In this document: positions 1 through 64,000 of the stretch, piece by piece
Layout: every line of letters begins with the position of its first letter
How positions within the stretch are numbered: the first letter of the stretch is position 1
Assembly (NCBI GenBank): GCA_964514585.1
Contig: CAZETU010000002.1
Coordinates: 1 to 64,000 of the forward strand
Length of the DNA: 64,000 nucleotides
Reading direction: 5' to 3'
From: Candidatus Woesearchaeota archaeon
Lineage (GTDB): Archaea > Nanobdellota > Nanobdellia > Pacearchaeales > GW2011-AR1
The notes under the pieces: model-generated
What the model was told of the DNA's origin: nothing
Databases searched by the model: none
What the model saw: the letters and a program-made list of their open reading frames with translations, nothing else
Made by a program: the position numbers and the translations under genes

Positions 1-1019
1 GGTTTTTCTGTTGATGAAAATTCTGATTCAGATAAATGTTTGTCGCTTAGGATTATTGAAAGTGTTTTGAATTTTTCTGCTAAGAATAATGCTTCGGATG
101 TTTTTTCTATTGTTTCTATTGGGTTTCCTGGTGCGATTACGATTCTTGGGAATTCTCCGTGGCCTGCTCTGAGAGCTATATCTAGGTCTGCTTGTGCAGT
201 GTATGTTGGGACGCCGGTTCCTGGTCCAGGTCTTGAAGCTAAGTAAACTGTTAAGGGGATTCCTGAGATTCCTTGGAGTGATAGTGTTTCTCCCATTAGG
301 TCGAATCCTCCGCCGGAAGTTGCTGTCATTGTTTTTGCTCCTGCGAATGATGATCCTATTGCCATGCTTGCTGCAGCTATTTCGTTTTCAGCTTGGAATA
401 CCATTAGGTTGTTTTCAACTTGTTTGTTTGCTATTGCATGCATTGCGTTTGTCGCTGGTGTCATTGGGTATGCAATGTAGAGGTCTATTTCGGAATTTCT
501 AGCTCCTACTACTATTGCTTCGCTGCCTGAGAGTATAGCTATTTTATTGTTTAATTTTTTTAATGAGAATTTTTCTTTTTGCGAGTCGAATCCTTTTTTT
601 GCCGACACTAGAGCTTCTTCATATTTTTTAAATTGAGATTTTATTTCGTTTTCAAGTTCGATTAAGGGTATGCCTAATATTTTTAGAACTGCTCCTGCAA
701 TTGCGATATTGATATTCCGTCCTTCGTTTTCGAATTTTTCGGCGGTCATTATCATCCCATCTTTTTTTAGAGATTGTTTGTGGTTTTTTACTGATCTGTC
801 GTCGAGTGCTGCTAGGATGTCAATAGTTGTATCGTTGCTTTCTGTTGGAGAGTCAGAGATTGATAGGGCGTTGAAGTTGTGTCCTCCTCGAACTAAGGAT
901 TGGTAGTCTCGATAATTAAAAGTAAAATAGCCATATTTTCCTAGAACGTTTGAGACTATGTTTGAGACTTTATTTATTCCTTGCCCAGCTTTTCCTCCAA
1001 TAATAATGTTTAATCTCAT
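1..1019 (-). CDS. korA: 2-oxoacid:ferredoxin oxidoreductase alpha subunit (partial, runs off left edge)
   Basis: Manual translation from ATG at 1019: MRLNIIIGGKAGQGINKVSN...YRDYQSLVRGGHN...YPMTPATN...QAENEIAA...TATSGGGFDLM...SRPGPGTGVPT; classic KorA/PorA motifs. Not in ORF track because it is open at the edge. Confidence 0.9.
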   Translation of the reverse strand, partial: MRLNIIIGGKAGQGINKVSNIVSNVLGKYGYFTFNYRDYQSLVRGGHNFNALSISDSPTESNDTTIDILAALDDRSVKNHKQSLKKDGMIMTAEKFENEGRNINIAIAGAVLKILGIPLIELENEIKSQFKKYEEALVSAKKGFDSQKEKFSLKKLNNKIAILSGSEAIVVGARNSEIDLYIAYPMTPATNAMHAIANKQVENNLMVFQAENEIAAASMAIGSSFAGAKTMTATSGGGFDLMGETLSLQGISGIPLTVYLASRPGPGTGVPTYTAQADLDIALRAGHGEFPRIVIAPGNPIETIEKTSEALFLAEKFKTLSIILSDKHLSESEFSSTEK

Positions 1020-1028
1020 CGCGTAGAT

Positions 1029-2963
1029 TTATTGAGAAGTTGTGGTGATAACTTCTTTAATTTTATTAACCGAATTTGGATTAACTAAGGTCATTAGTCC
1101 TTTTGGTTCTTCGTCAATTAAAAGTGCTTTTAGGATTCTTCTCATGATTTTCCCGGATCTTGTTTTTGGTAGGTCTGAAACAAAGAATATTCTTTTTGGT
1201 CTTGCTGTTGGCCCAATTTTTATGTCGACGTATTTTTTTAGTTTCTTTTCTAGTTTTTCAGAAGGTGAACCTTTTTTTAGTACTACGAATGCTATTGGAA
1301 CTTGTCCTTTGATTTTGTCTGGCATTGGAACTACTGCTACGTCTCCTACTGCTTTGTTGTCATGAATTGCATTTTCTAATTCTGCTGTTGCTAATCGGTG
1401 TCCTGCAACTTTCATTACGTCGTCAGTTCTCCCTGTTATTCTTATTAATCCGTTTTCTAAGTATGCTCCGTCGCTTGTGTCGTACATGTTCCCGAATTTT
1501 TTCCAGTATGTTTCGACGTATTTTTTATGATTGTTATACACCCCGTGAAGCATTCCTGGAGCGAATGGACTTTTTTGAGCTAAAAATCCTTGTCTTCCTT
1601 TTGGCATTGGAATTCCTTTGTCATCTACAATTGTGTGTTCTATTCCTGGGAAACTTTTTCCTGATATTGTTGGTACGAATGGCCCGATTCCTGGCAATGT
1701 GTTAATTAAGGTTCCTCCTGTTTCTGTTTGCCACCATGTATCTATAACTGGGCACCTTCCTCCACCGATTTTATTGAAGTACCACATCCACGATTCTTTG
1801 TCTATTGGTTCTCCAACGGATCCTAGGATTTTTAACGAAGACAAGTCGTATTTTTCAATCCATTTTGGATCTATTTTCATGAACATTCTAATTGCTGTAG
1901 GTGCTGTGTAGAATACGTTTACTTTGTGGTCTTGTATTATTTTCCACCATCTTCCGGGGTTTGGATAGTCTGGTCCGCCTTCGTAGATTAGGGAAGTTGC
2001 TCCGGTTAAAAGAGGTCCGTACATTGCGTATGTGTGACCTGTTATCCATCCAATGTCTGCGGTGCACCACATTACGTCTCCTGGGTGAAGATCGAAATTC
2101 CATTTACATGTTTGATATGCTTGGATTGCATATCCGCCTGTGTCGTGGACAACTCCTTTTGGTTTTCCAGTTGTTCCAGATGTGTATAGTAAAAACATTG
2201 TGTCTTCTGAATTCATCATTTCTGGTTCGCAATAAGAGTTGGCTTTTTCAAGTTCATTGTCGAAGTCTAAGAATTTTTTGCCCCTTATTTTTGTTCCAAT
2301 TCTGTTTACTACAATTATTTTTTGGATGGTTGTTCTTTTGGCTGCTTTTTTCGCTTTTTTCAATAAGTCTTCTGGTTTTCCTCTTCTGAAATATCCGTCA
2401 GCAGTGATTAGTATTTTTGCCTTACCGTCTTGGATTCTTGCTTTTAGTGCGTCTGCGGAAAATGCGCTGAACACAACTGAGTGAATCGCTCCGATTCTTG
2501 TACATGCGAGCATTGCAACGAGGGCTTGTGGGACCATTGGGAGATAGATTGATACGACGTCTCCTTTTTTGATTCCGTTTGCTTTTAGGACATTGGCGAA
2601 TTTACTAACTTTGTCATGTAATTCTCCGTAGCTTATTTTTATTGGTTTTTCATCTTTTGGCTCTGGAACCCATATTAACGCTGTTTTTTCTGGATGATCG
2701 AGATGTCTGTCGACGCAATTTACAGAGAAATTTAATTTTCCTCCTTTGAACCATTGAAAGTATGGAAGTTTTTCTGTATATGTTTGGTCCCATTCTTTAC
2801 TCCACGCGAGTCCCGTTTTTGCTTGTTCTCCCCAAAATTTTACGGGATCTTTATTCGCTTTGTCATAGATTTTTGGGTCTGACATATTTGCGATTTTTTT
2901 CATTTCTTCGCTTGGCCAGAATCCACCATTCTTTTTTACGACATATTTTATTCCTTTCTTCAT
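1029..2963 (-). CDS. acs: AMP-forming acetyl-CoA synthetase (acetate--CoA ligase)
   Basis: YTSGTTGKPKG AMP-binding loop, WWQTETGG, GRTDDVMKVAGHRL, LPKTRSGKIMRR; 644 aa. Confidence 0.95.
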   Translation of the reverse strand: MKKGIKYVVKKNGGFWPSEEMKKIANMSDPKIYDKANKDPVKFWGEQAKTGLAWSKEWDQTYTEKLPYFQWFKGGKLNFSVNCVDRHLDHPEKTALIWVPEPKDEKPIKISYGELHDKVSKFANVLKANGIKKGDVVSIYLPMVPQALVAMLACTRIGAIHSVVFSAFSADALKARIQDGKAKILITADGYFRRGKPEDLLKKAKKAAKRTTIQKIIVVNRIGTKIRGKKFLDFDNELEKANSYCEPEMMNSEDTMFLLYTSGTTGKPKGVVHDTGGYAIQAYQTCKWNFDLHPGDVMWCTADIGWITGHTYAMYGPLLTGATSLIYEGGPDYPNPGRWWKIIQDHKVNVFYTAPTAIRMFMKIDPKWIEKYDLSSLKILGSVGEPIDKESWMWYFNKIGGGRCPVIDTWWQTETGGTLINTLPGIGPFVPTISGKSFPGIEHTIVDDKGIPMPKGRQGFLAQKSPFAPGMLHGVYNNHKKYVETYWKKFGNMYDTSDGAYLENGLIRITGRTDDVMKVAGHRLATAELENAIHDNKAVGDVAVVPMPDKIKGQVPIAFVVLKKGSPSEKLEKKLKKYVDIKIGPTARPKRIFFVSDLPKTRSGKIMRRILKALLIDEEPKGLMTLVNPNSVNKIKEVITTTSQ

Positions 2964-3562
2964 AGTGCTGTTTCCTTGTCAATAAATTTTCTTTTTTCTT
3001 TTGTGCCTTTGTACCAAAGCATTTTAGTGTATCCGGTGTTGTCTATTTGGTTAAAGTCTATTTCAAGTTCTTTTAGTACTTTGGTGATTAAATTGATTCC
3101 TTTTTTTGCTTCTGATTTTTGACACAAATATTCCATTTCCATGAAATAGCCTAGATGTTTGACGTGGTTTATTTCAATTGAAAGTGTTTTGTTTTTTTTG
3201 TATTTGTAGGTTTCATTTCTTTTTATTTTTTTTACCCATTCTTTGAAGCCCAGGTCTTTAAACAATGATATTAAGTCTTGTGCTTCTTCGCGTCCTTCAA
3301 GATTGAATTCGAATTCTTGTTTTACGACGACTTCTTTTGTCCAGAGTTTTGTTATCCATTTTTTGAAACATACTTCGTAGGTATCTTTCATTGCTCTTAT
3401 TCTGAAGGCTTTTTTTGGGTAGCCTTTTTCTTGAATTGCGAAGTAATCGTCGGCCTTTGTCCCTTTTTTTTCGAGGGTTGCGATTTGTTTGATTTTCTTT
3501 CTGAGTGCAGGAATCTGAGAATCATTCAATTTCACCTTTGTTTCAACTTCTAACCAAACCAT
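2960..3562 (-). CDS. cyaB: CYTH-domain protein / class IV adenylate cyclase CyaB family
   Basis: N-terminal EVETKVK (ExExK), LRIR-like FRIRA, HVKHLGYFMEMEY; 4-bp overlap with acs start. Confidence 0.8.
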   Translation of the reverse strand: MVWLEVETKVKLNDSQIPALRKKIKQIATLEKKGTKADDYFAIQEKGYPKKAFRIRAMKDTYEVCFKKWITKLWTKEVVVKQEFEFNLEGREEAQDLISLFKDLGFKEWVKKIKRNETYKYKKNKTLSIEINHVKHLGYFMEMEYLCQKSEAKKGINLITKVLKELEIDFNQIDNTGYTKMLWYKGTKEKRKFIDKETAL

Positions 3563-3634
3563 TTTATCACTCTTTGGTTATCATATATCATAAAGACTTT
3601 ATAAATATTTCTGGACGTTGATTTAAAAAGAGTT

Positions 3635-3946
3635 TTACATTAATCCTTCGCTGTCTATTCCTGCGTCGTCGTTATCTGTGGCTTCTGGTTCTTTTGTTTG
3701 TGTAGAGGTTTGTGTTTGTGTCTGCAAGTCTTTTGGATCAATGGAGTTAATCATCGATTTGAATTCTTCAAATTTTTCTGCAGGAATTCTAAGTCCTTTT
3801 TTTGTTGGGCCGGTGTAGGATTCACTTTGAGTAAACTCTCTAATATCTATTCCGGTCTTTTCGTTATATTCCCTAAGTCCGATAACAATTTCAGTTACGG
3901 TTCCTTGATATTCTCCTTTTTGGATTTTCCCGATATCTTTTTCCAT
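3635..3946 (-). CDS. PC4/YdbC-family ssDNA-binding protein with acidic tail
   Basis: EYNEKTGIDIREF...PTKKGLRIP motif; true start ATG at 3946 with TATA-like CTTATAAA ~25 bp upstream. Confidence 0.8.
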   Translation of the reverse strand: MEKDIGKIQKGEYQGTVTEIVIGLREYNEKTGIDIREFTQSESYTGPTKKGLRIPAEKFEEFKSMINSIDPKDLQTQTQTSTQTKEPEATDNDDAGIDSEGLM

Positions 3947-3994
3947 TGTTGAAATAATTTCGTGTTCTTTATAAGTATTTAGATAACAGTGATG

Positions 3995-4075
3995 ACAAGA
4001 GGGGAGAGAAAAACGAAGCCTATCTCTCCCCGAACATTTGACCGAAGCCAAAGACTTAGCCGAAGCCAAGTGTTA
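3995..4075 (-). ncRNA. Putative ~80-nt structured small RNA (two cUUCGg hairpins plus a third hairpin)
   Basis: On - strand: CTTGGC-TTCG-GCTAAG, TTTGGC-TTCG-GTCAAA closed by AACA/TGTT, then GGGGAGAGA/TCTCTCCCC; BRE-TATA TCGGAAAAACTTATAA at 4109-4094. Confidence 0.5.
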
Positions 4076-4222
4076 TGGTATGGGGTTTGAAAGTTATAAG
4101 TTTTTCCGAGTATTTTTTAGTGACGACAAAAAGCCTTTTTATCGACGGGATTTTTTGTATTAGTGGTTATTTATATTTTGGAGTATATAATTAGTTATAA
4201 GGGATTGTGTCCTAAATTTTTT

Positions 4223-4747
4223 ATGGGAGGGGTTTGGAATGGTTTTGGTTATGATGAGTCTAATCATGGGAAGTTTCCTGAAGTTTGTGTTGTGGTTCCT
4301 TCTATGTATAAGGGTGATGCTGTTGTGAGACAGAGGTTATTTTCTAAACATAGAAATCATGGTAAAATATTGGAGAGAGTTGACGGAAGGACTTATTCTT
4401 TTTTGCTTTTTGGTGAATTAGATAAAGATGATATTGAGAGGGATAAACGCTTGGGCGTTATTCTTGGTAGTTTGGCTCATGGGGAGACTTTTGAGGGTGG
4501 TCTTGATGTTTATATTGATGGAGAATGGCCGGGTATGGCCATAGATTTTGCTTATAATACTCTTGCGAAAGTGAGCAGACTGAGGCGGAGTAGAATTAAT
4601 TTGTATACTGGTGGCGATTTGGATAGGAGGGTTAAGATTGTAAATGTTGCTGATGAACTTGCTCATTGGCTTTTTACTGACTGTGGCTCTTTTTCGAAAT
4701 TAAAAAGAAACCGACATTGCAAGAGGCTTTTAACTAACTTGGTTTGA
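4223..4747 (+). CDS. Hypothetical protein, possible RNase H-fold (DUF3800/RNase HII-like)
   Basis: N-terminal GYDESNHG followed by a beta strand, central YIDG, C-terminal VNVADELA. Confidence 0.45.
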   Translation: MGGVWNGFGYDESNHGKFPEVCVVVPSMYKGDAVVRQRLFSKHRNHGKILERVDGRTYSFLLFGELDKDDIERDKRLGVILGSLAHGETFEGGLDVYIDGEWPGMAIDFAYNTLAKVSRLRRSRINLYTGGDLDRRVKIVNVADELAHWLFTDCGSFSKLKRNRHCKRLLTNLV

Positions 4748-4850
4748 ATGCCCACAGCATACTCGCAATCATGTCTTCGAAATACAATAAATTGTCGAAA
4801 ACCTAATTGCTCGGTCGAACCAATGTTATCCCACATCCTGAAATAGAAAT

Positions 4851-4869
4851 AACCTATCTTCGATAGGTT
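4851..4869 (-). terminator. Perfect hairpin immediately downstream of tRNA-Ser
   Basis: AACCTATC-TTC-GATAGGTT (+ strand), 8-bp stem. Confidence 0.5.
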
Positions 4870-4871
4870 TA

Positions 4872-4953
4872 CGCCCACAGCAGGAGTCGAACCTGCGCGC
4901 CCCGAAGGGCCCGAGTTAGCAACCCGGTGCAATAACCACTATGCGATGTGGGC
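4872..4953 (-). tRNA. tRNA-Ser(GCT)
   Basis: Cloverleaf GCCCACA...CCGGG-TTGCTAA-CTCGG, long variable arm GCCCTTCGGGGC, T-arm GCAGG-TTCGACT-CCTGC, discriminator G; no encoded CCA. Confidence 0.97.
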
Positions 4954-5011
4954 ATGAATATTCTGGGAGATTTGAGATTTTAAAGGTTGTGATTAGAAGA
5001 AGTAACTTAAA

Positions 5012-5671
5012 TTATTCGTATTCAAATATTGCAACTTCCATTGCTTTATCTGCTAATTCATCGCCCATTCTTTCAGCTAATGTGTTGCGGATATCTTCCA
5101 TATTTGCAGTACTTTCTCGTGAACCCTTATTAATATAACCGTCTGCGTAATATTTGTATTTAATCTTTGTAGAATTCGTTTCTTTATTTATAGTAATTCT
5201 TACATACATGCCTGATTCCATTATGGCCATATTTTCTTCAAGCTCTGGAACTGCTCCTGGACACAATGTTTTTACTCTTTCTATAACTGCTTTTGCATAA
5301 TTTATATCTTCTTCATATTTTTGGCCCATACTTTCGACTTCATCTTCTTTATAGCCATATTTTTTGATTATCAGATCGGTTGTATTATGATATTCTTCAG
5401 TTAATACAGTCCTTTTTGCTTCAGAATCTGGATTATCTTTAATTTCGCGTACTGCTTCTGCATATTCAAATCTTGCACATGCTATATCTGCGCCAAGTTC
5501 TATAAACTTTTTTTCATCAGAAAGTCCTGAAAAAATCTTACTAGTAATGGTGTCTTTTTCTGTAGAGTCGATTTCGGATTCTCCAAAAGAAGAAAATATA
5601 ATAGTTCCTATAATTATGATTCCAACAATTATTCCAATTGTCATTTCTGTTGATAACGCTTTTTTTTGCAT
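5012..5671 (-). CDS. Hypothetical membrane-anchored protein with class III-like signal (KKA/LS)
   Basis: MQKKALSTEMTIGIIVGIIIIG; own TATA upstream; orphan between tRNA-Ser and SRP RNA. Confidence 0.65.
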   Translation of the reverse strand: MQKKALSTEMTIGIIVGIIIIGTIIFSSFGESEIDSTEKDTITSKIFSGLSDEKKFIELGADIACARFEYAEAVREIKDNPDSEAKRTVLTEEYHNTTDLIIKKYGYKEDEVESMGQKYEEDINYAKAVIERVKTLCPGAVPELEENMAIMESGMYVRITINKETNSTKIKYKYYADGYINKGSRESTANMEDIRNTLAERMGDELADKAMEVAIFEYE

Positions 5672-5765
5672 AGACCTTATAGTAATCTGTGTTATTTAAA
5701 ATTAATTGAATATGTGAAAATTTGTAGAACAATAACTCTTTTAAAGCTTTCTTGGTGTTGTTTTG

Positions 5766-6028
5766 TGTAGGTCAGGTTGGCACGTTAGCCCCGTGCTGTT
5801 TCGCAAATGGGCTTTATGGCGAGCTGCAAGGCAAGGCGTGAGATGAAGTTTCACATGTTGTTAATTTGACGTTGAGGTTTTGTCCTTTTCGATCTTGCCT
5901 TGATGAAGTGGGTCAGGAGGAGGAATCCTAGCAGCCCTAAGTTAAGGTTTGGGTGCTTAAAGGGTCGCAGGACTGAGGATGATTGATAGCCTCTGTGTTG
6001 TGGATTTGAGCAAATTGCTGGACCTACA
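5766..6028 (+). ncRNA. Signal recognition particle (7S) RNA
   Basis: Terminal helix TGTAGGTC/GACCTACA; Alu helices 3 and 4 with complementary loops AGCCC/GGGCT; helix 8 GGGT-CAGG-AGGA-GGAA-TCCT-AGCA-GCCC (5910-5937); TTTTAAA box upstream. Confidence 0.9.
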
Positions 6029-6063
6029 TTAATATTTATAAACTTGGGGTTCTTTTGAGATTG

Positions 6064-6669
6064 ATGGTGATATCAAATAAGAGAGGGCAATTTTTTCTTT
6101 TGGCAGCTGTGATTATTTCCGTGGTTGCGATTAGTCTTGGTGTGACTTCAAATTTGGCGAGGGTTAGCAAGGATCCGAAGGGTTTCTATGATTTTACTTA
6201 TGAGGTTGAGAGAGAGACGGGGGCAGTTATGGATTATGAGATTTATACTGATTTTTCTGATGGTTCTAATTTGACGGAGTTTATTGAATTGCTGGCTAAG
6301 GATATAAGAGATCGGGATCCATCTTCGAATTTTATATTTATTTATGGAGATAATGTTAGTGGGTTGGTTTTGAAAAATTATGGAGCGACTTCTGCCGATA
6401 TTCATGGTACGACGGTTGTTGGGTCGGGGACTCCTGCTATAAGTGATATTTGTCTTGGAGGGTATTGTCAAAATGTGAGTCAGACGTTTGGAACTTTTCC
6501 GGATGATATTGGTACTAAGAAATTTAGTTCGGCTGAATTGTCTGGGGAAACTAATATTTCAGTGACGATTGAAGAACAAAATTTTGTGTTTCCGATTTCG
6601 GAACATAGACAGGTTATTTTTATAATTCAAAAGGATGTGGAAGATGAGAGCTTTGTCGCCGTTAAATAA
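6064..6669 (+). CDS. Type IV pilin-like protein (class III signal peptide)
   Basis: NKRG/QFFLLAAVIISVVAISL. Confidence 0.75.
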   Translation: MVISNKRGQFFLLAAVIISVVAISLGVTSNLARVSKDPKGFYDFTYEVERETGAVMDYEIYTDFSDGSNLTEFIELLAKDIRDRDPSSNFIFIYGDNVSGLVLKNYGATSADIHGTTVVGSGTPAISDICLGGYCQNVSQTFGTFPDDIGTKKFSSAELSGETNISVTIEEQNFVFPISEHRQVIFIIQKDVEDESFVAVK

Positions 6670-7135
6670 AAAGAAGAAAGGGCTGAGTAACGTTGTTGCT
6701 TATGTTTTGTTAATTGCAATAACGATTAGTATCTCAACTATAGTGTATACTTGGTTAAAGAATTACACGAGCGGTGGAAATGAGGCTGAGTGCCCTGAGG
6801 GGGTTGCTCTTGTTCTTAGTGATTATTCTTGTACTTCAGGTGCGGGGGGGTCCTTAGATATTACTTTGAAAAATAGAGGAAGGTTTATTGTCGATGGATA
6901 TTATTTGAGAGTTCATGACAGTCCTGATGCAGGGTTTGGTTATTATCTGATTGACGAAGATGGGCTGTCTTTTGATATCGGAGAGGAGAATGCAAGGAGC
7001 TATCCATTCCCTATACCTATTATAGGAGGGGGAACTTTAACTGTGGTTCGTTATATAGAAATTCAACCTTTTATCAACGATGGAAGAAAGGTGCTTTGTG
7101 AAGATTATGTTTCAGAGAGTATTTTGTGTTCGTGA
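6644..7135 (+). CDS. Type IV pilin-like protein
   Basis: KKKKG/LSNVVAYVLLIAITIS. Confidence 0.8.
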   Translation: MRALSPLNKKKKGLSNVVAYVLLIAITISISTIVYTWLKNYTSGGNEAECPEGVALVLSDYSCTSGAGGSLDITLKNRGRFIVDGYYLRVHDSPDAGFGYYLIDEDGLSFDIGEENARSYPFPIPIIGGGTLTVVRYIEIQPFINDGRKVLCEDYVSESILCS

Positions 7136-7178
7136 TTTTAAAAGGTAAATTTATAAATTGGGTAAACAAAGTAATAAT

Positions 7179-7655
7179 ATGAAAAGAGGGGTAAATAGTA
7201 AGCGTGGGCTGTCGCCAGTCGTCGCCAGTGTACTTATGATAATGTTAGTTTTGTTTTTGGCGATTATGATTTTTTTGTGGGCGCGTGGTTTTATTAACGA
7301 ACAGATTGAAAAATTTGGTCAGCCTATCGAGGAGCTTTGTTCTCAGATTAATTTTGAGGCGAGTTTGGCCAATGGTTATAATGGCTATGCATTAGAGATT
7401 GTTAATAGGGGCAATATTGATATTTATGATTTTGGAATTAAAATGGTAAGGGAGGGGGACTCTGAATTTACTGAATTTAAATTTGGTGCTGATGCTGGTT
7501 TGTCTATTGTAGAAGATGCTCCCACTTTGAGAATGCCAGATGGAAATGAGCCAGATGAAATTATTGTTTATCCGATGTTACTTGGTAGTCCTGAGGGATC
7601 AACTACAAATAAACCGTTTACTTGTCTTGATGTGGGACAGGTGATACGACTTTAA
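7179..7655 (+). CDS. Type IV pilin-like protein
   Basis: SKRG/LSPVVASVLMIMLVLFLA. Confidence 0.8.
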   Translation: MKRGVNSKRGLSPVVASVLMIMLVLFLAIMIFLWARGFINEQIEKFGQPIEELCSQINFEASLANGYNGYALEIVNRGNIDIYDFGIKMVREGDSEFTEFKFGADAGLSIVEDAPTLRMPDGNEPDEIIVYPMLLGSPEGSTTNKPFTCLDVGQVIRL

Positions 7656-7686
7656 TTTAAGATGAATTTGAAAGGGGGTTTGAATA

Positions 7687-8160
7687 ATGAATAATAAAAA
7701 AGGTATAAGTGCGATTGTTGCTACGGTTTTGATAATTTTGATTACTGTCGCTGCTGTTACAATTATTTGGGCGGCGATTATTCCGATGATCAGTACTCAG
7801 TTATCAAAGGGTACAGTTTGTTTGGATGCAGTGTCTCAGGTTACTTTGAAAGATGGTGGTTACACTTGTTATGATGCAACTGCAGGTACGGTTTCTTTAC
7901 AGATTTCGAGAGGAGCCAAAAATTTTCAATTAGCAGATATCCAAATTTTAGTTTCAGATGGAGGCAGTACTACTTCACATAATGTTACTGATGATTCGGC
8001 TGTGACACCAACAGCGGTTCCGGGCGTTAATGAAGAAAGGGTTTATATTATAACTGGAGTTACAGCTGCTGATGGAGTTCAAATTGCACCTATTGTAGGA
8101 GTTGGAAGCACAGAGGATGCTTGCGATGTTTCTTCTACTAAAGTGTTGAGAGCCTGTTAA
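7687..8160 (+). CDS. Type IV pilin, probable major pilin
   Basis: NKKG/ISAIVATVLIILITVAAV; purine-rich SD-like GAAAGGGG upstream and stem-loop downstream, consistent with high expression. Confidence 0.85.
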   Translation: MNNKKGISAIVATVLIILITVAAVTIIWAAIIPMISTQLSKGTVCLDAVSQVTLKDGGYTCYDATAGTVSLQISRGAKNFQLADIQILVSDGGSTTSHNVTDDSAVTPTAVPGVNEERVYIITGVTAADGVQIAPIVGVGSTEDACDVSSTKVLRAC

Positions 8161-8186
8161 TTTTGTTTTGTTTTTATTTTTAATTT

Positions 8187-8200
8187 GGCCCTTCGGGGCC
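8187..8200 (+). terminator. GC hairpin with cUUCGg loop after the major pilin
   Basis: GGCCC-TTCG-GGGCC next to T-rich tracts. Confidence 0.6.
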
Positions 8201-8249
8201 TTCTAGATTTTTAGAAAAGATATATAAAGATAATTTTTGTATTATCTTT

Positions 8250-8777
8250 ATGAGAAAGGTGGTTCGTAAGAAGGGACAGGTTTGGATTGAGACTGTGATT
8301 TATACTTTGATTGGTTTGACTATTATTGGAATTGTTATGGCTGCGGCTTTGCCAAAGATTAATTCTAAGAAAGATGAGTTAGTGGTTGCCCAGTCTATTG
8401 AAGCTTTGAGAAATATTGATGCCAAGATTCGTGATGCTCAGAAAGTGGCGGGTAATCGACGTATTATTGATTTGGAAATTAAGAGAGGTAAGTTTATTAT
8501 TGATATGGAGAAGGATACGATTTCTTGGATTATGGATTCTAGATTTCAGTACAGTGAGGTGGGCGTTCCTATTTCTTTAGGTTGGTTAAATGTAACGACG
8601 AGAGAAGGGGATCCTTGGGAAATTGAGATTAAAACAGAATATTCGGCGGATCTTAGGTATGAAATAGGCGATATAGGGAACAAGCAGTTGGATATTTCTC
8701 CTACGGCGTATAAGTTTTCTATCGAAAATAGGGAAGATTTTTTCGGGAATTCTATAATTGATTTTATTGTTAGCTAA
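8250..8777 (+). CDS. Type IV pilin-like (minor pilin)
   Basis: RKKG/QVWIETVIYTLIGLTIIG. Confidence 0.75.
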   Translation: MRKVVRKKGQVWIETVIYTLIGLTIIGIVMAAALPKINSKKDELVVAQSIEALRNIDAKIRDAQKVAGNRRIIDLEIKRGKFIIDMEKDTISWIMDSRFQYSEVGVPISLGWLNVTTREGDPWEIEIKTEYSADLRYEIGDIGNKQLDISPTAYKFSIENREDFFGNSIIDFIVS

Positions 8778-8817
8778 AGAGTGAAAGCTTAATAAAGATA
8801 AGTTTCTTGATTTTAAA

Positions 8818-10347
8818 ATGAGTGATATAAAGATAAATCTTAATCCGCAGGTGCCATCTATTCCGAAGTTTGACGATAAGACTAAGATTGATGTTCGGTA
8901 TATGGTTATTGAGCCGTATGTTTCTATTCATGTTTATTGGGACAAGGAAAAGAGGGAGGTTATTTATGATGTTGAAGAGCCGATTGTTTCTGATGAGAAT
9001 AAAGAGAATTTGAAGATAATTGAGCAGGCGATGCGCGAGATTATTAATGTGAATATGGTTGGTGAGGAGAAGACTCAGGAAATGTTGATTGATTATATTG
9101 ATAAGACGGCGAGGTTGATTATTTCGGAGTTGGGATTTTCGATTGATGAGAAGGATTATAAGAGGATGTTTTATTATTTGTATCGGGATTTTGTTGGGCT
9201 GAATGAAATTGAGCCGTTGATGCAGGATTATTTTATTGAAGATGTTGAATGTAATGGGATGGGGGAGTTTCTTTATATTGTGCATAGGGTTTTTAGGAAT
9301 ATTAAGACGACGGTGAAGTTTAATGATATGGATAAGTTGTCGAGTTTTGTTGAGAAGTTGGCGCAGAAGACTGGGCGTTATATTTCTTATGCGTCGCCGA
9401 TTCTGGACGGGTCTTTGCCGGATGGGTCTAGGGTTAATGCGACTTATACGCAGGATATTTCTTCGAAGGGTCCGACTTTTACTATTCGTAAATTTACTAA
9501 GACGCCTTGGACTCCGACGCAGTTGATTGGTTTTCATGCTTTGAGTCCTGAGATGTTGGCTTATTTTTGGTTGTTGTTGCAGTATCAGTCTAATATTATG
9601 ATTGTTGGAGGGACTGCTTCTGGAAAGACGACTTTGTTGAATGCGTTGGCCTTTTTTATTCCGCAGGAGAATCGGGTTGTTTCGATTGAAGATACTCGTG
9701 AGTTGAATTTGCCGAGGGAGAATTGGTTGCCGTCGGTGGTTCGAACTGGAGTTTCGAGTGCTGGTGTTGGCGAGGTTGATATGTTTACTTTGTTAAGGGG
9801 GTCGTTTAGGCAGAATCCTGATTATGTTATTGTTGGCGAGGTTAGGGGTAAGGAGGCGAGTGTTTTGTTTCAGGGTATGGCTTCGGGGCACGCTTCAATT
9901 TCGACGATGCACGCGGATTCTGTTGATGCTGTTATTCGTAGGCTTGAGACGCCACCGATTAATCTTAGCCCGATGCTTGTAAATGGATTGGACGCTATGG
10001 CGATTATGACTCATGCGATTGTTAATGGTCGTGAAACGAGAAGGCTTCGTGAGATTGTTGAGGTTATGAAAGTTCAGCCCGATGGTGTTGCTTTGACGAA
10101 TACTCCGTTTAGCTGGAATCCTGCTGATGATAAGTTTTATTATGGGAAGGATAGTAAGATTTTTGATAAGATTGCGACTAAGATGGGGCTTGATAGAACT
10201 GAGTTGCAAAGGGAGTTTGAGACGAGGACGCGGTTTCTTTATACTTTGTTTCAGAATAAGGTTCTTGCTTATGATGATGTTCAGAGGGCAATTAATGATT
10301 ATCAGAAAAATCCTAAGGAAGTTTTGAAGCAGTACGGTTTGGCTTGA
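8818..10347 (+). CDS. Type II/IV secretion system ATPase (TadA/FlaI family)
   Basis: Walker A GGTASGKTT, Asp box SIEDTREL, Walker B VIVGEVRG, GHASISTMHA. Confidence 0.95.
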   Translation: MSDIKINLNPQVPSIPKFDDKTKIDVRYMVIEPYVSIHVYWDKEKREVIYDVEEPIVSDENKENLKIIEQAMREIINVNMVGEEKTQEMLIDYIDKTARLIISELGFSIDEKDYKRMFYYLYRDFVGLNEIEPLMQDYFIEDVECNGMGEFLYIVHRVFRNIKTTVKFNDMDKLSSFVEKLAQKTGRYISYASPILDGSLPDGSRVNATYTQDISSKGPTFTIRKFTKTPWTPTQLIGFHALSPEMLAYFWLLLQYQSNIMIVGGTASGKTTLLNALAFFIPQENRVVSIEDTRELNLPRENWLPSVVRTGVSSAGVGEVDMFTLLRGSFRQNPDYVIVGEVRGKEASVLFQGMASGHASISTMHADSVDAVIRRLETPPINLSPMLVNGLDAMAIMTHAIVNGRETRRLREIVEVMKVQPDGVALTNTPFSWNPADDKFYYGKDSKIFDKIATKMGLDRTELQREFETRTRFLYTLFQNKVLAYDDVQRAINDYQKNPKEVLKQYGLA

Positions 10348-10383
10348 TTGGCGGACAACATTAATAAATAAGAATTTCTTTGA

Positions 10384-10572
10384 ATGATTGAGGTTTATAT
10401 GGAAGATATTGGGGTTATTGAACAGTTGGTTGCTTCTATGGATGATGCTATTGAGTTGCTTGAGAAAGCTGATGCTAAACATGATGCTGTTGAAGTGAAT
10501 CGCCTGAAGATTTTTATTATAGACTTGCATAAAAAAATTGCTCTTGCGATGGGAGTTAAGAATGTTAGATGA
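10384..10572 (+). CDS. Small hypothetical helical protein within the pilus operon
   Basis: 62 aa, host-like codon usage, overlaps the start of the next gene. Confidence 0.5.
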   Translation: MIEVYMEDIGVIEQLVASMDDAIELLEKADAKHDAVEVNRLKIFIIDLHKKIALAMGVKNVR

Positions 10573-11842
10573 TTTGAAGAAAAATATTTTGCATGAAAAA
10601 AAGATTCTTGCGGACATGAGGTCGGTTCAAACCAGTATGCAGGCGGATCCTGGGAATCAGAGATTTTATGTTTCGAGTTTGAGGTTGCTTATGCGGCAGT
10701 TGTTGTTATTGAATAATGCGGTTCCTGAATTGTTGAGAAATATTGCTCCGATTCCTAAGAGGGAGGAGATGAAGATTGTTCCGGACAGGAAATCGATGAG
10801 TAGACGGGTGGAACCTGATAAAGTTGTTAGGATGAGCTACGTTTCACCTTCTACTAGGGAAAAGCATTATATTACTATTAGTAAGAAAGATAAGAAGGAA
10901 TTTTTGCAGAAGCTGAGGTTGTCTGAAGGGAGTCTTTCTGGTATAAAGAAGATAAAAGAGAAGCGATCTGGAGTGGCTGTTGTTAAGCCTAGTGTTTTTG
11001 CGAGGATTTCTAATAAATATTTTAGGAAGCGGTCTGTAAAGCTGGCCGTTCCTTTTGCTGATTTGGGTAAGGATTTGAAAAAGGGAAATGTTCGATTTAT
11101 GCTTAATACTTATTTGTCTATGGCGATGATGTCTGCGTCGATTGCCTTTCTTGTGGGGCTCATGATTTTTGCGGTTTTGATAGCTTTTAGTTTGAGTAAT
11201 TTTATTTATATTTTTATTCCATTTGCTTTAGTGGGATTGGTTTTGGCGGGGTTTTATCTTTATCCTGCTGGCGAGGCAGATTCGATTCAAAAAAAGATTT
11301 CTCAGGAATTGCCTTTTGTGACGATCCATATGGCTGCGATTGCTGGGTCTGATATTGAACCGACGAAGATTTTCAAGATTGTTGCAACGTCTAGCGAGTA
11401 TCCTAATGTTGGAAGGGAAATTAGGAAGATACTTACTCAAATAAATATTTATGGTTATGATCTTGTGACGGCTTTGAAGAATGTTGCTGCGTTGACGTCT
11501 AATCGGAAGCTTTCTGAGTTGCTGTCGGGACTTGCTACTAATATTAGCACTGGTGGGGCTTTGAAGAATTATCTTGAGAAAAAATCTGAGAATTTTTTGT
11601 TAGATTATCGGCTTGAAAGACAGCAATATGCGGATTTGGCGGCGACTTTTATGGATGTTTATATTTCTATTTTGATTGCTGCGCCTTTGGTTTTGATGAT
11701 GATGTTTATTGTTATGAATGTTTCTGGTTTGGGTATGGGTGGGCTTGGGATTACGACTTTACTTACTTTGAGTATTTTTGGCATTATTATTGTGAATATA
11801 ATTTTTATTATTGTATTAAATATTAAGCAACCTAAGGTATAA
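10562..11842 (+). CDS. Type II secretion system F-family membrane platform protein (TadC/FlaJ-like)
   Basis: ISQELPFVTIHMAAIAGS...EIRKILTQINIYGYDLVTALK; several TM segments. Confidence 0.9.
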   Translation: MLDDLKKNILHEKKILADMRSVQTSMQADPGNQRFYVSSLRLLMRQLLLLNNAVPELLRNIAPIPKREEMKIVPDRKSMSRRVEPDKVVRMSYVSPSTREKHYITISKKDKKEFLQKLRLSEGSLSGIKKIKEKRSGVAVVKPSVFARISNKYFRKRSVKLAVPFADLGKDLKKGNVRFMLNTYLSMAMMSASIAFLVGLMIFAVLIAFSLSNFIYIFIPFALVGLVLAGFYLYPAGEADSIQKKISQELPFVTIHMAAIAGSDIEPTKIFKIVATSSEYPNVGREIRKILTQINIYGYDLVTALKNVAALTSNRKLSELLSGLATNISTGGALKNYLEKKSENFLLDYRLERQQYADLAATFMDVYISILIAAPLVLMMMFIVMNVSGLGMGGLGITTLLTLSIFGIIIVNIIFIIVLNIKQPKV

Positions 11843-12669
11843 TGAAACTTGAAAAAATGCACTGGCTTGGAATTGTTGCTGCGGTTATCTTAGTTGTTGG
11901 TTCGACGATTTTATTTTTTGGAAGTAATTTGTTTTATTTTTTACTTGTTATTTCTATAATTGTTGGTATTTTGCCTTTTATGCTTAGTCTTTTACTTAGC
12001 CAAAGTAAGCAGAAAGAGAAAGAGGAAAAGTTTCTTGCTTTTGCTAGGGATTTGGTTGAGAACGTTAGATCTGGGGCGCCGATTAGTAGGAGTATTATGA
12101 ATTTGAGAAATCGAAATTACGGTGCTTTAAGTTCGCATGTTTCTAAGTTGGCTAATCAGTTGTCAATGGGTATTACTTTGACAGATGCTTTGATTAATTT
12201 TGCTACTGAAACTAAGAGTCCGGTTATTTCGAGAGCTGTTGTTTTGATTAGTGAGGCTGAGAGGGCAGGCGGGAAAATAGATACTATTTTAGATTCTGTT
12301 GCTAATTCGGTTAATCAGACTGAGCAGTTGAGAAAAGAAAGAAAGGCAGCGGTTTCAAATTTGGTTACTCAAGGATATTTGATTTTCTTTGTTTTTATTA
12401 TTATTATGTTGGTTTTGGAGTTTAAAATTTTGCCTTTGGTTTCGGACTTGGGTGGTGGCGATACTGGATTAGCAGTTAGTTCTAAGAACATTAATCCAGA
12501 GGAGTTTGCTGCGCCTTTGTTTATTATGCTTTTAGTTCAGTCTTTTTTTGCGGGGTTGGTAATTGGGAAGATTAGTGAAGGCAGCGTCAAAAAGGGGATT
12601 AAGCATTCTTTTATTCTTGTCGCTACGACTCTTTTGATTGTGACTGGGGCGAGAATGTTATTTAGGTAA
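11842..12669 (+). CDS. Type II secretion system F-family membrane platform protein (TadB/TadC-like)
   Basis: FARDLVENVRSG...LISEAERAGG...GKISEGSVKKGIKH. Confidence 0.9.
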   Translation: MKLEKMHWLGIVAAVILVVGSTILFFGSNLFYFLLVISIIVGILPFMLSLLLSQSKQKEKEEKFLAFARDLVENVRSGAPISRSIMNLRNRNYGALSSHVSKLANQLSMGITLTDALINFATETKSPVISRAVVLISEAERAGGKIDTILDSVANSVNQTEQLRKERKAAVSNLVTQGYLIFFVFIIIMLVLEFKILPLVSDLGGGDTGLAVSSKNINPEEFAAPLFIMLLVQSFFAGLVIGKISEGSVKKGIKHSFILVATTLLIVTGARMLFR

Positions 12670-12708
12670 ATTAGTTAATTTTAAATAAGATTTTCTGTTT
12701 GGTATTTA

Positions 12709-13401
12709 ATGAGAGGGAAGATTGGATCGGGTCATTTTGAGATGATAATATCTTTTGTGTTTTTTGTTGGATTTGTGTTTTTTATTTTTATTTTTCTGGG
12801 GCCTCAAAATAGTTCGAGTTTATCGGGATCGGTGATTGCTGGGCTTCATAGTTCTTTTGAGGAAGCTGTTTACACTAATTTAACTACAATGTTTTTGAGT
12901 GCGAATTATACCGGGGCTTGTTTTAATGTTGATTTGCCTGAGGAAATTTTTGTTTTTCCTTTAGTTGATGATGGTATCCATGTGACGGATGTTTCTGGTT
13001 CAGATATTAATTCGGGTCTTAATGGTGATGATTTAAGTGTAGGTAGTGATGAAGATTATTTTAGGGTTTTTATTTCTCCGGAATTTTCGGAGAGTTCTGT
13101 TAGTGGCTGTCCTGTTTTAGTTGATTATCGTTTGGGGGGATTGGCTGAAAGGAATGTTATTTCTTATAGTGCTTTATTGAAGATGAAAGCTAATTATACT
13201 TCTGATTATGAGGGGTTGAAGGATGATTTGCGTATTCCTGGGGTTTTTGATTTTTCTATTATAAGTAGGGATTTCCCGGCGATTAATATGCAAAAACAAG
13301 TTCCTAATGGCGTTGATGTTATTGTCGAGGAACATATTTTTGAGGTTTTGAATTCTAGCGGAAGTTTAATTAATGGGAGGTTCGTTTTGAAAGTATGGTA
13401 G
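12709..13401 (+). CDS. Pilin-like hypothetical protein
   Basis: RGKIGSG/HFEMIISFVFFVGFV; N-terminal hydrophobic helix; in pilus operon. Confidence 0.6.
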   Translation: MRGKIGSGHFEMIISFVFFVGFVFFIFIFLGPQNSSSLSGSVIAGLHSSFEEAVYTNLTTMFLSANYTGACFNVDLPEEIFVFPLVDDGIHVTDVSGSDINSGLNGDDLSVGSDEDYFRVFISPEFSESSVSGCPVLVDYRLGGLAERNVISYSALLKMKANYTSDYEGLKDDLRIPGVFDFSIISRDFPAINMQKQVPNGVDVIVEEHIFEVLNSSGSLINGRFVLKVW

Positions 13402-14009
13402 TGAACAAGAGAGGGTGGATGAGAATTTTGGAGGCGACGGTGGCAGTTATGCTTGTGAGTGCTGTGATGGTTCTTGTTTATATGAAGCAGACGGATGATA
13501 GAGCTTCTGTTGATGAGTATTTTTATAATTTGCAAAAACAGATTTTGGCAGAAATTGGTTCTAGTAGTGATTTGAGGCTTTTAGTTTTGAATGATGATTT
13601 TGAGGCTTTAGATAGTTTTATTGCTAGTAGGATGCCTAATGGGGCCAATTACACGTTTGCTTTTTGTTTGCTAGCAAGTCCTTGTGTGATGACTTTTCCT
13701 TATATTAAGGCTACTTTAGGTAAGGAGGTTTTTGTTGAAGAGATTATTATTGCTGCGGATTTAGGAAATGGAACTAATGAAAAATATAATCCTACGAAGC
13801 TTAGGTTGTTTCTTTGGGAGGATATCGATTCTGTTCATGGTTCTGGGAATTTGTGTAATAATGGCAAGCTAGATTCAGGAGAAACTGATGTTGATTGCGG
13901 CGGCGGCGTTTGCTTGGTTTGTAATTGGGGACAACATTGTATTAATAATTCTGATTGTTGGGACTATAACTGTTCTTCTGATGTTTGTGTTGAGTATACT
14001 GGTAGTTGA
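13395..14009 (+). CDS. Pilin-like protein with C-terminal Cys-rich module
   Basis: NKRG/WMRILEATVAV; CNNGKLDSGETDVDCGGGVC...C...C...C. Confidence 0.7.
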   Translation: MVVNKRGWMRILEATVAVMLVSAVMVLVYMKQTDDRASVDEYFYNLQKQILAEIGSSSDLRLLVLNDDFEALDSFIASRMPNGANYTFAFCLLASPCVMTFPYIKATLGKEVFVEEIIIAADLGNGTNEKYNPTKLRLFLWEDIDSVHGSGNLCNNGKLDSGETDVDCGGGVCLVCNWGQHCINNSDCWDYNCSSDVCVEYTGS

Positions 14010-14071
14010 GGTTGCTTGTTTGGAGATTTTGTTTTGGCAAGATTTATTAATTTGAATATTGTTTTTGTTAT

Positions 14072-15832
14072 ATGATAAAGAAGGGTGTATCTGTGGTTAT
14101 TGCTATGGTGTTGATGATTCTTATGACTATTCTTGCGGTAGTGATTCTTTGGGGGATAATAATTCCGATGGTTGCTGATGAATTGCAAATTTTGGATGAG
14201 TTTGTAAATATGGAAATTGTTGCTGATGAGGGATATACTTCTTGGGATGATCAGAATAGACTTGTCGAGGTTCAAATTGCGAGAGGTGAGGATGATGCGG
14301 TGATTATCGGATTTGGATTGGTTTTTGTCATGGATGGGAATTCTGTGACTCATTATGTTGCTGACGTTTTGGCTACTAATGCGAGGAAAACTTATTATGT
14401 TAATTTGAGTAATTACTCTGGAGATCTTGAGGCTATTAAGCTTGTGGCGGTTTTTCCTAGGGGGAAGGTTGGACCAGTTATTAGTGAGTTAAGATTTGAT
14501 ATTATTGATTCTGAATTAGGTGGGCTTACTCCTGATGGTGGGTTTGTTGCCCCTAATTCTACTCTGCCTGGAGGCGGCGGAGGCGGCGGAGGCGGCGGAG
14601 CTACTTGTAGTGATGGTGTTAAAAATCAAGATGAGACTGATATAGATTGTGGAGGATTAATATGTTCTGCTTGTTCTGATGGTAGTTCTTGTTCGGCTAA
14701 CTCGGATTGTTCTAGTAGTGATTGTACTGCAGGAGTTTGTGTTGCCGTAGTAAATTGTGTTGGTGAAATAGATGGGGTATTGTGTGGGGCTAGTGGGGCG
14801 TGTATTAATGAGTCGTGTGTTGATTCTATTTCAATTACTGGGTGTGTTGATTTTAATTATTCTGATTCTTACTATGTTTTGGATCAAAATATTGTTCAGT
14901 CTTTTGATACTACTTGTTTTATTATATCTGCAAATAATGTTATTTTGGATTGTCAGGGACATTCCATAACAAGTCCTAGTATAGTGGGAATAGCTGGTGT
15001 TTATTCAAATAGTTCGAATAGTATTATTAAGAATTGTGATGTTAGTGATTTGGAGAACGGTTTTGGAATATATCTAGATGGTTCGGATAATTCAATTGTT
15101 TCTGGTAATACTGCGAATAATAACGATTTTGGGATTTATACTAGGGGGTCTTCTTATGTTAGGATTTTTGACAATGTGGCTAATGATAATGAAGTTCATG
15201 GGATTTTTCTGGGTTATGGCAATCCAAACAATATAGTTGAAAATAATGTTTTGATAAATAATTCGTTGGAAGGGGTTGATGTTCATTTAGATGCTTTTAA
15301 TACTACGATTAGAAATAATAATTTTAGTGAAAATCTTTATGCGATTTCAGTTTCTGATGATAGTACTGTTATTGAGAATAATGAGATATATGGATATGGA
15401 AGCTATGGAATTTATCTGACTTCTTCTGATAATTTGATTAGTAATAATTTGATTAGTAATGTGATTAATGGTATTTCTTTGGCAGGGGGGGCTTCAAACA
15501 ATGTAGTTGAAAATAATGTTATTAATTCTACTGCAACCAGTGGTATAGATTTTGTAGGTGCGACTGACAATGTTATTAGAAATAACACTGTGAGTAGTAG
15601 TGGTTTTGCTGGAATGAATATGTTTAATTCTCCTAATAATAATTTTACTGATAATAATGTGTTTAATAGTTCTAATGGGATTTATTTGTGGGCTGGTTCT
15701 TCGGGTAATATTATGGATAGCAATTGGGTTTGTAACAATACTGTGGATTTTTATTGTGTGGCCGCACAGGCTTTGACGGGTAATCAATGTTCTACTGGTA
15801 ATGGTTGTAGTGGATCTTGTAGTAGTTGTTAG
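14072..15832 (+). CDS. Pilin-domain adhesin: pilin + poly-Gly linker + Cys-rich module + NosD-type right-handed beta-helix
   Basis: KKG/VSVVIAMV; G10 linker; CSDGVKNQDETDIDCGG; repeated GIYL...SNN.I.NN parallel beta-helix repeats. Confidence 0.8.
   Translation: MIKKGVSVVIAMVLMILMTILAVVILWGIIIPMVADELQILDEFVNMEIVADEGYTSWDDQNRLVEVQIARGEDDAVIIGFGLVFVMDGNSVTHYVADVLATNARKTYYVNLSNYSGDLEAIKLVAVFPRGKVGPVISELRFDIIDSELGGLTPDGGFVAPNSTLPGGGGGGGGGGATCSDGVKNQDETDIDCGGLICSACSDGSSCSANSDCSSSDCTAGVCVAVVNCVGEIDGVLCGASGACINESCVDSISITGCVDFNYSDSYYVLDQNIVQSFDTTCFIISANNVILDCQGHSITSPSIVGIAGVYSNSSNSIIKNCDVSDLENGFGIYLDGSDNSIVSGNTANNNDFGIYTRGSSYVRIFDNVANDNEVHGIFLGYGNPNNIVENNVLINNSLEGVDVHLDAFNTTIRNNNFSENLYAISVSDDSTVIENNEIYGYGSYGIYLTSSDNLISNNLISNVINGISLAGGASNNVVENNVINSTATSGIDFVGATDNVIRNNTVSSSGFAGMNMFNSPNNNFTDNNVFNSSNGIYLWAGSSGNIMDSNWVCNNTVDFYCVAAQALTGNQCSTGNGCSGSCSSC
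14570..14599 (+). repeat. (GGAGGCGGC)x3+GGA coding a 10-glycine linker
   Basis: Direct reading of sequence. Confidence 0.9.
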
Positions 15833-15878
15833 TTTTTTGTGCGGGTAAATTTATATATCTGGATTGTTGTTTTTATTT

Positions 15879-17189
15879 ATGCCATTTGATGTTGTGATTG
15901 GGAGGAATGAAAGTGATAAAAAAGATTTTGGGAAGAGGGGTCTTGCTTATTTGGGGAAGAGTTATGTGACAATGGGGAATTATACTTCTCTTTCTAATCC
16001 GATTTATATGGATGTTGCTAGGTCTCATGTTATTTTGATTTCTGGTAAGAGGGGTTCGGGTAAGTCGTATACGATTGGGACGATGGCTGAGGCTTTGAGC
16101 GATTTGGGAATTGAGGAATCTGGGAATATTGCGCCGTTGATTTTTGATACGATGGGGATTTTTTGGACGATGAAATATAAGAATGCGAAAGATGCTGCTC
16201 TTTTGAGTGAATGGAATTTGGAGGCGAAAAATGTTCCTATGAAAGTTTTTGCTCCGTTTGGTTATTATCAGGAGTATCGGGATAAGGGGATTGATGTCGA
16301 CGCTGAGTTTGCGATTAAGATTTCGGAGCTTGAGCCTACGGATTGGGTGACGCTTTTCGAGTTGAAGTTTACTGATTCTGTTGCCGTTGTTATTGAATCG
16401 GTTGTTAGTGAGCTTCGGGAGAAGGGAGAGAGTTTTGGTTTTGGCGATATCTATGATTTGATTTCTAAGGCCGAAAATGTTGAGCAGGTGGATAAGAATT
16501 CGGCGATGGCGCTTTTTGATGCTGCGAAGACGTGGAAGGTTTTTGATGAGGAGCGAGGGATTGAGGTTCGTGATTTGATTAGTGCTGGGACGACGAGTGT
16601 TATTGATTTGTCGATGTATGCTTCTCTTGGGGCTTTTAATGTTCGGGCTTTGATTATTGGATTGGTTTCAAAGAAAATTTTTAATGAGAGGATGAGTTCT
16701 CGTAAGGATGAGGAAATTCAGGCGGTTCAGCATGGTGCCGATTATGCGCGGTATCGAGTTAAGCGGGAAATGCCCTTGGTTTGGATTTTTATTGACGAGG
16801 CGCATGAGTTTTTGCCGAAGGAAGGGAAGACTCCGGCGACGGATGCTTTAGTTCAGTTGCTTCGGGAAGGAAGGCAGCCTGGAATCAGTATGGTTATGGC
16901 GACGCAGCAGCCTGGGAAAATTCATACTGATGCTATGACTCAGTCGGACATTGTGATTTCTCATAGAGTTACTGCGAAGTTGGATGTTCAGGCTTTGAAT
17001 GATATTACTCAGAGTTATTTGTATGAGAGTATTTCTGATAAGTTGAATGGGTTGCCGAGGCTGAAGGGGAGTGCGATTATTTTGGATGATAATTCGGAGA
17101 GGATTTATCCGATGAGGGTTAGGCCGCGGTTTACTTGGCATGGTGGAGAGGCGCCGATGGCTATAAAAAAGAATGACGAAGAGTTGTAG
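15879..17189 (+). CDS. HerA/FtsK-superfamily (DUF87) ATPase
   Basis: Walker A GKRGSGKS, Walker B WIFIDEAH, LREGRQPG, ATQQP. Confidence 0.85.
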   Translation: MPFDVVIGRNESDKKDFGKRGLAYLGKSYVTMGNYTSLSNPIYMDVARSHVILISGKRGSGKSYTIGTMAEALSDLGIEESGNIAPLIFDTMGIFWTMKYKNAKDAALLSEWNLEAKNVPMKVFAPFGYYQEYRDKGIDVDAEFAIKISELEPTDWVTLFELKFTDSVAVVIESVVSELREKGESFGFGDIYDLISKAENVEQVDKNSAMALFDAAKTWKVFDEERGIEVRDLISAGTTSVIDLSMYASLGAFNVRALIIGLVSKKIFNERMSSRKDEEIQAVQHGADYARYRVKREMPLVWIFIDEAHEFLPKEGKTPATDALVQLLREGRQPGISMVMATQQPGKIHTDAMTQSDIVISHRVTAKLDVQALNDITQSYLYESISDKLNGLPRLKGSAIILDDNSERIYPMRVRPRFTWHGGEAPMAIKKNDEEL

Positions 17190-17228
17190 AACAACAAGAC
17201 TTATAAGGTGATTTTTGGAATTTTTGTT

Positions 17229-17921
17229 ATGGTAATTATTGCTAGAAAGATTGATTGGGTAAGATATGCGGATGCTATTGGAGATTACAATCCGGTTCAT
17301 CGGGATGATGCTTATGCTAGAAGTAAGGGTTTAGAAGGTGCTATTGCTCCAGGGATGTGGCTTGCTTCTCATGTCCAAGGTAAGCATGCAATTAATGGAG
17401 TTGGTCCTATAAAATTTAGAAAACCAGTATATGATGGTACTCAGCTTAATATTGAGAAAAATAGAGGCGAGAGTCGTTTACTTGCTTATAATATTTCTTC
17501 TGAAGGTGGTCTTCATTGCAGTGTTATGAATGTAAAAAGAAGAAGAAGAGATGGCTTAGTGTTGGATCCTAGAGAATCGCTTTTTGTTTACGATACGGAA
17601 GTTACTGCTGAAAGGGTTTCTGAATTTTTAAAATCTTTAAAAAGAGATGGCTTGTTGTCTGGACATTTGCCGGAAATGTTTTATGCTTCATTGGCTGCCT
17701 CTGCTCTTTTGGCTTTTGGAGAGAAACAAGGCAAAACGGGGTTACATGGTACTCAAAGTTTTTATTCACTTAAGCCAGCTGAACTTGGGCAGGTAAAAAT
17801 CAATGTTAAAAAAGGAAAGAGGCCGGGCAGGGGTGGTGTCGAAACTTCTGAATTGGAATGGATGCAGAATGGTGAGTTATTAGGTAAAGGTTCTGCGAGT
17901 TTTTTGCCTCTTGCTGCTTAA
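17229..17921 (+). CDS. MaoC-family (double hotdog) dehydratase
   Basis: YADAIGDYNPVHRDDAYA...IAPGMWLAS hydratase-2 motif (D-x4-H); second degenerate hotdog half. Confidence 0.75.
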   Translation: MVIIARKIDWVRYADAIGDYNPVHRDDAYARSKGLEGAIAPGMWLASHVQGKHAINGVGPIKFRKPVYDGTQLNIEKNRGESRLLAYNISSEGGLHCSVMNVKRRRRDGLVLDPRESLFVYDTEVTAERVSEFLKSLKRDGLLSGHLPEMFYASLAASALLAFGEKQGKTGLHGTQSFYSLKPAELGQVKINVKKGKRPGRGGVETSELEWMQNGELLGKGSASFLPLAA

Positions 17922-18706
17922 TTGGTTTTGAATTTTGCTTGCCAACGGAATCGTTTAGGTCCTATGTCGCCGGCTTTTCTGATTGAGATTTTTCCGATTT
18001 TCTTGTCGGTGTCTTTTCGGATTTCTTTTGTGACGCTTTCTTTTGTGCCGAAGCCGTGGTAGAATATTGTTGTTCCTTTTTTAGAGAGTTTGATTGCGGT
18101 TTTTAGGAAGGTGTCTTTGATGTTTGGTCTTGGCATTAGTATGACGTCGAATTTATCTTTGATTTTTGTTGGTAGTTTTTTTGCGTCGCCATTGATTAGT
18201 GTTATGTAATTTTGGAGTTTGTTTAGATGGATGTTTTTCTTTGAATAGGTGTTGGCAGATTTGTTTAGCTCGTTTGAAATTATTGTTGCTTTTTTGTTTT
18301 GAAGTTTTAATTTTCTTGCTAGGACGATTGGGTAAGGAGAGACTCCTGCAAACATGACTAAGATTTTTGCGTTTTTCTTTTTTGATATTGTTTTGATTAC
18401 TTCGTCGGATATTATTTTTCTTTCGTTTGATAGTCTTGGGGAGAAATATGTTTTGTTGATGTTGAAGCGGAAGGTGCAGTCGTTTTCTCTGTATGCTGTT
18501 TCGTAGGTTTTGATTCCGGCGAGATATTTTGTTGTTGGGATTCTTAAGACTCCTGAGAATTTTTCTGTTTTTTCCACGATTGTTTCAACTGTTTTGTGAG
18601 TTTTTAGAAATTTTTTGGCGCGGAGTTTTTTTATTATCCAGGGGGTTCTTCTTTTGAATTTTAAGATAGCTATTGTGCCGACGATGTCTTGGGGGATTTT
18701 TTTCAT
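17918..18706 (-). CDS. trm5: Met-10+/Trm5-family tRNA methyltransferase
   Basis: QDIVGTIAIL, YRENDCTFRFNINKTYFSPRLSNER, MFAGVSPY, DVILMPRP. Confidence 0.8.
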   Translation of the reverse strand: MKKIPQDIVGTIAILKFKRRTPWIIKKLRAKKFLKTHKTVETIVEKTEKFSGVLRIPTTKYLAGIKTYETAYRENDCTFRFNINKTYFSPRLSNERKIISDEVIKTISKKKNAKILVMFAGVSPYPIVLARKLKLQNKKATIISNELNKSANTYSKKNIHLNKLQNYITLINGDAKKLPTKIKDKFDVILMPRPNIKDTFLKTAIKLSKKGTTIFYHGFGTKESVTKEIRKDTDKKIGKISIRKAGDIGPKRFRWQAKFKTN

Positions 18707-18756
18707 AGTTAACAATGCTTCCAAAGATATAAAAAGCTTTTTGCTTATTATTTATT

Positions 18757-19338
18757 ATGGAAATGAAGGGAAGTGAAACTGAGAAAAATTTGTTGAAGGC
18801 TTTTGCTGGAGAGAGTCAGGCTCGGATGAGGTATAATTATTTTGCTAGTGTTGCGAAGAAAGAGGGATATAAACAGATTGAAGGTTTTTTTATTGAGACT
18901 GCTGATAACGAGAAAGAGCATGCGAAGGTTTTCTTTAAGCATTTATTTGAATCTGGAGGAGAGCCACTCGAGATTACTGCTAGCTATCCTGCTGGGAAAA
19001 TTGGGACTACTGAAGAGAATTTGATGGCGGCTGCTAATGGTGAGAATGAGGAGCATACTGATATTTATCCTGAGTTTGAAAAAATTGCTAGAGAGGAAGG
19101 ATTTGAAGAGGTGGCGATTTCTTTTCATGAAATTGCTGAAGTTGAGGAATATCATGAGAAAAGATACAGGAAACTTTTGGAGAATATAAAGAATGGGACT
19201 GTGTTTAAGAAAGACGGGAAGGTTTTTTGGAAGTGTAGGAATTGTGGTTATGTTCACGAGGGAGATAGTGCTCCCTTGATTTGTCCTTCTTGTACTCATA
19301 AACAAGAGCATTTTGAAGTTTGGGTGGAGAGTTACTAA
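18757..19338 (+). CDS. rbr: Rubrerythrin
   Basis: AFAGESQARMRY, ETADNEKEHA, EVEEYHE, C-terminal CRNCGY...CPSC rubredoxin site. Confidence 0.95.
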   Translation: MEMKGSETEKNLLKAFAGESQARMRYNYFASVAKKEGYKQIEGFFIETADNEKEHAKVFFKHLFESGGEPLEITASYPAGKIGTTEENLMAAANGENEEHTDIYPEFEKIAREEGFEEVAISFHEIAEVEEYHEKRYRKLLENIKNGTVFKKDGKVFWKCRNCGYVHEGDSAPLICPSCTHKQEHFEVWVESY

Positions 19339-19700
19339 TGGCAGAAAGAAAAGAAGTTTATAGATGTGAAATTTGCGGGAATGTAGTTGAGGTTTTACAT
19401 GGTGGTCAAGGTGAACTTGTTTGTTGTGGCCAGCCTATGAAGTTGTTGACTGAGAATACTGTTGATGCAGCAACTGAAAAGCACATTCCTGTTATTGAAG
19501 GTAATATTGTTAAGGTTGGCGAGGTTTCGCATCCGATGACTGAGGAGCATTTTATTGAATGGGTTGAGGCGGCTAGTGAATCTGGGATGGAGCCTTGTAG
19601 AAAATTTTTGAAGGCTGGAGAGACTCCGGAAGTTGAGTTTCCTTTTCCTGTTAAGTATGCTAGGGCTTATTGTAATTTACATGGACTGTGGAAAAGTTAA
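19338..19700 (+). CDS. dfx: Desulfoferrodoxin (class I superoxide reductase)
   Basis: CEICGN...LVCCGQPM, EKH, HPMTEEHFIEW, CNLHG; TAATG overlap with rbr. Confidence 0.95.
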   Translation: MAERKEVYRCEICGNVVEVLHGGQGELVCCGQPMKLLTENTVDAATEKHIPVIEGNIVKVGEVSHPMTEEHFIEWVEAASESGMEPCRKFLKAGETPEVEFPFPVKYARAYCNLHGLWKS

Positions 19701-19725
19701 ATAATTCTTTTTACTTCTAATATTT

Positions 19726-20352
19726 ATGGCGAATTTAGTAAAACAGATTAATGGCTTGAGGAAGGATCCGATTTCTAAGGTTATAGCTGAGCGGATGGCC
19801 GAGTTTGCTGAGTTTGGCGGGAAGAGAAAGGATGAAGTTTTTGGTGAGCTTTGTTTTTGTTTGATGACGGCGAATTTTTCTGCTGATAAGTGTATTAATA
19901 TTCAGCGTGAGATGGGTAGGGGTTTTTCTTTGTTGTCTGAGAAAGAATTGGCTAAGGAGTTGAAGAAGTATGGGCATCGGTTTCCGAATACGAGGGCGAA
20001 TTATATTTATGAAGCTCGAAAGTGTGAGACGGGTCTTTGTGATTTGATTGGGACGGGCAAGGAGCGGCGTGAGAAGTTAGTTAAGGATATTAAGGGTCTT
20101 GGCATGAAAGAGGCTAGTCATTTTTTGAGGAACATTGGATTTACTGATGTGGCGATTATTGATTTTCATATTATTGATTTGTTGAAGCGTGAGGGTTTGA
20201 TTAATTTTAACCGAGATACGGAGACTTTGACAAAGAAGAAATATTTGGAGATTGAAAAAATTCTTGAGGAATTGGGCAAAAAGGTTGGTTTGGATTTGGC
20301 GGAATTAGATTTGTATCTTTGGTATATTGAGACGGGGAAAGTTTTGAAGTGA
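19726..20352 (+). CDS. ogg: N-glycosylase/DNA lyase (8-oxoguanine DNA glycosylase)
   Basis: ELCFCLMTAN, HRFPNTRA, HhH motif KGLGMKEASHFLRNIG, AIIDFHI. Confidence 0.9.
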   Translation: MANLVKQINGLRKDPISKVIAERMAEFAEFGGKRKDEVFGELCFCLMTANFSADKCINIQREMGRGFSLLSEKELAKELKKYGHRFPNTRANYIYEARKCETGLCDLIGTGKERREKLVKDIKGLGMKEASHFLRNIGFTDVAIIDFHIIDLLKREGLINFNRDTETLTKKKYLEIEKILEELGKKVGLDLAELDLYLWYIETGKVLK

Positions 20353-20988
20353 TTATTTGAAATTTTTTGGGTTTTCTTTTTTTAGTGTTTTAATTATTCC
20401 GTCAAAGATAATTGTTTTTTTTGTTTTTAGGTAAATGTATGCAATTGTTGAAGAGAAAAGAGCTCCAATAGCGTCTACAATTAAATCCCACATTGTATCG
20501 ATTAGTCCTGATTTTTGCATATTTAATCCAAAAAACGAATCCATTGAAAATTCGAAGATTTCCCATATTGCTCCGATTGCGATTGCAAATGTAAATGCGA
20601 AAATTGCAATTGCCCAGGGTTTTCCTACAATTTTTTGCTTGTTGTACATGAAGTAAAGAATTGTGAATCCGACGAATCCGAATATAATTGCTGAAAATGT
20701 GTGTAATAGAATGTCCCACCACCAAAAAGCTTGATAAAAATTATGGACTTCCCCCAAGAAAAGTGATGCGTAAATAAATAGGACAATTATTAGCTCTATT
20801 TCCGTTGGGAGCTTTATCCTTCTTTGTTTGCTAAATACGTAGGGAGAGACTACTAGGATTAATGTTAGTATGCAGGTGAAAATAATTGTCCAGTTTCTTT
20901 GGAGTGTTGCTTGAAATATTGCATATAAAAGAGTAATTATGATAATTATGGAAATTGCTTGGTATATCGTTTTAACTACTTTTTTCAT
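20353..20988 (-). CDS. Integral membrane protein (DUF2238-like), paralog of 59257..59871
   Basis: FWWWDILLHT, GAIWEIFEF, GLIDTMWDL. Confidence 0.75.
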   Translation of the reverse strand: MKKVVKTIYQAISIIIIITLLYAIFQATLQRNWTIIFTCILTLILVVSPYVFSKQRRIKLPTEIELIIVLFIYASLFLGEVHNFYQAFWWWDILLHTFSAIIFGFVGFTILYFMYNKQKIVGKPWAIAIFAFTFAIAIGAIWEIFEFSMDSFFGLNMQKSGLIDTMWDLIVDAIGALFSSTIAYIYLKTKKTIIFDGIIKTLKKENPKNFK

Positions 20989-21039
20989 TTTATTTATTAA
21001 TATGACAACCTATAAAAACCTTTTTTCATATCTTTTTTC

Positions 21040-21447
21040 ATGTCTTATGACTTTTTGGAGCACATTGCGGATGTGAAGTTTAGAGCCAAGGGCTTAACGG
21101 TTGAAGAGATGTTTTGTTTTGCTGCTGAGGCTTTGAATGAGACGATTCGTGGGGACATTAAGATTCTTGAGCAAAGGGCCGTTAATTTTGAGATTGAAGG
21201 TAAAGATTTAGAAAATTTGTTGTATAATTTTCTTGAGGAGTTTTTGTTTTTGTTGGATAGTGAGGGATTTTTGGCTGCGAGGATTGAATCGCTTGAGATT
21301 GATGACTTAAGGTTGAAGTGTGTTGTGATGGGTGATGATGCGGATAATTATAAGTTTACTAACGATGTGAAGGCTGTGACTTATAATGATATGTTTGTTA
21401 GAGAGAAAAATGAAGAGTTTGAATGTCAAGTTGTCTTGGATGTGTAG
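21040..21447 (+). CDS. Archease
   Basis: FLEHIADVKFRAKG...VKAVTY...VVLDV. Confidence 0.95.
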   Translation: MSYDFLEHIADVKFRAKGLTVEEMFCFAAEALNETIRGDIKILEQRAVNFEIEGKDLENLLYNFLEEFLFLLDSEGFLAARIESLEIDDLRLKCVVMGDDADNYKFTNDVKAVTYNDMFVREKNEEFECQVVLDV

Positions 21448-21449
21448 AA

Positions 21450-22178
21450 TTATTTAGCTATTTTCCATAGTAGTTCAAAGTGTTTTCTATAGCTGTTCGC
21501 AATATTTTCATCTTTCATTAATAGCGCATACGGATTTTTTGAAAAGACTACGATTGCTACATTGTTTCCAACAATAACTGTTTCTTGAAATTGTGTAAAT
21601 TCTTTATCTAAGTATTTTATTTTTGTTAGAGGATTTTTTGAAATATCTTTTCCGCCTTTTTTAACAGATTCGTCAAAAACTTGTCTTGATGGGAGTTTGT
21701 TTTCAACTCTTCTTTTGTGTAGATTTAGCCACCAAGTAAATCCCATGATTTCTGAAGTTATTGGACCACCTCCAAAGGTGTTATATTCTTTACCTTTGGT
21801 GTTTATCATAATGTTATAAACTTCCCTTATCCCTCTTATCCCTCTGAATACAGATGCAGATTCTTTTTCTTCTGTATGTTTTTGTTTTTCTTCTAGCTCT
21901 GGCAATATTTCTTTGAATCTTCTTTTTTTGTCTTCGATAAATTCTAAGAAATTACTTGGGTTGGTTGCTTGGTATATTTTCCTTTTTCCTTCTAGTATAT
22001 AATTAATTAATCCTCTGCTAATTAAAGAATTTAGATCTCTGTGGAGTGTTGAATTTGGGAGTTTTGATTTTTCCAATATTGTTCCTGCCGAGCTTGAACC
22101 TAATTCTAATAATGTTATGTAGATGGTGACTTCTGTTTTTGTGAGTCCTAATTCTTCTAATATTTTTGTATCTATCAT
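21450..22178 (-). CDS. TrmB-family transcriptional regulator
   Basis: LEELGLTKTEVTIYITLLELG wHTH, YQATNP, C-terminal effector domain. Confidence 0.85.
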   Translation of the reverse strand: MIDTKILEELGLTKTEVTIYITLLELGSSSAGTILEKSKLPNSTLHRDLNSLISRGLINYILEGKRKIYQATNPSNFLEFIEDKKRRFKEILPELEEKQKHTEEKESASVFRGIRGIREVYNIMINTKGKEYNTFGGGPITSEIMGFTWWLNLHKRRVENKLPSRQVFDESVKKGGKDISKNPLTKIKYLDKEFTQFQETVIVGNNVAIVVFSKNPYALLMKDENIANSYRKHFELLWKIAK

Positions 22179-22195
22179 CCTACCAATTGGTAGGA
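22178..22195. promoter_or_regulatory. Perfect 18-bp palindrome (putative operator) between TATA and start codon of the TrmB-like gene
   Basis: TCCTACCAATTGGTAGGA; TTTAAATA box at ~22207-22200 on - strand. Confidence 0.65.
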
Positions 22196-22279
22196 GTTAT
22201 ATTTAAATCTGTTTGTTTGTTGTTACTACTATGAAAAGGTTAATAAAAATAAACGAGATGAAAGGGGGTATTGTGAAAT

Positions 22280-22672
22280 ATGGAAAAAATGAATGATTTG
22301 GTTGAAAGAGTTTTAGAAAGAGAAGGTCCAATGTTGAGGTCTCCAACGCTTAAAGAAAAAAGAATTGTATTGACACCATCTAGAACAGATGGGGATGGTT
22401 ATGTTGTGCGTTTAGAAGGATTCTATGGATCAACAAGTGAAGGTGCACAAGAGGTGCATGATGAGTTTCTAACTTCTACGGGATATAGTTGCCAAAGAAC
22501 GTTACGACATCCTATAAATGGAGAATGGGTTGTACATGCTGTGGAAGATGGTGTAGCGAGCTCTGGAAATAAAGAAGTTGCTGATTTAATAGCTTATTCT
22601 CTTGCTCGTGAAGAAGGAAGAATGATTGCTGGAAAATTAGGATATGAATTTGAAAATAGAATTAAGAGATAA
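22280..22672 (+). CDS. Hypothetical protein (orphan)
   Basis: 130-aa ORF, A-richer codon usage than neighbours, SD-like AAAGGGGG upstream. Confidence 0.6.
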   Translation: MEKMNDLVERVLEREGPMLRSPTLKEKRIVLTPSRTDGDGYVVRLEGFYGSTSEGAQEVHDEFLTSTGYSCQRTLRHPINGEWVVHAVEDGVASSGNKEVADLIAYSLAREEGRMIAGKLGYEFENRIKR

Positions 22673-22758
22673 TATTTTTTAATTTCTTTTTTAATTTCTT
22701 TGGGGTTAAATATTTTTAATTAGTTAAATTTTTTAACCCCCTTTTCTTTTATTGTTCT

Positions 22759-24159
22759 ATGGAATTTAAGAAAATTAGTGACGTGGAATGGGAAATTCCT
22801 ATTGAAGGAGAAATGAAAGTTCCTGGACGAGTTTTTGTTAGCGAGGAGCTTTTGGAAAAGATTAAGGGAGATAAGAGTTTGGAGCAGGTGAAGAATGTTG
22901 CTAAGTTGCCTGGGATTTTAGGGGCTAGTCTTGCGATGCCGGATATGCATCAGGGTTATGGTTTTCCCATTGGTGGTGTTGCTGCTTTTGATATTGAGAG
23001 TGGGGTTATTAGTCCTGGTGGCGTTGGTTATGATATTAATTGTTCGGTTCGGTTGTTGAAAACGAATTTGAAAGCAGATGACTTGAAAGGTAAGGAAAGT
23101 GAGATTTTGCATTCGTTGTTTAGGTCTGTTCCTTCGGGAGTTGGTCGGAAGGGTCGTTTGAGTTTGGATAAGAGTAATCTTGATGATGTTTTGAGGGAAG
23201 GTGCTCAGTGGGCTGTTCGAAAAGGTTATGGTTATGGGGAGGACTGTAAGCATATTGAAGAGGAAGGTAAGATGCCCTGGGCTAATCCGGCGGATGTTTC
23301 TCAGAGGGCTAAGGGGCGAGGGATGCCTCAACTTGGGAGTCTTGGAGCTGGGAATCATTTTTTGGATGTTTTGATTGTGGACGAAATTTTTGATGAGGAT
23401 GTTGCGAGAGTTTTTGGGTTGGAAAAAGATCAAGTTGTGATTTTGATTCATTGTGGTTCTCGAGGGCTTGGGCATCAGGTTGCTAGTGATTATATTAAGT
23501 TAATGGACGACGAGTATGAGCATCCGGATTTTGATCGTGAGTTGGTTAATGCGCCGATTAAGTCTGAGCTTGGGAAAAAATATTTGTCGGCGATGGCTTG
23601 TGCTGCTAATTTTGCTTTTGCTAATAAGCAATTGATTACTCATTTTGTTCGTCAGGACTTGAAGCATTATTTTCCTGATTTGAAGATTGATGTTGTTTAT
23701 GACATTTGTCATAATATTGCGAAGTTTGAGAAGCATGGCGATAAAGAGGTCTTGGTTATGAGAAAGGGTGCGACTCGAAGTTTTGGTCCGGGCAGAGAAG
23801 AGATCCCAGAAGATTATAGAAAAGTTGGTCAGCCTGTTTTGATTCCTGGTTCGATGGGGACGTCTAGTTATGTTTTGTGTGGGACTAAAAAAGCTGAGGA
23901 ATTGACTTGGGGGTCTACGGCGCATGGGGCTGGAAGGGTTCGAAGTCGAACTGAAGCACATAGACAAATGACTTTTGAGGACGCTAAGAAAGATATGGAA
24001 GCCAGAGGTATTTTGGTTGAGTTTGGTGGGGAGAAAGGTTTGATTGAAGAGTCGCCGTTTTCTTATAAGGATATTGACGAAGTTGTTAGAGTTAGCGACG
24101 AGGCTGGTATTGGGAAGAAGGTTGCTAAGCTGAGGCCGGTGTTAGTTGTGATTGGTTAA
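22759..24159 (+). CDS. rtcB: RNA-splicing ligase RtcB
   Basis: MPDMHQGYGFPIGG, VGYDINC, GAGNHFL, HCGSRGLG, HNIAK, PGSMG, HGAGR. Confidence 0.97.
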   Translation: MEFKKISDVEWEIPIEGEMKVPGRVFVSEELLEKIKGDKSLEQVKNVAKLPGILGASLAMPDMHQGYGFPIGGVAAFDIESGVISPGGVGYDINCSVRLLKTNLKADDLKGKESEILHSLFRSVPSGVGRKGRLSLDKSNLDDVLREGAQWAVRKGYGYGEDCKHIEEEGKMPWANPADVSQRAKGRGMPQLGSLGAGNHFLDVLIVDEIFDEDVARVFGLEKDQVVILIHCGSRGLGHQVASDYIKLMDDEYEHPDFDRELVNAPIKSELGKKYLSAMACAANFAFANKQLITHFVRQDLKHYFPDLKIDVVYDICHNIAKFEKHGDKEVLVMRKGATRSFGPGREEIPEDYRKVGQPVLIPGSMGTSSYVLCGTKKAEELTWGSTAHGAGRVRSRTEAHRQMTFEDAKKDMEARGILVEFGGEKGLIEESPFSYKDIDEVVRVSDEAGIGKKVAKLRPVLVVIG

Positions 24160-24199
24160 TTTTGTAAAGTTTAATAAAGTTAACTTGTTTGTATAATTT

Positions 24200-26725
24200 A
24201 TGAAAAGAGTGATTATATTGTTTTTATTTTTTGTATTATTTTTTAGTTTTGTTAGTGCTGTTACGGATGTTTCGACTGCGAAGCGTCTTCATCGATTTTG
24301 GGATACTAGTACGGATGGACATTTTTATGCGACTAATAAGGACGAGGTGGTGTCTGTGAATAGTCGTGATCCTCTTGTTTATGAGGGAATTATGGGATAT
24401 CTGTATGTTGATTCGAGTGATGGTAGAGTGCCTCTTTATAGATTTTGGAATAATGTGAATGATATGCATATTTATGTAACTAGTGAAGCGGAGAGGACTT
24501 CTTTGGTTGCAGATCCTAATTGGGATACTGAAGGCATTGAAGGTTATATTTATCCTGCCTCTGTTTCTGAGAGTGTACCTTTTTATCGTTATTTTCTTAC
24601 TTCGAATGATGATAATTTCTATACTATGAAAGAAAGTGAGAAGACTAAAATTGATACTATTCCTTTTCCTCCTTGGAGTTTATTTAATTATATTGGGATT
24701 GAGGCCTATGTTGGTAATTATAGTTATGATGATGGTGATCAAATAATTGTTGCCTTGAATGAGTCTTATGGTGCCTTGTCTAATGTTTGGGATTATGGAG
24801 AGTTTCATCTTCCTGTCCCCGGAGCTTGTATAGGTACTGTTGTTGTCTGTAGTGGTTTGCCTCAGGCGGCGTGTACTGCTGCTGCTAGTTGTACTTGGAG
24901 AGCTGCGTATACTGTCGATAAATATCCTATGTATAGAATTTATTATGATGAAATGTTTGGAGTTTTTTATGATGATGGTTCGGATCCTCATGCTTGTGAT
25001 GGGGACAATAAGGTGGTTGGTCTTTCTGCTAATGGTAGGGCTCTTGCTGAAATTCCTTCTTTAGGTAATTATGGTACCCATGTTTGCTATGGTGATTTTC
25101 GGTGTGAGGGGGATTTGAGTGCTGGAGATTCTTGTAATAATGGCGGGGAGGTTATAATTAGATTGTCGGCGAATACTGGTGCCTTGGCTTCTGATGCTGT
25201 TTCTGCTTATCCTGTAAAGATTTGTTGTACTTCTGCTTCGGCTAATTTTTGTGGGGACGATTCGATAGATGTAGCTGGTGGAGAAGTTTGTGATGTTGGT
25301 GGTGACGGTGTAGCTGGAGGAGGCGATGATGTTTTGAGCGGTGAAACTTGTGTGAGTCAGGGTTTTGCTTCTGGGACTTTAGCTTGTAGTAATGATTGTG
25401 CTAGTTATGATACGAGTGCTTGTGTTGCTATTCCGCCTGTTACTTGTGGTAATAATATTTTTGATTCAATTGTGGAAACTTGTGATGTTGGTGGTGATGG
25501 TTCCAGCGGTGGTGGTGATGATCTTTTGGACGGTGCTACTTGCATAAGTGAGGGGTTTGTTTTTGGAGTCTTAACTTGTAGTGAGGATTGTAATAGTTAT
25601 AATACGACTGACTGTGTTGCTCTCCCCGGTAGTTTTTGTGGCGACGACTTGATAAATTTAAGTGATGGAGAAGTTTGTGATGTTGGTTCTGATAATTCTA
25701 GCGGAGGAGGAGATGATGTTTTTGTGGTGGGAGTTAGTGATTGTTCTGATATTGGTTTTGCTTCTGGGACCTTAGCTTGTAGTGAGGGGTGTGGTACTTA
25801 CAATACAACTGCCTGTGTTCCTATTGTTCCAAGTGAGGCTCGTTGGACTGATTTGACTGGTGCGATAATAACTGATGCTACAGTTGGAGATACGATTCAA
25901 ATGGTTTTGACTGATGCCTCAGGTGTTTTTGATTTTGAAGTTTTTGATAATGACCTTGTTCTTAACGATAATATTCGAGTAGGTGCTAGTGCGATAACGG
26001 GTGTTATTAATTTAGATGGTAATCTCGTTGCTAATTGGACAATAACTGATGCTGATTATAATAATGCAGATGATTTTGGCGAATCTTTCGATGAATTTTA
26101 TTTTGTTGTCGATGGTGAAATAAGTAGTTATTTAGTACTCTCTCCCGATTTTGACAATGATCCTATGGTGATTGATATAGCTTCTCCTTCTTGCGGAGAT
26201 TTTTTTGACGATGGGGATACGGTTTCTGTTTTGATTTCTGCTATTGATTTAGACGATAAAATTGATGGAACTCTTATGATTGGCGAAGAGGAGTATTTTT
26301 TTACTAATGGTGATACATCCTTTGATTATGTTTTTGACTTTGCTGGTAATTTTCAGATTCTTGCCAATTCTGTTAATTCTCGTGGGCTTCGGCAAAGGGA
26401 TATTACTAATATAATGATTATTGATACGACTATAGAAGATGTTTATGTCGCTGCTTGTATTGATGAACCTAGGGATTTTACTAATATTGAAACTGGTAGT
26501 GTTAGGTTTGAAGCAGGCACTACTCGTGGAATTAATTTTACTTTTTCTAATGGTTATGAGGTTATAGAGAAGGATGGATTAAATTTTCATTGGACTTTCA
26601 GTGACGGTAGAACTAATCATAATGTAGATGGTGTTAATTCTTTGTCTTATAGTTTTTTCAGTAACTATACTTCTGCTGGAAATAATTGGGCTACCTTGGA
26701 TGTTAATATTAAGGGTTATTCTTAG
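24200..26725 (+). CDS. Large secreted Cys-rich surface protein (DUF5648-like repeats + three Cys modules + shared C-terminal domain), paralog 1
   Basis: Signal peptide; RLHRFWD..GHFY / PLYRFWN..HIY / PFYRYF..NFY triple repeat; CGD..EVCDVG repeats. Confidence 0.8.
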   Translation: MKRVIILFLFFVLFFSFVSAVTDVSTAKRLHRFWDTSTDGHFYATNKDEVVSVNSRDPLVYEGIMGYLYVDSSDGRVPLYRFWNNVNDMHIYVTSEAERTSLVADPNWDTEGIEGYIYPASVSESVPFYRYFLTSNDDNFYTMKESEKTKIDTIPFPPWSLFNYIGIEAYVGNYSYDDGDQIIVALNESYGALSNVWDYGEFHLPVPGACIGTVVVCSGLPQAACTAAASCTWRAAYTVDKYPMYRIYYDEMFGVFYDDGSDPHACDGDNKVVGLSANGRALAEIPSLGNYGTHVCYGDFRCEGDLSAGDSCNNGGEVIIRLSANTGALASDAVSAYPVKICCTSASANFCGDDSIDVAGGEVCDVGGDGVAGGGDDVLSGETCVSQGFASGTLACSNDCASYDTSACVAIPPVTCGNNIFDSIVETCDVGGDGSSGGGDDLLDGATCISEGFVFGVLTCSEDCNSYNTTDCVALPGSFCGDDLINLSDGEVCDVGSDNSSGGGDDVFVVGVSDCSDIGFASGTLACSEGCGTYNTTACVPIVPSEARWTDLTGAIITDATVGDTIQMVLTDASGVFDFEVFDNDLVLNDNIRVGASAITGVINLDGNLVANWTITDADYNNADDFGESFDEFYFVVDGEISSYLVLSPDFDNDPMVIDIASPSCGDFFDDGDTVSVLISAIDLDDKIDGTLMIGEEEYFFTNGDTSFDYVFDFAGNFQILANSVNSRGLRQRDITNIMIIDTTIEDVYVAACIDEPRDFTNIETGSVRFEAGTTRGINFTFSNGYEVIEKDGLNFHWTFSDGRTNHNVDGVNSLSYSFFSNYTSAGNNWATLDVNIKGYS

Positions 26726-26772
26726 TGAAGATTCATGAAAAGATTAATAAAGGAAAGTGTTGTTGGTAATTT

Positions 26773-29520
26773 ATGAAAAAGGGGATTGTCTTAGGGTTGT
26801 CTTTGGTTTTACTTTTTAGTTTAGGAATTGTTTCTGCTGCTTATGTTAATATTGATCATGCTGATAATGGTGATGCGGAGATTATCATTACTCCTGTTGC
26901 TTGGGAATGGAGTTTATTTTCAGGCTGGTATGAAGATCCTTCTGATTTGAGGCTTTCTGGTGATAATGCTAGTGTGAATGATGACGATTATTTAACGTAT
27001 TTTCAAAATGGTCTTATTAGTCATGGAGAAGGTTTTGTTAAATTTCAAATAATTGCTAATTATAATTTTTCAAGTAGTCCAGTTGATGTGGATGAAATTG
27101 TTTATACTAGATATCTTGATACTCGAGGGAGTAGTTCAGATAATGAATATAAGGTAGAAAAGGTTACCGTTTGGCATGATGGAGGAATGGATGAAATTGT
27201 TCTTGCTAATTATGATACGGGTGGAGATCTTCCAATGACTAATGGTTCTGCTATTGTTAATAATTCTGGAGCTGGTTTTACTGGCGTTACTGGAGTTCGG
27301 ATAGATATGCTTTCTGGTAATAGAGGGGGGAGTAGCAATAGAAATACTGTAGTTAGATTGTATGAAGTTAATATCATTGAGAAAGGAGATTGTTCTGCTT
27401 ATTCTGCTACATTAGGTGATTTAAGTGAGGCTAATCGTCTTTATAGATTTTGGGATACGGTCAAAGGTGATACTCATTTTTATACAGCTGGTAAGAATGA
27501 GGCGGTTAAGCTTATGACGACATATTATCCTCAGTTTGTTTATGAGGGTGTTTCTGGTTTTGTTTATGAAGATGCTGCTGGAGGAGATAGGGTTCCTCTT
27601 TATAGGTTTTTTAATAATGAGACGGTTAATGATATTCATTTATATACGATAGATGAAACTGAGAAGATGCTTTTGGAATTTGGTCCTGATTGGGAATTGG
27701 AATTATCTCCAGGCTATGTTCATCCTTGTTCTGTTACTGACTCTTTGGCTTTTCATCGTTATTATAATTCTGTTAATGAAGATAATTTTTATCCTACTAG
27801 CTTGAGTGAGAAGGATAAGATTGATACCACTCCTTTTGCTCCGTGGAATCAGTATGCGTATCAAGGTGTTGAGGGATATTTAGGAGATTATGGTTTTGAG
27901 GATGAATCTCAGATTATTTTGAGTCTCAATGGTTCTGTCGGTGCTCTTGGAAGTCTTTGGAATGCGGGTGTTGTACAAAAGACGATACCTGGCTCTTGTA
28001 TAGGAACTGTTGTTGCGTGTGATGGTGCGACTCAGGTTGCTTGTGAGGGTAATGCTGCTTGTACTTGGATAGCTGCGTATAATATTTATGCTTACCCTAT
28101 GCATAGAATTTATTATGATGAGATTTTTGGGGTTGCTTATACTGATGCTAATCCACATGATTGTACTGGAGGCAATAACGTAGTTGATCTTTCTGCTAAT
28201 ATGAATGTTCTTGTTAGCCCTCCTGATTTTGGTGGACTTGTTGATGTTTGTTATGGAGATTTGGTTTGTGAGTATGATGCGAGTGCTGGGAATGATTGTT
28301 TGAATGGTGGAGAAGTTGTTTTGAGACTAGAGGTGCCTGGAATTTCGTTTGCTGCGGACCCAAGTGATTCGAGCTATTTGGGTAAGATTTGTTGTACTTC
28401 TGCAAGTGCTGGTCCAGCTATTCCCGCTGTTTGTGGAGATAATCTTGTTACTTCTGGAGAGACTTGTGATGTTGGTCTAGATGGAATGAGTGGCGGTGGA
28501 GATGATGTTTTGGGATCTGCTACTTGTGTGACTCAGGGATTTGCGGCTGGAACTTTAAATTGTGCTGCTGGTTGTGGCAGTTATGATACGAGTGCATGTA
28601 TTCCTATTGGCGCAATTGTTGCTTTATGGGCTGATACTGAGGGCAAGGAAATAACTGATTCTCATCTTGGGGCTACTGTTAAAATGATTTTAACTAATGC
28701 GGGAGGAGTTTATGATTTTGAAATTTATGAAGAGGATAGTTTTATTCCTGGCGGGTTTGACGATAAGATTCGTGTTGGGGCGGAAGCCATAACTGGAGTT
28801 CTTGATGGGAATGGGGATCTTGTTGCTGAATGGACGATAACTGCGAAAGATTTGAATGAGGCTAATGATATTGGCGAGATGTTTGATGGCTTTTATTTTG
28901 TTGTCAATGGTGAAATGAGTAAGAATTTGACTATTTCTACTACTTATTATGATGATCCAATGGTTGTAGATATTGTGTCGCCTGATTGTGCAGATTTTTA
29001 TGACAATGATACAATGGTTTCTATTAATATTTCTGCTGATGATCCTGATGATATTATTGATGGGACTTTGATTATTGGGGAAGATCTTTTTTCTTTTTCA
29101 AATGGAGGAACGGTTTTTAATTATACCTTTGAAACTGCTGGGAATGTTCAGATTGTTGCTAATTCTGTTAACTCAAGAAGAGTTAGGCAGAGGGATATTT
29201 CTAATGTTATGATTATTGATACTACGAAAAATGATGTTTATGTTGCTGCTTGTATTACTAAGCCGGAAGATTTTAGCAATATTGAAACTGGTAGTGTTAG
29301 ATTTGAAGCAGGCACTACTCGCGGAATTAATTTTACTTTGCCTAGTAATTATGAGGTGATAGACAAGGATAATCTAAATTTCCATTGGACTTTCAGCGAC
29401 GGTCGAGTTAATCATAATGTGGATGGTGCTAATTCTTTGTCTTATAGTTTTTTCAGCAATTACACTTCTGCTGGAAACAACTGGGCTACCTTGGATGTTG
29501 ACGTTAAGGGTTATCTTTGA
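26773..29520 (+). CDS. Large secreted surface protein, paralog 2 (extra N-terminal beta domain + DUF5648-like + Cys module + shared C-terminal domain)
   Basis: Signal peptide; RLYRFWD..THFY repeats; C-terminus nearly identical to paralogs 1 and 3. Confidence 0.8.
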   Translation: MKKGIVLGLSLVLLFSLGIVSAAYVNIDHADNGDAEIIITPVAWEWSLFSGWYEDPSDLRLSGDNASVNDDDYLTYFQNGLISHGEGFVKFQIIANYNFSSSPVDVDEIVYTRYLDTRGSSSDNEYKVEKVTVWHDGGMDEIVLANYDTGGDLPMTNGSAIVNNSGAGFTGVTGVRIDMLSGNRGGSSNRNTVVRLYEVNIIEKGDCSAYSATLGDLSEANRLYRFWDTVKGDTHFYTAGKNEAVKLMTTYYPQFVYEGVSGFVYEDAAGGDRVPLYRFFNNETVNDIHLYTIDETEKMLLEFGPDWELELSPGYVHPCSVTDSLAFHRYYNSVNEDNFYPTSLSEKDKIDTTPFAPWNQYAYQGVEGYLGDYGFEDESQIILSLNGSVGALGSLWNAGVVQKTIPGSCIGTVVACDGATQVACEGNAACTWIAAYNIYAYPMHRIYYDEIFGVAYTDANPHDCTGGNNVVDLSANMNVLVSPPDFGGLVDVCYGDLVCEYDASAGNDCLNGGEVVLRLEVPGISFAADPSDSSYLGKICCTSASAGPAIPAVCGDNLVTSGETCDVGLDGMSGGGDDVLGSATCVTQGFAAGTLNCAAGCGSYDTSACIPIGAIVALWADTEGKEITDSHLGATVKMILTNAGGVYDFEIYEEDSFIPGGFDDKIRVGAEAITGVLDGNGDLVAEWTITAKDLNEANDIGEMFDGFYFVVNGEMSKNLTISTTYYDDPMVVDIVSPDCADFYDNDTMVSINISADDPDDIIDGTLIIGEDLFSFSNGGTVFNYTFETAGNVQIVANSVNSRRVRQRDISNVMIIDTTKNDVYVAACITKPEDFSNIETGSVRFEAGTTRGINFTLPSNYEVIDKDNLNFHWTFSDGRVNHNVDGANSLSYSFFSNYTSAGNNWATLDVDVKGYL

Positions 29521-29570
29521 TAATGGTTTCTGAAAATAAGATTTATAAAGTTACTAATTCTTCTTCTGTT

Positions 29571-30446
29571 ATGAGGTGGGCTTTGGTATTTTGTGTTTTG
29601 TTTTCTATAGGTATAGTTAGTGCAGCTGCTAGCTCTTCTTCTAGGTCGGATTTTAGCATTGCTGGGTGTCCTTTGAATGGTATAAGTATTCCTGCTGGGG
29701 AGTGTTCTTTGGATGGTCGTTATTATTGTGGTGAGACGAGTTTTATTTTGTATGATACTTTATTTGATGATACGGGGTGTTCTTTTGAGCAGTCTGTTAT
29801 TGGGCAGAGAACATGTTGTCCTTTTGGGTATGTTTGTGAGGATGCGGGTACTATAATTTGTAATTTAAGAAATATTGATTGTTCGAGTTATGTCAGTGAG
29901 GCTACTTGTATAGCTGATGATTGTTATTGGATTGTAGAAGATGGAGTTTGTGTCAATGATCCTACCGAGTATAGTTGTAGTTTGTATCGGACGTCAGGTA
30001 GTTGTGAAGAAGATGTTTGGAATCTTGGGAAGCGAGGGGAAGGAACGTCGAATTGTGAGACTCATTTTGCAGAAAATGGAGTTTTTTATAGTATTACCGA
30101 TTGCCATTGTTCGTGGGAGACTTCGGAGTGTAATCTTGCTTGGATAACATCCTCTACTATTCATGATGGAAATCCAGATTCCTTTAAGTGTTCTAAGTCC
30201 TTTGGTATGGGGAGTTGTGTTGAGGGATCTCAGAATGTTAATTGGTCTACTTCTTATTTTGATGGAACTGGAAGCTTTTCTGCAGGTGTTCCTTTTGATG
30301 TTTTAGTGGCTGCTGGATGTGTTAATGGAACTTCAGTGAGAGGATGCGGGGAGCCATTAATTAAGTTGCCAGGGTTTAGTTTGTTTTCTTTATTTGTTTC
30401 CATTTTTATTTTAGTTTTATTTTATTTGTGGAAAGGAGATGTTTAA
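29571..30446 (+). CDS. Cys-rich secreted protein with PGF-CTERM-like C-terminal anchor
   Basis: MRWALVFCVLFSIG signal; many Cys; ends KLPGFSLFSLFVSIFILVLFYLWKGDV. Confidence 0.7.
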   Translation: MRWALVFCVLFSIGIVSAAASSSSRSDFSIAGCPLNGISIPAGECSLDGRYYCGETSFILYDTLFDDTGCSFEQSVIGQRTCCPFGYVCEDAGTIICNLRNIDCSSYVSEATCIADDCYWIVEDGVCVNDPTEYSCSLYRTSGSCEEDVWNLGKRGEGTSNCETHFAENGVFYSITDCHCSWETSECNLAWITSSTIHDGNPDSFKCSKSFGMGSCVEGSQNVNWSTSYFDGTGSFSAGVPFDVLVAAGCVNGTSVRGCGEPLIKLPGFSLFSLFVSIFILVLFYLWKGDV

Positions 30447-30449
30447 AAT

Positions 30450-32492
30450 ATGGAAAAGTTGTTTGGGTTTTTATTACTGTTTTTATTACTGTTAGTTTTT
30501 GTTAGTGCTGCTGATAATCTTTGTCTTGATGATGTTGGGTGGGATGTCAGTGTAGTTCATAGCCCTGGGAGTCCTGCTGAATGTCCTAGTATACCTAATA
30601 GTCCTAACAATGTTAATGACGGTAATCAGAATACGGTTTCTATGGGGTGTAGAATGAATGATAATTATGATTACCCTGTCGAAATTACTTTTCCATCTGT
30701 TGTCCCTTTAATTACTAGGGTATCTTATAACTATTCTTCATCTATGGCCTATAAATCTTACCCCTCTGTTCCTGGTGTTTATTCAAAAGTGGAGTTGGTT
30801 TCTGAAGGGGCATGGGTTGAAGCTGTTGGCTGTGTTGTTTTGTATGAAGGAAATTCAGTTATACCTTATATCGGCGGTATAAATAATCCTAGATCAAGAG
30901 AAGAATGTGTTGGTGTTTGGAATAATGTTGAAAAAATAAGATTAACTTTAAGTGCTCAATATGGTTGTTGTCCTAGTGATCCTGGCCCTTTTGCTGGTTA
31001 TGTTTTTTTAGAAGAGGTTGGGGCTTATGACGATGTTTCTGCTGTTTGTGTTCCTGATTGTTCTGGAAAGGATTGTGGGACTGATGGGTGTAGTGGTTCT
31101 TGCGGCTCTTGTGCTGGTGGATTTACGTGTTCTTCTGGTTCTTGTGTTCCCGTTGCTCTTCCTCCTCCTGTGGGTTCAGATATTATTATGAAACTTAGTT
31201 CTTCTGATAATGCTCATGGGGCTTTATGGAATGATGGGGTTTATACCGAAGAAATTCTTTATAGTAGTATTTTTGGTGGGGTTTATTCTGGAGATCTAAC
31301 AACTGTGCATGATTGTATTGTGGGCAATGAGGTTGTGGGAATATCTGGCTTGACTAATGCTCATGCTGAGGATCCCTCTTTGGATAATTATGCTAATAAT
31401 GTTTGTTATGGAGATTTGGTTTGTGAAGCGGATTCAAGTTTTGGAGATTCTTGCTTTAATGGTGGTGAGATTGTTGTTAGATTGGCTTCGGTTACCAATT
31501 CTCATTTGTCGGATTCTTTTGGCTCATATCCTGTAAAAATTTGCTGTGTCTCGGGGGGCGGTAGTGTGGTGGTTCCTCCCGTTGGAACTTATTGGGCAGA
31601 TGCTAATGGCAAGGAAATAACCGATTCTCATCTTGGAGCTACTGTTAAAATGATTTATACTAACGCTGGCGGAGTTTATGATTTTGAAATTTATGAAGAT
31701 GATGATTTTCTTTTTGGGGGTGTTGATGATGATATTCGTGTTGGGGCGGAAGCGATAGAGGGTGTTCTTGATGAAAATGGAAATCTTGTTGCTGAGTGGA
31801 CAATAACTGCTGATGATTTGAATAATGCTGACGATCTTATTGGGACTGAATTGTTTGATGGTTTTTATTTTATCGTTAATGGTGAGGTGAGTAAAAATTT
31901 GACTATTTCTACTACTTATTATGATGATCCAATGGTTGTTAAGATTGTTTCTCCTAATTGTGCAGATTTTTTCGATCAAGGGAATATTGTTAAGATTAAT
32001 ATTACTGCCGATGATCCTGATGACGTTATTTACGGGGACTTGCTGATTGGTGACGATGAATATTCTTTTACTAATGGGGTGATGGTTTTTAATTATACAT
32101 TTGATGTAGCTGGTAATATTCAAATTATTGCAAATTCTGTTAATTCAAGAAGAGTTAGGCAGAGGGATATTTCTAATGTTATGATTATTGATACTATGAA
32201 AAATGATGTTTATGTTGCTGCTTGTATTACTAAGCCGGAAGATTTTTTTAATTTTGGAACTGGTAGTGTTAGATTTGAGGCAGGTGCTACTCATGGGATT
32301 AATTTTAGTTTGCCGAGTAATTATGAGATGATACCTAAGAAGGATTTAAATTTTTACTGGACTTTCAGCGACGGTAGAGTCAATCATAATGTGGATGGTG
32401 CTAATTCTTTGTCTTATAGTTTTTTCAGCAATTACACTTCTGCTGGGGATAATTGGGCTATCCTGGATGTTGATATCAAGGGTTACTTGTAG
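30450..32492 (+). CDS. Large secreted surface protein, paralog 3 (different N-terminal domain, CVPDCSGKDCG module)
   Basis: Signal peptide; shared CYGDLVC...YPVKICC module and C-terminal domain. Confidence 0.8.
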   Translation: MEKLFGFLLLFLLLLVFVSAADNLCLDDVGWDVSVVHSPGSPAECPSIPNSPNNVNDGNQNTVSMGCRMNDNYDYPVEITFPSVVPLITRVSYNYSSSMAYKSYPSVPGVYSKVELVSEGAWVEAVGCVVLYEGNSVIPYIGGINNPRSREECVGVWNNVEKIRLTLSAQYGCCPSDPGPFAGYVFLEEVGAYDDVSAVCVPDCSGKDCGTDGCSGSCGSCAGGFTCSSGSCVPVALPPPVGSDIIMKLSSSDNAHGALWNDGVYTEEILYSSIFGGVYSGDLTTVHDCIVGNEVVGISGLTNAHAEDPSLDNYANNVCYGDLVCEADSSFGDSCFNGGEIVVRLASVTNSHLSDSFGSYPVKICCVSGGGSVVVPPVGTYWADANGKEITDSHLGATVKMIYTNAGGVYDFEIYEDDDFLFGGVDDDIRVGAEAIEGVLDENGNLVAEWTITADDLNNADDLIGTELFDGFYFIVNGEVSKNLTISTTYYDDPMVVKIVSPNCADFFDQGNIVKINITADDPDDVIYGDLLIGDDEYSFTNGVMVFNYTFDVAGNIQIIANSVNSRRVRQRDISNVMIIDTMKNDVYVAACITKPEDFFNFGTGSVRFEAGATHGINFSLPSNYEMIPKKDLNFYWTFSDGRVNHNVDGANSLSYSFFSNYTSAGDNWAILDVDIKGYL

Positions 32493-32539
32493 GTTTTTTG
32501 ATAAATAAAGTTTATAAACTTGGAAATCATTGTTTTGTT

Positions 32540-32797
32540 ATGAGGTGGACGATTTTAGTGTTGGGCTTATTTCTCGTTAGTATGGTTAGTGCTCAATCTG
32601 AGACTCGAGTTGATTTTATTGTTGGAGAAGACGATGGTAGTGTTGAGTCATATGTTTCTAGTTTTGGGTTTTGGGATTTGTATTGGAGTTATGTTCTAGT
32701 TTTGGCTGTTGCTTTGGTTGCAGTTGTTGCTATAGTTAAGCTTAAGAAAAAAACGACGAAGAGAAGCAAAAAGATTTCTAAAAAGAAAAAGAGATAG
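32540..32797 (+). CDS. Small membrane protein (signal peptide, one TM, basic tail)
   Basis: MRWTILVLG...VLVLAVALVAVVAIVKLKKK. Confidence 0.65.
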   Translation: MRWTILVLGLFLVSMVSAQSETRVDFIVGEDDGSVESYVSSFGFWDLYWSYVLVLAVALVAVVAIVKLKKKTTKRSKKISKKKKR

Positions 32798-32831
32798 TAT
32801 TATTTATAAAGTATTGATGCTAATTTATTTT

Positions 32832-35483
32832 ATGAAAAGAGAGGGGGTATTTTTTGTTTTAATTTTTGTTTTAATGTCATATGTTTCTGCTTCTATTGAT
32901 GTTAATAATTATAGTTTGAAAGGGACTTATGCTCCTGGAGACGTTATTTCTGGGACTATTAATTTATCAGTTTTGGATGAATCTTTTGTTTCTTTAATAA
33001 CTTCTAGCATTGGTGATGAGATTCCTTTAAGCGATTTTTTGAGTTTGAATGGTGCATTTTATAGATGTTCTCCTCCTGACTGTGCTAATAATTATGATTA
33101 TTCTGGAGAAGAGTCTACTAAGAGTTCTAATATTGATTCTGAAACGGTTTATGTTGGTTTTGTTTTGACTGGAGAGAGTGTTGCGATAACCGGTCTTGGT
33201 TTTGATATTGCTAGTGATTTTGGGATGGATACTAGGTTACCAATAGCAATCGATTTTTTTGAAGGATTTAATTGGAAGTTTGAGGAATTTTCAGAAGAGT
33301 TTTCTTCTATGAAATGGGGGTGTTATGACCCTTTTAGTCCGACTTTGGGACCGCTTATTAGGACGTCAACTTATTGTGAGATGATTTATCTTCCTGATAC
33401 TAATTCTGTAAGAGCGGGGGCTCATGTTGAGAGAAGCGATACTTTAGATTTGAGAATGGTTATCTATCCCGAAATTGGCGGGGCTTTATTGGGGAGTTGT
33501 GTTTTTAATCCGAATGCTCAAGATAGTTGTGATATAAGTGCGGACTATGATGATATTTTTACTGAAGGATATTATCAGGTTTGTATCGAGGCTCCTGAGC
33601 CTACGAATTATAGATTATATGAAGAGGCCTCTGGTGAAGTTTGTGGCTTTGCGTTTTCTTTAGGTCCTGAGAGCAGTAAAAAGGATTTTTCTATATTTGC
33701 GCAAACAGCTAAGTATGCTGCGGCGAATTCTTTTAGTTCAGAGGATATTGATTTAACTAGTGCTGTAGCTGCGGCTGATATGCTTATTGAAGATAGATAT
33801 AATAGGGATTGTAGTGAAGGTTGTGTTTTGCCAATGGCGATTTCAGGTATTGAACAGAATGTTATCATTTCGAATATTGACTTGGATTATTTAAGGAGGG
33901 CGGAGGATCATCTGGAAGATAATGTTTATGATTTATCTGTTGTTCCTGCTCTTGTGAGTTTTAATGAGGTTCTGGATTTAGAGTTTCTTAATTTTAGTGT
34001 TGTTGAGGATGGTGATTATTCTGTTTATCTTGATGGTATAAAACTTTTCGAAGAGAATATCAGTATTTTCCCTTATCCTATTATTGATTCTCTTGTTCCG
34101 ATAAATCCCCCTGCAGGTATACCGGTTTCTTTTCATGTATCTGTTGACTTCGAGGGGAGTAAGCAGTTAAAGTATAAGTGGGATTTTGGTGATGGTGTTA
34201 CAGAGGAAACTGTCAAGCCTTCGGCTGTTCATAAGTACAACGAAATTAATGATTATGATTTGAGTGTTGAGGTTGTTTATGATAGTAATTATTCTACGAA
34301 GAAAACTTTTCCCATTACTACTATTAGTCCTGCGGAAGCGATTAATGTTTCTCTTTCTCAGAAGAATGAATCTTTGAATAAGGTTTTGAATAAGGTTAAT
34401 CTTTTTCCTTTATGGTATAGAACTGCTTTAAAGAATACTATAAAACTCCCTTTTTATGTTAGTGAGATGACTAGGTTGGCCGAAGAAAGAAGTGAGGCGA
34501 CGAGTGATGAAGATTTTTTTAAGATTGCTTCTGAAGTTTATAACTTAAATATTCCAACAGATGTGATGTCTGATGATTTTTCTAGTCCCGGTCTTTTGAC
34601 AACGTCTGATGAAATTGAGCCGGAAGTTATTGCGGATGTTGGTGGAAGTGTTAGTGGGGAGTTGAATGATTATAGGGATCCTATTTATTCTTGGCAATCA
34701 AGAAATATTGAGGCTGCTTATTCAAGTAGTGAGTTTTCTATTACTCGTTGGGATGGGGAAATTGAGAGTGTTTTTACGATTTATGATTTTAATGTTATGT
34801 CTTATGGCCCTCTTGAGAGTTATTTTGTAATTGATAAGCCTCTTAGTAGTCTGACTTTTGATGGTAGTACTGGTGTTATAACTTCTGGTAGTTCAACTGT
34901 TATTTCTTTAGACGGCGAGAGTCAGAAATCCTTTAGATTTTATTATGAAGGGACAGAAGAATCTTCTTTTTTTGTTAGTCCTGTTTTGAGTTCGCTTGTT
35001 ATTGAGGATAATATTGATACGAGTTGTAACTATAATGGTTTTTGTGAAAAGGATACTGGTGAGGATTATAAGGTTTGTAGGAGTGACTGTAAGCCTACGG
35101 GTAAAATTATTGTTTATATTATTTTGGCGATTTTGTTTGTGTTAGTTGTTTATACTATTTTGCAGATTTGGTATAAGAGGCATTATGAGAGTTATTTGTT
35201 TAAGGATAGAAGACAGTTGTATAATATTTTGATGTATGTGACGAATGCGAGGGTACGGGGAATGAAAGATGGTCAGATTGCGGCTGATTTGAGGAAGCAG
35301 GGCTGGTCTAGGGAGAGGATTGTTTATGTTATTAAGAAATCTCACGGGAAAAGAACTGGTATGTTTGAGATTATTCCGATTGAGTTGGTTGCCGCTTTTT
35401 TTAGAGAGAGAAAGGCTAGAAAGAATATTGCCACTCAGCCTCAACAACAAACGGGAGGAAACATTAATAAATCTGGATATTGA
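32832..35483 (+). CDS. Large PKD-domain cell-surface protein with C-terminal TM and cytoplasmic tail
   Basis: Signal peptide; YKWDFGDG PKD motif; TM near residue 770; LRKQGW tail. Confidence 0.8.
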   Translation: MKREGVFFVLIFVLMSYVSASIDVNNYSLKGTYAPGDVISGTINLSVLDESFVSLITSSIGDEIPLSDFLSLNGAFYRCSPPDCANNYDYSGEESTKSSNIDSETVYVGFVLTGESVAITGLGFDIASDFGMDTRLPIAIDFFEGFNWKFEEFSEEFSSMKWGCYDPFSPTLGPLIRTSTYCEMIYLPDTNSVRAGAHVERSDTLDLRMVIYPEIGGALLGSCVFNPNAQDSCDISADYDDIFTEGYYQVCIEAPEPTNYRLYEEASGEVCGFAFSLGPESSKKDFSIFAQTAKYAAANSFSSEDIDLTSAVAAADMLIEDRYNRDCSEGCVLPMAISGIEQNVIISNIDLDYLRRAEDHLEDNVYDLSVVPALVSFNEVLDLEFLNFSVVEDGDYSVYLDGIKLFEENISIFPYPIIDSLVPINPPAGIPVSFHVSVDFEGSKQLKYKWDFGDGVTEETVKPSAVHKYNEINDYDLSVEVVYDSNYSTKKTFPITTISPAEAINVSLSQKNESLNKVLNKVNLFPLWYRTALKNTIKLPFYVSEMTRLAEERSEATSDEDFFKIASEVYNLNIPTDVMSDDFSSPGLLTTSDEIEPEVIADVGGSVSGELNDYRDPIYSWQSRNIEAAYSSSEFSITRWDGEIESVFTIYDFNVMSYGPLESYFVIDKPLSSLTFDGSTGVITSGSSTVISLDGESQKSFRFYYEGTEESSFFVSPVLSSLVIEDNIDTSCNYNGFCEKDTGEDYKVCRSDCKPTGKIIVYIILAILFVLVVYTILQIWYKRHYESYLFKDRRQLYNILMYVTNARVRGMKDGQIAADLRKQGWSRERIVYVIKKSHGKRTGMFEIIPIELVAAFFRERKARKNIATQPQQQTGGNINKSGY

Positions 35484-35495
35484 TTTTTTGTTAGG

Positions 35496-36137
35496 ATGAT
35501 AAAGATAATTAGAAATTTTGCGCGTAGAATTTTTTCTGGTGTTTTCAAAAAAAAAGGGGAGATAAAACTTGGTTTTTATGGTTCTCCAAATGCGGGAAAA
35601 ACTAGCTTGGCTAATAGAATTTGTCAGGATTGGTTGGGGGAGGATTTGGGTTCTGTTTCGAGGATGCCTCATGAAACTAGGGAGATTCAGATTAAAGAAA
35701 AGGTTATTCTCGAGAGAGATGGGAAGAAGATTGAGTTTAAGTTGATTGATACTCCCGGGATTGCGACGAAGATTGATTTTGAGGATTTTATGAAATTTGG
35801 TTTGAAGAAGAAGGAAGCGCAAGATCGAGCAAAGCAGGCGACGCAGGGAATTATTGAATCGATAAAATGGTTGGATGATATGGACGCTGTTATTGTTTTG
35901 ATTGATGCTACGATGAATCCTTATTCTCAGGTTAATATTACGATCATTGGAAATTTGGTAGCGAGGAAGATTCCTGTTTTGGTTGTTGCAAATAAGATAG
36001 ATTTAAAAAAATCAGATATTAAGAAAGTACAGGGGGCATTCCCTGAGTATGAGGTTGTTGGAATCTCTGCTAAAAACGGTGATAATATTGAAGAGTTCTA
36101 TGAAGAACTTTTCAAACTAGTGAAGAAAGTAAAGTAA
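35496..36137 (+). CDS. oapA: Era-like small GTPase (OapA-like)
   Basis: G1 GSPNAGKTS, G2 PHETRE, G3 DTPG, G4 NKID, G5 SAK; followed by a DUF2073-like gene. Confidence 0.8.
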   Translation: MIKIIRNFARRIFSGVFKKKGEIKLGFYGSPNAGKTSLANRICQDWLGEDLGSVSRMPHETREIQIKEKVILERDGKKIEFKLIDTPGIATKIDFEDFMKFGLKKKEAQDRAKQATQGIIESIKWLDDMDAVIVLIDATMNPYSQVNITIIGNLVARKIPVLVVANKIDLKKSDIKKVQGAFPEYEVVGISAKNGDNIEEFYEELFKLVKKVK

Positions 36138-36138
36138 T

Positions 36139-36564
36139 ATGGTTATGAAAAAAAAGAGTGTGAAGAAGAAGGGCAAGAAGTCTGGAAAGGATTTGACTAT
36201 TCATTTTATGCCTTATTCTGAGATTGCAAAAGAGGATGCGATTGGTAGGATAAAGAAGATAATGGGTTTTGTTTTGGATAGTAAGATTGTGATTTTGCAG
36301 GGAAAGCTTAGACCTGATGAAGAGGCTAGGCTGATTGAGAATTCTATGACTTTGATTGGGAATATTGAGGGGTTTCAAGGAATTGAGATTGCTGGGTTGT
36401 CTGGAGATAATGAGCATCGAGGAATGTTTGAAAGGGTGAGACGGAATATTGCGAAGATTTTGATTGGGGAGCAGGATGCTATTACTATTATTGGGCCGGC
36501 TTCGGTTGTTAAAGAAATGACGAAGGATCCGAGGAAAATCGAATTGATGTTGCAGAGGAAGTAA
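36139..36564 (+). CDS. oapB: DUF2073-family protein (OapB-like)
   Basis: IVILQGKLRPDEEARLIENSM, FQGIEIA, TIIGPASVVK. Confidence 0.75.
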   Translation: MVMKKKSVKKKGKKSGKDLTIHFMPYSEIAKEDAIGRIKKIMGFVLDSKIVILQGKLRPDEEARLIENSMTLIGNIEGFQGIEIAGLSGDNEHRGMFERVRRNIAKILIGEQDAITIIGPASVVKEMTKDPRKIELMLQRK

Positions 36565-36595
36565 GATTTATTAAGTTTTTATTGTTAGAGTTTTT

Positions 36596-37876
36596 ATGAA
36601 TAAGAGAGGGATATCTGCGATTGTTGCCGTGGTATTGCTTATTTTAATTGTTGTTATAGCGATAGGAGTTCTTTGGTTTTTTATTCTTCCCTTGTTATCT
36701 TTTGATTTTGATTTTGCGAAAATAAGTTTGCTTACAGGTGAGGGGTTTACTTCATACGATTCTATCCATCATGTTTCTTCGATTCAGGTGAAGCGCGGAA
36801 TTGATGAAACTGATTTATCTGGGTTAGAGTTTGTTTTTTCTCTTAATGGAAGTTCTTATACCTATCGTACTTTTTTGACTCCTAATTCTAATATTAAGAA
36901 AGTTTATTATTTTAATTTTTGTAAAGATAATATATTTGGTTTGCCCGAGAGAGTTAGTGTCGCTCCCGTTTATAAAAAAGGGAGGATGGAAAAATTGGGT
37001 AGTATTGTAAGCAGTGATGATATTCCTTTTGGTGATTTTAATCTTGATGGTTTGAATTATTTGGATTCTTTTTCTAATGTTTTGAAAAGTTCCGATTCGC
37101 CCGAAATTAATTTTCCCTCAAAGGAGAATGTTGTTTCTTATTGGAATTTTGAAAACGGAGGGGAGGATCTTTTCGGTGTTAATAATGGTAGGGTTTATGG
37201 GACTGGAGACCTTTCGTTTGAATCTGGTGCGATTGGAAGTTGTAAGTCTGTTGATTTTGGAAGTGGAGGGTTTGTTGTTTCTAATGATTCGATTGATAAT
37301 GGGATGGGGCAAGGAGCGGGCACTGTTTCTGTTTGGTTTAGAAGAGATGGCTATAGTGCTGCTCCTAATAATAGAAATTATATTTTTGCTATGTTTAATT
37401 GGTCGTGTTGGTGGGATGATCCTTCATGTCCTTCTGGAAGTGATAATGTGATTAACAGAGCTTATATTTATTTTAATGATAATAATGATGGACTTGGATG
37501 TGTTGTGGGGGGTGGTTGGAATGATGATTTAGCTTCAGTCCCTTTGAATGAATGGCATATGGTCACTTTAAGCTGGGGAGCAACTTCTGGAGATTTGTTG
37601 GATGGTTCTTATTCTTGTTATCTTGATGGTGCTAAGTTGGGCGATTATGTATATACTGATTTTACTACGCCTAATATTATTAGGTGGGGATCTTGGGCAG
37701 ATGTTCGTGGGGTTGATTCTTCTGGAAAAACTCTTGCAGATAATCCTGCTAATTTTCCCTTGCTTTTTCGGGAATATTTTAATGGAAGAATTGATGAAGG
37801 GGTGATGTTCGATAAGAAATTGACTGATGGAGAAGTTCTTGATTTGTTTTTAGTTTATAACGAAACCGCGAATTGA
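36596..37876 (+). CDS. Pilin-domain adhesin with LamG/concanavalin-like domain
   Basis: NKRG/ISAIVAVV; VSYWNFE...TVSVWF...WHMVTLSW...FNGRIDE. Confidence 0.8.
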   Translation: MNKRGISAIVAVVLLILIVVIAIGVLWFFILPLLSFDFDFAKISLLTGEGFTSYDSIHHVSSIQVKRGIDETDLSGLEFVFSLNGSSYTYRTFLTPNSNIKKVYYFNFCKDNIFGLPERVSVAPVYKKGRMEKLGSIVSSDDIPFGDFNLDGLNYLDSFSNVLKSSDSPEINFPSKENVVSYWNFENGGEDLFGVNNGRVYGTGDLSFESGAIGSCKSVDFGSGGFVVSNDSIDNGMGQGAGTVSVWFRRDGYSAAPNNRNYIFAMFNWSCWWDDPSCPSGSDNVINRAYIYFNDNNDGLGCVVGGGWNDDLASVPLNEWHMVTLSWGATSGDLLDGSYSCYLDGAKLGDYVYTDFTTPNIIRWGSWADVRGVDSSGKTLADNPANFPLLFREYFNGRIDEGVMFDKKLTDGEVLDLFLVYNETAN

Positions 37877-37933
37877 ATTTAAACGCGTTTTTATTAAGCA
37901 AACCTTTATTAATTTTGAGATTTATGTTATAAT

Positions 37934-38302
37934 ATGCCACATCAATGCGTACACTGTTCGAAGATAATCGAGGTCGGGAGTAAGGAGATACTAGAGGGCT
38001 GTGGGAGCTGCGGTGGTAAGTTTTTTTTCTATATTCGTGATGAGCAGGCTGAAAGGATGAAAGAGTCTCAGGCGGTTCCTATCCCGGAGTTTGATACTGT
38101 TGATAAGAAGAAGGTTGAAGAGGATGTTAGGAGTATTTTGAAGATTGAGGATGAGTCGAAACCGGTGATTTTGGATTTGGAGAGTGTTCGGGTTTTGCAG
38201 CCTGGGAAGTTTGAGATTGATATTGTTTCTTTGATAAATCGGAAGCCGATTGTGTTTAAGTTGGAAGAAGGCAAGTATTTGATTGATATTGAAAGTATGT
38301 AG
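37934..38302 (+). CDS. oapC: Zn-ribbon protein DUF2072 (OapC-like)
   Basis: MPHQCVHC...GCGSCGGKFFFY, ESVRVLQPGKFEIDI. Confidence 0.85.
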   Translation: MPHQCVHCSKIIEVGSKEILEGCGSCGGKFFFYIRDEQAERMKESQAVPIPEFDTVDKKKVEEDVRSILKIEDESKPVILDLESVRVLQPGKFEIDIVSLINRKPIVFKLEEGKYLIDIESM

Positions 38303-38346
38303 TTTATTCTAATTATCTTTAAATAAAGAATTGGTTTTTTGTTTTG

Positions 38347-38982
38347 ATGAGTGGCAAGAGAGGCAGTTTTGATTGGGTTCCTTCTTGGGAACAAGGAGTT
38401 AGGAAAGATGAAAGAAAATTTATGACTCCTGATCAGGCAAGAAAGGCCTATGGAGGGGGTGATAATAATGAAGGGCAATGCTCTTATGTTGATGGAAGAG
38501 ATTCTTTGGAGAGGTCTTTAGGTGATGTTCCCAAGAGAGGTGTTATCGGTGAGAACGATACTCAAAAGATATATAAGATTGCGAGCGCTAATTTGGCTGA
38601 GCGAAGGGAGCAAGGCCTTAAGTGTATTAGTTGGAGGCAAGTTGTAAGTAAGGTTCGTAGTGTGTTGCCTCATTTAGAGAGAGCTCCTCTTTCTGGAATC
38701 AAAAATGCTTATCTTAGTATGAGGTCAGATACTGAAAGATGCGGGGGAAGAGATGGTCGGAAAGAGACTTATTTTACGCCTGAGATGCTTGATTGTTTGT
38801 ATGAAATAGGAACTAAGCATGTTGATCCCGAAAGCTCGAAGGGGAGAGTAAAGTATAGACATTGGGGTGCAATTCGTGCAGAATTTATAAAAAAGTACTT
38901 TTTGGCTGCTCAGGCTAGCATGACAACCTTGAGATCTACTTTTCGTAGAGAACAAGGTAAACGGGAAAAGAAGGGTTTGTAA
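38347..38982 (+). CDS. Hypothetical basic protein (orphan), possibly two Myb/SANT-like trihelical repeats
   Basis: ISWRQVVSKV and FTPEMLDCL...HWGAIRAEF patterns. Confidence 0.5.
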   Translation: MSGKRGSFDWVPSWEQGVRKDERKFMTPDQARKAYGGGDNNEGQCSYVDGRDSLERSLGDVPKRGVIGENDTQKIYKIASANLAERREQGLKCISWRQVVSKVRSVLPHLERAPLSGIKNAYLSMRSDTERCGGRDGRKETYFTPEMLDCLYEIGTKHVDPESSKGRVKYRHWGAIRAEFIKKYFLAAQASMTTLRSTFRREQGKREKKGL

Positions 38983-39015
38983 AGTTTAATAAAGTTATTT
39001 TGTGTTTGTTTTTTC

Positions 39016-40137
39016 ATGAAGAAGGGGATATCGGCGATTGTTGCGACTGTGTTGATAATTTTGATAACTGTTTCTGCGGTGACGATTCTTTGGACGGCGG
39101 TTATCCCGATTGTTAGAGATAGTTTGGAATTTCGGGATTTGGATGCTCGGGTTGAGGTTGCGATGAGTGAGGGTTATACTGCTTATGATGCTTCTAGGGA
39201 AGTTGCGATGGTTCAGGTTAGGAGGTATGCTGATGAGGTTGAGATGAATCGAGTTAAGATTTCTTTTGGTATTGAAGGGAATACTTATTCTAATAATGTT
39301 GTTGCGCCTGAAGCTGGGAACACTAAAGTTTATTCTTTTGATTTGTCGGATTATGGTGTTCCCGATTCTGTTAGTGTTGCTCCGATTTTTGTTTCTTCTA
39401 GTGGGAGTGAGAAGGAGGGAGTTGTGACTTCTGAGGTTTCTTTGACTAGCGGAACAATTAATGATGTTCTTGGTGTTGCTTATGGCGTGGAGGGTGATTC
39501 TGATTTAGGTATTCCTGAGGATGGGTTGATTTCTTCTTGGAGTTTTAGTGGAGATGCTACTGATGGAGTTGGAAGTAATGATTGTACTGTTTATGGGGAT
39601 GGAAACGAATTGGTCGATGGAGTTTTGGTTTTGGATGGTTTTGATGATTATGGGGATTGTGGAAATGCTGTAGATTTGACTTTGCCTGTGGAGCAGACGA
39701 TAAGTGCGTGGATTAGTGTTGAGGGACATCCTTCTGCGTGGGCTCGTTTTGTTGGTAAGGGGGCGATTAATATTAGGAATTATGGATTATGGTTGGCTGC
39801 AGATGGAGATATTTTATATCAGCTTTATGCGGGGGCGTCTTATTCTAATTTTTATAATAATGTTGGAGTGGGGGATGCTATGAATTTCCCGGTTGGCTTA
39901 GGTTGGCATCATGTTGTGGGTGTTTACAGTGGGACGAATGGGAAGGTATATATTGATGGAGTTGAAGCTCATTCAAGTGATGATTCTGTTGTTGGACATA
40001 CTTCCAATGAACCTCTTCTTTTGGGTGGTGGAATTCATGAGTTTTTTCATGGTTCAATGGATAATGTTATGGTTTACAACAGAGTGTTATCTGCGGATGA
40101 GGTTTTGAGTATTTATGAAGCGCAATTGAAAGGTTAA
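39016..40137 (+). CDS. Pilin-domain adhesin with LamG/concanavalin-like domain
   Basis: KKG/ISAIVATV; LISSWSFSG...TISAWI...WHHVVGVY...FHGSMDNVMVYNRVLS. Confidence 0.85.
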   Translation: MKKGISAIVATVLIILITVSAVTILWTAVIPIVRDSLEFRDLDARVEVAMSEGYTAYDASREVAMVQVRRYADEVEMNRVKISFGIEGNTYSNNVVAPEAGNTKVYSFDLSDYGVPDSVSVAPIFVSSSGSEKEGVVTSEVSLTSGTINDVLGVAYGVEGDSDLGIPEDGLISSWSFSGDATDGVGSNDCTVYGDGNELVDGVLVLDGFDDYGDCGNAVDLTLPVEQTISAWISVEGHPSAWARFVGKGAINIRNYGLWLAADGDILYQLYAGASYSNFYNNVGVGDAMNFPVGLGWHHVVGVYSGTNGKVYIDGVEAHSSDDSVVGHTSNEPLLLGGGIHEFFHGSMDNVMVYNRVLSADEVLSIYEAQLKG

Positions 40138-40162
40138 TAAAGTTATTTTATTTTGTGTGATT

Positions 40163-41377
40163 ATGTCTATGAAGAATGTTTTGGCGAATGAGTTGGAGTT
40201 GATTTCCGTTTCGCGGGATGAGGTTTTGGCTTTGGAGAAAGTTGCTCGGGATTTTATTTCTTCTTTGAAGAAGAGGGGTCTTGAGGCTCATGTTGGAGGC
40301 AGTTTGGCGAAGGGGACGCTTGTTAAGAAGGATGTCCAGGACATTGATATTTTTGTTGTTTTTGATTATAGCGAGGATATTTTGAAGTTGGGTGGTGTTT
40401 TGAAAAAGGTTAAGTTGCCTGGGAAATTGAAGAATGTGCATGGGTCGCGGGATTATTTTCAGGTTGATTGTGGGAGTGTTGTTTTGGAGATTATTCCTGT
40501 TGTGAAGAATAAGGATCCGGAGTTGGCGGAGAATGTGACGGATGTTTCGCTTTCGCATGTAAAATATATTAAGAGTGCGACTCGTAAGAATCCTGGAATT
40601 AATGATGAGATAAAGTTGGCGAAGGCGTTTGCTCGAGCTCAGAAGTGTTATGGGGCTGAGAGTTATATTAAGGGGTTTAGTGGTTATTCGTTGGAGGTTT
40701 TGGTTATTCATTATGGGGGATTTGTGAAATTTTTGAAGGGGGTTGGTAAACATAAGGTTGTTGATCCTTTGAAATATTTTCGGGGCGAGAGGGAAGTTTT
40801 GAGTGAGATTAATTCGTCGAAGCTGAATAGTCCGATTGTTTTGGTTGATCCGACTTACAAGTATAGGAATGTTTGTGCGGGTTTGGGGGATGAGACTTTT
40901 GAGAAATTTTTGAAAGTTGCTAAGGCGTTTTTAAAGAATCCGTCTTTGGAGTTTTTTATAATGAAGGATGTTGATATTAGAGGGTTGAAGAATATGAAGG
41001 GAAGATTTGTTGAGGTTGATTTGAAGACTGATCGGCAGGAAGGGGATATTGCTGGGACAAAGATGAGGAAATTTTTTGATTTTTTTGTTAGTGAGTTGGA
41101 GAGGAAGGGACAAAAGGTTTTGAGGAATGAATTTGATTATTCTGGTAAAGGTCAGAAGGCCAAGGGTTATTTGGTTGTCGAGGAGAAAAGTGAGATTGAT
41201 GTTCGGGGGCCGTTGGTTGGGTTGGATGATGCTTTTAAGAATTTTAAGAAATATAAGAAGGGAGTTTTTAAGAAAAAAGGATATTGGTGGTTTAAGGAGA
41301 AAATTTCGGTTGAGAAGGTTTTTGATTTGGTTGAGAAGGTTGAGAAGGAAATGGGTGCTGGTGGGAAATTAGTTTAA
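40163..41377 (+). CDS. cca: Archaeal (class I) CCA-adding enzyme
   Basis: GGSLAKGT...DIDIFV, YGAESYIKGFSGYSLEVLV, LVDPT..RNV. Confidence 0.9.
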   Translation: MSMKNVLANELELISVSRDEVLALEKVARDFISSLKKRGLEAHVGGSLAKGTLVKKDVQDIDIFVVFDYSEDILKLGGVLKKVKLPGKLKNVHGSRDYFQVDCGSVVLEIIPVVKNKDPELAENVTDVSLSHVKYIKSATRKNPGINDEIKLAKAFARAQKCYGAESYIKGFSGYSLEVLVIHYGGFVKFLKGVGKHKVVDPLKYFRGEREVLSEINSSKLNSPIVLVDPTYKYRNVCAGLGDETFEKFLKVAKAFLKNPSLEFFIMKDVDIRGLKNMKGRFVEVDLKTDRQEGDIAGTKMRKFFDFFVSELERKGQKVLRNEFDYSGKGQKAKGYLVVEEKSEIDVRGPLVGLDDAFKNFKKYKKGVFKKKGYWWFKEKISVEKVFDLVEKVEKEMGAGGKLV

Positions 41378-41673
41378 TCTATTTTTTCTAGACCTTTTTG
41401 TAATTCCAGATCTTCTCTTTTTAACTCCAGCTTCTTTCTTGTTAATTCTACATATATTTCTGTTGGTAGTCCATCAATTGCTAAATATGCTCTTCCATTT
41501 GGGGTTTGAATGTAGGTATCATTCGGGTCTGTTGCGTTTGGGTCACCGATAATATTTTGTACTTGGGGTTTATATTTTGCAGTAGAATGTTGTTCGTGAA
41601 TTGCAACGCCACTGAGTGTTATTCCTATTCCTAATAGAAGCCCAGTAAAGCTAGAAATTTCGTTCCTTACCAT
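41374..41673 (-). CDS. Small membrane-anchored hypothetical protein (orphan)
   Basis: N-terminal TM; 99 aa. Confidence 0.55.
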   Translation of the reverse strand: MVRNEISSFTGLLLGIGITLSGVAIHEQHSTAKYKPQVQNIIGDPNATDPNDTYIQTPNGRAYLAIDGLPTEIYVELTRKKLELKREDLELQKGLEKID

Positions 41674-41674
41674 T

Positions 41675-42457
41675 TTAATCTTTCCAGGCGATGTCGAACA
41701 TGTATGCGAGGGATGTTGTGAAGAATGGTGAGTTGATCCATACTCCGTAATCGAAATCCTCGTGGACGTTCGTTGGCTTGATTGTGAAAATGAGTTCTGT
41801 TTTGTCGGCGATGACGAATCTTGCGTGGATAGGACGTGATTTTATTTCTGCTCCGAATTTTTTTGAAAGTTTTCTTGCTTCGTCTTCACCGTCGGCAATC
41901 ATTACTTTAACATCTACTTTTCTTTTCTTTAATTTTACGAAGGCGTCTTTGAACATTTTTTGTTTTGATAAAAGTTCGTAGGATGAAGATGTTAAGTGAA
42001 TTGTCTTTTCCGCGTTTTCCATGACGTTTCGCATTTGGAGATAAAGGTTTGATCGGCCCTTGATAGAAGTTGAAAGTTCGTGGTTTTTGATTGGTTCGAC
42101 GCCGGTTTTGTGGAGTTGTTCTAGTTCTTTGTATTCGGTTGTGTCTTTTAGATTTGATAATGTTTTGATTTTTTCTTCTGCAGAAGTTGTGGTGTTATTC
42201 TTTAATTTTTCGATTACGATTTCTGGCTTTACAGCGATGTATTTTACTGGCTTTCCTAATTTTTGGATTACGAAGCCTCTCTTTTCTAGAGATTCTAATA
42301 CGTCGTAAGTTCTTGATCTTGGGACGCCTGATATTTCTGCGATTTCTCCGGCTGAGCTAATACCTTTGCTAAGTAGGGCGAGCCATACTTTAGTCTCATA
42401 GATATTAAGGTCGAAATACCCTTTCAATTTTCTGATTAATTCTGGTTTTGCTATCAT
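41675..42457 (-). CDS. TrmB-family transcriptional regulator
   Basis: FDLNIYETKVWLALL...SGVPRSRTYDVLESLEKRGF; C-terminal HARFVIAD. Confidence 0.9.
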   Translation of the reverse strand: MIAKPELIRKLKGYFDLNIYETKVWLALLSKGISSAGEIAEISGVPRSRTYDVLESLEKRGFVIQKLGKPVKYIAVKPEIVIEKLKNNTTTSAEEKIKTLSNLKDTTEYKELEQLHKTGVEPIKNHELSTSIKGRSNLYLQMRNVMENAEKTIHLTSSSYELLSKQKMFKDAFVKLKKRKVDVKVMIADGEDEARKLSKKFGAEIKSRPIHARFVIADKTELIFTIKPTNVHEDFDYGVWINSPFFTTSLAYMFDIAWKD

Positions 42458-42567
42458 TTTAGTACTACTTTAGAATAAAAACTTCTTTTATAAACTTTTC
42501 TATTATGTTGTCTTTTAGAAGGAGTTACAATAGGCAGTTTTAAATATTGTTGTTTTATTGTTTTGTT

Positions 42568-43044
42568 ATGAAATTTGAGTATATTTTGGTATACCTGATT
42601 GGTTTTCTTAGTTGCACGTTTTTATTTTATGGGTTTGCTTATTCTGGCACGGAAGTTCCTTTTGCTACTGGGCTTGTTAGTTTTAATGGCGAGGCGCCTT
42701 CGGACTGGATTAGCGAGGACGATATTATTTTATTTGAAGATATGATTATTCTGAATATTGATAATGCTAGTATTTCGAGTTATGCGCCGACTGGGAGTAT
42801 GAAGCCGGTTTTAGATAAGGGTGCTAATGGGATTCGTGTTGTTCCTTCAAGTGAGGATGAAGTCGAGATTGGTGATATTGTTAGTTTTAGATTTAGTGGG
42901 AAATTGGTTATTCATCGTGTTGTTGAGAAGGGAGTTGATGAGGAGGGAGTTTATTTTGTGACGCAAGGGGATAACAATGTTTTGAGTGACGGTAAGATTC
43001 GGTTTGAGGATATCAAGTACGTTACTGTTGGTATACTTTATTAA
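42568..43044 (+). CDS. Signal peptidase I (S26 family)
   Basis: TGSMKPVL, GDIVSF, VIHRVV, TQGDNN. Confidence 0.85.
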   Translation: MKFEYILVYLIGFLSCTFLFYGFAYSGTEVPFATGLVSFNGEAPSDWISEDDIILFEDMIILNIDNASISSYAPTGSMKPVLDKGANGIRVVPSSEDEVEIGDIVSFRFSGKLVIHRVVEKGVDEEGVYFVTQGDNNVLSDGKIRFEDIKYVTVGILY

Positions 43045-44003
43045 ATTCTTAAAATTAATTTTGCGAGTATCATTCCTAAGAAAATTCCTGTTGAGATGTA
43101 TGGCATTGCTGGATATGCTTTTCCTTTTTTTGTTACTGTGAATAAGAAGATTAGTCCTGCTAATGCTCCGAATGTTACAAATAGTGCTGGGATTAATCCA
43201 AATGCTCTCATGAAAACTCCTGCCGTTATTATTGGGAAAATTACGTCGCCTCCTCCAAGGATTGCTAGATTGACTTTGAATTTTTGTTTCTTTATTTTGC
43301 TTGGAATTTTTTTGTTCTTGTATTTCGTTTTAATCTTTTGTATCTTATCTTTTACTTTTTTTGATGTTGATGGGATTAGAAATCCGCCGAATACTTTTAT
43401 TTCTTCCATTTGAAATTTTGCCATTTGTTGCATGATGCCGGATTTCCAGACTGCCCACATGTCGTAGAGCGAGATTAGGATTAGTAATATGATTGCTGAT
43501 AGTGGGGTTAAAATTGGGACGAAGACGGCCGCGATTCCTGGGTAGATTAGAAGTTCAGTTCCGTTGTGGACTATGACGTTTGGTCTGAATATTTTTAGGA
43601 GGGAAAGTGGAATTGCAATTACTAGTGCGATTATCGAAGCGTTTAGTATTGTTGTGTATCCTAGGATTGCGTTTATTGAGATTCCTAGAGCTAGGGCTAC
43701 GACGAAGAAAAACCATAGTCGGATTACGAGCTTCCATTTGTATTTCATTAGAAGGAAAATTACTGCGAAGGCTAGTACGAATGCGAAGATTATTGATAGG
43801 AAATTTGGAGTTGGTTCGTTTTGTGGTGTTTGGAGCCCGAATGGTAATCCGCCGTCTGTTATGATTGTTTCGATTTCTCCTGTTTGTGGGTTGATTATTG
43901 TTGTTTCTTGTGGGGTGTAGGCGTTAACTACGAAGAGTCCGATGAACTGTGTTATGAGGAACATTCCTATTAGAATTAGTGTGATAGATACTTTGTGTTT
44001 CAT
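43041..44003 (-). CDS. Presenilin-family intramembrane aspartyl protease (PSH)
   Basis: SLYDMWAVW (YD), LGGGDVIFP (GxGD), YPAMPY (PAL-like). Confidence 0.9.
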   Translation of the reverse strand: MKHKVSITLILIGMFLITQFIGLFVVNAYTPQETTIINPQTGEIETIITDGGLPFGLQTPQNEPTPNFLSIIFAFVLAFAVIFLLMKYKWKLVIRLWFFFVVALALGISINAILGYTTILNASIIALVIAIPLSLLKIFRPNVIVHNGTELLIYPGIAAVFVPILTPLSAIILLILISLYDMWAVWKSGIMQQMAKFQMEEIKVFGGFLIPSTSKKVKDKIQKIKTKYKNKKIPSKIKKQKFKVNLAILGGGDVIFPIITAGVFMRAFGLIPALFVTFGALAGLIFLFTVTKKGKAYPAMPYISTGIFLGMILAKLILRI

Positions 44004-44083
44004 CCTCTTGTTGTGTTAGGCTTTGTCGGTATATAAATGTTCTTCGTGGAAAAATTTATTAATTGTCGATTATTGATAGTTTT

Positions 44084-44509
44084 ATGAAAGCTTTACTTTT
44101 TCATGCTGAGGAGTATGGGGTTAATTTTCATAGTCTTTCGAATAGGCCTAAGGGAATTTTTCATGAGAAGGTTGATGGGAAAGAGAAGCAGTTTTGTAAG
44201 GATTGCGTTGTGGCGTTTGTGACGGTTGAGAAAGGGGATAATTTTGATAGGACTTCTACGGGTGTGGCTAAAGAGATTAAGAAGATGTGTGATGAGGTTC
44301 GACATGAGAGCGCTGTTATTGTTCCGTTCGCGCATTTGTCGAATAAGCTTTGTGAGCCGAAGAGGGGTTTTGAGATTTTGGAAGAGATTGAGAAGAAATT
44401 AAAGAAAATGAAAGTTGATGTTTTGAGGACGCATTTTGGTTCGAATAAATCTTTGCATTTGGATATTTATGGGCACGCTGGGAATGCTAGGTATCGGGAA
44501 TTTTATTGA
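44084..44509 (+). CDS. Stand-alone archaeal threonyl-tRNA synthetase editing domain
   Basis: MKALLFHAE, AFVTVEKGD, VPFAHLSNKL, HFG..K...GH. Confidence 0.85.
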   Translation: MKALLFHAEEYGVNFHSLSNRPKGIFHEKVDGKEKQFCKDCVVAFVTVEKGDNFDRTSTGVAKEIKKMCDEVRHESAVIVPFAHLSNKLCEPKRGFEILEEIEKKLKKMKVDVLRTHFGSNKSLHLDIYGHAGNARYREFY

Positions 44510-45036
44510 TGGGGTTTGATCTTGAGAAACATAATGCTTTGACTAAGGATGATAAGTCGCATGAGCAAAAATGGGATGAGAAGATTAAGGGGCTTTGTGA
44601 TAAGATAAATTCTAGTGAAGATTATTTTACGACGTCGTCTTGTTCGGGTCGGGTTACTGTGGTTCGGGCTTCAGTTGAGAAGGTTAAAGATGCTTTTGTG
44701 TTTAAGTCGCATGACAAGGCTTGTGTTTCGGACGTTGAGGGGATTTTAGATGATGGACTTTATTTTCGTCAGGAGCCTTGTGCTTTGCATGTTGCTTGTC
44801 GAACTTTGGAAGATGCTCAGAAATTTTTGAATCTGGCTCGGAATTTGGGATGGAAGAAGTCTGGGATTATTTCGTCTGGGAAACGGTTTGTTATTGAGTT
44901 GTTTTCGACTGAGATGATTGTTGTGCCGTTGATGAAAAATATGGATAGAGAATTTTTGGAGTTGGTTGTTAGGGATGCTAATTTGAAATTGGAAAGGACT
45001 TGGGGGAAGATTTTGAGGTTGGAGGAGGAGGCTTGA
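44509..45036 (+). CDS. taw3: tRNA-wybutosine synthesizing protein 3 (Taw3/TYW3)
   Basis: WDEKIKGLCDKINSSEDYFTTSSCSGR, LHVACRTLEDA, ARNLGWKKSG; TGATG overlap with preceding gene. Confidence 0.9.
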   Translation: MGFDLEKHNALTKDDKSHEQKWDEKIKGLCDKINSSEDYFTTSSCSGRVTVVRASVEKVKDAFVFKSHDKACVSDVEGILDDGLYFRQEPCALHVACRTLEDAQKFLNLARNLGWKKSGIISSGKRFVIELFSTEMIVVPLMKNMDREFLELVVRDANLKLERTWGKILRLEEEA

Positions 45037-45095
45037 TTATGGTTGACTTAGATCATTTAAGGAATTTTTAAATAATATATTTACTTTTACTTTTT

Positions 45096-45434
45096 ATGAT
45101 GTTTGATAATAATGATGTGCCAGAAATTCGTGAGGTGCGGATTAAGCAATCGCAGGGACTTTTGAGTTATTTGTCTGAGGAGTTTGGTGATGGGATTGAT
45201 AGAGTTGCGGAAAGAACTGGTGTTGGGCATGATACTTTGAATAGTGTTGATAAAGGGCTGGGGCCTTTGGCAATAGGACAAATGAAAGATATCGCTGAAG
45301 CCTATGGTTTTAGTTTTAGTGAATTATTGGCACTTTCTTTTGATCATGATTTTCCTGATGCGGATAGAAATGATCCTATCTATAAGGGTCTTATGGGGGT
45401 TTTGTTTCATCCGGTGCACTATGGTTGTGATTAA
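45096..45434 (+). CDS. XRE-like HTH protein (orphan insert)
   Basis: IDRVAERTGVGHDTLNSVDKG...QMKDIAEAYGFSFSELL matches the XRE HTH pattern. Confidence 0.55.
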   Translation: MMFDNNDVPEIREVRIKQSQGLLSYLSEEFGDGIDRVAERTGVGHDTLNSVDKGLGPLAIGQMKDIAEAYGFSFSELLALSFDHDFPDADRNDPIYKGLMGVLFHPVHYGCD

Positions 45435-45436
45435 GT

Positions 45437-45480
45437 TTATCTCAACCTAATTGTTTCTAGGTTTTTTGGGACGATTGTCT
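45437..45480 (-). repeat. Duplicated 3' end of aCPSF1 (copy of 46177-46220)
   Basis: 41/44 identical; encodes TIVPKNLETIRLR* with three synonymous changes. Confidence 0.9.
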
Positions 45481-45482
45481 GA

Positions 45483-45530
45483 GAGGCTAATTTGAAATTG
45501 GAGAGGATTCGGAGGAAGGTTTTGAGGTTG
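45483..45530 (+). repeat. Diverged duplicate of taw3 3' end (copy of ~44974-45021)
   Basis: EANLKLERIRRKVLRL vs DANLKLERTWGKILRL; shared GCTAATTTGAAATTGGA and TTTTGAGGTTGG. Confidence 0.8.
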
Positions 45531-45651
45531 GGGAGTCGATTTAGAGAAAGATTGGAAGTTTGAGTTTTGGATGCTACTGTTGTTTTATTAAAGTAACTTA
45601 ATAGTGGTAACTAATCGAAAAGTTTATAAATAGATATTTGTATTTTATATT

Positions 45652-46122
45652 ATGACAAATCAAAGTAAAGTTAATGATCCAAGGATGTGGATGAAATGGA
45701 AAAATTCTGGGGCGGTTGGGACTATCGAAGATGCAATTTTAACAGTGATGCAAAGAGACAGGGTGCAAAGATTTGAACGTGTTAATGAGCGTGAAAACTC
45801 AGATATGCATTCTTCTGACTATGTTCATTATGTTTTTCAAATTGAAAGTGTTCCAGGGGTTGGGCGAGTAGTTTTTAGACAAGGTGGTACAGCAGCGACT
45901 TATTCTTCAGAAGAAGGACCATATTGTGAAAAATTTACTTCTGCAGATGCAAATGTTGCCGGAATTGCAATCCCAAAAACACGAAAAGTAAATTATGATG
46001 GAAATGGGTTTATTCCTATTTCATTGTTTGATGAAAGAAAAGATGCGGGGTTGATTGAAAAAGTGCAAGCATTTCTAAAAAAAGAAAAAGGTGTTACTGG
46101 AACGATTGCGTTTCAGACTTAA
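45652..46122 (+). CDS. Hypothetical protein (orphan insert)
   Basis: 156-aa ORF, A-rich codon usage, own GAAAAGTTTATAAA promoter. Confidence 0.6.
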   Translation: MTNQSKVNDPRMWMKWKNSGAVGTIEDAILTVMQRDRVQRFERVNERENSDMHSSDYVHYVFQIESVPGVGRVVFRQGGTAATYSSEEGPYCEKFTSADANVAGIAIPKTRKVNYDGNGFIPISLFDERKDAGLIEKVQAFLKKEKGVTGTIAFQT

Positions 46123-46176
46123 TGATTTGATATTTGAATCGGGAACACCAATGGACTATATGTAATAAATGCTGAT

Positions 46177-48066
46177 TTACCTTAACCTGATTGTTTCTAG
46201 GTTTTTTGGGACGATTGTCTCGATTCTTTGGGATTTGTAGATGCTTGAGGCTAAGTCTAGGGCTCGGGATTGTTCGCCGTGGTTTATGATTACTTTTCGT
46301 GGTTTTGGGTTGATGTGACTGATGAATGCCATTAGTTCGTTTCGTGAGGAATGGCCTGAGAATCCGTCGATTGAAAGGAATTGCATTTTGATTGGGACTG
46401 TTTCATCTTTACCGTTTACGTTGAATGTTGCTTCTTTTATTCCTTGTTGGAGTTGTCGGCCTAGTCCTCCTGGTGGTTGGTAACATGATAGACATAGTCC
46501 GTTGTTTGCGTTTGGGGCGAATTCTCTTAGGTATTCGACTGAAGCTCCGCCGACAAGCATACCTGATGTTGCTAGGATTATGCAGGGGCCGCCTTCGATT
46601 ATTTGTTTTCGTTCGTGAGGTGAGCCGACTTGTGTAAAGATTTCTGATGTGAATGGATTTTTGTCTGCGAATATTGAGGATCTTAGGGAGTTTGATAGGA
46701 AATCGGGGTATGCAGTGTGGACTGCGTTGATATGCCAAATCATCCCGTCTATGTAGATTGGAACTTTTGGGACTTTTCCATTTCGCATTGCGTCTTCAAG
46801 AAGTAGCATTTTTTCTTGGGCGTGACCTGTTCCTAATTCTGGAAGTAGAACTTTTCCGCCTTCGCCTATTATTTTATTTACGAAGTCGAGTAATTCTTGT
46901 TCTGATTCTTTTCGTGGTGGGTAGTTGTTGTCTTTGCCGCCGTATGTTGATTCCATTTGTAGAGTTTCTAGTCTTGGGAAGTATGTTGTTGCGCCTTCAA
47001 GGGATCTTGATTTGCCGAATTTGATGTCGCCTGAGTAGATGTAGTTGTGGAGACCGTTTCCGATGTTGAAGTGAATCATTGCTGAGCCTAGAGTGTGACC
47101 TGCGTTGTATAGCGTGATTCTGATGTCTGGGGTGATGTCGGTTACTTCGGTGTAGTTTAGGGTGATTGAGTGTTTGACCATGTTTCGGACGTCTGAGGAT
47201 TTGAAGAGTGGGGCTGCTGCTTGTTTGTATGCGACGCCGATGAAGTCTAGTGCCATTAGTGCTGAGATGTCTCGTGTTGGGGCTGTCATGTATACTGGGC
47301 CTTTGTACCCCATTTTGTATAGGTATGGGATTAGTCCTGAATGGTCTAAGTGGGCGTGGGATAATATTACGGCGTCTAGAGTTGAGATGTCTAATTCTGG
47401 GGCTTCTAGGTATGGGTATTTGTCTTTGCCTTGACTTGAGACGTCTACCCCACAATCGATTAGGACTTTTGAAATTGGAGTTTGCAATAAGAAACAACTA
47501 CGACCGACTTGTCTGCCGCCACCTAGGGCCGTGATTCTGACCCATTCTTCGATTTTGTCTGGGTTCCATTCTTTGTAGATTTTTTCGCCGATGTTGTTTA
47601 AGAATTTTTTTCGGTATGAGTTGTCTTGGTATAGAACTTCTCGGATTTTGTCTGTGATTTTGGATTTTATTGCTGGGGAACGTTGGACTTGTGGGGTCCA
47701 CATTGTTGCCGTTTTGATTTCTCTTAGAAGCGAGCCGGCTTTTCCGATTGCTAGGCCTGGTCTTTTTGCCTCTATGATTACTGTGCTTCTTTGTGGGTCG
47801 AAAATTATTTGTGTTAGTTCTGCTTCAGATGGAACTATTTCTTGGATTTTTCTCTCGGTTTCTTCCTGTGGCATTAGGAGGGATTTGTCTGATCTTAGTT
47901 CGATTCGTTTTTTGATTATGTTTACGACTTCTTTTATTGCTGAATCGCCGTTTTTGAAGAATGCTGTATCTGAAGTGTAGACTACAATGTTTGCGCCTTC
48001 GAAGATTGTCGAGCTGACGACACCTCGCGGTAGCTGGTCTTCAATTGTTTTTAAGATATCTGCCAT
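46177..48066 (-). CDS. fttA: aCPSF1/FttA beta-CASP ribonuclease (KH-MBL-beta-CASP)
   Basis: N-terminal KH region, GGGRQVGRSC, HAHLDHSG, ESTYGG, GFSGHS, INHGE. Confidence 0.95.
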   Translation of the reverse strand: MADILKTIEDQLPRGVVSSTIFEGANIVVYTSDTAFFKNGDSAIKEVVNIIKKRIELRSDKSLLMPQEETERKIQEIVPSEAELTQIIFDPQRSTVIIEAKRPGLAIGKAGSLLREIKTATMWTPQVQRSPAIKSKITDKIREVLYQDNSYRKKFLNNIGEKIYKEWNPDKIEEWVRITALGGGRQVGRSCFLLQTPISKVLIDCGVDVSSQGKDKYPYLEAPELDISTLDAVILSHAHLDHSGLIPYLYKMGYKGPVYMTAPTRDISALMALDFIGVAYKQAAAPLFKSSDVRNMVKHSITLNYTEVTDITPDIRITLYNAGHTLGSAMIHFNIGNGLHNYIYSGDIKFGKSRSLEGATTYFPRLETLQMESTYGGKDNNYPPRKESEQELLDFVNKIIGEGGKVLLPELGTGHAQEKMLLLEDAMRNGKVPKVPIYIDGMIWHINAVHTAYPDFLSNSLRSSIFADKNPFTSEIFTQVGSPHERKQIIEGGPCIILATSGMLVGGASVEYLREFAPNANNGLCLSCYQPPGGLGRQLQQGIKEATFNVNGKDETVPIKMQFLSIDGFSGHSSRNELMAFISHINPKPRKVIINHGEQSRALDLASSIYKSQRIETIVPKNLETIRLR

Positions 48067-48078
48067 TTTAATTAGTGT

Positions 48079-48723
48079 TTAATCAAGTTTCCAAATTTTT
48101 TGCTCTATTTTTTCTACTTTTTCTGGGGTTATTGTCCATATTTCATATCCAATACCTGATGCTGGGTCTCTTCCGGATGAGCCGATTATACATTTTCTTG
48201 CTAGTTCTATTCCTTCTTTTAGTGAGATGTCTTTTTTGTATTCTGTGTCTAAAATTGCGTTTACGTGCATCATTCCCGATCCGTCAATTTTGTAGTCTTC
48301 TATTTTTTTTAATATCCCATCTGCTGTGACTTGGTAGAATAGGGCTTTATTGTTTTCTCTTCCTGCAATTAGAAATCCAATTGCTATTCCTGATTGAAGT
48401 GATTGTAGGGCCATTGCTGAGAATAAACTTGCTATTTCTCTTATTGTACTTTTTTGTTTGTCTCGCATTTCTTTAATTTTTATTTGAGCTTTTGCTGTTT
48501 GAATTGCTCTAAGTGCGAATGTTGCTGTTCCAGCTATTGTTAGAATTATGTTTTCATTAAATTCTTTTATTTTTTCCATTTCTCCTGCAATATAATGAAC
48601 TCCACCTCCTTGATCTGCGAAAGTTCCTTTTTTATCTGCTGCTAGAACTATTCCTTCTTTCGTTACAATACCGAGCGTTGTAGTGCCGGTTTTTAGCATA
48701 TGTTTTTTCGAATCTGCGTCCAT
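48079..48723 (-). CDS. psmB: Proteasome beta subunit
   Basis: KTG/TTTLGIV propeptide junction, AADKK, GSG, RDPASG; conserved synteny with aCPSF1. Confidence 0.85.
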   Translation of the reverse strand: MDADSKKHMLKTGTTTLGIVTKEGIVLAADKKGTFADQGGGVHYIAGEMEKIKEFNENIILTIAGTATFALRAIQTAKAQIKIKEMRDKQKSTIREIASLFSAMALQSLQSGIAIGFLIAGRENNKALFYQVTADGILKKIEDYKIDGSGMMHVNAILDTEYKKDISLKEGIELARKCIIGSSGRDPASGIGYEIWTITPEKVEKIEQKIWKLD

Positions 48724-48843
48724 TTTAGAATCAAGAGAATATCTCTAGAATTTATAATAATAGTTGTTTTGGTTTATTTAAAAGGTTTTTGGTTGGGGTC
48801 TTAGCTTGTAAACTCTTATAAATGGGCTTTTCGTGAGGATTTC

Positions 48844-49248
48844 ATGGATAATTATGAGGCGTTATTGGATGAGGCGTATGAGACCGTTCAGCCTGTTACT
48901 GAGTGCGAGAGGTTTGAGGTGTTGAGAGTTAAGGGGCATCACGAGGGAATTCGGACGATTATTTCGAATTTTTCGCAGGTTGCGTTGTGTCTTAGACGGA
49001 ATCCTGAGCATTTGATTAAGTTTTTGAGTAAGGAGTTGGCGAGTTCTGCTGAGATGAAGGGAGATAGGTTGGTTTTGTCGCGGAAGCTTACGAGTAAGGA
49101 TATTAATGAAAAAATTGCGAAGTATGTTTGTCGGTTTGTGCTTTGTCCTAAGTGTAAGAAACCGGATACTGAGTTGTGTGATGAGGGGCAGAAGTTGTTT
49201 TTGAAGTGTCTTGCTTGTGGAGAAAAACATGAGGTACACAAGATTTAA
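48844..49248 (+). CDS. eif2b: Translation initiation factor 2 beta subunit
   Basis: ERFEV...TIISNF...HLIKFLSKELA; C-terminal CPKCKKPDT...CLACG. Confidence 0.95.
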   Translation: MDNYEALLDEAYETVQPVTECERFEVLRVKGHHEGIRTIISNFSQVALCLRRNPEHLIKFLSKELASSAEMKGDRLVLSRKLTSKDINEKIAKYVCRFVLCPKCKKPDTELCDEGQKLFLKCLACGEKHEVHKI

Positions 49249-49275
49249 ACAAATTAAATAATACAGGAGGAAAAA

Positions 49276-49491
49276 ATGGCGGTAACGGGATATTGTATGA
49301 AATGCGGTAAAGAGAACAAAGAGAACGGTAAGAATAAACCTATGACTGAAGCTAAGATGACTATGACTAGTCGAGGCGGATTCATGGCTAAAGGTAAGTG
49401 TGGTGTTTGTGGCTCTGGTATGTGCGCAATTATGTCAAAGGTCAATGCTGAGAAGGCAATGGCTGATGGTGATGCTGAAAAAGCATTTTAG
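49276..49491 (+). CDS. Small Zn-ribbon protein (DUF5679-like)
   Basis: YCMKC...MAKGKCGVCG; strong SD AGGAGG upstream. Confidence 0.75.
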   Translation: MAVTGYCMKCGKENKENGKNKPMTEAKMTMTSRGGFMAKGKCGVCGSGMCAIMSKVNAEKAMADGDAEKAF

Positions 49492-49508
49492 TTGATTTTA
49501 TTTTAACG

Positions 49509-49534
49509 ATTCCCTCGCAAATTTGTGAGGGAAT
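49509..49534 (+). terminator. Hairpin after the DUF5679 gene
   Basis: ATTCCCTCGCA-AATT-TGTGAGGGAAT. Confidence 0.6.
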
Positions 49535-49555
49535 TTAATATTTTTTAGAATTTTA

Positions 49556-49638
49556 AAAAAAATGGAAGGATAACGACCGAGGCCGTTAACCAACCGTGCT
49601 TGACCGAAGTCAAACGGTATTCAACCGAAGTTGAATGA
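49556..49638 (-). ncRNA. Putative ~83-nt structured small RNA (two cUUCGg hairpins, third hairpin, U-tract)
   Basis: - strand: ATTCAAC-TTCG-GTTGAAT; ACCGT-TTGAC-TTCG-GTCAA-GC-ACGGT; TAACGGC-CTCG-GTCGTTA; T8 tract; promoter TCGGAAAGCCTTAAATA at 49674-49658. Confidence 0.55.
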
Positions 49639-49724
49639 TTATTTTTGGATGTTTTGGTATTTAAGGCTTTCCGAGAGGGGATTTTTGTCTATAATTTTAT
49701 AAAGGTATTTTTTGTAATTTTTTG

Positions 49725-50036
49725 ATGGGAGAGGAGAAAGTTTTGGTGAATGTTCATGAGTCTTATCGTTGGGTTGTTGGGGTTTGTGATGAGGATATTT
49801 ATGGTCGGAAGTTGAAGGATGGGAAGCGACAGTTGGATTTGACGGGGCCTTTTTTTAAGGGGAAGGCTATGAGTTTTGATGAGGCTCGGGATGAGATTGT
49901 ACGGTGTGCTCGTGAGGATGCGACGTTTAATTTTGCTGGGAAGAATTCTGTTCGGATTGCTAGGGAAGTTGGGGCGGTTAAGGACGAGGGGATTGTGGAG
50001 ATAGAGGGTGTTCCTTTTGCGTTGGCTCTTTTATAG
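49725..50036 (+). CDS. DUF424-family protein
   Basis: VVGVCDEDIYG...FFKG...ATFNFAGKNSV. Confidence 0.8.
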   Translation: MGEEKVLVNVHESYRWVVGVCDEDIYGRKLKDGKRQLDLTGPFFKGKAMSFDEARDEIVRCAREDATFNFAGKNSVRIAREVGAVKDEGIVEIEGVPFALALL

Positions 50037-50071
50037 AATAGTTTTATATAGGGAATTATTTTCTTTTAGTT

Positions 50072-50428
50072 ATGGCTTTTAATAAATTTAAAGATAAATC
50101 GAAGAAGAATAAGGCGAAGGTTTATGTGCCTGGGCAAGAGGGGCCGGTTAGGGTTAAGTTGCCGCAGGGTCGTGAGGTGATTGGAATTATTGCTCAGAGA
50201 TGTGGCGGGAGTCGGATGCAGGTTTCTTGTATGGATGGGAAGACGCGGAATTGTAGAGTTCCTGGTAGGAAGAGACGAGGGCTTTGGCTTCGAGAGGGTG
50301 ATGCTATAATTATTGAGCCTTGGGAATTTGACGACGATAAGGGTGATGTTTTGTTTAAGTATACTGATAATCAGGTTCGGAAGTTGAAGGAGATGGGGAA
50401 GTTAAGTACGGATGAATCGGAATTTTGA
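50072..50428 (+). CDS. eif1a: Translation initiation factor 1A (aIF-1A)
   Basis: VSCMDGKTRNCRVPGRKRRGLWLREGD...PWE. Confidence 0.95.
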   Translation: MAFNKFKDKSKKNKAKVYVPGQEGPVRVKLPQGREVIGIIAQRCGGSRMQVSCMDGKTRNCRVPGRKRRGLWLREGDAIIIEPWEFDDDKGDVLFKYTDNQVRKLKEMGKLSTDESEF

Positions 50429-50525
50429 TTTCTAGCGACAACTTCTTGGTAAAAAATTTCTCATGTGCGTTTGCACACATCGAAATTTTTTACGCTGCGA
50501 ATTTGCCTGCTAGAAATCAAAATTC
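50420..50525. repeat. 106-bp hairpin element with 17-bp perfect terminal inverted repeats
   Basis: GAATTTTGATTTCTAGC (50420-50436) / GCTAGAAATCAAAATTC (50509-50525); inner AAAAAATTTC...GAAATTTTTT and ATGTG...CACAT. Confidence 0.75.
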
Positions 50526-50569
50526 GGCTTGAGGGTTAGGATTATAAAGTTATTTTTGTTTGTTATGTT

Positions 50570-50689
50570 ATGAGAAATGTATTAGTTCAAAATATTCGAA
50601 AGATTAAGAAGGCTGTGCCTGCGATTGAGAATAAGGTTAAGGTTGGTTTTTTGAAGGACGGGGTTAGTAATTTAGAAAGAAGTCGTTGA
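50570..50689 (+). pseudogene. Duplicated 5' fragment of the KH-domain (Dim2/KRR1) gene
   Basis: 50570-50668 matches 51436-51540 except two synonymous changes and a 6-bp in-frame deletion; runs into a stop at 50689. Confidence 0.9.
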
Positions 50690-50717
50690 TTTAGTAATAG
50701 GAATAGGTTTGTTATCT

Positions 50718-51329
50718 TTAATATTCAAGATAGTCCATCACTTTTTTCTGGTCTGTTTTGCCCTTGGAGATTATGGTTGGGTTATCAGTTCTTAGTTTTA
50801 TGTCCCGGGCCAATGTCATTTTTACACGATGACCTGGTGCCGAGTCAAAAATTATTCCTTCACGAGTGGATTTTAAATCAATTTTATATGCCCCAGCATT
50901 TAAAATATATAATTCGTAATTTGCTATTTCTCTTCTTTTTGTGCCTACTTGTATTATATCATCTCCAGCATGTACTGATAGTTTATCATTGTGATGGTAT
51001 GCTATATGCATCCTCGGCCACCCTGTTGTAATTACTACGGTGTTTTTCCCATTTCCTCTAAAAAGGTCAACTTCAACGTCTCCTTTTATTCCAGAGCTAG
51101 AATTTCTTATCATTCTTGGAAGTCGACTTTCTGCTTTTTCAAATTGTCTTTCACTTCCAGCATGTATTGCTTCTTTTTGATATTTTGTACATGCTAGACA
51201 AGCTTCAATAAGATGTTGTCTTTCAAAAGGATAGGGTTCATTTCTTTCGACTATTTTGATTATTGGGTGATTTCCAATAGCACGATACAAGTCTTCAAGG
51301 GGTTCGAATATTCTTAGTGGATTAATCAT
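50718..51329 (-). CDS. Hypothetical protein (orphan insert)
   Basis: 203-aa ORF with own GAAAAACTTTATAAA promoter, between the two KH 5' copies. Confidence 0.65.
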   Translation of the reverse strand: MINPLRIFEPLEDLYRAIGNHPIIKIVERNEPYPFERQHLIEACLACTKYQKEAIHAGSERQFEKAESRLPRMIRNSSSGIKGDVEVDLFRGNGKNTVVITTGWPRMHIAYHHNDKLSVHAGDDIIQVGTKRREIANYELYILNAGAYKIDLKSTREGIIFDSAPGHRVKMTLARDIKLRTDNPTIISKGKTDQKKVMDYLEY

Positions 51330-51435
51330 TAATTATTCTTGGGTAGTTTATTTATAAAGTTTTCTATTTGTTATTATTTAAAAGTTACAAAATGTTTTTA
51401 ATTAAAATTATAAACTTGTTTTGTTATATTTTATT

Positions 51436-51966
51436 ATGAGAAATGTATTAGTTCAAAATATTAGAAAGATTAAGAAGGCTGTGCCTGCGATTGAGAATAA
51501 GGTTAAGGTTAAGGTTGGTTTTTTGAAGGATGGGGTTAGTGTTAAGGGGAGTGAGTTGAATGAGTATTTGGTTGAGCAGGTTTTGCGGGCGGTTGATTTT
51601 GGGTTTTATGTTGATGATGCGTTGTTGTTGACGGATGATGGTTTTGTTTTGGAGTTTATTGAGGTTAAGGAGCATACTCATCGGAAGAATTTGAAGGATG
51701 TTCGGGCTAGACTTATTGGGACGAGTGGGAAGGCTAGGAAGACGATTGAGAATTTGACGGGGTCGGTGATCGTGATTCATGATAATACCGTGGGGGTTAT
51801 AGTTGACAGTATTCATTTGGACGCGGTTGTTCAGGCTATTGAGAGTTTGATTCAGGGGGCGAAGCATGGGAATGTTTTTGCTTATTTGGAGAAACAGAAT
51901 GTTTCTAGAAGGAAATTTGACGAGGATGATTTGGGTTTGAAAGAAGGGGTTGTGAAGAACAGTTAG
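51436..51966 (+). CDS. KH-domain pre-rRNA processing protein Dim2/Pno1/KRR1
   Basis: RAVDFGF, VRARLIGTSGKARKTIENLTG, LIQGAKHGNVFAYLE. Confidence 0.9.
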   Translation: MRNVLVQNIRKIKKAVPAIENKVKVKVGFLKDGVSVKGSELNEYLVEQVLRAVDFGFYVDDALLLTDDGFVLEFIEVKEHTHRKNLKDVRARLIGTSGKARKTIENLTGSVIVIHDNTVGVIVDSIHLDAVVQAIESLIQGAKHGNVFAYLEKQNVSRRKFDEDDLGLKEGVVKNS

Positions 51967-52119
51967 GTAAAGCGTACGGTTGTTCCTTTGCTTCGGAGAA
52001 GCTCAGTCGAAATTTTTCAAATTTCTAAAAGTTCATAAGGAATTTTCAAATCATGTTGTCGAAGATTCTTAATGTTTTAATCGTTATCTTTAAATATGCC
52101 TATTTGAATAATTGAATAT

Positions 52120-52192
52120 GCTTCGGTAGCTCAGCAGGTAGAGCGCACGGCTGTTAACCGTGTTGTCGGAGGTTCGAGTCCTCCCCGAAGCG
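52120..52192 (+). tRNA. tRNA-Asn(GTT)
   Basis: GCTTCGG...CACGG-CTGTTAA-CCGTG...GGAGG-TTCGAGT-CCTCC-CCGAAGC-G; TTTAAATA box upstream. Confidence 0.97.
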
Positions 52193-52437
52193 TTTTTGGT
52201 TAGTAGGTTATATTTATGTTTTTTGAGTTAATTGTTTTTGTATTTTTGAAAGTAATTTTTTTAGATTTTTCTTTTTTTCTAATATTTTTTAGGATTTTTG
52301 CTTAAAATGATGTTGTTATTGTTAAATTAAACGTTAGATTTATAAATAAACCAATAAATTATTATAGTATAAGTGTTTGTAATTAGAAACATTTAAGAAC
52401 AAGAATTTGAGATAATTGAATTTTTTGAATTGAGAAA

Positions 52438-53373
52438 ATGGGAAGCAAAAAAAATAAAATCGAATTTAGGATAGATTCCGAAGATCCTTGTATTGTAAGC
52501 ATATTGACCTTTGATAGATTGGAACTTACAAAAAAGGCGGTTGACTCTGTTTTGAAAAATAGCGTGGAGAATATTAGAATTGTTTTTCTTGACAATGGAT
52601 CTATAGATGGAACGATTGATTATTTGGATGAGTTAAAACTTAACTATCCTCAATGTGTCTATGTTTTAAAGAGTAATAAAAATTTGGGTGTTGCGGGAGG
52701 AAGAAATAAAATTTTCGAGTATGTGGTTTCTAATTATGGAGATAGATTTAAGTGGGTTTTAAATCTTGATAATGATTGTATTGTTCATCCTGGTTATGAT
52801 GAGGCTTTGACAAATTGTATTAATGAGACGGGGGCTTGGGCAGTTTGTCCTCGGTTAATTCAACCAAATGGTAATATTTTTCATGATGCTCGTAGTGGCT
52901 TTTTGATTAACTTGAATGAAATGAAGTTGAAATTAGAGTCAGGTGAAAGTATAGGTATAGCTCATGATAATCCTCAGTTTTCTAAAAGAATTGAAACGGA
53001 TGTTCTTTTAGGAACGAGTGCTAAGACTCCTTTGTTTTTGAAGAAGGTTGGTTTTTATGATGAGGGTCATAAGATTGGTTGGGAGGATTTTAGTATTGCC
53101 CTGAAGGCTTTCGGGTTGAATGAAAATAGTTTTTCTGAATGGAAGAATCAAAATAGACATAAGGGAAAAGATTGGGCGCCCCTGAGAGAATTGGCAAATG
53201 GAGATAGGAATCGCGATGTGATAGTAATATACGAGCCTGGTTGTATAATTACTCATGATCATCCAATTACGAAGAAAGATAGTGAATATGAAAAAGTGAG
53301 GTGGGATTCTAAAGTGATAAACGAAAGCACAAAACATTTTGAGAAGGTTTGGGGAGTTCAGCCTATACTTTAG
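52438..53373 (+). CDS. Glycosyltransferase family 2
   Basis: ILTFDRLELTKKAVDSV, LDNGSIDG, NLGVAGGRN, LDND, GWEDFS. Confidence 0.85.
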   Translation: MGSKKNKIEFRIDSEDPCIVSILTFDRLELTKKAVDSVLKNSVENIRIVFLDNGSIDGTIDYLDELKLNYPQCVYVLKSNKNLGVAGGRNKIFEYVVSNYGDRFKWVLNLDNDCIVHPGYDEALTNCINETGAWAVCPRLIQPNGNIFHDARSGFLINLNEMKLKLESGESIGIAHDNPQFSKRIETDVLLGTSAKTPLFLKKVGFYDEGHKIGWEDFSIALKAFGLNENSFSEWKNQNRHKGKDWAPLRELANGDRNRDVIVIYEPGCIITHDHPITKKDSEYEKVRWDSKVINESTKHFEKVWGVQPIL

Positions 53374-53389
53374 TCTGAGATTGTTATAA

Positions 53390-54361
53390 ATGGATCGAAA
53401 ATTCGACGATGGCTTGAGGGTTCTTGCTTATGGAGATGTTTCTAAGTTGGAAGCTACTATGAATGGTCATTTTTTTAATCAGTTGAGGCTTGCTGCCGAT
53501 GAAATGACTGGGATTCCGAGCACTATGGATGAGTTGAATAAACATGTTTGCGATGGAAATTTTACTCATGTATTGGTTCCTGACGAATGGTTTTATAAAT
53601 TAGATGGGACATTGGAGGGATGTGATGTTCCTGTTGTGGAATTTTTGGGGGACCATTGGATTCCTTGGGCTGTGAATAAGAAAAAAAAATATATGAGAGA
53701 TAATGATATTCAGCATGCTATAGTTCTTTCTAACAGATTTCAAAAACCTTATAATGGAATGACTAATATGCATTGTGTTTCATATGGGTATGATTCCTCG
53801 GTTTTTTGTGATGCCGGAAAAGAAAGAGATATAGATGTTTTAATTCATGGTTCTTTGGGGGGAGATACTCATAAAGGGGTTTATCCAGTTAGGAATTGGT
53901 TGGCGGAGGTTTTGCCAGAAATTGGTGAGCGAGAAGGTATTAGGGTTGAGAGATGGAGTCATCCTGGCTACTGGCCAAAAGGAGAAAGTCCAAAAGGTGG
54001 TTTTACTGGGCTGTATGCTGAGGTGTTAAATCGATCTAAAATAGCTATTGGTGGGTCTAGTCACTGGAGACTTCCATTGAAAAAATTTTATGAGGTTCCT
54101 GCTTGTGGTGCAATTTTGTTAAGTGATTTACCTTTGGAAGGGGGGGCTTTTTTTGATGGGAGAATAATTGAAGTTAATCCTGATAGAATTAGAACGCCTA
54201 GTTATGAGGATAAGATTAGAGAGAGGATTGTTGGTGTTCTAGCTAATTACGAGGCAGCAAAAGAGAGGCTTCAGCCCTTTAGATCTGACCAGGATCGTTT
54301 TGATAAGAGTTATGAGGGAAGGGCATTGGAGATAAGAGCAGTTCTTTCTGGGATTGAATAA
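53390..54361 (+). CDS. CgeB-like glycosyltransferase (GT-B)
   Basis: RDIDVLIHG, YAEVLNRSKIAI, KFYEVPACGAILL. Confidence 0.75.
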   Translation: MDRKFDDGLRVLAYGDVSKLEATMNGHFFNQLRLAADEMTGIPSTMDELNKHVCDGNFTHVLVPDEWFYKLDGTLEGCDVPVVEFLGDHWIPWAVNKKKKYMRDNDIQHAIVLSNRFQKPYNGMTNMHCVSYGYDSSVFCDAGKERDIDVLIHGSLGGDTHKGVYPVRNWLAEVLPEIGEREGIRVERWSHPGYWPKGESPKGGFTGLYAEVLNRSKIAIGGSSHWRLPLKKFYEVPACGAILLSDLPLEGGAFFDGRIIEVNPDRIRTPSYEDKIRERIVGVLANYEAAKERLQPFRSDQDRFDKSYEGRALEIRAVLSGIE

Positions 54362-54410
54362 ACAAAAGTAATCCCAATAATCTTAAATAGTTATTTCTCT
54401 ATTTTATTTT

Positions 54411-54977
54411 ATGAAGTTGAGGGATGCGATTGAGTCGAGGGCGAGTGTGCGGAAGTTTCATCATAAGAAACCTGATTGGCGGAAAGTGATTCGGGCTATT
54501 GATGCGGCGCGGTTTGCTCCTAGTGCTGGGAATCAATTTGTGATGCGTTTTATTATGGTTAGTGATGAGAAAAAAATTAAAGAGATTGCGGAGGCGACTC
54601 AGCAACCTTTTGTCGGGACTGCACAGTTTATTGTCGTTGCTGTTTCAGACGATTCTAAATTAGTTAGAAGCTATGGGGATGCTGGTGTTAGGTATGCTGC
54701 GCAACAGGCTGGTGCGGCGATTCAGAATTTTTTGTTGGCTCTGGTTGATGAGAAGCTTGTGACGACATGGATTGGGCATTTTTATGAAGAGCAGGTTCAG
54801 AGAACTTTGGATATTCCTGAGAATTTAAAGATTGAGGCGGTTTTTCCGATTGGACGTGAGACTAAAATTGCGACACATGAGAAGATGAAGATGAAATTGG
54901 AGCAAGTTCTTTATTTTGATAAGTGGGGCAATAAGTTGATGACGCCTAGGAAGAAAATTTCTCGTGAAGTGATTTAG
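54411..54977 (+). CDS. Nitroreductase family protein
   Basis: IESRASVRKF, APSAGNQ, GAAIQNFLL. Confidence 0.9.
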   Translation: MKLRDAIESRASVRKFHHKKPDWRKVIRAIDAARFAPSAGNQFVMRFIMVSDEKKIKEIAEATQQPFVGTAQFIVVAVSDDSKLVRSYGDAGVRYAAQQAGAAIQNFLLALVDEKLVTTWIGHFYEEQVQRTLDIPENLKIEAVFPIGRETKIATHEKMKMKLEQVLYFDKWGNKLMTPRKKISREVI

Positions 54978-55016
54978 TATACAAATTTTTTTAAGTTAAG
55001 TTTTTGTTGGGATTTT

Positions 55017-55283
55017 ATGGGAGAAAAGGAATATGTTAGTGGTAGGGGGGTCCATTATGTGGTTGATATAGAGAGATGTAATGGTTGTGGTCTTTGTGTG
55101 GCTTATTGCCCAAGGACTAATACAGATGAGAAGGCGATCGTGATGACGAAAATACCTAATACAAATAGAAGAGGGTATATTCATATTGATGTAAAAGATA
55201 TAGAGAGATGTAGTGCTTGTGGGATTTGTGCTTTGTTTTGTGGGGATGGTGCAATTAGGGAAATAACTCTTGATGAGGATTAA
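55017..55283 (+). CDS. 2[4Fe-4S] ferredoxin
   Basis: CNGCGLCVAYCP and CSACGICALFC. Confidence 0.9.
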   Translation: MGEKEYVSGRGVHYVVDIERCNGCGLCVAYCPRTNTDEKAIVMTKIPNTNRRGYIHIDVKDIERCSACGICALFCGDGAIREITLDED

Positions 55284-55289
55284 TTTAAT

Positions 55290-55634
55290 TTAATCGGCTT
55301 TAGAATCTTTTTCTATTCCTCCCATTTTTTCTATTCCTTCACCTGTTTTTGTTGCAAATGTTTCTAAGCCTTTTTCTATTGGATATATCGCAGCCCTTCC
55401 TATGATTATGGCTGTTCCTACAAGGGCATAGCTTGCCATTTCTCTGAATGTTGTTCTATCTGGAGCTCTGAGATTATCACATGTTCTTAAATATGCTCTC
55501 TTTGCCAGCTTCGTCAAACCACATCCCATTAAGTAGAACTCAGATGCTATATCAAGAAAATCTGGGATAAGCCCTTTGCTTGGTTCAAACTCCTCATCAA
55601 ATTCTTGGGGGCATCTTTTGTAAGGGGTGTCCAT
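55290..55634 (-). CDS. Hypothetical protein (orphan)
   Basis: 114-aa ORF with own TATA-like TTTTTATA upstream. Confidence 0.5.
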   Translation of the reverse strand: MDTPYKRCPQEFDEEFEPSKGLIPDFLDIASEFYLMGCGLTKLAKRAYLRTCDNLRAPDRTTFREMASYALVGTAIIIGRAAIYPIEKGLETFATKTGEGIEKMGGIEKDSKAD

Positions 55635-55683
55635 GTTTTATTTTACTAGAATTAGTATAAAAAGATTGTTGTGATAAATTTGA

Positions 55684-55703
55684 CTCTGCCCCGAAGGGCA
55701 GAG
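55684..55703 (-). terminator. cUUCGg hairpin downstream of ftsZ
   Basis: CTCTGCCC-TTCG-GGGCAGAG on - strand. Confidence 0.65.
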
Positions 55704-55732
55704 CGAATTGAATAAAAAAATAAATCGTTGGT

Positions 55733-56815
55733 TTAGCTTAAGTCGTCTAGGCCGAGTTCATTAGTCGAAATAGTGTCTTCTTTATCGAATCTACTATTTG
55801 AGTTTTTTCCTAAGATGTATGGTGATTTAACGCCTGTCATAATTGTAATAACTCTGACACGTCCTTGGAATTCTTTGTTAACTCGTGCTCCGATGATAAC
55901 TTGAGCTTCTGGGCTTAAGTTTTCGGTTACGAGTCGTCCGATGGAATCGAACTCTTCAAGCTTTAAATCTGGGCCGCATGTGATGTGAACTAGTGCACCT
56001 GTTGCACCTCTGTAATCTACGTCTAGTAATGGATGTGTTAGTGCTTGTTGCACTGCTGCGTCTACTCTAGCGTTAGAATTGTCCTCACCAATACCAATAA
56101 CCGCGACGTCACCGTTCTTCATGATCGAAGAAACGTCTGCATAGTCTAGGTTGATTAGGGAAGGTAGTGTAATTGTTTCTACGATTCCTTTAATCATTGT
56201 GGATACAAGTTCATTTGCTACTGCGAATGCTTGTTCCATTGGTAGTTGGCCTGCGATGTCAACTAATCGGTTGTTGTCTAGCACGATTACCGTGTCGACA
56301 GTTTCCCGAAGTTCTTGAAGACCGAACTCTGCCTTATCGATTCTTGCTTTTTCTGCCTCAAAGGGCATTGTAACTACCGCGATTACTACCGCGCCTGCTT
56401 CCTTAGCTAATTGAGCAACTACTGGTATTGATCCGGTTCCGGATCCTCCTCCCATTCCCGCTAGAACGAAAACCATATCTGAATTCGAAACAGCCTTCTT
56501 CAAGTCAGTAAGGGATTCCTTAGCAGCCTCTCGTCCTTTCTTAGGGTAACCACCGCATCCAAGACCTCTTGTTAATTCCTTACCGATAAGGATTTTTTCG
56601 TCAGTCTTTGTAATGGATAAGTGTAGTGCGTCGGTGTTGATACCGTAAATTGTCGCACCGTTGATACCTTTGTTGAAAAGCCAGGTAGCCATGTTACATC
56701 CGCATCCGCCACAGCCGAAAACTTTAATGTTAGCTTTTCCAGCTCTTAAGTCATCAAAATTAATACTGTTTGCTTCTGCAGTTTCTATTGCTTCTTTTGC
56801 AAAATCTAATGGCAT
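55733..56815 (-). CDS. ftsZ: Cell division protein FtsZ
   Basis: INTDALHL, TRGLGCGG, GMGGGSGTG signature, LINLDYADV. Confidence 0.97.
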   Translation of the reverse strand: MPLDFAKEAIETAEANSINFDDLRAGKANIKVFGCGGCGCNMATWLFNKGINGATIYGINTDALHLSITKTDEKILIGKELTRGLGCGGYPKKGREAAKESLTDLKKAVSNSDMVFVLAGMGGGSGTGSIPVVAQLAKEAGAVVIAVVTMPFEAEKARIDKAEFGLQELRETVDTVIVLDNNRLVDIAGQLPMEQAFAVANELVSTMIKGIVETITLPSLINLDYADVSSIMKNGDVAVIGIGEDNSNARVDAAVQQALTHPLLDVDYRGATGALVHITCGPDLKLEEFDSIGRLVTENLSPEAQVIIGARVNKEFQGRVRVITIMTGVKSPYILGKNSNSRFDKEDTISTNELGLDDLS

Positions 56816-56919
56816 TTTCTTTTTTTGTCAAACCTCCTTTCAAGTTTCATGGTAAAATGAAGAGTGTTTTTGTTTAAAAGAATATGTATAGTTGGAAGAA
56901 TGCGATGGTGTTGGAATGT

Positions 56920-58140
56920 TTAGGCTGCCGCTCTAATTTGATTGCCAGGTTCTTCTAGTTTGTTTAATACGTATTCTAAATTAGTTATATAGTATCCACC
57001 TTTGTCATCTGCTACGCCCATGATTATCATTAGTTCTCTTTCTAAACCTTTTTCGGGTCTTCTTTTTGCATTTTCTGGAAGGACTAAATCGTTTCCGAAG
57101 CAAATTGATTTTTTCCATTTTTTCCCCGAGGGGTCAGTCTCGATTAATACATCGTTTTCGAAGGGTTCTAGGAATGGATATTTCATACAGCTTGCCATGT
57201 TTCCAGTTCTTGGGTCGTATTCTGCAACGGTTGTTCTGTAAACTAACTCATTTACGTCTGTATTTTTTGTATCTTCAACACCATGAATAACGTTAATCCA
57301 TCTTTGTCTTCCTTTTCTATCAATAACCATTTTTGGGGCAGCTCCTTGTCCTATTCTGTAGTTTGCCCATTCGTCGAGATCTGAGGGGTTAAGGACTGTG
57401 TGTTTATCTATCTGCGGGAACCATTCTCTCCAAGTTTGTGGTTTTTGGAGATCTGATATCTTCCCTACTGAAATTCTTTGGATGCTGTTTCCAAGTCTTA
57501 GGTATTCTAGTGGAGTTGCCATTTGAATCATGTGAACTATTGAGGTGTCTTTGTTATATGGGAATATTGTACCTGTTTCTCCAATGTCGTTTCTTCTTCT
57601 TTTTGTATCCTCAAATTCTTTTTCTAAAACTTCTACATAGGGAGAACCTTTTGGAACTAATCTTATTGCTTCTTCTAGGGGGATATTTGGTCCGGTTGTT
57701 CCTACTCTTTCCCATTTGCCATTTTTATTTAATCTTATTCCGAAGGAGACTGCGTTGAATCCATTATAACCTATACATGAAATATATGGATCCTCTTCAA
57801 TTATTGATATTCTTGGGTCTTCTCTTGCTATTCTATCATATTCTTTTCTGTCATCCCTGGGTAAAACTCTGTGTCCATTGACTTCTATATCTGAACTTTC
57901 TTGCCCTTCTCTTATTTCTCTTACTCTGTAGGCTAAGAGTGGGGCATTTTCATGTTCAGCATAGGTCATATTCAGAACTCCTATTTCTTTTCCGTTTCCG
58001 TTTGGTTGTAGAAAAATTGCCCTTTTGTCTGTTGTATGTCTTCCGTTTGGCGAGAAGTATATTCTTGGGTCGTATACTCTTGTGACTAAACTAGAAATTC
58101 TTGATCGACTATCGGGTGGTTCATCACCTTCGTCTTCCAT
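56920..58140 (-). CDS. GH130-like five-bladed beta-propeller glycosidase/phosphorylase
   Basis: EDPRI, NKDT, IGQGAAP, WINVIHGVE, ICFGND, IIMGVADD motifs. Confidence 0.65.
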   Translation of the reverse strand: MEDEGDEPPDSRSRISSLVTRVYDPRIYFSPNGRHTTDKRAIFLQPNGNGKEIGVLNMTYAEHENAPLLAYRVREIREGQESSDIEVNGHRVLPRDDRKEYDRIAREDPRISIIEEDPYISCIGYNGFNAVSFGIRLNKNGKWERVGTTGPNIPLEEAIRLVPKGSPYVEVLEKEFEDTKRRRNDIGETGTIFPYNKDTSIVHMIQMATPLEYLRLGNSIQRISVGKISDLQKPQTWREWFPQIDKHTVLNPSDLDEWANYRIGQGAAPKMVIDRKGRQRWINVIHGVEDTKNTDVNELVYRTTVAEYDPRTGNMASCMKYPFLEPFENDVLIETDPSGKKWKKSICFGNDLVLPENAKRRPEKGLERELMIIMGVADDKGGYYITNLEYVLNKLEEPGNQIRAAA

Positions 58141-58204
58141 GAGTTTAGGTTGGTGTGTTTTGTCTTATAAGTGTTGTCGTCGTAGAATTATTAGGGCAAG
58201 ATTT

Positions 58205-59206
58205 TTAAAGGGAGTTTCGGACGTTTTCTTTGAATTTTTCTATGTCTTTTGCTAGAATCATTGCGCCTGCTGCGTTTGTGTGACCACCCGCATTTCCTTC
58301 TTCTAGTTCTTTTACTCCGGCTTTTAGGGTGTCTGCCATGTTTATTTTTCCACCCGAACATCTTCCTGAGAATGAAATATACTTGCCTTTATTTTTAGGT
58401 GAAGCGAAGATATATGCTCCTTTATCTTTTTGGCTTATTATTCCTGATACTGGAACTTTGACTGAAAAGCTTGGTTCGAAATAGTAGTAATTTATGTCGC
58501 CTAGTTTTTCCTTTTTTGTTTCGTATTCTTCTACGAATTTTTGAACTTCGTCTTCGACTGGTTCTGAGTATTGTTTTAGTTTTTTTATTTCTTCGATTGA
58601 ATGTATTTGTTGGAGGATTTCGAAAGCTTTGTTTAGGTCTTTGTCGAAGTAGACTATGAAGTTGGTTATTATGCTTGTTGCGTTTTGTTTGAATTCGTCT
58701 AGGGTCATGTCGATTTGTTTTAGGTGGGCGTCGATGAAGTCTTGGTTTTCTGGGTAGAGGTGGCCTGCGTCTGTTATTGTTCCTATTAGGGCGAGCCATG
58801 GTTTTAGACTTGTAAGCTCTCCTGCGGTTCGACTTGATGGGAGGTAGCCTTGGTCTACTGTGATTAGTTCTAGAATTTCTTCTGGTATTGGGGTATCTCT
58901 TGGGTGATGGTCGGCGTAGAGAACTTGTTTGTCTCTTATTAGTTCTAGGTCTTCTGCAATTAGTCCTGGGGCGATGTCTGTTATTATTATTTTGTTGAAT
59001 TTTTCTAGGGAGTAGTCTTTTAGGGATGATTTTCGGATTGAATATGTGAATTGTTCTACTATTGCTTTTTTATCTTTACACCAGTCGTAGTATATGATCC
59101 CTGCGCAAAATCCGTCTCCGTCATCGTGGTGGATGATTGCGACTTTGTCTTCGCTAGTTATATTGTCTAGGAATTCTTTTGTTTCTTGAAATGTTATTTG
59201 TGGCAT
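58205..59206 (-). CDS. DHH-family phosphoesterase with DHHA1 domain
   Basis: HHDDGDG, IITD, ADHH, GGHTNAAG. Confidence 0.9.
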   Translation of the reverse strand: MPQITFQETKEFLDNITSEDKVAIIHHDDGDGFCAGIIYYDWCKDKKAIVEQFTYSIRKSSLKDYSLEKFNKIIITDIAPGLIAEDLELIRDKQVLYADHHPRDTPIPEEILELITVDQGYLPSSRTAGELTSLKPWLALIGTITDAGHLYPENQDFIDAHLKQIDMTLDEFKQNATSIITNFIVYFDKDLNKAFEILQQIHSIEEIKKLKQYSEPVEDEVQKFVEEYETKKEKLGDINYYYFEPSFSVKVPVSGIISQKDKGAYIFASPKNKGKYISFSGRCSGGKINMADTLKAGVKELEEGNAGGHTNAAGAMILAKDIEKFKENVRNSL

Positions 59207-59256
59207 GATAGATAAAATTTAGGTGGCTTTTTATAGTATTTGTTATTTGTTAATTA

Positions 59257-59871
59257 ATGAGGTTGAAGAGTTTTGAGAGGGTGTTAAGGTTAATTTTGGC
59301 TTTGTTCTTTTTGTTGTCTGGGATTTTGGCTTTTGTTCTTGGGAATTGGTTTACGTTGTTTGTTTCGGCGATTTCGTTGTCTTTGGTGGTTTTTTCTGTG
59401 AAGTTTTCTGATAGGAAGGGGATTGAATTTTCTTCTCTTATTTCTTTGGTGTTTTTATTTTTTATTTTTGCGAGTCTTTTTTTGGGGGAGATAAGGTTTT
59501 TTTATCAGAGGTTTTGGTGGTGGGATTTGATGTTGCATACGGTTGCTGGGTTTAATATGGGGTTGATTGGGTTTTCTTTGTCGTATTATATGAATAGGGG
59601 CAGTAAACATATGGAGCTTAGTCCTTATTTTATTGCACTTTTCGGGTTTTGTTTTGCGATGACGCTTGGAGTTTTCTGGGAATTTTTTGAGTTTTCGATG
59701 GATTATTTTTTCGGGACTAGTATGTTGAAATCGGGGTTGGTTGATACGATAACGGATTTGATTGTGACTTCGGTTGGGGCTTTTGTCGTTTCTACTTTGG
59801 GGTTTTTGGGGTTGAAGCATTATTATGAGAGGGCTGCTGGTTTTTTTAATAATTTAATTTTTAGAATTTGA
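59257..59871 (+). CDS. Integral membrane protein (DUF2238-like), paralog of 20353..20988
   Basis: FWWWDLMLHT, GVFWEFFEF, GLVDTITDL. Confidence 0.75.
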   Translation: MRLKSFERVLRLILALFFLLSGILAFVLGNWFTLFVSAISLSLVVFSVKFSDRKGIEFSSLISLVFLFFIFASLFLGEIRFFYQRFWWWDLMLHTVAGFNMGLIGFSLSYYMNRGSKHMELSPYFIALFGFCFAMTLGVFWEFFEFSMDYFFGTSMLKSGLVDTITDLIVTSVGAFVVSTLGFLGLKHYYERAAGFFNNLIFRI

Positions 59872-59946
59872 GGTTGGGGTTGTGAGTAATTGATTAGGGA
59901 GAGGAGTCGTGAGTAATTTTATAAAGAATGTTGGTATGTTATATTT

Positions 59947-60612
59947 ATGGTTGGGAAGAAGATGGTGATTGTTGTTGGCATTGCTGTATTTTTATTCTTG
60001 GTTTTATTCTTGGTTGATTTTGAGGTGGTTGAAAAAGGGGATGGTTCTCCTACCGTTGAGGAATTGGAAGTTAGTTTGCCTAGAGGGGCAGATTATAGTT
60101 ATGAGGTTGAATTTAATGAAATGGAAAAAATTACTGTGGAATGTGAAAAGTGTGATAAGAAGAATGAGTGTTTTTTTATTTGTGCAAATGAATGTTATGA
60201 TAAAAACATGTTTTTATCTGGAGTCTTGCCATTACTTGTTCCTGAGCTAGACAATGAAGGAGAGTGTCCGTGTTTATGTAGACCTCTTGTGCATATTAAT
60301 GAATTAAGATTTGTTAAAGCTATTGGGAATAAAGATGTAACAGAGTGTGAAAAAATAGATATTGAGATAGCTGATTTGGGAAAAGATAATTGTTATTTAA
60401 GCTTTGCAAATACTTTTCTAAATGAATCGATATGTAGTAAAATTACAAATGCTTCTTTAGTGAATGCATGTTATGTCTATCTTTCTGTTTTGAAAAAAGA
60501 TGTAGGTCTTTGTGAAAATATTATTGAAGATGGGACTTTAAGATGGAATCAAACTAGTTGCGAAGATGTCTTAAAAAGTGGCAGAGAGTTTAGTTTCGCC
60601 ATTCCAAAGTAG
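59947..60612 (+). CDS. Membrane-anchored Cys-rich protein (C..I...C.Y..A repeats)
   Basis: N-terminal TM; CEKI..KDNCYLSFA, CSKI..NACYVYLS repeats. Confidence 0.65.
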   Translation: MVGKKMVIVVGIAVFLFLVLFLVDFEVVEKGDGSPTVEELEVSLPRGADYSYEVEFNEMEKITVECEKCDKKNECFFICANECYDKNMFLSGVLPLLVPELDNEGECPCLCRPLVHINELRFVKAIGNKDVTECEKIDIEIADLGKDNCYLSFANTFLNESICSKITNASLVNACYVYLSVLKKDVGLCENIIEDGTLRWNQTSCEDVLKSGREFSFAIPK

Positions 60613-60909
60613 TGTCGTTTGGAAAAATTTATAAGGGGAGTTCTCTGTTAATATTTAATATTATTATTAGAAACAACGACAAACAGTAACCCTCCAGATA
60701 TTTCAGGATGTTTTTCATCCAAGTGACCTTATTTTTTAGCTTAGATGAATCTGCGTTTTATCTTTGAAATATCTTGGAATACGTCGCTGTTCTTATGAAA
60801 TATCTTAGAATAAGTGGGGATTGGTAGGTTATTGAAAGGAACGGATTGCGGAAAACGTGTTGTATTTTATGAACGCAATGAAACGTGTTTTGGTTGAAAG
60901 GGGTTTTTC

Positions 60910-62520
60910 ATGTTTAAGGTAAGGATGTTTGTGATTGTGTTGGTGACGTGCGGTGTGGCTTGCGGGCAGTTTACTGGCGGAACTGTGGCGGGAACTGAGG
61001 TAGAGATTGTCATGGAAGGAGATTTGTCTGTTTCAGAGATGATTGGAGATAGGGAGGTTGATCTGGGCGAAATCTCCTTTGATGGTAGAACTGGCAAAGT
61101 TTCTATTGATGCCGGCATTTTTAGGTCGGAGTCTTTTCCTGATGGAACGGGGAAGATAGAGATGGGTAATCCGTTTCTCAGAGCCGGATTTATCAATGAT
61201 GATAATGGGGATCCACGGGCTATTATGTTTATTACTGGAGACGTGGGTCCTTTGGGTAGCGTTACGATTGAAATGGAGGGAGAGGCTTGGCAGTTTATGA
61301 CTGGAACGACTGCTGGTGTAGATGTTCCTTTGGATCAATGGCCCGAACCTAGACCTCTTAGGATTAAATGGGAGGGGCCTCTTGGGGAAGCGGTTGAGTA
61401 TTCGGTTGATTCGACTTGGGAGTTTGCAGTGGCGGCTTCTGAGTATATTGATTTTGATTTACTCGGCGATGAGATGTCCGATGTGTCGACGTTTTCTCTT
61501 TCTCTTGTCGATTTCTTCGGTGATTTGGCAAGGTCCTGGCTTGATGAGGGTGTTCTTGAGTTTACAGAATTGCCGAGCTATATGGATCCTAGCATCTCTG
61601 CTGCTGAAGCTCTTCGTGAACGGTTGATTGTGAGTGGCGATTTCGTTTTCGATCCCACTTCTGATCCTGGCACCGAACCTGTTGATCCCGGCACCGAACC
61701 TGTTGTCCCCGGCACCGAACCTGTTGATCCCGGCACCGAACCTGTTGATCCCGGCACCGAACCTGTTTTCGATCCAGCAGTGAGGTATGGGCTTGGTTTT
61801 GATACTGGCTTTATTAAGTACAGTACGGGGGAAACGGTTAAGGTTGTCTTAATGAATTCTTCTCCGCATGATATCCAAATGTATTCTGATGGAGCGGGCT
61901 ATTCGGGAGGAGGGATTCTTACTGGAGAGTATCCTGCGAGCTATGGGGATGAAGGTGGTCCAACGAATTCGGTGGAGGTGTCTTATGTTTCTAAGAAAGA
62001 TCTCTTTGCTTCTCGTGATTATGATGCTTTCTCTTTGGGGAAGTGGGTGGGTCCGGATCTGAGTTCTGATGGTGGGGATCCTACTGAGGGGGTTTATTTG
62101 CCGGTTGTTGTTGCTTATGTCACTCCGATTGGTGATATCCCTACTGAAGGTGAGGCGACCTATTTTGGCAAGAATGGTGCGCTTGGAAAGGTCATTTATC
62201 TGAAGAGAGATATTGACTCCTTGCCGTTTGCGGCCAATGTCTTTCTGAAAGCTGAATTTGCTAAGGGTCTTATCAGTGGGGGTATTAACAATATCTATCT
62301 TGAGGATGGCAGCCATATGTCGGCATTTGGTCTCCTTCTTGTGATGGGGAAAAATGGTATTGCTATTGGTGAGATAACTCACGGCATGGCGGCTGGTAGA
62401 GGGAGGGCTACTACTATCTTTGTTGGAGAAGATGCCGGAGGGATAATCGGATCTGCTCTTTTCAAGGGAAGTGAGGGTAAGATCGAAGTCCCGATTATTT
62501 TCGGTGCTGATCGTCAATAG
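60910..62520 (+). CDS. Secreted protein with C-terminal TbpB-like (Slam-substrate) beta-barrel
   Basis: Signal peptide; Pro-rich linker; DIPTEGEATYFG...AEFAKGLISG...FVGEDAGGIIG...FGADRQ, resembling the TbpB/HpuA 8-stranded barrel. Confidence 0.65.
   Translation: MFKVRMFVIVLVTCGVACGQFTGGTVAGTEVEIVMEGDLSVSEMIGDREVDLGEISFDGRTGKVSIDAGIFRSESFPDGTGKIEMGNPFLRAGFINDDNGDPRAIMFITGDVGPLGSVTIEMEGEAWQFMTGTTAGVDVPLDQWPEPRPLRIKWEGPLGEAVEYSVDSTWEFAVAASEYIDFDLLGDEMSDVSTFSLSLVDFFGDLARSWLDEGVLEFTELPSYMDPSISAAEALRERLIVSGDFVFDPTSDPGTEPVDPGTEPVVPGTEPVDPGTEPVDPGTEPVFDPAVRYGLGFDTGFIKYSTGETVKVVLMNSSPHDIQMYSDGAGYSGGGILTGEYPASYGDEGGPTNSVEVSYVSKKDLFASRDYDAFSLGKWVGPDLSSDGGDPTEGVYLPVVVAYVTPIGDIPTEGEATYFGKNGALGKVIYLKRDIDSLPFAANVFLKAEFAKGLISGGINNIYLEDGSHMSAFGLLLVMGKNGIAIGEITHGMAAGRGRATTIFVGEDAGGIIGSALFKGSEGKIEVPIIFGADRQ
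61663..61767 (+). repeat. Five tandem 21-bp repeats encoding (D/V)PGTEPV
   Basis: GATCCCGGCACCGAACCTGTT x5 with minor variants. Confidence 0.95.
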
Positions 62521-62546
62521 TTTCGTCTAGGAAAAGGAGTATTACA

Positions 62547-63752
62547 ATGAAGCAGCTACTAGTGTTCTTCGGAGTTTCTTTGGTGTTTGCGGGAACTTCC
62601 GTTGCGTCTTTATCAGTTGGCGAAATGCAAGTGTTATTCAATTCCGGCATGGATGATGTCGAGACTGGGGAGCTTGAGGGATTCGAGAGTGCTATCGAGA
62701 AGTTTGAGACGATACGTGATGACTATCCAACTCTTCCTCGAATCAGGTTGGAACTAGGAAACGCGTATCGTCTGAATGAGCAAGGATTTTCGGCTGGTCG
62801 AGAGTTTGAGGAAGCTCTTGCTCTTGATCTCGATGATGAGATATCTGCCGAAAGAAGGGCAGGTATTGAGAAGTACATCGATGCTTATACGCGTCCGAAA
62901 CTAGACGTGGAGGTCGGTGTCAAGGTTATGCACAATGATAACGTTACAGCGGGGCCGTCTGATGACCTTGTTACTCTTTGGGGAATTGATGGATGGCGGC
63001 TTGGCGAGGGTCGCAAGAAGTCGGACAATGCGCTTTTAACGTCTATTGGGATATCTTATGTTGTCCCGATGGATGATGCGATTTCATGGTTCACCTCTTT
63101 CAACTTCGATTCAACGAACTACAGTTCGTTGGAGGACCATGATTTCCAGCTTGCCAGACTTTACACTGGCCTGGCGGTCAAGGCGGGGGAAGTGTTATTG
63201 CAGTTACCGCTTACTGCGGATTATTCCCTGTACAGGGGGGACCCTTATGCGGCCAACATTGGGGTCAATCCCCGTGCTACGATTGATTTGGGGGAGGGTT
63301 TCTCTTTGAGTGTTTTGGCTATGGTCTCTAAGAGAGACTGTCCTTTCCTCTGGGCTCGGACGGGCTTGGTATATGGGGGAGGTCTTTCCCTTCGCAAGGA
63401 TTTTGGCAAGGGCCTTGTTGCTTCCGGAGGGTATCAGCGCTTGAGGGAGGATACGAAACTCGCTTCGTATAGCGCCGACGTGGATTTCTTCTACGCTAGG
63501 TTCATGAAGACTTGGGTCGATTTTTCAGTGAACTTTTCCCCGAGTCTTTCCCTCAGGGAATGTGACGAATCTTTGCCGTATCTCACTGAGCCTCGAGAGG
63601 ACAAGCGGCTTACTTTGCCGGTTGGTATCGAGTATGCCGTTACCGATGGTCTGAGTTTCGTGGCGGAATATATTCGAACAGAAAATAGGTCTGATGATCT
63701 GTTCGAGCATGACCAGGAGAAGGTCATCGGCGGATTTATTTTCAGATTCTAG
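62547..63752 (+). CDS. Slam/DUF560-like outer-membrane protein (TPR + beta-barrel; T11SS transporter)
   Basis: Signal peptide; TPR segment PRIRLELGNAY...REFEEAL; HNDNVTAGP; alternating beta strands; terminal aromatic GGFIFRF; bacterial SD AAGGAG. Confidence 0.75.
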   Translation: MKQLLVFFGVSLVFAGTSVASLSVGEMQVLFNSGMDDVETGELEGFESAIEKFETIRDDYPTLPRIRLELGNAYRLNEQGFSAGREFEEALALDLDDEISAERRAGIEKYIDAYTRPKLDVEVGVKVMHNDNVTAGPSDDLVTLWGIDGWRLGEGRKKSDNALLTSIGISYVVPMDDAISWFTSFNFDSTNYSSLEDHDFQLARLYTGLAVKAGEVLLQLPLTADYSLYRGDPYAANIGVNPRATIDLGEGFSLSVLAMVSKRDCPFLWARTGLVYGGGLSLRKDFGKGLVASGGYQRLREDTKLASYSADVDFFYARFMKTWVDFSVNFSPSLSLRECDESLPYLTEPREDKRLTLPVGIEYAVTDGLSFVAEYIRTENRSDDLFEHDQEKVIGGFIFRF

Positions 63753-63760
63753 TTCATCCG

Positions 63761-63815
63761 GGTAGGTTATCGAGCACACCTTTGGGTGTTGTCTTGAGCC
63801 TACCCTTACTTTTTT
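63761..63815 (+). terminator. Bacterial-style intrinsic terminator after the Slam-like gene
   Basis: GGGTAGG...CACACC-TTTG-GGTGT...CCTACCC followed by a T tract. Confidence 0.6.
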
Positions 63816-63878
63816 CTTTATATAGTCTACTATATGGTATGCTTTATGTTCTTGTAAGAAGAAATAAGGGATTTTTAT

Positions 63879-64000
63879 TTATTCAAAGTCTGTAGCTAAC
63901 TTGAAAATTAAGTCTTCTTGGAAGTGTGGGGTTATGATTTGAACTCCAACATCTTTGTTGTCTATTTTCCCTGCTGGAGTTGAAATTGCTGGGAGGCCTG
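63879..64000 (-). CDS. gatA: Asp/Glu-tRNA amidotransferase subunit A, C-terminal end (partial)
   Basis: Manual translation GLPAISTPAGKIDNKDVGVQIITPHFQEDLIFKLATDFE*, the amidase C-terminal motif. Confidence 0.75.
   Translation of the reverse strand, partial: GLPAISTPAGKIDNKDVGVQIITPHFQEDLIFKLATDFE

What the first reader, a model, noticed from the sequence alone, without database searches (positions are those of the whole stretch)
44970..46220. Tandem gene cassettes bounded by duplicated ends of flanking core genes (taw3 | XRE gene | CPSF-end + taw3-end | orphan | aCPSF1)
Seen: the 44-bp 3' end of aCPSF1 (46177-46220) recurs at 45437-45480 with 3 differences, all synonymous (ATC/ATT, TTA/TTG, AGG/AGA). 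It is directly followed by a diverged copy of the taw3 3' end (45483-45530). The layout is [taw3 end-geneA-CPSF end][taw3 end-geneB-CPSF end]. Inference: the convergent taw3/aCPSF1 gap is a variable slot, and a second allele of the slot from a sister strain, carrying a different cargo gene plus short flanking homology, was added in tandem. Synonymous-only divergence argues for a functional donor allele rather than a decaying self-duplicate. No integrase or IS is nearby, so this may be an integrase-independent way of stacking orphan genes.
Basis: partly seen in the sequence, partly recalled or inferred. Interest (0 to 1): 0.75.

Follow-up and report, generated by a model that had tools for sequence, protein, structure and literature searches.

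The report
Two gene cassettes stacked by recombination
In a tiny (Pacearchaeota, DPANN) archaeon, two unrelated small genes sit side by side, each framed by the same two neighbouring gene ends, which is the scar of a second version of this variable site being added next to the first by recombination without any integrase; the same scar occurs at a second site in the genome.

Summary
A 45-nt copy of the aCPSF1 3' end (45436-45480, 3 differences, all synonymous) is fused to a ~46-nt copy of the taw3 3' end (45486-45531). The layout is [taw3 end-geneA-CPSF end][taw3 end-geneB-CPSF end]. Genes A and B are unrelated, and each has its own TATA box.

- The genus-wide variable slot lies between aCPSF1 and a presenilin-type protease gene. 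Its gap ranges from 33 bp to 1.1 kb and holds unrelated orphans.
- taw3 was found in only 4 of 49 genus genomes, so it is itself cargo.
- The taw3-end copy is decayed: 4 of 5 changes are non-synonymous, a conserved Trp is lost, and there is a 1-nt indel. At this locus alone the "silent-only" argument is weak.

New evidence:
- The same double-junction architecture occurs between rpoN and 5S rRNA on contig C1.
- A single-bracket case lies at the KH gene (50541-51540).
- Both double junctions sit on microhomology (TTGT; GACAC).
- Pooled, the gene-end copies differ from their residents mostly silently (21:9).
- No integrase or transposase was found on the 204-kb contig.

Best reading (0.55): additive stacking of a second slot allele, by short-homology crossover plus a microhomology joint. 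No donor or single-cassette allele could be fetched. This scan has noted simpler gene-end-duplication scars in many other CPR/DPANN genomes and in this one.

The parts
43041..44003 (-). Presenilin/SPP-type membrane protease gene. In most species of the genus it lies directly downstream of aCPSF1, so it is the true left border of the variable slot.
   Evidence: Pfam PF06550, E 1e-16. Synteny in about 20 relatives, with gaps of 33 bp to 1.1 kb.
44063..44509 (+). Free-standing ThrRS editing-domain gene. It is part of the 2.17-kb content of the slot in this genome.
   Evidence: Pfam PF08915, E 4e-25. The full-length ThrRS is on contig C6.
44506..45036 (+). taw3 (TYW3 methyltransferase). It is accessory in this genus, and its last ~60 nt are the resident 'X end'.
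   Evidence: Pfam PF02676, E 9e-34. Found in 4 of 49 genus genomes, at other loci in the three others.
44977..45022 (+). Resident taw3 3'-end repeat (X end).
   Evidence: the repeat finder family D1 and BLAST.
45065..45079 (+). A+T-rich TATA-like box, about 17-31 nt upstream of the gene A ATG.
   Evidence: Read from the sequence. Inference from archaeal promoter geometry.
45096..45434 (+). Gene A, 112 aa. A true orphan, all-helical, with only a sub-threshold HTH_3 hit. The label 'XRE gene' is weakly supported.
   Evidence: Pfam E 0.07. No homologue besides itself. AF2 pLDDT 48. Composition typical of the local strand.
45436..45480 (+). Copy of the aCPSF1 3' end (Y-end copy), 42/45 identical. 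All 3 differences are synonymous and lie in the 14 nt nearest the stop. The inner 31 nt are identical and include a T6 tract on the + strand.
45481..45485 (.). Junction bases (GAGAG). The crossover lies on TTGT, which is shared by the aCPSF1 end and by taw3 just upstream of its repeat.
   Evidence: (family D1 extends to 44953/45462).
45486..45531 (+). Copy of the taw3 3' end (X-end copy), 41/46 identical. It is preceded by an in-frame TGA, has 4 non-synonymous changes including the conserved Trp, and then a 1-nt indel. It is a decayed fragment.
45623..45632 (+). TATA box (TTTATAAATA), 29 nt upstream of the gene B ATG.
   Evidence: Read from the sequence. Inference.
45652..46122 (+). Gene B, 156 aa, function unknown. 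It has 41-45% homologues in three DPANN protein clusters. Its AT skew is an outlier for this strand, which suggests a recent arrival.
   Evidence: only 0.24% of 450-nt windows have an AT skew as high.
46176..46220 (+). Resident aCPSF1 3'-end repeat (Y end).
46177..48066 (-). aCPSF1/FttA gene (KH + beta-lactamase + beta-CASP). A conserved core gene and the right border of the slot.
   Evidence: Pfam. 74-88% identical across the genus.
50541..51540 (.). Second scar in the same window. The promoter plus first ~33 codons of the KH-domain gene are duplicated (50541-50668 versus 51407-51540) around a 203-aa orphan on the - strand (50718-51329). The copies differ by 2 synonymous changes and one in-frame 6-nt indel in the coding part.

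Best explanation
The locus is a real recombination scar. Two alternative contents ('alleles') of one variable intergenic slot have been stacked in tandem instead of one replacing the other.

Most likely, DNA from a close relative carried taw3-end, gene B and aCPSF1-end. It was joined head-to-tail at a few bases of microhomology, either as a small (~740-bp) circle or as an unequal illegitimate crossover between two non-identical chromosomes. It entered the resident taw3-geneA-aCPSF1 locus through a homologous crossover in the short aCPSF1 (or taw3) end.

The result keeps both flanking genes intact, adds one promoter-bearing gene, and leaves the fused [aCPSF1 end | taw3 end] fragment between the cassettes. 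No dedicated recombinase is needed; RadA-type homologous recombination plus microhomology-mediated joining suffices.

Shown: the architecture, its recurrence, the microhomology, the absence of integrase, and the variability of the slot. Inferred: the foreign donor, the circular or unequal-crossover intermediate, and the order of arrival (gene B later).
For: 1. Both repeats are real and unique in the genome. The cassettes between them are unrelated. Simple tandem duplication of one cassette is therefore excluded.

2. The inner junction joins aCPSF1 44 nt from its end to taw3 about 55 nt from its end, on a shared TTGT.

3. An independent locus on contig C1 has the same architecture: rpoN | HAD-like gene | [5S-end copy][rpoN-end copy] | 121/142-aa orphan | 5S rRNA. 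The two copies overlap on GACAC, and both residents carry ACAGACAC.

4. Both slots vary across the genus. The aCPSF1/SPP gap is 33 bp to 1.1 kb and holds unrelated orphans. The rpoN/5S gap is about 25 bp to 4.5 kb.

5. The rpoN-end copy is closer to the rpoN alleles of other species (3/39 differences to G053 and G005) than to the resident (6/39). Five of its 6 differences are synonymous.

6. Pooled over five gene-end copies, there are 21 synonymous and 9 non-synonymous differences. A decaying self-copy is expected to give 39-44% synonymous; binomial P is 0.0006-0.004.

7. Gene B has an AT skew matched by only 0.24% of local windows, while gene A is typical.

8. There is no integrase or transposase on contig C2. 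RadA is present and Ku is absent.

9. Genes A and B both occur on a 448,048-bp contig of another assembly. Their exact proteins are recorded on 12 and 10 contigs respectively, and only A has a Logan record.
Against: - No donor and no single-cassette (A-only or B-only) allele was seen. Close strains exist in the databases (taw3 variants P0026 and P0147), but their DNA could not be fetched.
- At this locus the taw3-end copy looks like neutral decay (1 synonymous: 4 non-synonymous, lost Trp, indel). Locus-specific evidence for a functional donor allele therefore rests on three silent changes in 44 nt (P about 0.06).
- The 5S-end copy at the second locus carries six transitions, several at positions invariant in the 20 relatives compared, and matches no sampled 5S rRNA better than about 90%.
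- End duplicates were not found in the same two slots of 5 and 20 relatives.
- Reads were not available, so the junction is not verified physically.
Confidence: 0.55

Rival explanations
1. Self-duplication first. A short segment spanning taw3 end, spacer and aCPSF1 end (or a whole one-gene cassette) was duplicated in tandem within this lineage by slippage at microhomology. Genes A and B were later inserted into, or swapped into, the two resulting spacers independently.
For: Microhomology at both double junctions is typical of spontaneous tandem duplications. The aCPSF1-end copy is far closer to the resident (41/44) than to the end of any other species. The taw3-end and 5S-end copies look like neutral decay. 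The slots demonstrably acquire unrelated genes without leaving duplicates in relatives.
Against: It needs three events at each of two loci. It predicts about 40% synonymous differences, whereas 21 of 30 are observed. The rpoN-end copy is nearer to alleles of other species than to the resident. No empty duplicated-spacer intermediate was seen in 20-40 relatives.
Confidence: 0.2
2. Assembly or amplification artefact. Two co-occurring strains carry different cassettes, and the assembler, scaffolder or a chimeric (for example MDA) molecule put both branches in series. This would be analogous to haplotypic false duplications in eukaryote assemblies (PMC9516828).
For: The genome is a MAG of 18 contigs. 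A 55-nt terminal overlap on contig C12 suggests a k=55 de Bruijn assembly. Strain variants of taw3 exist in public data. Several such scars occur in this one assembly but not at the same slots of relatives.
Against: A de Bruijn path needs k-mers that span the junction. The copies share only 31, 17, 12 and at most 11 identical bases next to the joints, not k-1, and they differ by substitutions. There are no Ns and no alternative-allele contigs in the bin. Local inverted repeats, the usual MDA chimera type, are nearly absent: 6 against 154 direct. Genes A and B, and the KH-locus orphan, are all recorded on a 448-kb contig of a different assembly.
Confidence: 0.1
3. Site-specific integration. A small integrase-less element is mobilised in trans by one of the genome's tyrosine recombinases. 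It uses the aCPSF1 3' end as its att site and carries a replacement gene end.
For: Direct repeats of a gene's 3' end flanking an insert are the classic attL/attR picture. The genome encodes six tyrosine recombinases elsewhere.
Against: Precise att recombination would duplicate only the aCPSF1 end. It does not explain the taw3-end (or rpoN-end) fragment fused to it. The two loci share no common core sequence. The junction DNA has no hairpin or inverted-repeat structure (z about 0). There is no integrase on the contig.
Confidence: 0.07

Closest known systems
Campbell-type insertion-duplication (single crossover between a circular DNA carrying a homology segment and the chromosome; the 'pop-in' state of pop-in/pop-out genetics)
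   Same: Direct repeats of the homologous segment flank the inserted DNA. The host gene stays intact. No site-specific recombinase is needed. The repeats allow later pop-out of either cassette.
   Different: The homology here is only about 45-50 nt. The inferred circle would be a natural ~0.55-0.75-kb piece of a relative's chromosome, closed at microhomology, so it carries the ends of both flanking genes. No circle has been observed.
Homology-facilitated illegitimate recombination in transformable bacteria (Acinetobacter, S. pneumoniae, P. stutzeri; refs 41, 42 and 47 as cited in PMC5361080)
   Same: One legitimate crossover in conserved sequence is combined with one illegitimate joint at a few bases of microhomology, which adds non-homologous DNA.
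   Different: It was described experimentally in bacteria, usually with deletion of recipient DNA. Here the illegitimate joint lies inside the anchor gene end, so it gives a duplication and stacking. The organism is an uncultured archaeon whose DNA uptake route is unknown.
Displaced 'orphan' module arrays at T6SS effector-immunity, Rhs and CDI loci (Kirchberger et al. 2017, PMC5361080)
   Same: New modules are added at a conserved border while the old module is kept downstream, which builds arrays without an integrase. Gene fragments are left between modules.
   Different: Those arrays grow at one conserved 5' border of a polymorphic toxin gene and carry functionally linked immunity genes. Here the units are unrelated orphan genes between two convergent housekeeping genes, and the relic is a fusion of both gene ends.
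Integron cassette arrays
   Same: Single-gene units of 0.5-0.9 kb are stacked at one site.
   Different: There is no IntI, attI or attC. The junctions have no hairpin potential. Each cassette has its own promoter. The borders are copies of host gene ends.
Replacement and additive flexible genomic islands of aquatic prokaryotes (PMC4033161)
   Same: A fixed chromosomal position between conserved genes holds different genes in different strains, exchanged by homologous recombination in the flanks.
   Different: Here both alternatives are retained in tandem with a visible chimeric joint, on the scale of a single gene.

Membership tests
Campbell-type insertion-duplication | Direct repeats of a chromosomal segment flank the inserted DNA, one copy continuous with the intact gene | tested here: met
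   45436-45480 and 46176-46220 flank the gene B unit; 44977-45022 and 45486-45531 flank the gene A unit.
Campbell-type insertion-duplication | Circular (or recircularised) donor molecule | not testable with these tools
   Inferred only from the head-to-tail fusion of the two gene ends. No reads or circles are available.
Homology-facilitated illegitimate recombination | Illegitimate joint at 3-10 nt of microhomology | tested here: met
   TTGT at the window junction; GACAC (ACAGACAC in both residents) at the C1 junction.
Homology-facilitated illegitimate recombination | Donor DNA from a different genome | tested here: inconclusive
   The rpoN-end copy is nearer to other species' alleles (3 vs 6 of 39), and the pooled count is 21 synonymous: 9 non-synonymous. 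At this locus the count is 4:4, and no donor was found.
Integron cassette array | attC-type imperfect inverted repeat (hairpin) at cassette borders and an IntI integrase with attI | tested here: not met
   Junction folds have z-scores of +0.09 to -0.5. No PF00589 match on contig C2.
Integrase-mediated integrative element at a gene 3' end | Integrase gene in or next to the element, and att repeats limited to the target gene end | tested here: not met
   No integrase on the 204-kb contig. The repeat junction also contains the other flanking gene's end.
Simple tandem duplication | The two units are homologous throughout | tested here: not met
   Only the ends align, and genes A and B are unrelated. 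The same holds at the C1 locus: HAD-like gene versus orphan.
Assembly false duplication (bubble put in series) | Identical k-1 overlaps at unit borders, gaps or Ns, and alternative-allele contigs | tested here: not met
   Identity runs next to the joints are 31, 17, 12 and at most 11 nt, with substitutions. There are no Ns and no other copy in the bin. Read-level proof is not available.
XRE/HTH_3 regulators (gene A) | Pfam HTH_3 match above the gathering threshold | tested here: not met
   E 0.07, 13.6 bits against a cut-off of 23. The AF2 model is helical but low-confidence.

The most novel reading that the evidence does not exclude
Pacearchaeota populations may exchange 'slot alleles' as small (0.5-0.9 kb) one-gene DNA units. 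Each unit would carry roughly 45-50-nt relics of both flanking housekeeping genes, fused head-to-tail. The relics would act as portable homology arms, letting the unit integrate additively, and pop out again, by host recombination alone. That would be an integrase-free functional analogue of integron cassettes, and could be a main route of orphan-gene gain in ultra-small archaea.
Probability: 0.15. Interest if true: 0.8.

Novelty: new variant of a known kind. Interest (0 to 1): 0.5.

Why it matters
How DPANN and CPR organisms, with about 1-Mb genomes and few mobile-element genes, keep acquiring strain-specific orphan genes is poorly understood.

A junction that fuses the ends of both flanking genes is more informative than the usual single gene-end duplication. 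It shows that the incoming unit was exactly the content of the homologous slot of a relative, plus about 50 nt of each neighbour. It shows that the joint used microhomology. It also shows that the outcome was additive rather than a replacement.

Two independent examples in one genome make this a testable model. Population reads should show segregating A-only, B-only and A+B alleles. Short-arm circles should integrate in a RadA-dependent way in tractable archaea.

The scar is also a caution for annotation, because the relic fragments mimic gene ends. It is a caution for MAG quality control too, because it resembles a haplotype false duplication.

Tried and rejected
- The single metagenome scan with taw3 gave only relatives at 47% identity or less.
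- No taw3 lies within 1.5 kb of aCPSF1 in about 20 relatives. This led to redefining the slot.
- I looked for end duplicates in the aCPSF1 slot of 5 relatives and the rpoN/5S slot of 20 relatives and found none.
- Genus searches with the two C1 cargo genes found no orthologues.
- PHROGs and Pfam gave nothing for the cargo genes. There are no relatives of gene A or B on viral contigs.
- AF2 models of genes A and B were too poor (pLDDT 48 and 46) for fold searches.
- I searched 300 genomes of the order for a donor of the C1 junction. There was no match above about 92% for the rpoN part or 90% for the 5S part.
- I searched for a taw3 allele with the copy's C-terminal tail and found none among 172 homologues or the three members of the 90% cluster.
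- The tRNA-Thr pair on C2 (158163/158933) was set aside as a separate kind of case. The second copy is a whole decayed tRNA-like gene.
- The HFIR primary papers were not held. They are cited through PMC5361080.
Full report
**Observation.**
- The repeat finder reports 45436-45480 versus 46176-46220 (45 nt, 93%). It also reports 44953-45022 versus 45462-45531 (70 nt, 80%), whose well-aligned core is 44977-45022 versus 45486-45531.
- Against the whole 1.04-Mb genome these are the only extra copies, with E values of 1e-12 and 2e-8.
- The right-hand repeat is the last 14 codons plus stop of aCPSF1/FttA (46177-48066, - strand; KH, metallo-beta-lactamase and beta-CASP domains).
- The left-hand repeat is the 3' end of a TYW3-family gene (44506-45036).
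- The three aCPSF1-end differences are synonymous.
- The inner element is a head-to-tail fusion. The aCPSF1 fragment is cut 44 nt from the stop exactly where the taw3 fragment begins, about 55 nt before its stop. Five bases of uncertain origin lie between them.
- Between the repeats, gene A (112 aa) and gene B (156 aa) share no DNA or protein similarity.
- Each gene has an A+T-rich TATA-like box about 20-30 nt upstream of its ATG.

**Surroundings and relatives.** The organism is a Pacearchaeota-type DPANN archaeon (source names). The genome is 1.04 Mb in 18 contigs.
- In about 20 species of the genus, aCPSF1 is followed on the same strand by a presenilin/SPP-type protease gene (43041-44003 here; PF06550). 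The gap is as small as 33-70 bp.
- In other species the gap is 0.5-1.1 kb and holds unrelated orphan genes. These include a 231-aa ORF in G024, 242- and 80-aa ORFs in G007, and a 223-aa ORF in G004.
- The genus-wide variable slot is therefore aCPSF1 | SPP. In this genome it holds 2.17 kb: a free-standing ThrRS editing domain, taw3, gene A and gene B.
- taw3 was found in only 4 of 49 genomes of the genus and sits at unrelated loci in the three others. It is accessory, not core.
- A donor of a taw3-end...aCPSF1-end unit must therefore have been a close relative sharing this lineage-specific arrangement. This fits the aCPSF1-end copy being much closer to the resident (41/44) than to any other species' end.
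- None of five relatives with enlarged gaps shows end duplicates.

**Recurrence in the same genome.** A self-comparison of the genome lists several short direct repeats that bracket single small ORFs.
- The most telling is on contig C1 (L040). Its order is rpoN (C1 125023-125220, +), a HAD-like gene (125241-125690, +; Pfam), a copy of the 5S rRNA 3' end (125682-125732) overlapping a copy of the rpoN 3' end (125728-125774), an orphan (125773-126201, -), and the 5S rRNA gene (126343-126454, -; Rfam 74 bits).
- This is the same [X end-gene-Y end][X end-gene-Y end] architecture, with different genes and different flanks.
- The two inner copies overlap on GACAC, and both resident genes carry ACAGACAC at the corresponding point.
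- In the window, the crossover falls on TTGT within a longer imperfect match, about 17 of 24.
- The rpoN/5S gap is also variable across the genus, from about 25 bp in several species to 0.4-1.4 kb in many and about 4.5 kb in one.
- No end duplicates occur in that slot in 20 relatives.
- Within the window, the promoter and first ~33 codons of the KH-domain gene are duplicated around a 203-aa orphan (50541-50668 and 51407-51540). In the coding part the copies differ by two silent changes and one in-frame 6-nt indel.
- Further bracket cases exist on C4: 701-774/1238-1311, and 49608-49668/50277-50331 around a NUDIX gene next to a dUTPase end.

**Self-copy or foreign allele?** The differences, counted codon by codon:

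| Gene-end copy | Synonymous | Non-synonymous |
|---|---|---|
| aCPSF1 end | 3 | 0 |
| taw3 end | 1 | 4 |
| rpoN end | 5 | 1 |
| KH start | 2 | 0 |
| C4 ORF end | 10 | 4 |

- The taw3-end copy also has a 1-nt indel and has lost a Trp conserved in 7 of the 8 full-length homologues aligned, with Phe in the eighth.
- Random mutation of these sequences would be 22-30% synonymous. A decaying copy compared with a selected resident should then give about 39-44%. The pooled 21 of 30 gives P of 0.0006-0.004.
- The rpoN-end copy differs from the resident at 6 of 39 positions, but from the alleles of G053 and G005 at only 3.
- These results favour copies that diverged while part of working genes in another lineage.
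- At the locus of the finding the count is only 4:4. The taw3 fragment is clearly decayed, and none of the close taw3 variants in the databases (P0026, P0146, P0147) carries its tail.
- The 5S-end copy carries six transitions, several at positions invariant in the 20 relatives compared.
- A foreign donor is therefore supported genome-wide but not proven here.
- Composition adds a hint about order. Contig C2 has a strong strand bias on the + strand (GC skew +0.33, AT skew -0.20). Gene A fits it. Gene B's AT skew (+0.10) is matched by only 0.24% of local windows. Gene B is probably the later arrival.

**Mechanism.**
- Simple tandem duplication is excluded because the units are unrelated.
- Site-specific integration does not explain the second gene end fused at the joint. 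It has no support from hairpins (z about 0) or from nearby recombinases. PF00589, PF01609 and PF07282 have no match on contig C2, and the six tyrosine recombinases lie on other contigs.
- The genome has RadA and a paralogue but no Ku. This fits homologous recombination plus microhomology-mediated joining.
- The most economical path takes a piece of a relative's slot, running from about 50 nt inside X to about 45 nt inside Y. It is closed on itself at microhomology and crosses over once with the resident Y (or X) end. An equivalent path is an unequal illegitimate crossover between two different chromosomes, resolved by a homologous one.
- Both paths give the observed structure. Both predict that either cassette can later pop out through the short repeats.
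- This is the logic of Campbell-type insertion-duplication and of homology-facilitated illegitimate recombination. Its outcome resembles the orphan-module arrays at T6SS, Rhs and CDI loci (PMC5361080).
- A plausible by-product: the aCPSF1-end copy places a T6 tract on the + strand just after gene A, which could act as a terminator. This is inference only.

**Artefact check.**
- Stacking of two strain haplotypes by an assembler is the main technical rival (compare PMC9516828).
- Against it, the runs of identity adjoining the joints are 31, 17, 12 and at most 11 nt, with substitutions beyond them. They are not k-1 overlaps for the k=55 suggested by contig C12.
- There are no Ns, and no alternative-allele contig exists in the bin.
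- Local inverted repeats, the common MDA chimera type, are nearly absent: 6 against 154 direct.
- Genes A and B and the KH-locus orphan are all recorded on a 448,048-bp contig of another assembly.
- Read-level confirmation was not possible.

**Cargo.**
- Gene A has no homologue other than itself and only a sub-threshold HTH_3 hit, so 'XRE gene' is not established.
- Gene B has homologues at 41-45% identity in three DPANN protein clusters.
- Gene B shares a ~25-aa N-terminal motif (MxNQSK.NDPR.W.KW..SGAV) with otherwise unrelated small proteins in several DPANN MAGs, and with a paralogue at C2:80058.
- Neither gene has viral relatives.
- The structure models were poor. The function of both genes remains unknown.

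**Verdict.** The interpretation of additive stacking of slot alleles without an integrase is the best-supported reading (about 0.55). It needs corrections to the definition of the slot and to the strength of the synonymous-change argument.

The process belongs to known kinds (insertion-duplication, HFIR, displaced module arrays). The double-end junction, seen twice in an archaeal genome, is a new and mechanistically informative variant.

This scan has recorded many simpler gene-end-duplication scars in CPR/DPANN genomes, including this one. I treated those notes as leads only.

Noticed in passing
G000 contig C1 125182-126385 (L040 1683-2886): A second double-junction locus: rpoN | HAD-like gene | [5S rRNA 3'-end copy][rpoN 3'-end copy] | orphan | 5S rRNA. 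The joint lies on GACAC. The rpoN/5S gap ranges from about 25 bp to 4.5 kb across the genus.
   Followed up: yes
window 50541-51540: The promoter plus first ~33 codons of the KH-domain gene are duplicated around a 203-aa orphan on the - strand. In the coding part the copies differ only by two silent changes and an in-frame 6-nt indel. The orphan's GC skew is an outlier (z = -2.2).
   Followed up: partly
window 45652-45723 and G000 C2:80058-80129 (L002 1502-1837); L070-L074: Gene B shares a ~25-aa N-terminal motif (M-V/T-NQSK-x-NDPR-F/M-W-x-KW-x-x-SGAV) with small proteins that have unrelated bodies. These include one paralogue in this genome and proteins in several Pacearchaeota/Nanoarchaeota MAGs. 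Its role is unknown.
   Followed up: partly
whole contig C2 (window 1-64000 and beyond): There is a very strong strand composition bias along 200 kb. On the + strand, GC skew is about +0.33 and AT skew about -0.20, for genes of either orientation. The opposite sign is seen on C1 100-150 kb.
   Followed up: partly
L040 2746-2842 (C1 126245-126341), with further copies at C1 107938, 202943, 210748, 271233 and 318869: A ~50-95-nt sequence next to the 5S rRNA 3' end recurs at five other places on C1, and many times in relative G047. In G047 the rpoN/5S slot holds a ~1-kb segment bounded by 27- and 44-nt inverted repeats (L055 271-434 / 1219-1350). It is possibly a MITE-like element.
   Followed up: no
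window 44063-44509: A free-standing ThrRS editing domain (PF08915) is encoded just upstream of taw3 and overlaps its start. The full-length ThrRS, with its own editing domain, is on contig C6.
   Followed up: partly
G000 C4 701-774 / 1238-1311 and C4 49608-49668 / 50277-50331: Two more gene-end duplications bracket single genes. The last 24 codons of a 72-aa ORF are repeated after a 159-aa orphan, with 10 silent and 4 replacement differences. The dUTPase gene end is repeated on the far side of a NUDIX gene.
   Followed up: partly
G000 C2 158163-158220 / 158933-158990 (L041): tRNA-Thr(CGT) and a decayed second tRNA-like copy (Rfam 40.8 bits, not called by ARAGORN) bracket a 216-aa ORF with no Pfam match.
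   Followed up: partly
G000 C12 (4,491 bp), C13 and C11: Contig C12 has a perfect 55-nt terminal overlap, which suggests a small circular element and a k=55 assembly. C13 and C11 consist largely of ~216-nt tandem repeats at about 90% identity.
   Followed up: no
G000 C1 104345-104384 / 104682-104721 and C2 200646-200676 / 201162-201192: Perfect 40-nt and 31-nt direct repeats bracket single small ORFs (75 and 141 aa). Their nature was not resolved.
   Followed up: no

Follow-up and report, generated by a model that had tools for sequence, protein, structure and literature searches.

A complete Slam (type 11 secretion) and likely cargo gene pair of bacterial origin carried by an archaeon with a small genome

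The window analyzed here is the first 64,000 nucleotides of a 204-kb contig from a Woesearchaeota archaeon with a genome of ~1.04 Mb (89.65% complete). At a depth of 60 kb in this contig, which is rich in archaeal genes, lie two intact, co-oriented genes on the plus strand separated by 26 bp, ORF A (positions 60910 to 62520; 536 aa) and ORF B (62547 to 63752; 401 aa), with coordinates exactly as the first-pass annotation had given them. The host contig is archaeal, as that annotation had assumed: genes for FttA, aIF1A, TYW3, and a proteasome subunit all lie less than 15 kb from the pair, and an archaeal 16S rRNA is encoded on another contig (C1) of the same genome. The chromosome of this small-genome archaeon holds a complete Slam (type 11 secretion) and likely cargo pair, which is unexpected because the machinery for an outer membrane is undetectable in the host.

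The chromosomal spot occupied by the cassette is variable and is bounded by gatA and a DHH phosphoesterase gene. The DHH/DHHA1 phosphoesterase gene (58205 to 59206, minus strand; Pfam DHH and DHHA1) forms the left border, and the 3' end of the amidase gene gatA (63879 to 64000, minus strand, continuing to position 65210 of the contig) forms the right one. The DHH gene is gatA's ancestral neighbor; the two genes abut in all 10 same-genus relatives examined, and a 4.67-kb insert separates them in this genome. Two AT-rich, host-like genes from the ORF list share the insert with the pair (59257 to 60612, plus strand), one annotated as a DUF2238 membrane protein (59257 to 59871; GC3, 0.44) and the other encoding a Cys-rich membrane or secreted protein (59947 to 60612; GC3, 0.24), and neither is found between DHH and gatA in relatives. 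The AT-rich flanks described earlier, the Cys-rich membrane protein gene on one side and minus-strand gatA from 63879 on the other, are both in place. No convincing direct repeats or att-like sites were found around the island, and no integrase was seen among the neighboring called genes.

By homology and an AF2 model, ORF B is assigned to the Slam/DUF560 family, with a predicted signal peptide (residues 1 to 22), a shortened TPR arm (residues 24 to 114), and a 14-strand barrel (residues 118 to 401) that ends in FIFRF. A phmmer search with ORF B recovered 201 homologues at an E value of ≤1e-3, the best at 2.9e-55 over residues 1 to 397; SlipAM is found in 71 and TPR_Slam in 63 of the 83 homologues that were aligned. 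The DUF560/Slam profile match anticipated for ORF B itself was narrowly missed: Pfam SlipAM (PF04575) gave 19.7 bits (E, 6.9e-4; residues 121 to 257 only) against a cutoff of 22, and 20.1 bits in a whole-genome Pfam scan. A word-indexed protein search returned only near-identical copies of ORF A and ORF B. The protein carries the family residue at 14 of 14 invariant or near-invariant columns, its TPR arm is ~30 residues shorter than that of bacterial homologues, and several otherwise conserved motifs are altered. The AF2 model (pLDDT, 94.7; pTM, 0.84) places helices at residues 24 to 114, and DSSP assigns it 14 long strands over residues 118 to 400 plus a short hairpin at 141 to 151. Its best Foldseek matches in the PDB are the 14-strand outer-membrane barrels OmpG (target-normalized TM, 0.72), CymA, and FadL. 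The signal peptide, TPR helices, beta strands, and terminal F noticed at first reading are confirmed, and the Slam/DUF560 assignment is upheld by homologues that are mostly SlipAM proteins and by the 14-strand barrels among the structural matches. Taken together, sequence and predicted fold indicate that ORF B is a divergent but real Slam/DUF560-family barrel.

ORF A (pI 4.1) is a putative T11SS cargo by homology and position. Its acidic N-domain, without known relatives (~residues 20 to 262), is joined by a linker of five PGTEPVD units, encoded by a 21-bp tandem repeat (61662 to 61770, plus strand), to a C-terminal TbpB_B_D-like domain (~residues 290 to 536; nucleotides 61777 to 62517, plus strand). 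The copy number of the repeat differs between samples, which yields 536- and 529-aa forms; a single 21-bp gap is present in locus L002, and Logan contigs break at the repeat. The hydrophobic leader, a predicted signal peptide, has two Cys residues, whose candidate lipoboxes, LVTC and GVAC, are both non-canonical, and the host genome encodes very few lipobox proteins.

ORF A, whole or as either half, had no Pfam match even at an E value of ≤10 and no NCBIfam match, and PF01298 had no match in the whole genome. A PDB sequence search with ORF A alone returned nothing relevant, a PDB search with its own two-sequence profile returned no TbpB-like chain, and an Atlas search with the N-domain gave no usable match. 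Similarity emerges from the cargo proteins of Pirellulales and Ignavibacteriales, whose genes immediately precede those for the Slams and which score 43 to 53 bits on PF01298, above the cutoff: BLASTP of the ORF A C terminus against their C termini gave E values of 3e-8 (155 aa aligned at 28% identity) and 9e-6 (247 aa at 25%), and hhalign gave 1.1e-4 at a probability of 56%. Among PDB chains, the joint profile matched fHbp (E, 2e-4), NHBA, hemophilin, and TbpB. The Atlas feature neighbors of ORF A all carry TbpB_B_D (score, 0.87), and its low-confidence Atlas model aligned to TbpB_B_D clusters with TM values of 0.57 to 0.59, normalized by the match. The AF2 model of ORF A, built from a 7-row alignment, reached a pLDDT of 29.6, and its DSSP string with 8 or 9 strands in residues 415 to 531 is untrustworthy; the predicted complex of the ORF B barrel and the ORF A C terminus scored 0.02 and was counted neither for nor against. 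Scanning metagenomes for relatives of the cargo brought in just two further loci, both of Pirellulales type. Support for the TbpB-like barrel proposed at first reading is indirect, through homology to PF01298-positive cargo proteins. These comparisons support homology of the C-terminal ~250 residues of ORF A to TbpB_B_D cargo domains, in a gene that lies in the cargo position.

The AT-rich intergenic region upstream of the pair (60613 to 60909, plus strand) contains a 20-nt direct repeat (60765 to 60784 and 60796 to 60815). Shine-Dalgarno (SD)-like motifs precede both genes, AAGGGG at 60898 to 60903 before ORF A and AGGAG at 62535 to 62539 before ORF B. They had been described as bacterial SD sites; the motifs are present but are not diagnostic of bacterial origin, because the 3' terminus of the host 16S rRNA is GATCACCTCCT and a 4-mer SD lies ahead of ~22% of long host ORFs. 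A sigma-70 promoter scan scored at or below chance. Downstream, in the convergent spacer shared with gatA, a terminator-like compound hairpin (63760 to 63805, plus strand) is followed by a U-run that extends the feature to 63818. Its dG of −26.8 kcal/mol (z, −4.3) was equaled by none of 200 shuffles, in agreement with the intrinsic terminator claimed earlier; a simple consensus scan missed it because its loop is long. The hairpin is present in a second archaeal lineage, L009, with a different stem sequence.

The higher GC of the pair relative to its host is also confirmed, at 0.482 for positions 60910 to 63752 versus a genome mean of 0.372 (3-kb windows; z, 3.4), and only 0.15% of 3-kb windows have a GC content as high. 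At third codon positions, ORF A (GC3, 0.41) is inside the host range and ORF B (0.52) falls in the top 2.3%; amino acid composition accounts for part of the GC excess. Several further GC-rich islands of orphan genes are found in the genome.

At least 15 contigs carry the pair, and the seven that were read, from seven samples, are collinear with at least 99.87% identity. Both junctions are spanned by three independent assemblies (an ENA contig of 448 kb, a JGI contig of 38.7 kb, and an ENA contig of 13.6 kb), and the right junction is spanned by three further contigs. A chimeric assembly, which the first-pass annotation had named as a concern, is excluded by these independent crossings at ≥99.87% identity. 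The pair is not a one-off either, as two other archaeal lineages carry Slam pairs at the same locus. Lineage L009 has the same junction with a gatA 94% identical. Lineage L012, of the same genus, has at this spot a Slam only 29% identical, a cargo with a TbpB-like end, and a gatA 79% identical; it also has a 111-aa gene specific to the genus, which shares 64% identity with the version in a congener. The three archaeal loci and the bacterial sister loci all keep the cargo-then-Slam order with tight spacing. Searches of 48 other genomes of the genus did not find the pair, and profile matches in 400 other genomes of the phylum covered the TPR part only, never the barrel; the pair is therefore dispensable. 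Both ORFs are intact in the two lineages that share the junction, which places the divergence between these lineages inside archaea. Over this divergence, ORF B has a dN/dS of 0.29 (P ~ 1e-8) and the C terminus of ORF A one of 0.56 (P ~ 0.01), compared to 0.06 for gatA. Such rates show purifying selection on both genes during their residence in archaea.

Where did the pair come from? In the tree, the named relatives closest to ORF B belong to Ignavibacteriales (locus L013) and Pirellulales (locus L014), with an SH-aLRT of 98 for the joint clade. The closest Slams, P0004 (33% identity) and P0005 (36%), are encoded on short contigs; that of P0004 also encodes a PEP-CTERM protein, a hint of a bacterial source, and a search of 120 genomes from the archaeal family did not find the 233-aa neighbor gene on the same contig. 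The ORF B branch is very long, at 1.5 substitutions per site, which could reflect relaxed constraint or a changed function. A single archaeal clade of ORF B, P0002, and P0006 is not rejected by the AU test (P = 0.51), so one acquisition and two acquisitions are both compatible with the tree. Of the options raised at the outset, import from a diderm bacterium is the best reading given the Ignavibacteriales and Pirellulales pairs as nearest named relatives. Overall, the pair is a two-gene cassette of bacterial origin and a genuine insertion in an archaeal chromosome.

Omp85/BamA, Lgt, LspA, LolA, and Skp were all searched for in the 89.65%-complete genome and none was found, including the BamA that the first-pass annotation had singled out, so the usual route of barrel assembly and cargo delivery is missing. 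The bin includes at least one contaminant contig, the Bacteroidota-type C8. A TonB-dependent receptor in the bin was considered as part of the system and rejected, as it lies on C8 together with a T9SS sorting domain.

The best overall explanation, to which we give a probability of about 0.7, is a Slam and cargo cassette of bacterial origin that is kept under selection and secretes ORF A. Under this explanation, Sec would export both proteins from the cytoplasm via their signal peptides, and ORF B would form its 14-strand barrel in a lipid bilayer beyond the cytoplasmic membrane, with a vesicle, the membrane of a partner cell, or an unrecognized outer layer as candidates. The TPR arm would capture ORF A, still unfolded, by its C-terminal barrel domain, and passage of ORF A through the barrel would need neither ATP nor proton-motive force, as with Slam1 in liposomes, so that the acidic N-terminal effector domain would be exposed or released. 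Slam1 alone in proteoliposomes translocates unfolded TbpB, and the addition of Bam has no effect on efficiency; its authors concluded that Slam1 requires periplasmic chaperones but not ATP or proton-motive force (PMC9090332). A bolder version, which we hold to be decidedly unlikely, is that the genus uses an outer-membrane-type barrel translocon free of BAM, either in an unrecognized outer lipid layer or by delivering barrel and cargo into the envelope of a diderm partner; delivery of this kind would be molecular evidence for symbiosis of a DPANN-type archaeon with a bacterium. In this version, the settling of Slam pairs at one chromosomal spot in two or more events, possibly independent, would suggest that their function is selected again and again in these archaea.

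Could the pair instead be a non-functional passenger, a fairly recent bacterial import that is useless without an outer membrane and has not yet decayed? Its non-detection in the 48 genus and 400 phylum genomes searched, the long stem branch and sub-cutoff score of ORF B, dN/dS values of 0.29 to 0.56 far above the 0.06 of gatA, the failure to find BAM, Lol, or Skp, and the other GC-rich orphan-gene islands would all fit. Yet both ORFs are intact in two junction-sharing lineages with dN/dS significantly below 1, all conserved family columns of ORF B are kept in a fold predicted with very high confidence, another congener has a very divergent second intact Slam at the same spot, and 2.8 kb of dead weight is not expected to last in a reduced 1-Mb genome; we therefore consider this reading unlikely. 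The strong acceleration of the ORF B lineage, its shortened TPR arm, and its altered motifs would also suit a repurposed barrel that has stopped secreting ORF A, with ORF B as a self-inserting pore in a partner membrane or vesicle, serving nutrient uptake or attack, and ORF A as a separate surface or adhesion protein. DPANN-type archaea need cell contact with their partners, which for some have been suggested to be bacteria (PMC6349945); this adds to the appeal of such a pore. It is nevertheless very unlikely, since the cargo-then-Slam order and tight spacing persist in three archaeal and the bacterial sister loci and the targeting-type C-terminal domain of the cargo is kept under purifying selection. 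Misassembly or misbinning of a bacterial pair onto archaeal DNA might be suspected from contaminant contig C8 and the atypical GC of the island; this is barely credible for a pair that lies 60 kb into a 204-kb contig rich in archaeal genes, with both junctions crossed by three independent assemblies at ≥99.87% identity, the right one by three more contigs, and the same junction in a diverged lineage.

Diderm bacteria are usually credited with inventing both type 11 secretion and the beta-barrel proteins of the outer membrane, which depend on BAM. In the present case, archaeal chromosomes carry a complete and fixed translocon-cargo pair, which recurs at one locus in three lineages and is under purifying selection. 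If the pair is expressed, a Slam barrel may form and function independently of BAM in an archaeal setting, these ultra-small archaea may have an unrecognized envelope layer or partner interaction, or the pair may have acquired a new role. The T11SS surveys PMC8406197 and PMC12282271 follow the system through the Proteobacteria with no mention of archaea, and the loci described here also extend T11SS-like pairs to Ignavibacteriota and Planctomycetota.

Among known systems, the pair resembles the Slam1-TbpB/LbpB/fHbp and Slam2-HpuA pairs of Neisseria and Moraxella (PF04575 plus PF01298), which likewise consist of two adjacent genes. ORF B shares with their translocons a predicted signal peptide, N-terminal TPR arm, 14-strand barrel, and aromatic end, and ORF A shares with their cargoes a variable N-terminal part followed by a C-terminal TbpB-type domain. 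These cargoes have an FxGxxAxxxxG...FGAxRQ-like ending, a motif also visible in the sequences here. Unlike these systems, the pair lies in an archaeal host in which BAM, Lol, Skp, Lgt, and LspA were not detected, the score of ORF B is slightly below the Pfam cutoff and its TPR arm is shorter, the cargo N-domain is without known relatives and its lipobox non-canonical, and there is no TonB-dependent receptor partner, the sole one in the bin being on the contaminant contig. Soluble T11SS cargo need not be lipidated, and is targeted to the DUF560 protein by an eight-strand barrel at its C terminus (PMC12282271). The model of the hemophilin-type cargoes and their secretors (Xenorhabdus HrpB-HrpC, Acinetobacter HphA) would suit ORF A if it is unacylated; they differ in that ORF A shows no heme-binding handle, its N-domain has no detectable similarity, and the known hemophilin-type systems are proteobacterial. 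The Slam loci of uncultured Ignavibacteriales and Pirellulales belong to diderm bacteria, with Slams only 27 to 28% identical to ORF B, a cargo of 1,011 aa that is twice the length of ORF A and contains vWA-like domains, and a third, upstream gene of 376 to 384 aa. These loci have the same cargo-then-Slam order as the archaeon, and beyond the population of ORF A itself, detectable similarity to ORF A is confined to their cargo C termini.

The putative cargo gene, ORF A, and the gene for its Slam/DUF560-family translocon, ORF B, are intact and co-oriented where the first-pass annotation had placed them, at positions 60910 to 62520 (536 aa) and 62547 to 63752 (401 aa), and are separated by 26 bp. 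They lie on contig C2 (203,686 bp; the window is C2:1-64000) of a source genome, G000, that comprises 1.04 Mb in 18 contigs and is estimated to be 89.65% complete and 0.54% contaminated; genomes of its relatives range from 0.5 to 1.2 Mb within the genus, 0.6 to 0.9 Mb within the order, and 0.7 to 1.8 Mb within the class, sizes compatible with a DPANN-type lineage. The predicted terminator was recovered: the pair is closed by a compound hairpin at 63760-63805 (dG -26.8 kcal/mol, z -4.3) with a U-run after it. The elevated GC content also held, at 0.482 for the pair versus a genome mean of 0.372 in 3-kb windows (z 3.4), a level that 0.15% of windows reach. The excess in ORF A resides mainly in codon positions 1 and 2, with a GC3 of 0.41 inside the host range, and the GC3 of ORF B (0.52) falls in the top 2.3%. 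SD sites are present as claimed (AAGGGG before ORF A and AGGAG before ORF B), but their reading as diagnostic of bacterial origin did not stand: since the host 16S rRNA ends in GATCACCTCCT at its 3' end and ~22% of long host ORFs carry an SD-type motif, these motifs are usable by the host and are not a bacterial signature. The spacer 5' of ORF A contains a 20-nt direct repeat at 60765-60815, two copies (TGAAATATCTTGGAATACGT and TGAAATATCTTAGAATAAGT) 31 nt apart, which may be a regulator binding site.

ORF B belongs to the Slam family. Its own match to Pfam SlipAM (E = 6.9e-4, 19.7 bits) stays below the cut-off of 22, and an exhaustive phmmer search of 1.84 billion representatives returned 201 homologues, the best of them full length at E = 2.9e-55. 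SlipAM was matched by 71 of the 83 aligned homologues and the Slam-specific TPR family by 63, and at none of the 14 invariant or near-invariant columns does ORF B depart from the family residue. The AlphaFold2 model built from the 83-homologue alignment (pLDDT 94.7, pTM 0.84) bears out the architecture read from the sequence: a predicted signal helix, TPR-like helices at residues 24 to 114, 14 long strands between residues 118 and 400, as counted from the DSSP string, and a C-terminus, FIFRF, ending in phenylalanine. Foldseek aligned the model with the 14-strand outer-membrane barrels OmpG (target-normalized TM up to 0.72), CymA, and FadL; the PDB matches listed included none with Slam or T11SS in its title. 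The first TPR segment is ~30 residues shorter in ORF B and its nearest relatives than in the longer bacterial homologues.

ORF A probably is the cargo of ORF B, and the lines of evidence are consistent. Its hydrophobic leader has two cysteines (LVTC and GVAC), neither in a canonical lipobox, and leads into a strongly acidic N-terminal domain (pI about 4) for which no relatives were detectable by sequence and Atlas searches. A linker of five PGTEPVD units follows, encoded by a 21-bp tandem repeat at 61662-61770. Copy number differs between samples: one assembly lacks one of the units (529 aa). Two Logan contigs stop exactly at C2:61738, within the repeat. The C-terminal domain of ~250 residues had been called a TbpB-like barrel, a claim that stood through homology to PF01298-positive cargo but not through a Pfam match or fold of its own. 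Because ORF A alone matches no Pfam, NCBIfam, or PDB family and its AlphaFold2 model is unusable (pLDDT only 29.6), the link to the TbpB barrel is indirect. The gene directly upstream of the nearest named Slam relatives, from uncultured Ignavibacteriales and Pirellulales, encodes a protein of ~1011 aa whose C-terminus matches PF01298 and FHBP_C above cut-offs, and the C-terminus of ORF A aligns with these two C-termini by BLASTP (E = 9e-6 and 3e-8) and with cargo C-termini by hhalign (E = 1e-4, 56% probability). When the PDB was searched with a four-sequence cargo profile, every match was to a chain of fHbp, NHBA, hemophilin, or TbpB. In the language-model Atlas, ORF A falls among TbpB_B_D clusters (score 0.87, with 176 to 183 features shared in the four best rows), all 10 family-bearing matches agree on TbpB_B_D, and the Atlas structure search aligns residues 286 to 536 with clusters of Slam-dependent lipoproteins. 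The ending of ORF A, IFVGEDAGGIIGSALF...IIFGADRQ, presumably resembles the TbpB/fHbp motif.

The pair is a real chromosomal locus and not an assembly artefact. The exact ORF B protein occurs on at least 15 contigs; the seven places examined come from seven samples (ENA, JGI, and Logan) and include contigs of 448 kb and 38.7 kb. Three near-identical contigs from other samples (L002, L003, and L004) are collinear with C2 over both junctions at 99.87 to 99.91% identity, and a further three (L005 to L007) also cross the right junction. The host of the pair is an archaeon: genes within 15 kb upstream encode FttA/aCPSF1, a proteasome subunit, aIF-1A, a KRR1/Dim2-type KH protein, TYW3, and a presenilin-type signal-peptide peptidase, and contig C1 carries an archaeal 16S rRNA (1316 bits).

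The pair occupies a variable spot between gatA and a DHH phosphoesterase gene, which follows gatA in all 10 same-genus genomes with a readable region. Across the genus (loci L024 to L033) the length of this spacer varies between 4 bp and 1.1 kb, and a conserved gene of 106 to 111 aa (MKTSKIGEL...WLWYD...DENGDGKPD) that G000 lacks often occupies it; the L029 spacer holds a gene for a 209-aa membrane protein. The spacer of G000 extends over 4.67 kb, with AT-rich DUF2238 and Cys-rich genes in addition to the GC-rich pair. When 48 other genomes of the genus were searched with a profile built from ORF B and its nearest relatives, there was no match; in 400 other genomes of the phylum that profile met only TPR-region matches (profile positions 5 to 159), none over the barrel. 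The phylum set includes the unpublished G293, on which no specific claim depends. Two further archaeal contigs carry Slam pairs. On L009, which shares the junction sequence of G000 and keeps the hairpin with a different stem sequence, ORF B is 91%, the ORF A C-terminus 81%, and the neighboring gatA 94% identical to their G000 counterparts. On L012, the Slam (P0006) is only 29% identical to ORF B and the junction is unlike that of G000; 5' of this Slam stand the final 55 residues of a coding sequence terminating in AAFVGPNAEEIMGVWSF...GFIAGKR, and 3' of it follow the genus-specific 111-aa gene, which shares 64% identity with the copy in a congener, and a gatA with 79% identity to the G000 gene.

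In the phylogenetic tree, ORF B, P0006, and three further homologues, P0002, P0004, and P0005, form one clade (SH-aLRT 99) whose sister group comprises the Slams of Ignavibacteriales and Pirellulales (SH-aLRT 98), and the stem of ORF B measures 1.5 substitutions per site. P0004 probably lies on a bacterial contig, which also codes for a PEP-CTERM protein. The AU test did not reject a single clade of the archaeal-context Slams (ORF B, P0002, and P0006; p = 0.51), and their history may have involved either a single acquisition that then spread or two acquisitions at this one spot. The divergence between G000 and L009 accrued inside archaea, since the two share a junction. Over this divergence dN/dS is 0.29 for ORF B (approximate Fisher p = 1e-8), 0.56 for the ORF A C-terminus (p about 0.01), and 0.06 for gatA. 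The dS of the island (0.18 to 0.21) is lower than that of gatA (0.53), which suggests either an exchange of the cassette between the two lineages after their split or constraint on its synonymous sites.

Several other stretches of the bin are unusual in composition or content. Contig C8 (12,557 bp, L036; GC 0.31) encodes a TonB-dependent receptor with a CarboxypepD_reg domain beside a sulfatase gene and, elsewhere, an FG-GAP protein with a T9SS Por_Secre_tail. No other contig of the bin gives a TonB-receptor match. C8 looks like Bacteroidota contamination, and its receptor was rejected as a part of the secretion system. C2:152500-162500 (L020; GC 0.44 to 0.50), where five tRNA genes are interleaved with orphan ORFs without Pfam matches, one of them with a canonical lipobox leader (MKRQILIAVALVAITALTGC), looks like a zone of foreign-DNA accumulation. 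The ~3 kb at C2:193864-196870 (L021:865-3870; GC 0.49 to 0.55), where neither strand has an ORF above 145 aa and Rfam gives no match, could represent degraded foreign genes or a non-coding element. A GC-rich island (0.46) at C5:31000-39000 (L037) encodes small orphan proteins, of which several have a pilin-like hydrophobic N-terminus, and tblastn located two IS200/Y1-transposase-like copies at C5:31157-31564 and C5:59602-60009. C15 (3,528 bp, GC 0.52), carrying an ATPase with a GEPGTGKS Walker A motif and adjoining ORFs, differs in composition from the rest of the bin, possibly as a mobile element or contaminant.

What is established for the pair is its family, its predicted fold, the order of its genes, its residence in archaea, and the purifying selection on it. 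Searches of G000 (89.65% complete) for Omp85/BamA, Lgt, LspA, LolA, Skp, and PF01298 gave no match, with controls as expected, and ORF B itself was the only OMP-type match. If the pair works as a secretion system, Sec would export both proteins, the barrel of ORF B would form in a bilayer beyond the cytoplasmic membrane, and its TPR arm and barrel would pass unfolded ORF A through, with the C-terminal barrel domain being recognized. Slam1 alone in proteoliposomes translocated unfolded TbpB; adding Bam had no effect on efficiency, Skp only improved it, and the authors concluded that Slam1 relies on periplasmic chaperones and not on ATP or proton-motive force (PMC9090332). The bilayer for ORF B could be a vesicle, the envelope of a partner, or an unrecognized outer layer. 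Co-occurrence data have led to the suggestion that some Pacearchaeota and Woesearchaeota have bacterial partners (PMC6349945).

T11SS has been described as proteobacterial, with archaea unmentioned (PMC8406197, PMC12282271), its cargo combining a variable N-terminal effector with a C-terminal eight-strand barrel and optional lipidation (PMC12282271). The Ignavibacteriales and Pirellulales loci (L013:392-5895 and L014:1282-6757) each consist of three genes, for a protein of 376 to 384 aa, a 1011-aa vWA-like protein ending in TbpB_B_D/FHBP_C, and a Slam, and are a T11SS-like system beyond Proteobacteria. What is new here is that a recognizable Slam-cargo pair resides in a host with none of the requirements known for such a pair. 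The archaeal pair differs from its known counterparts in an effector domain without detectable relatives and in a translocon that is both shortened and accelerated.
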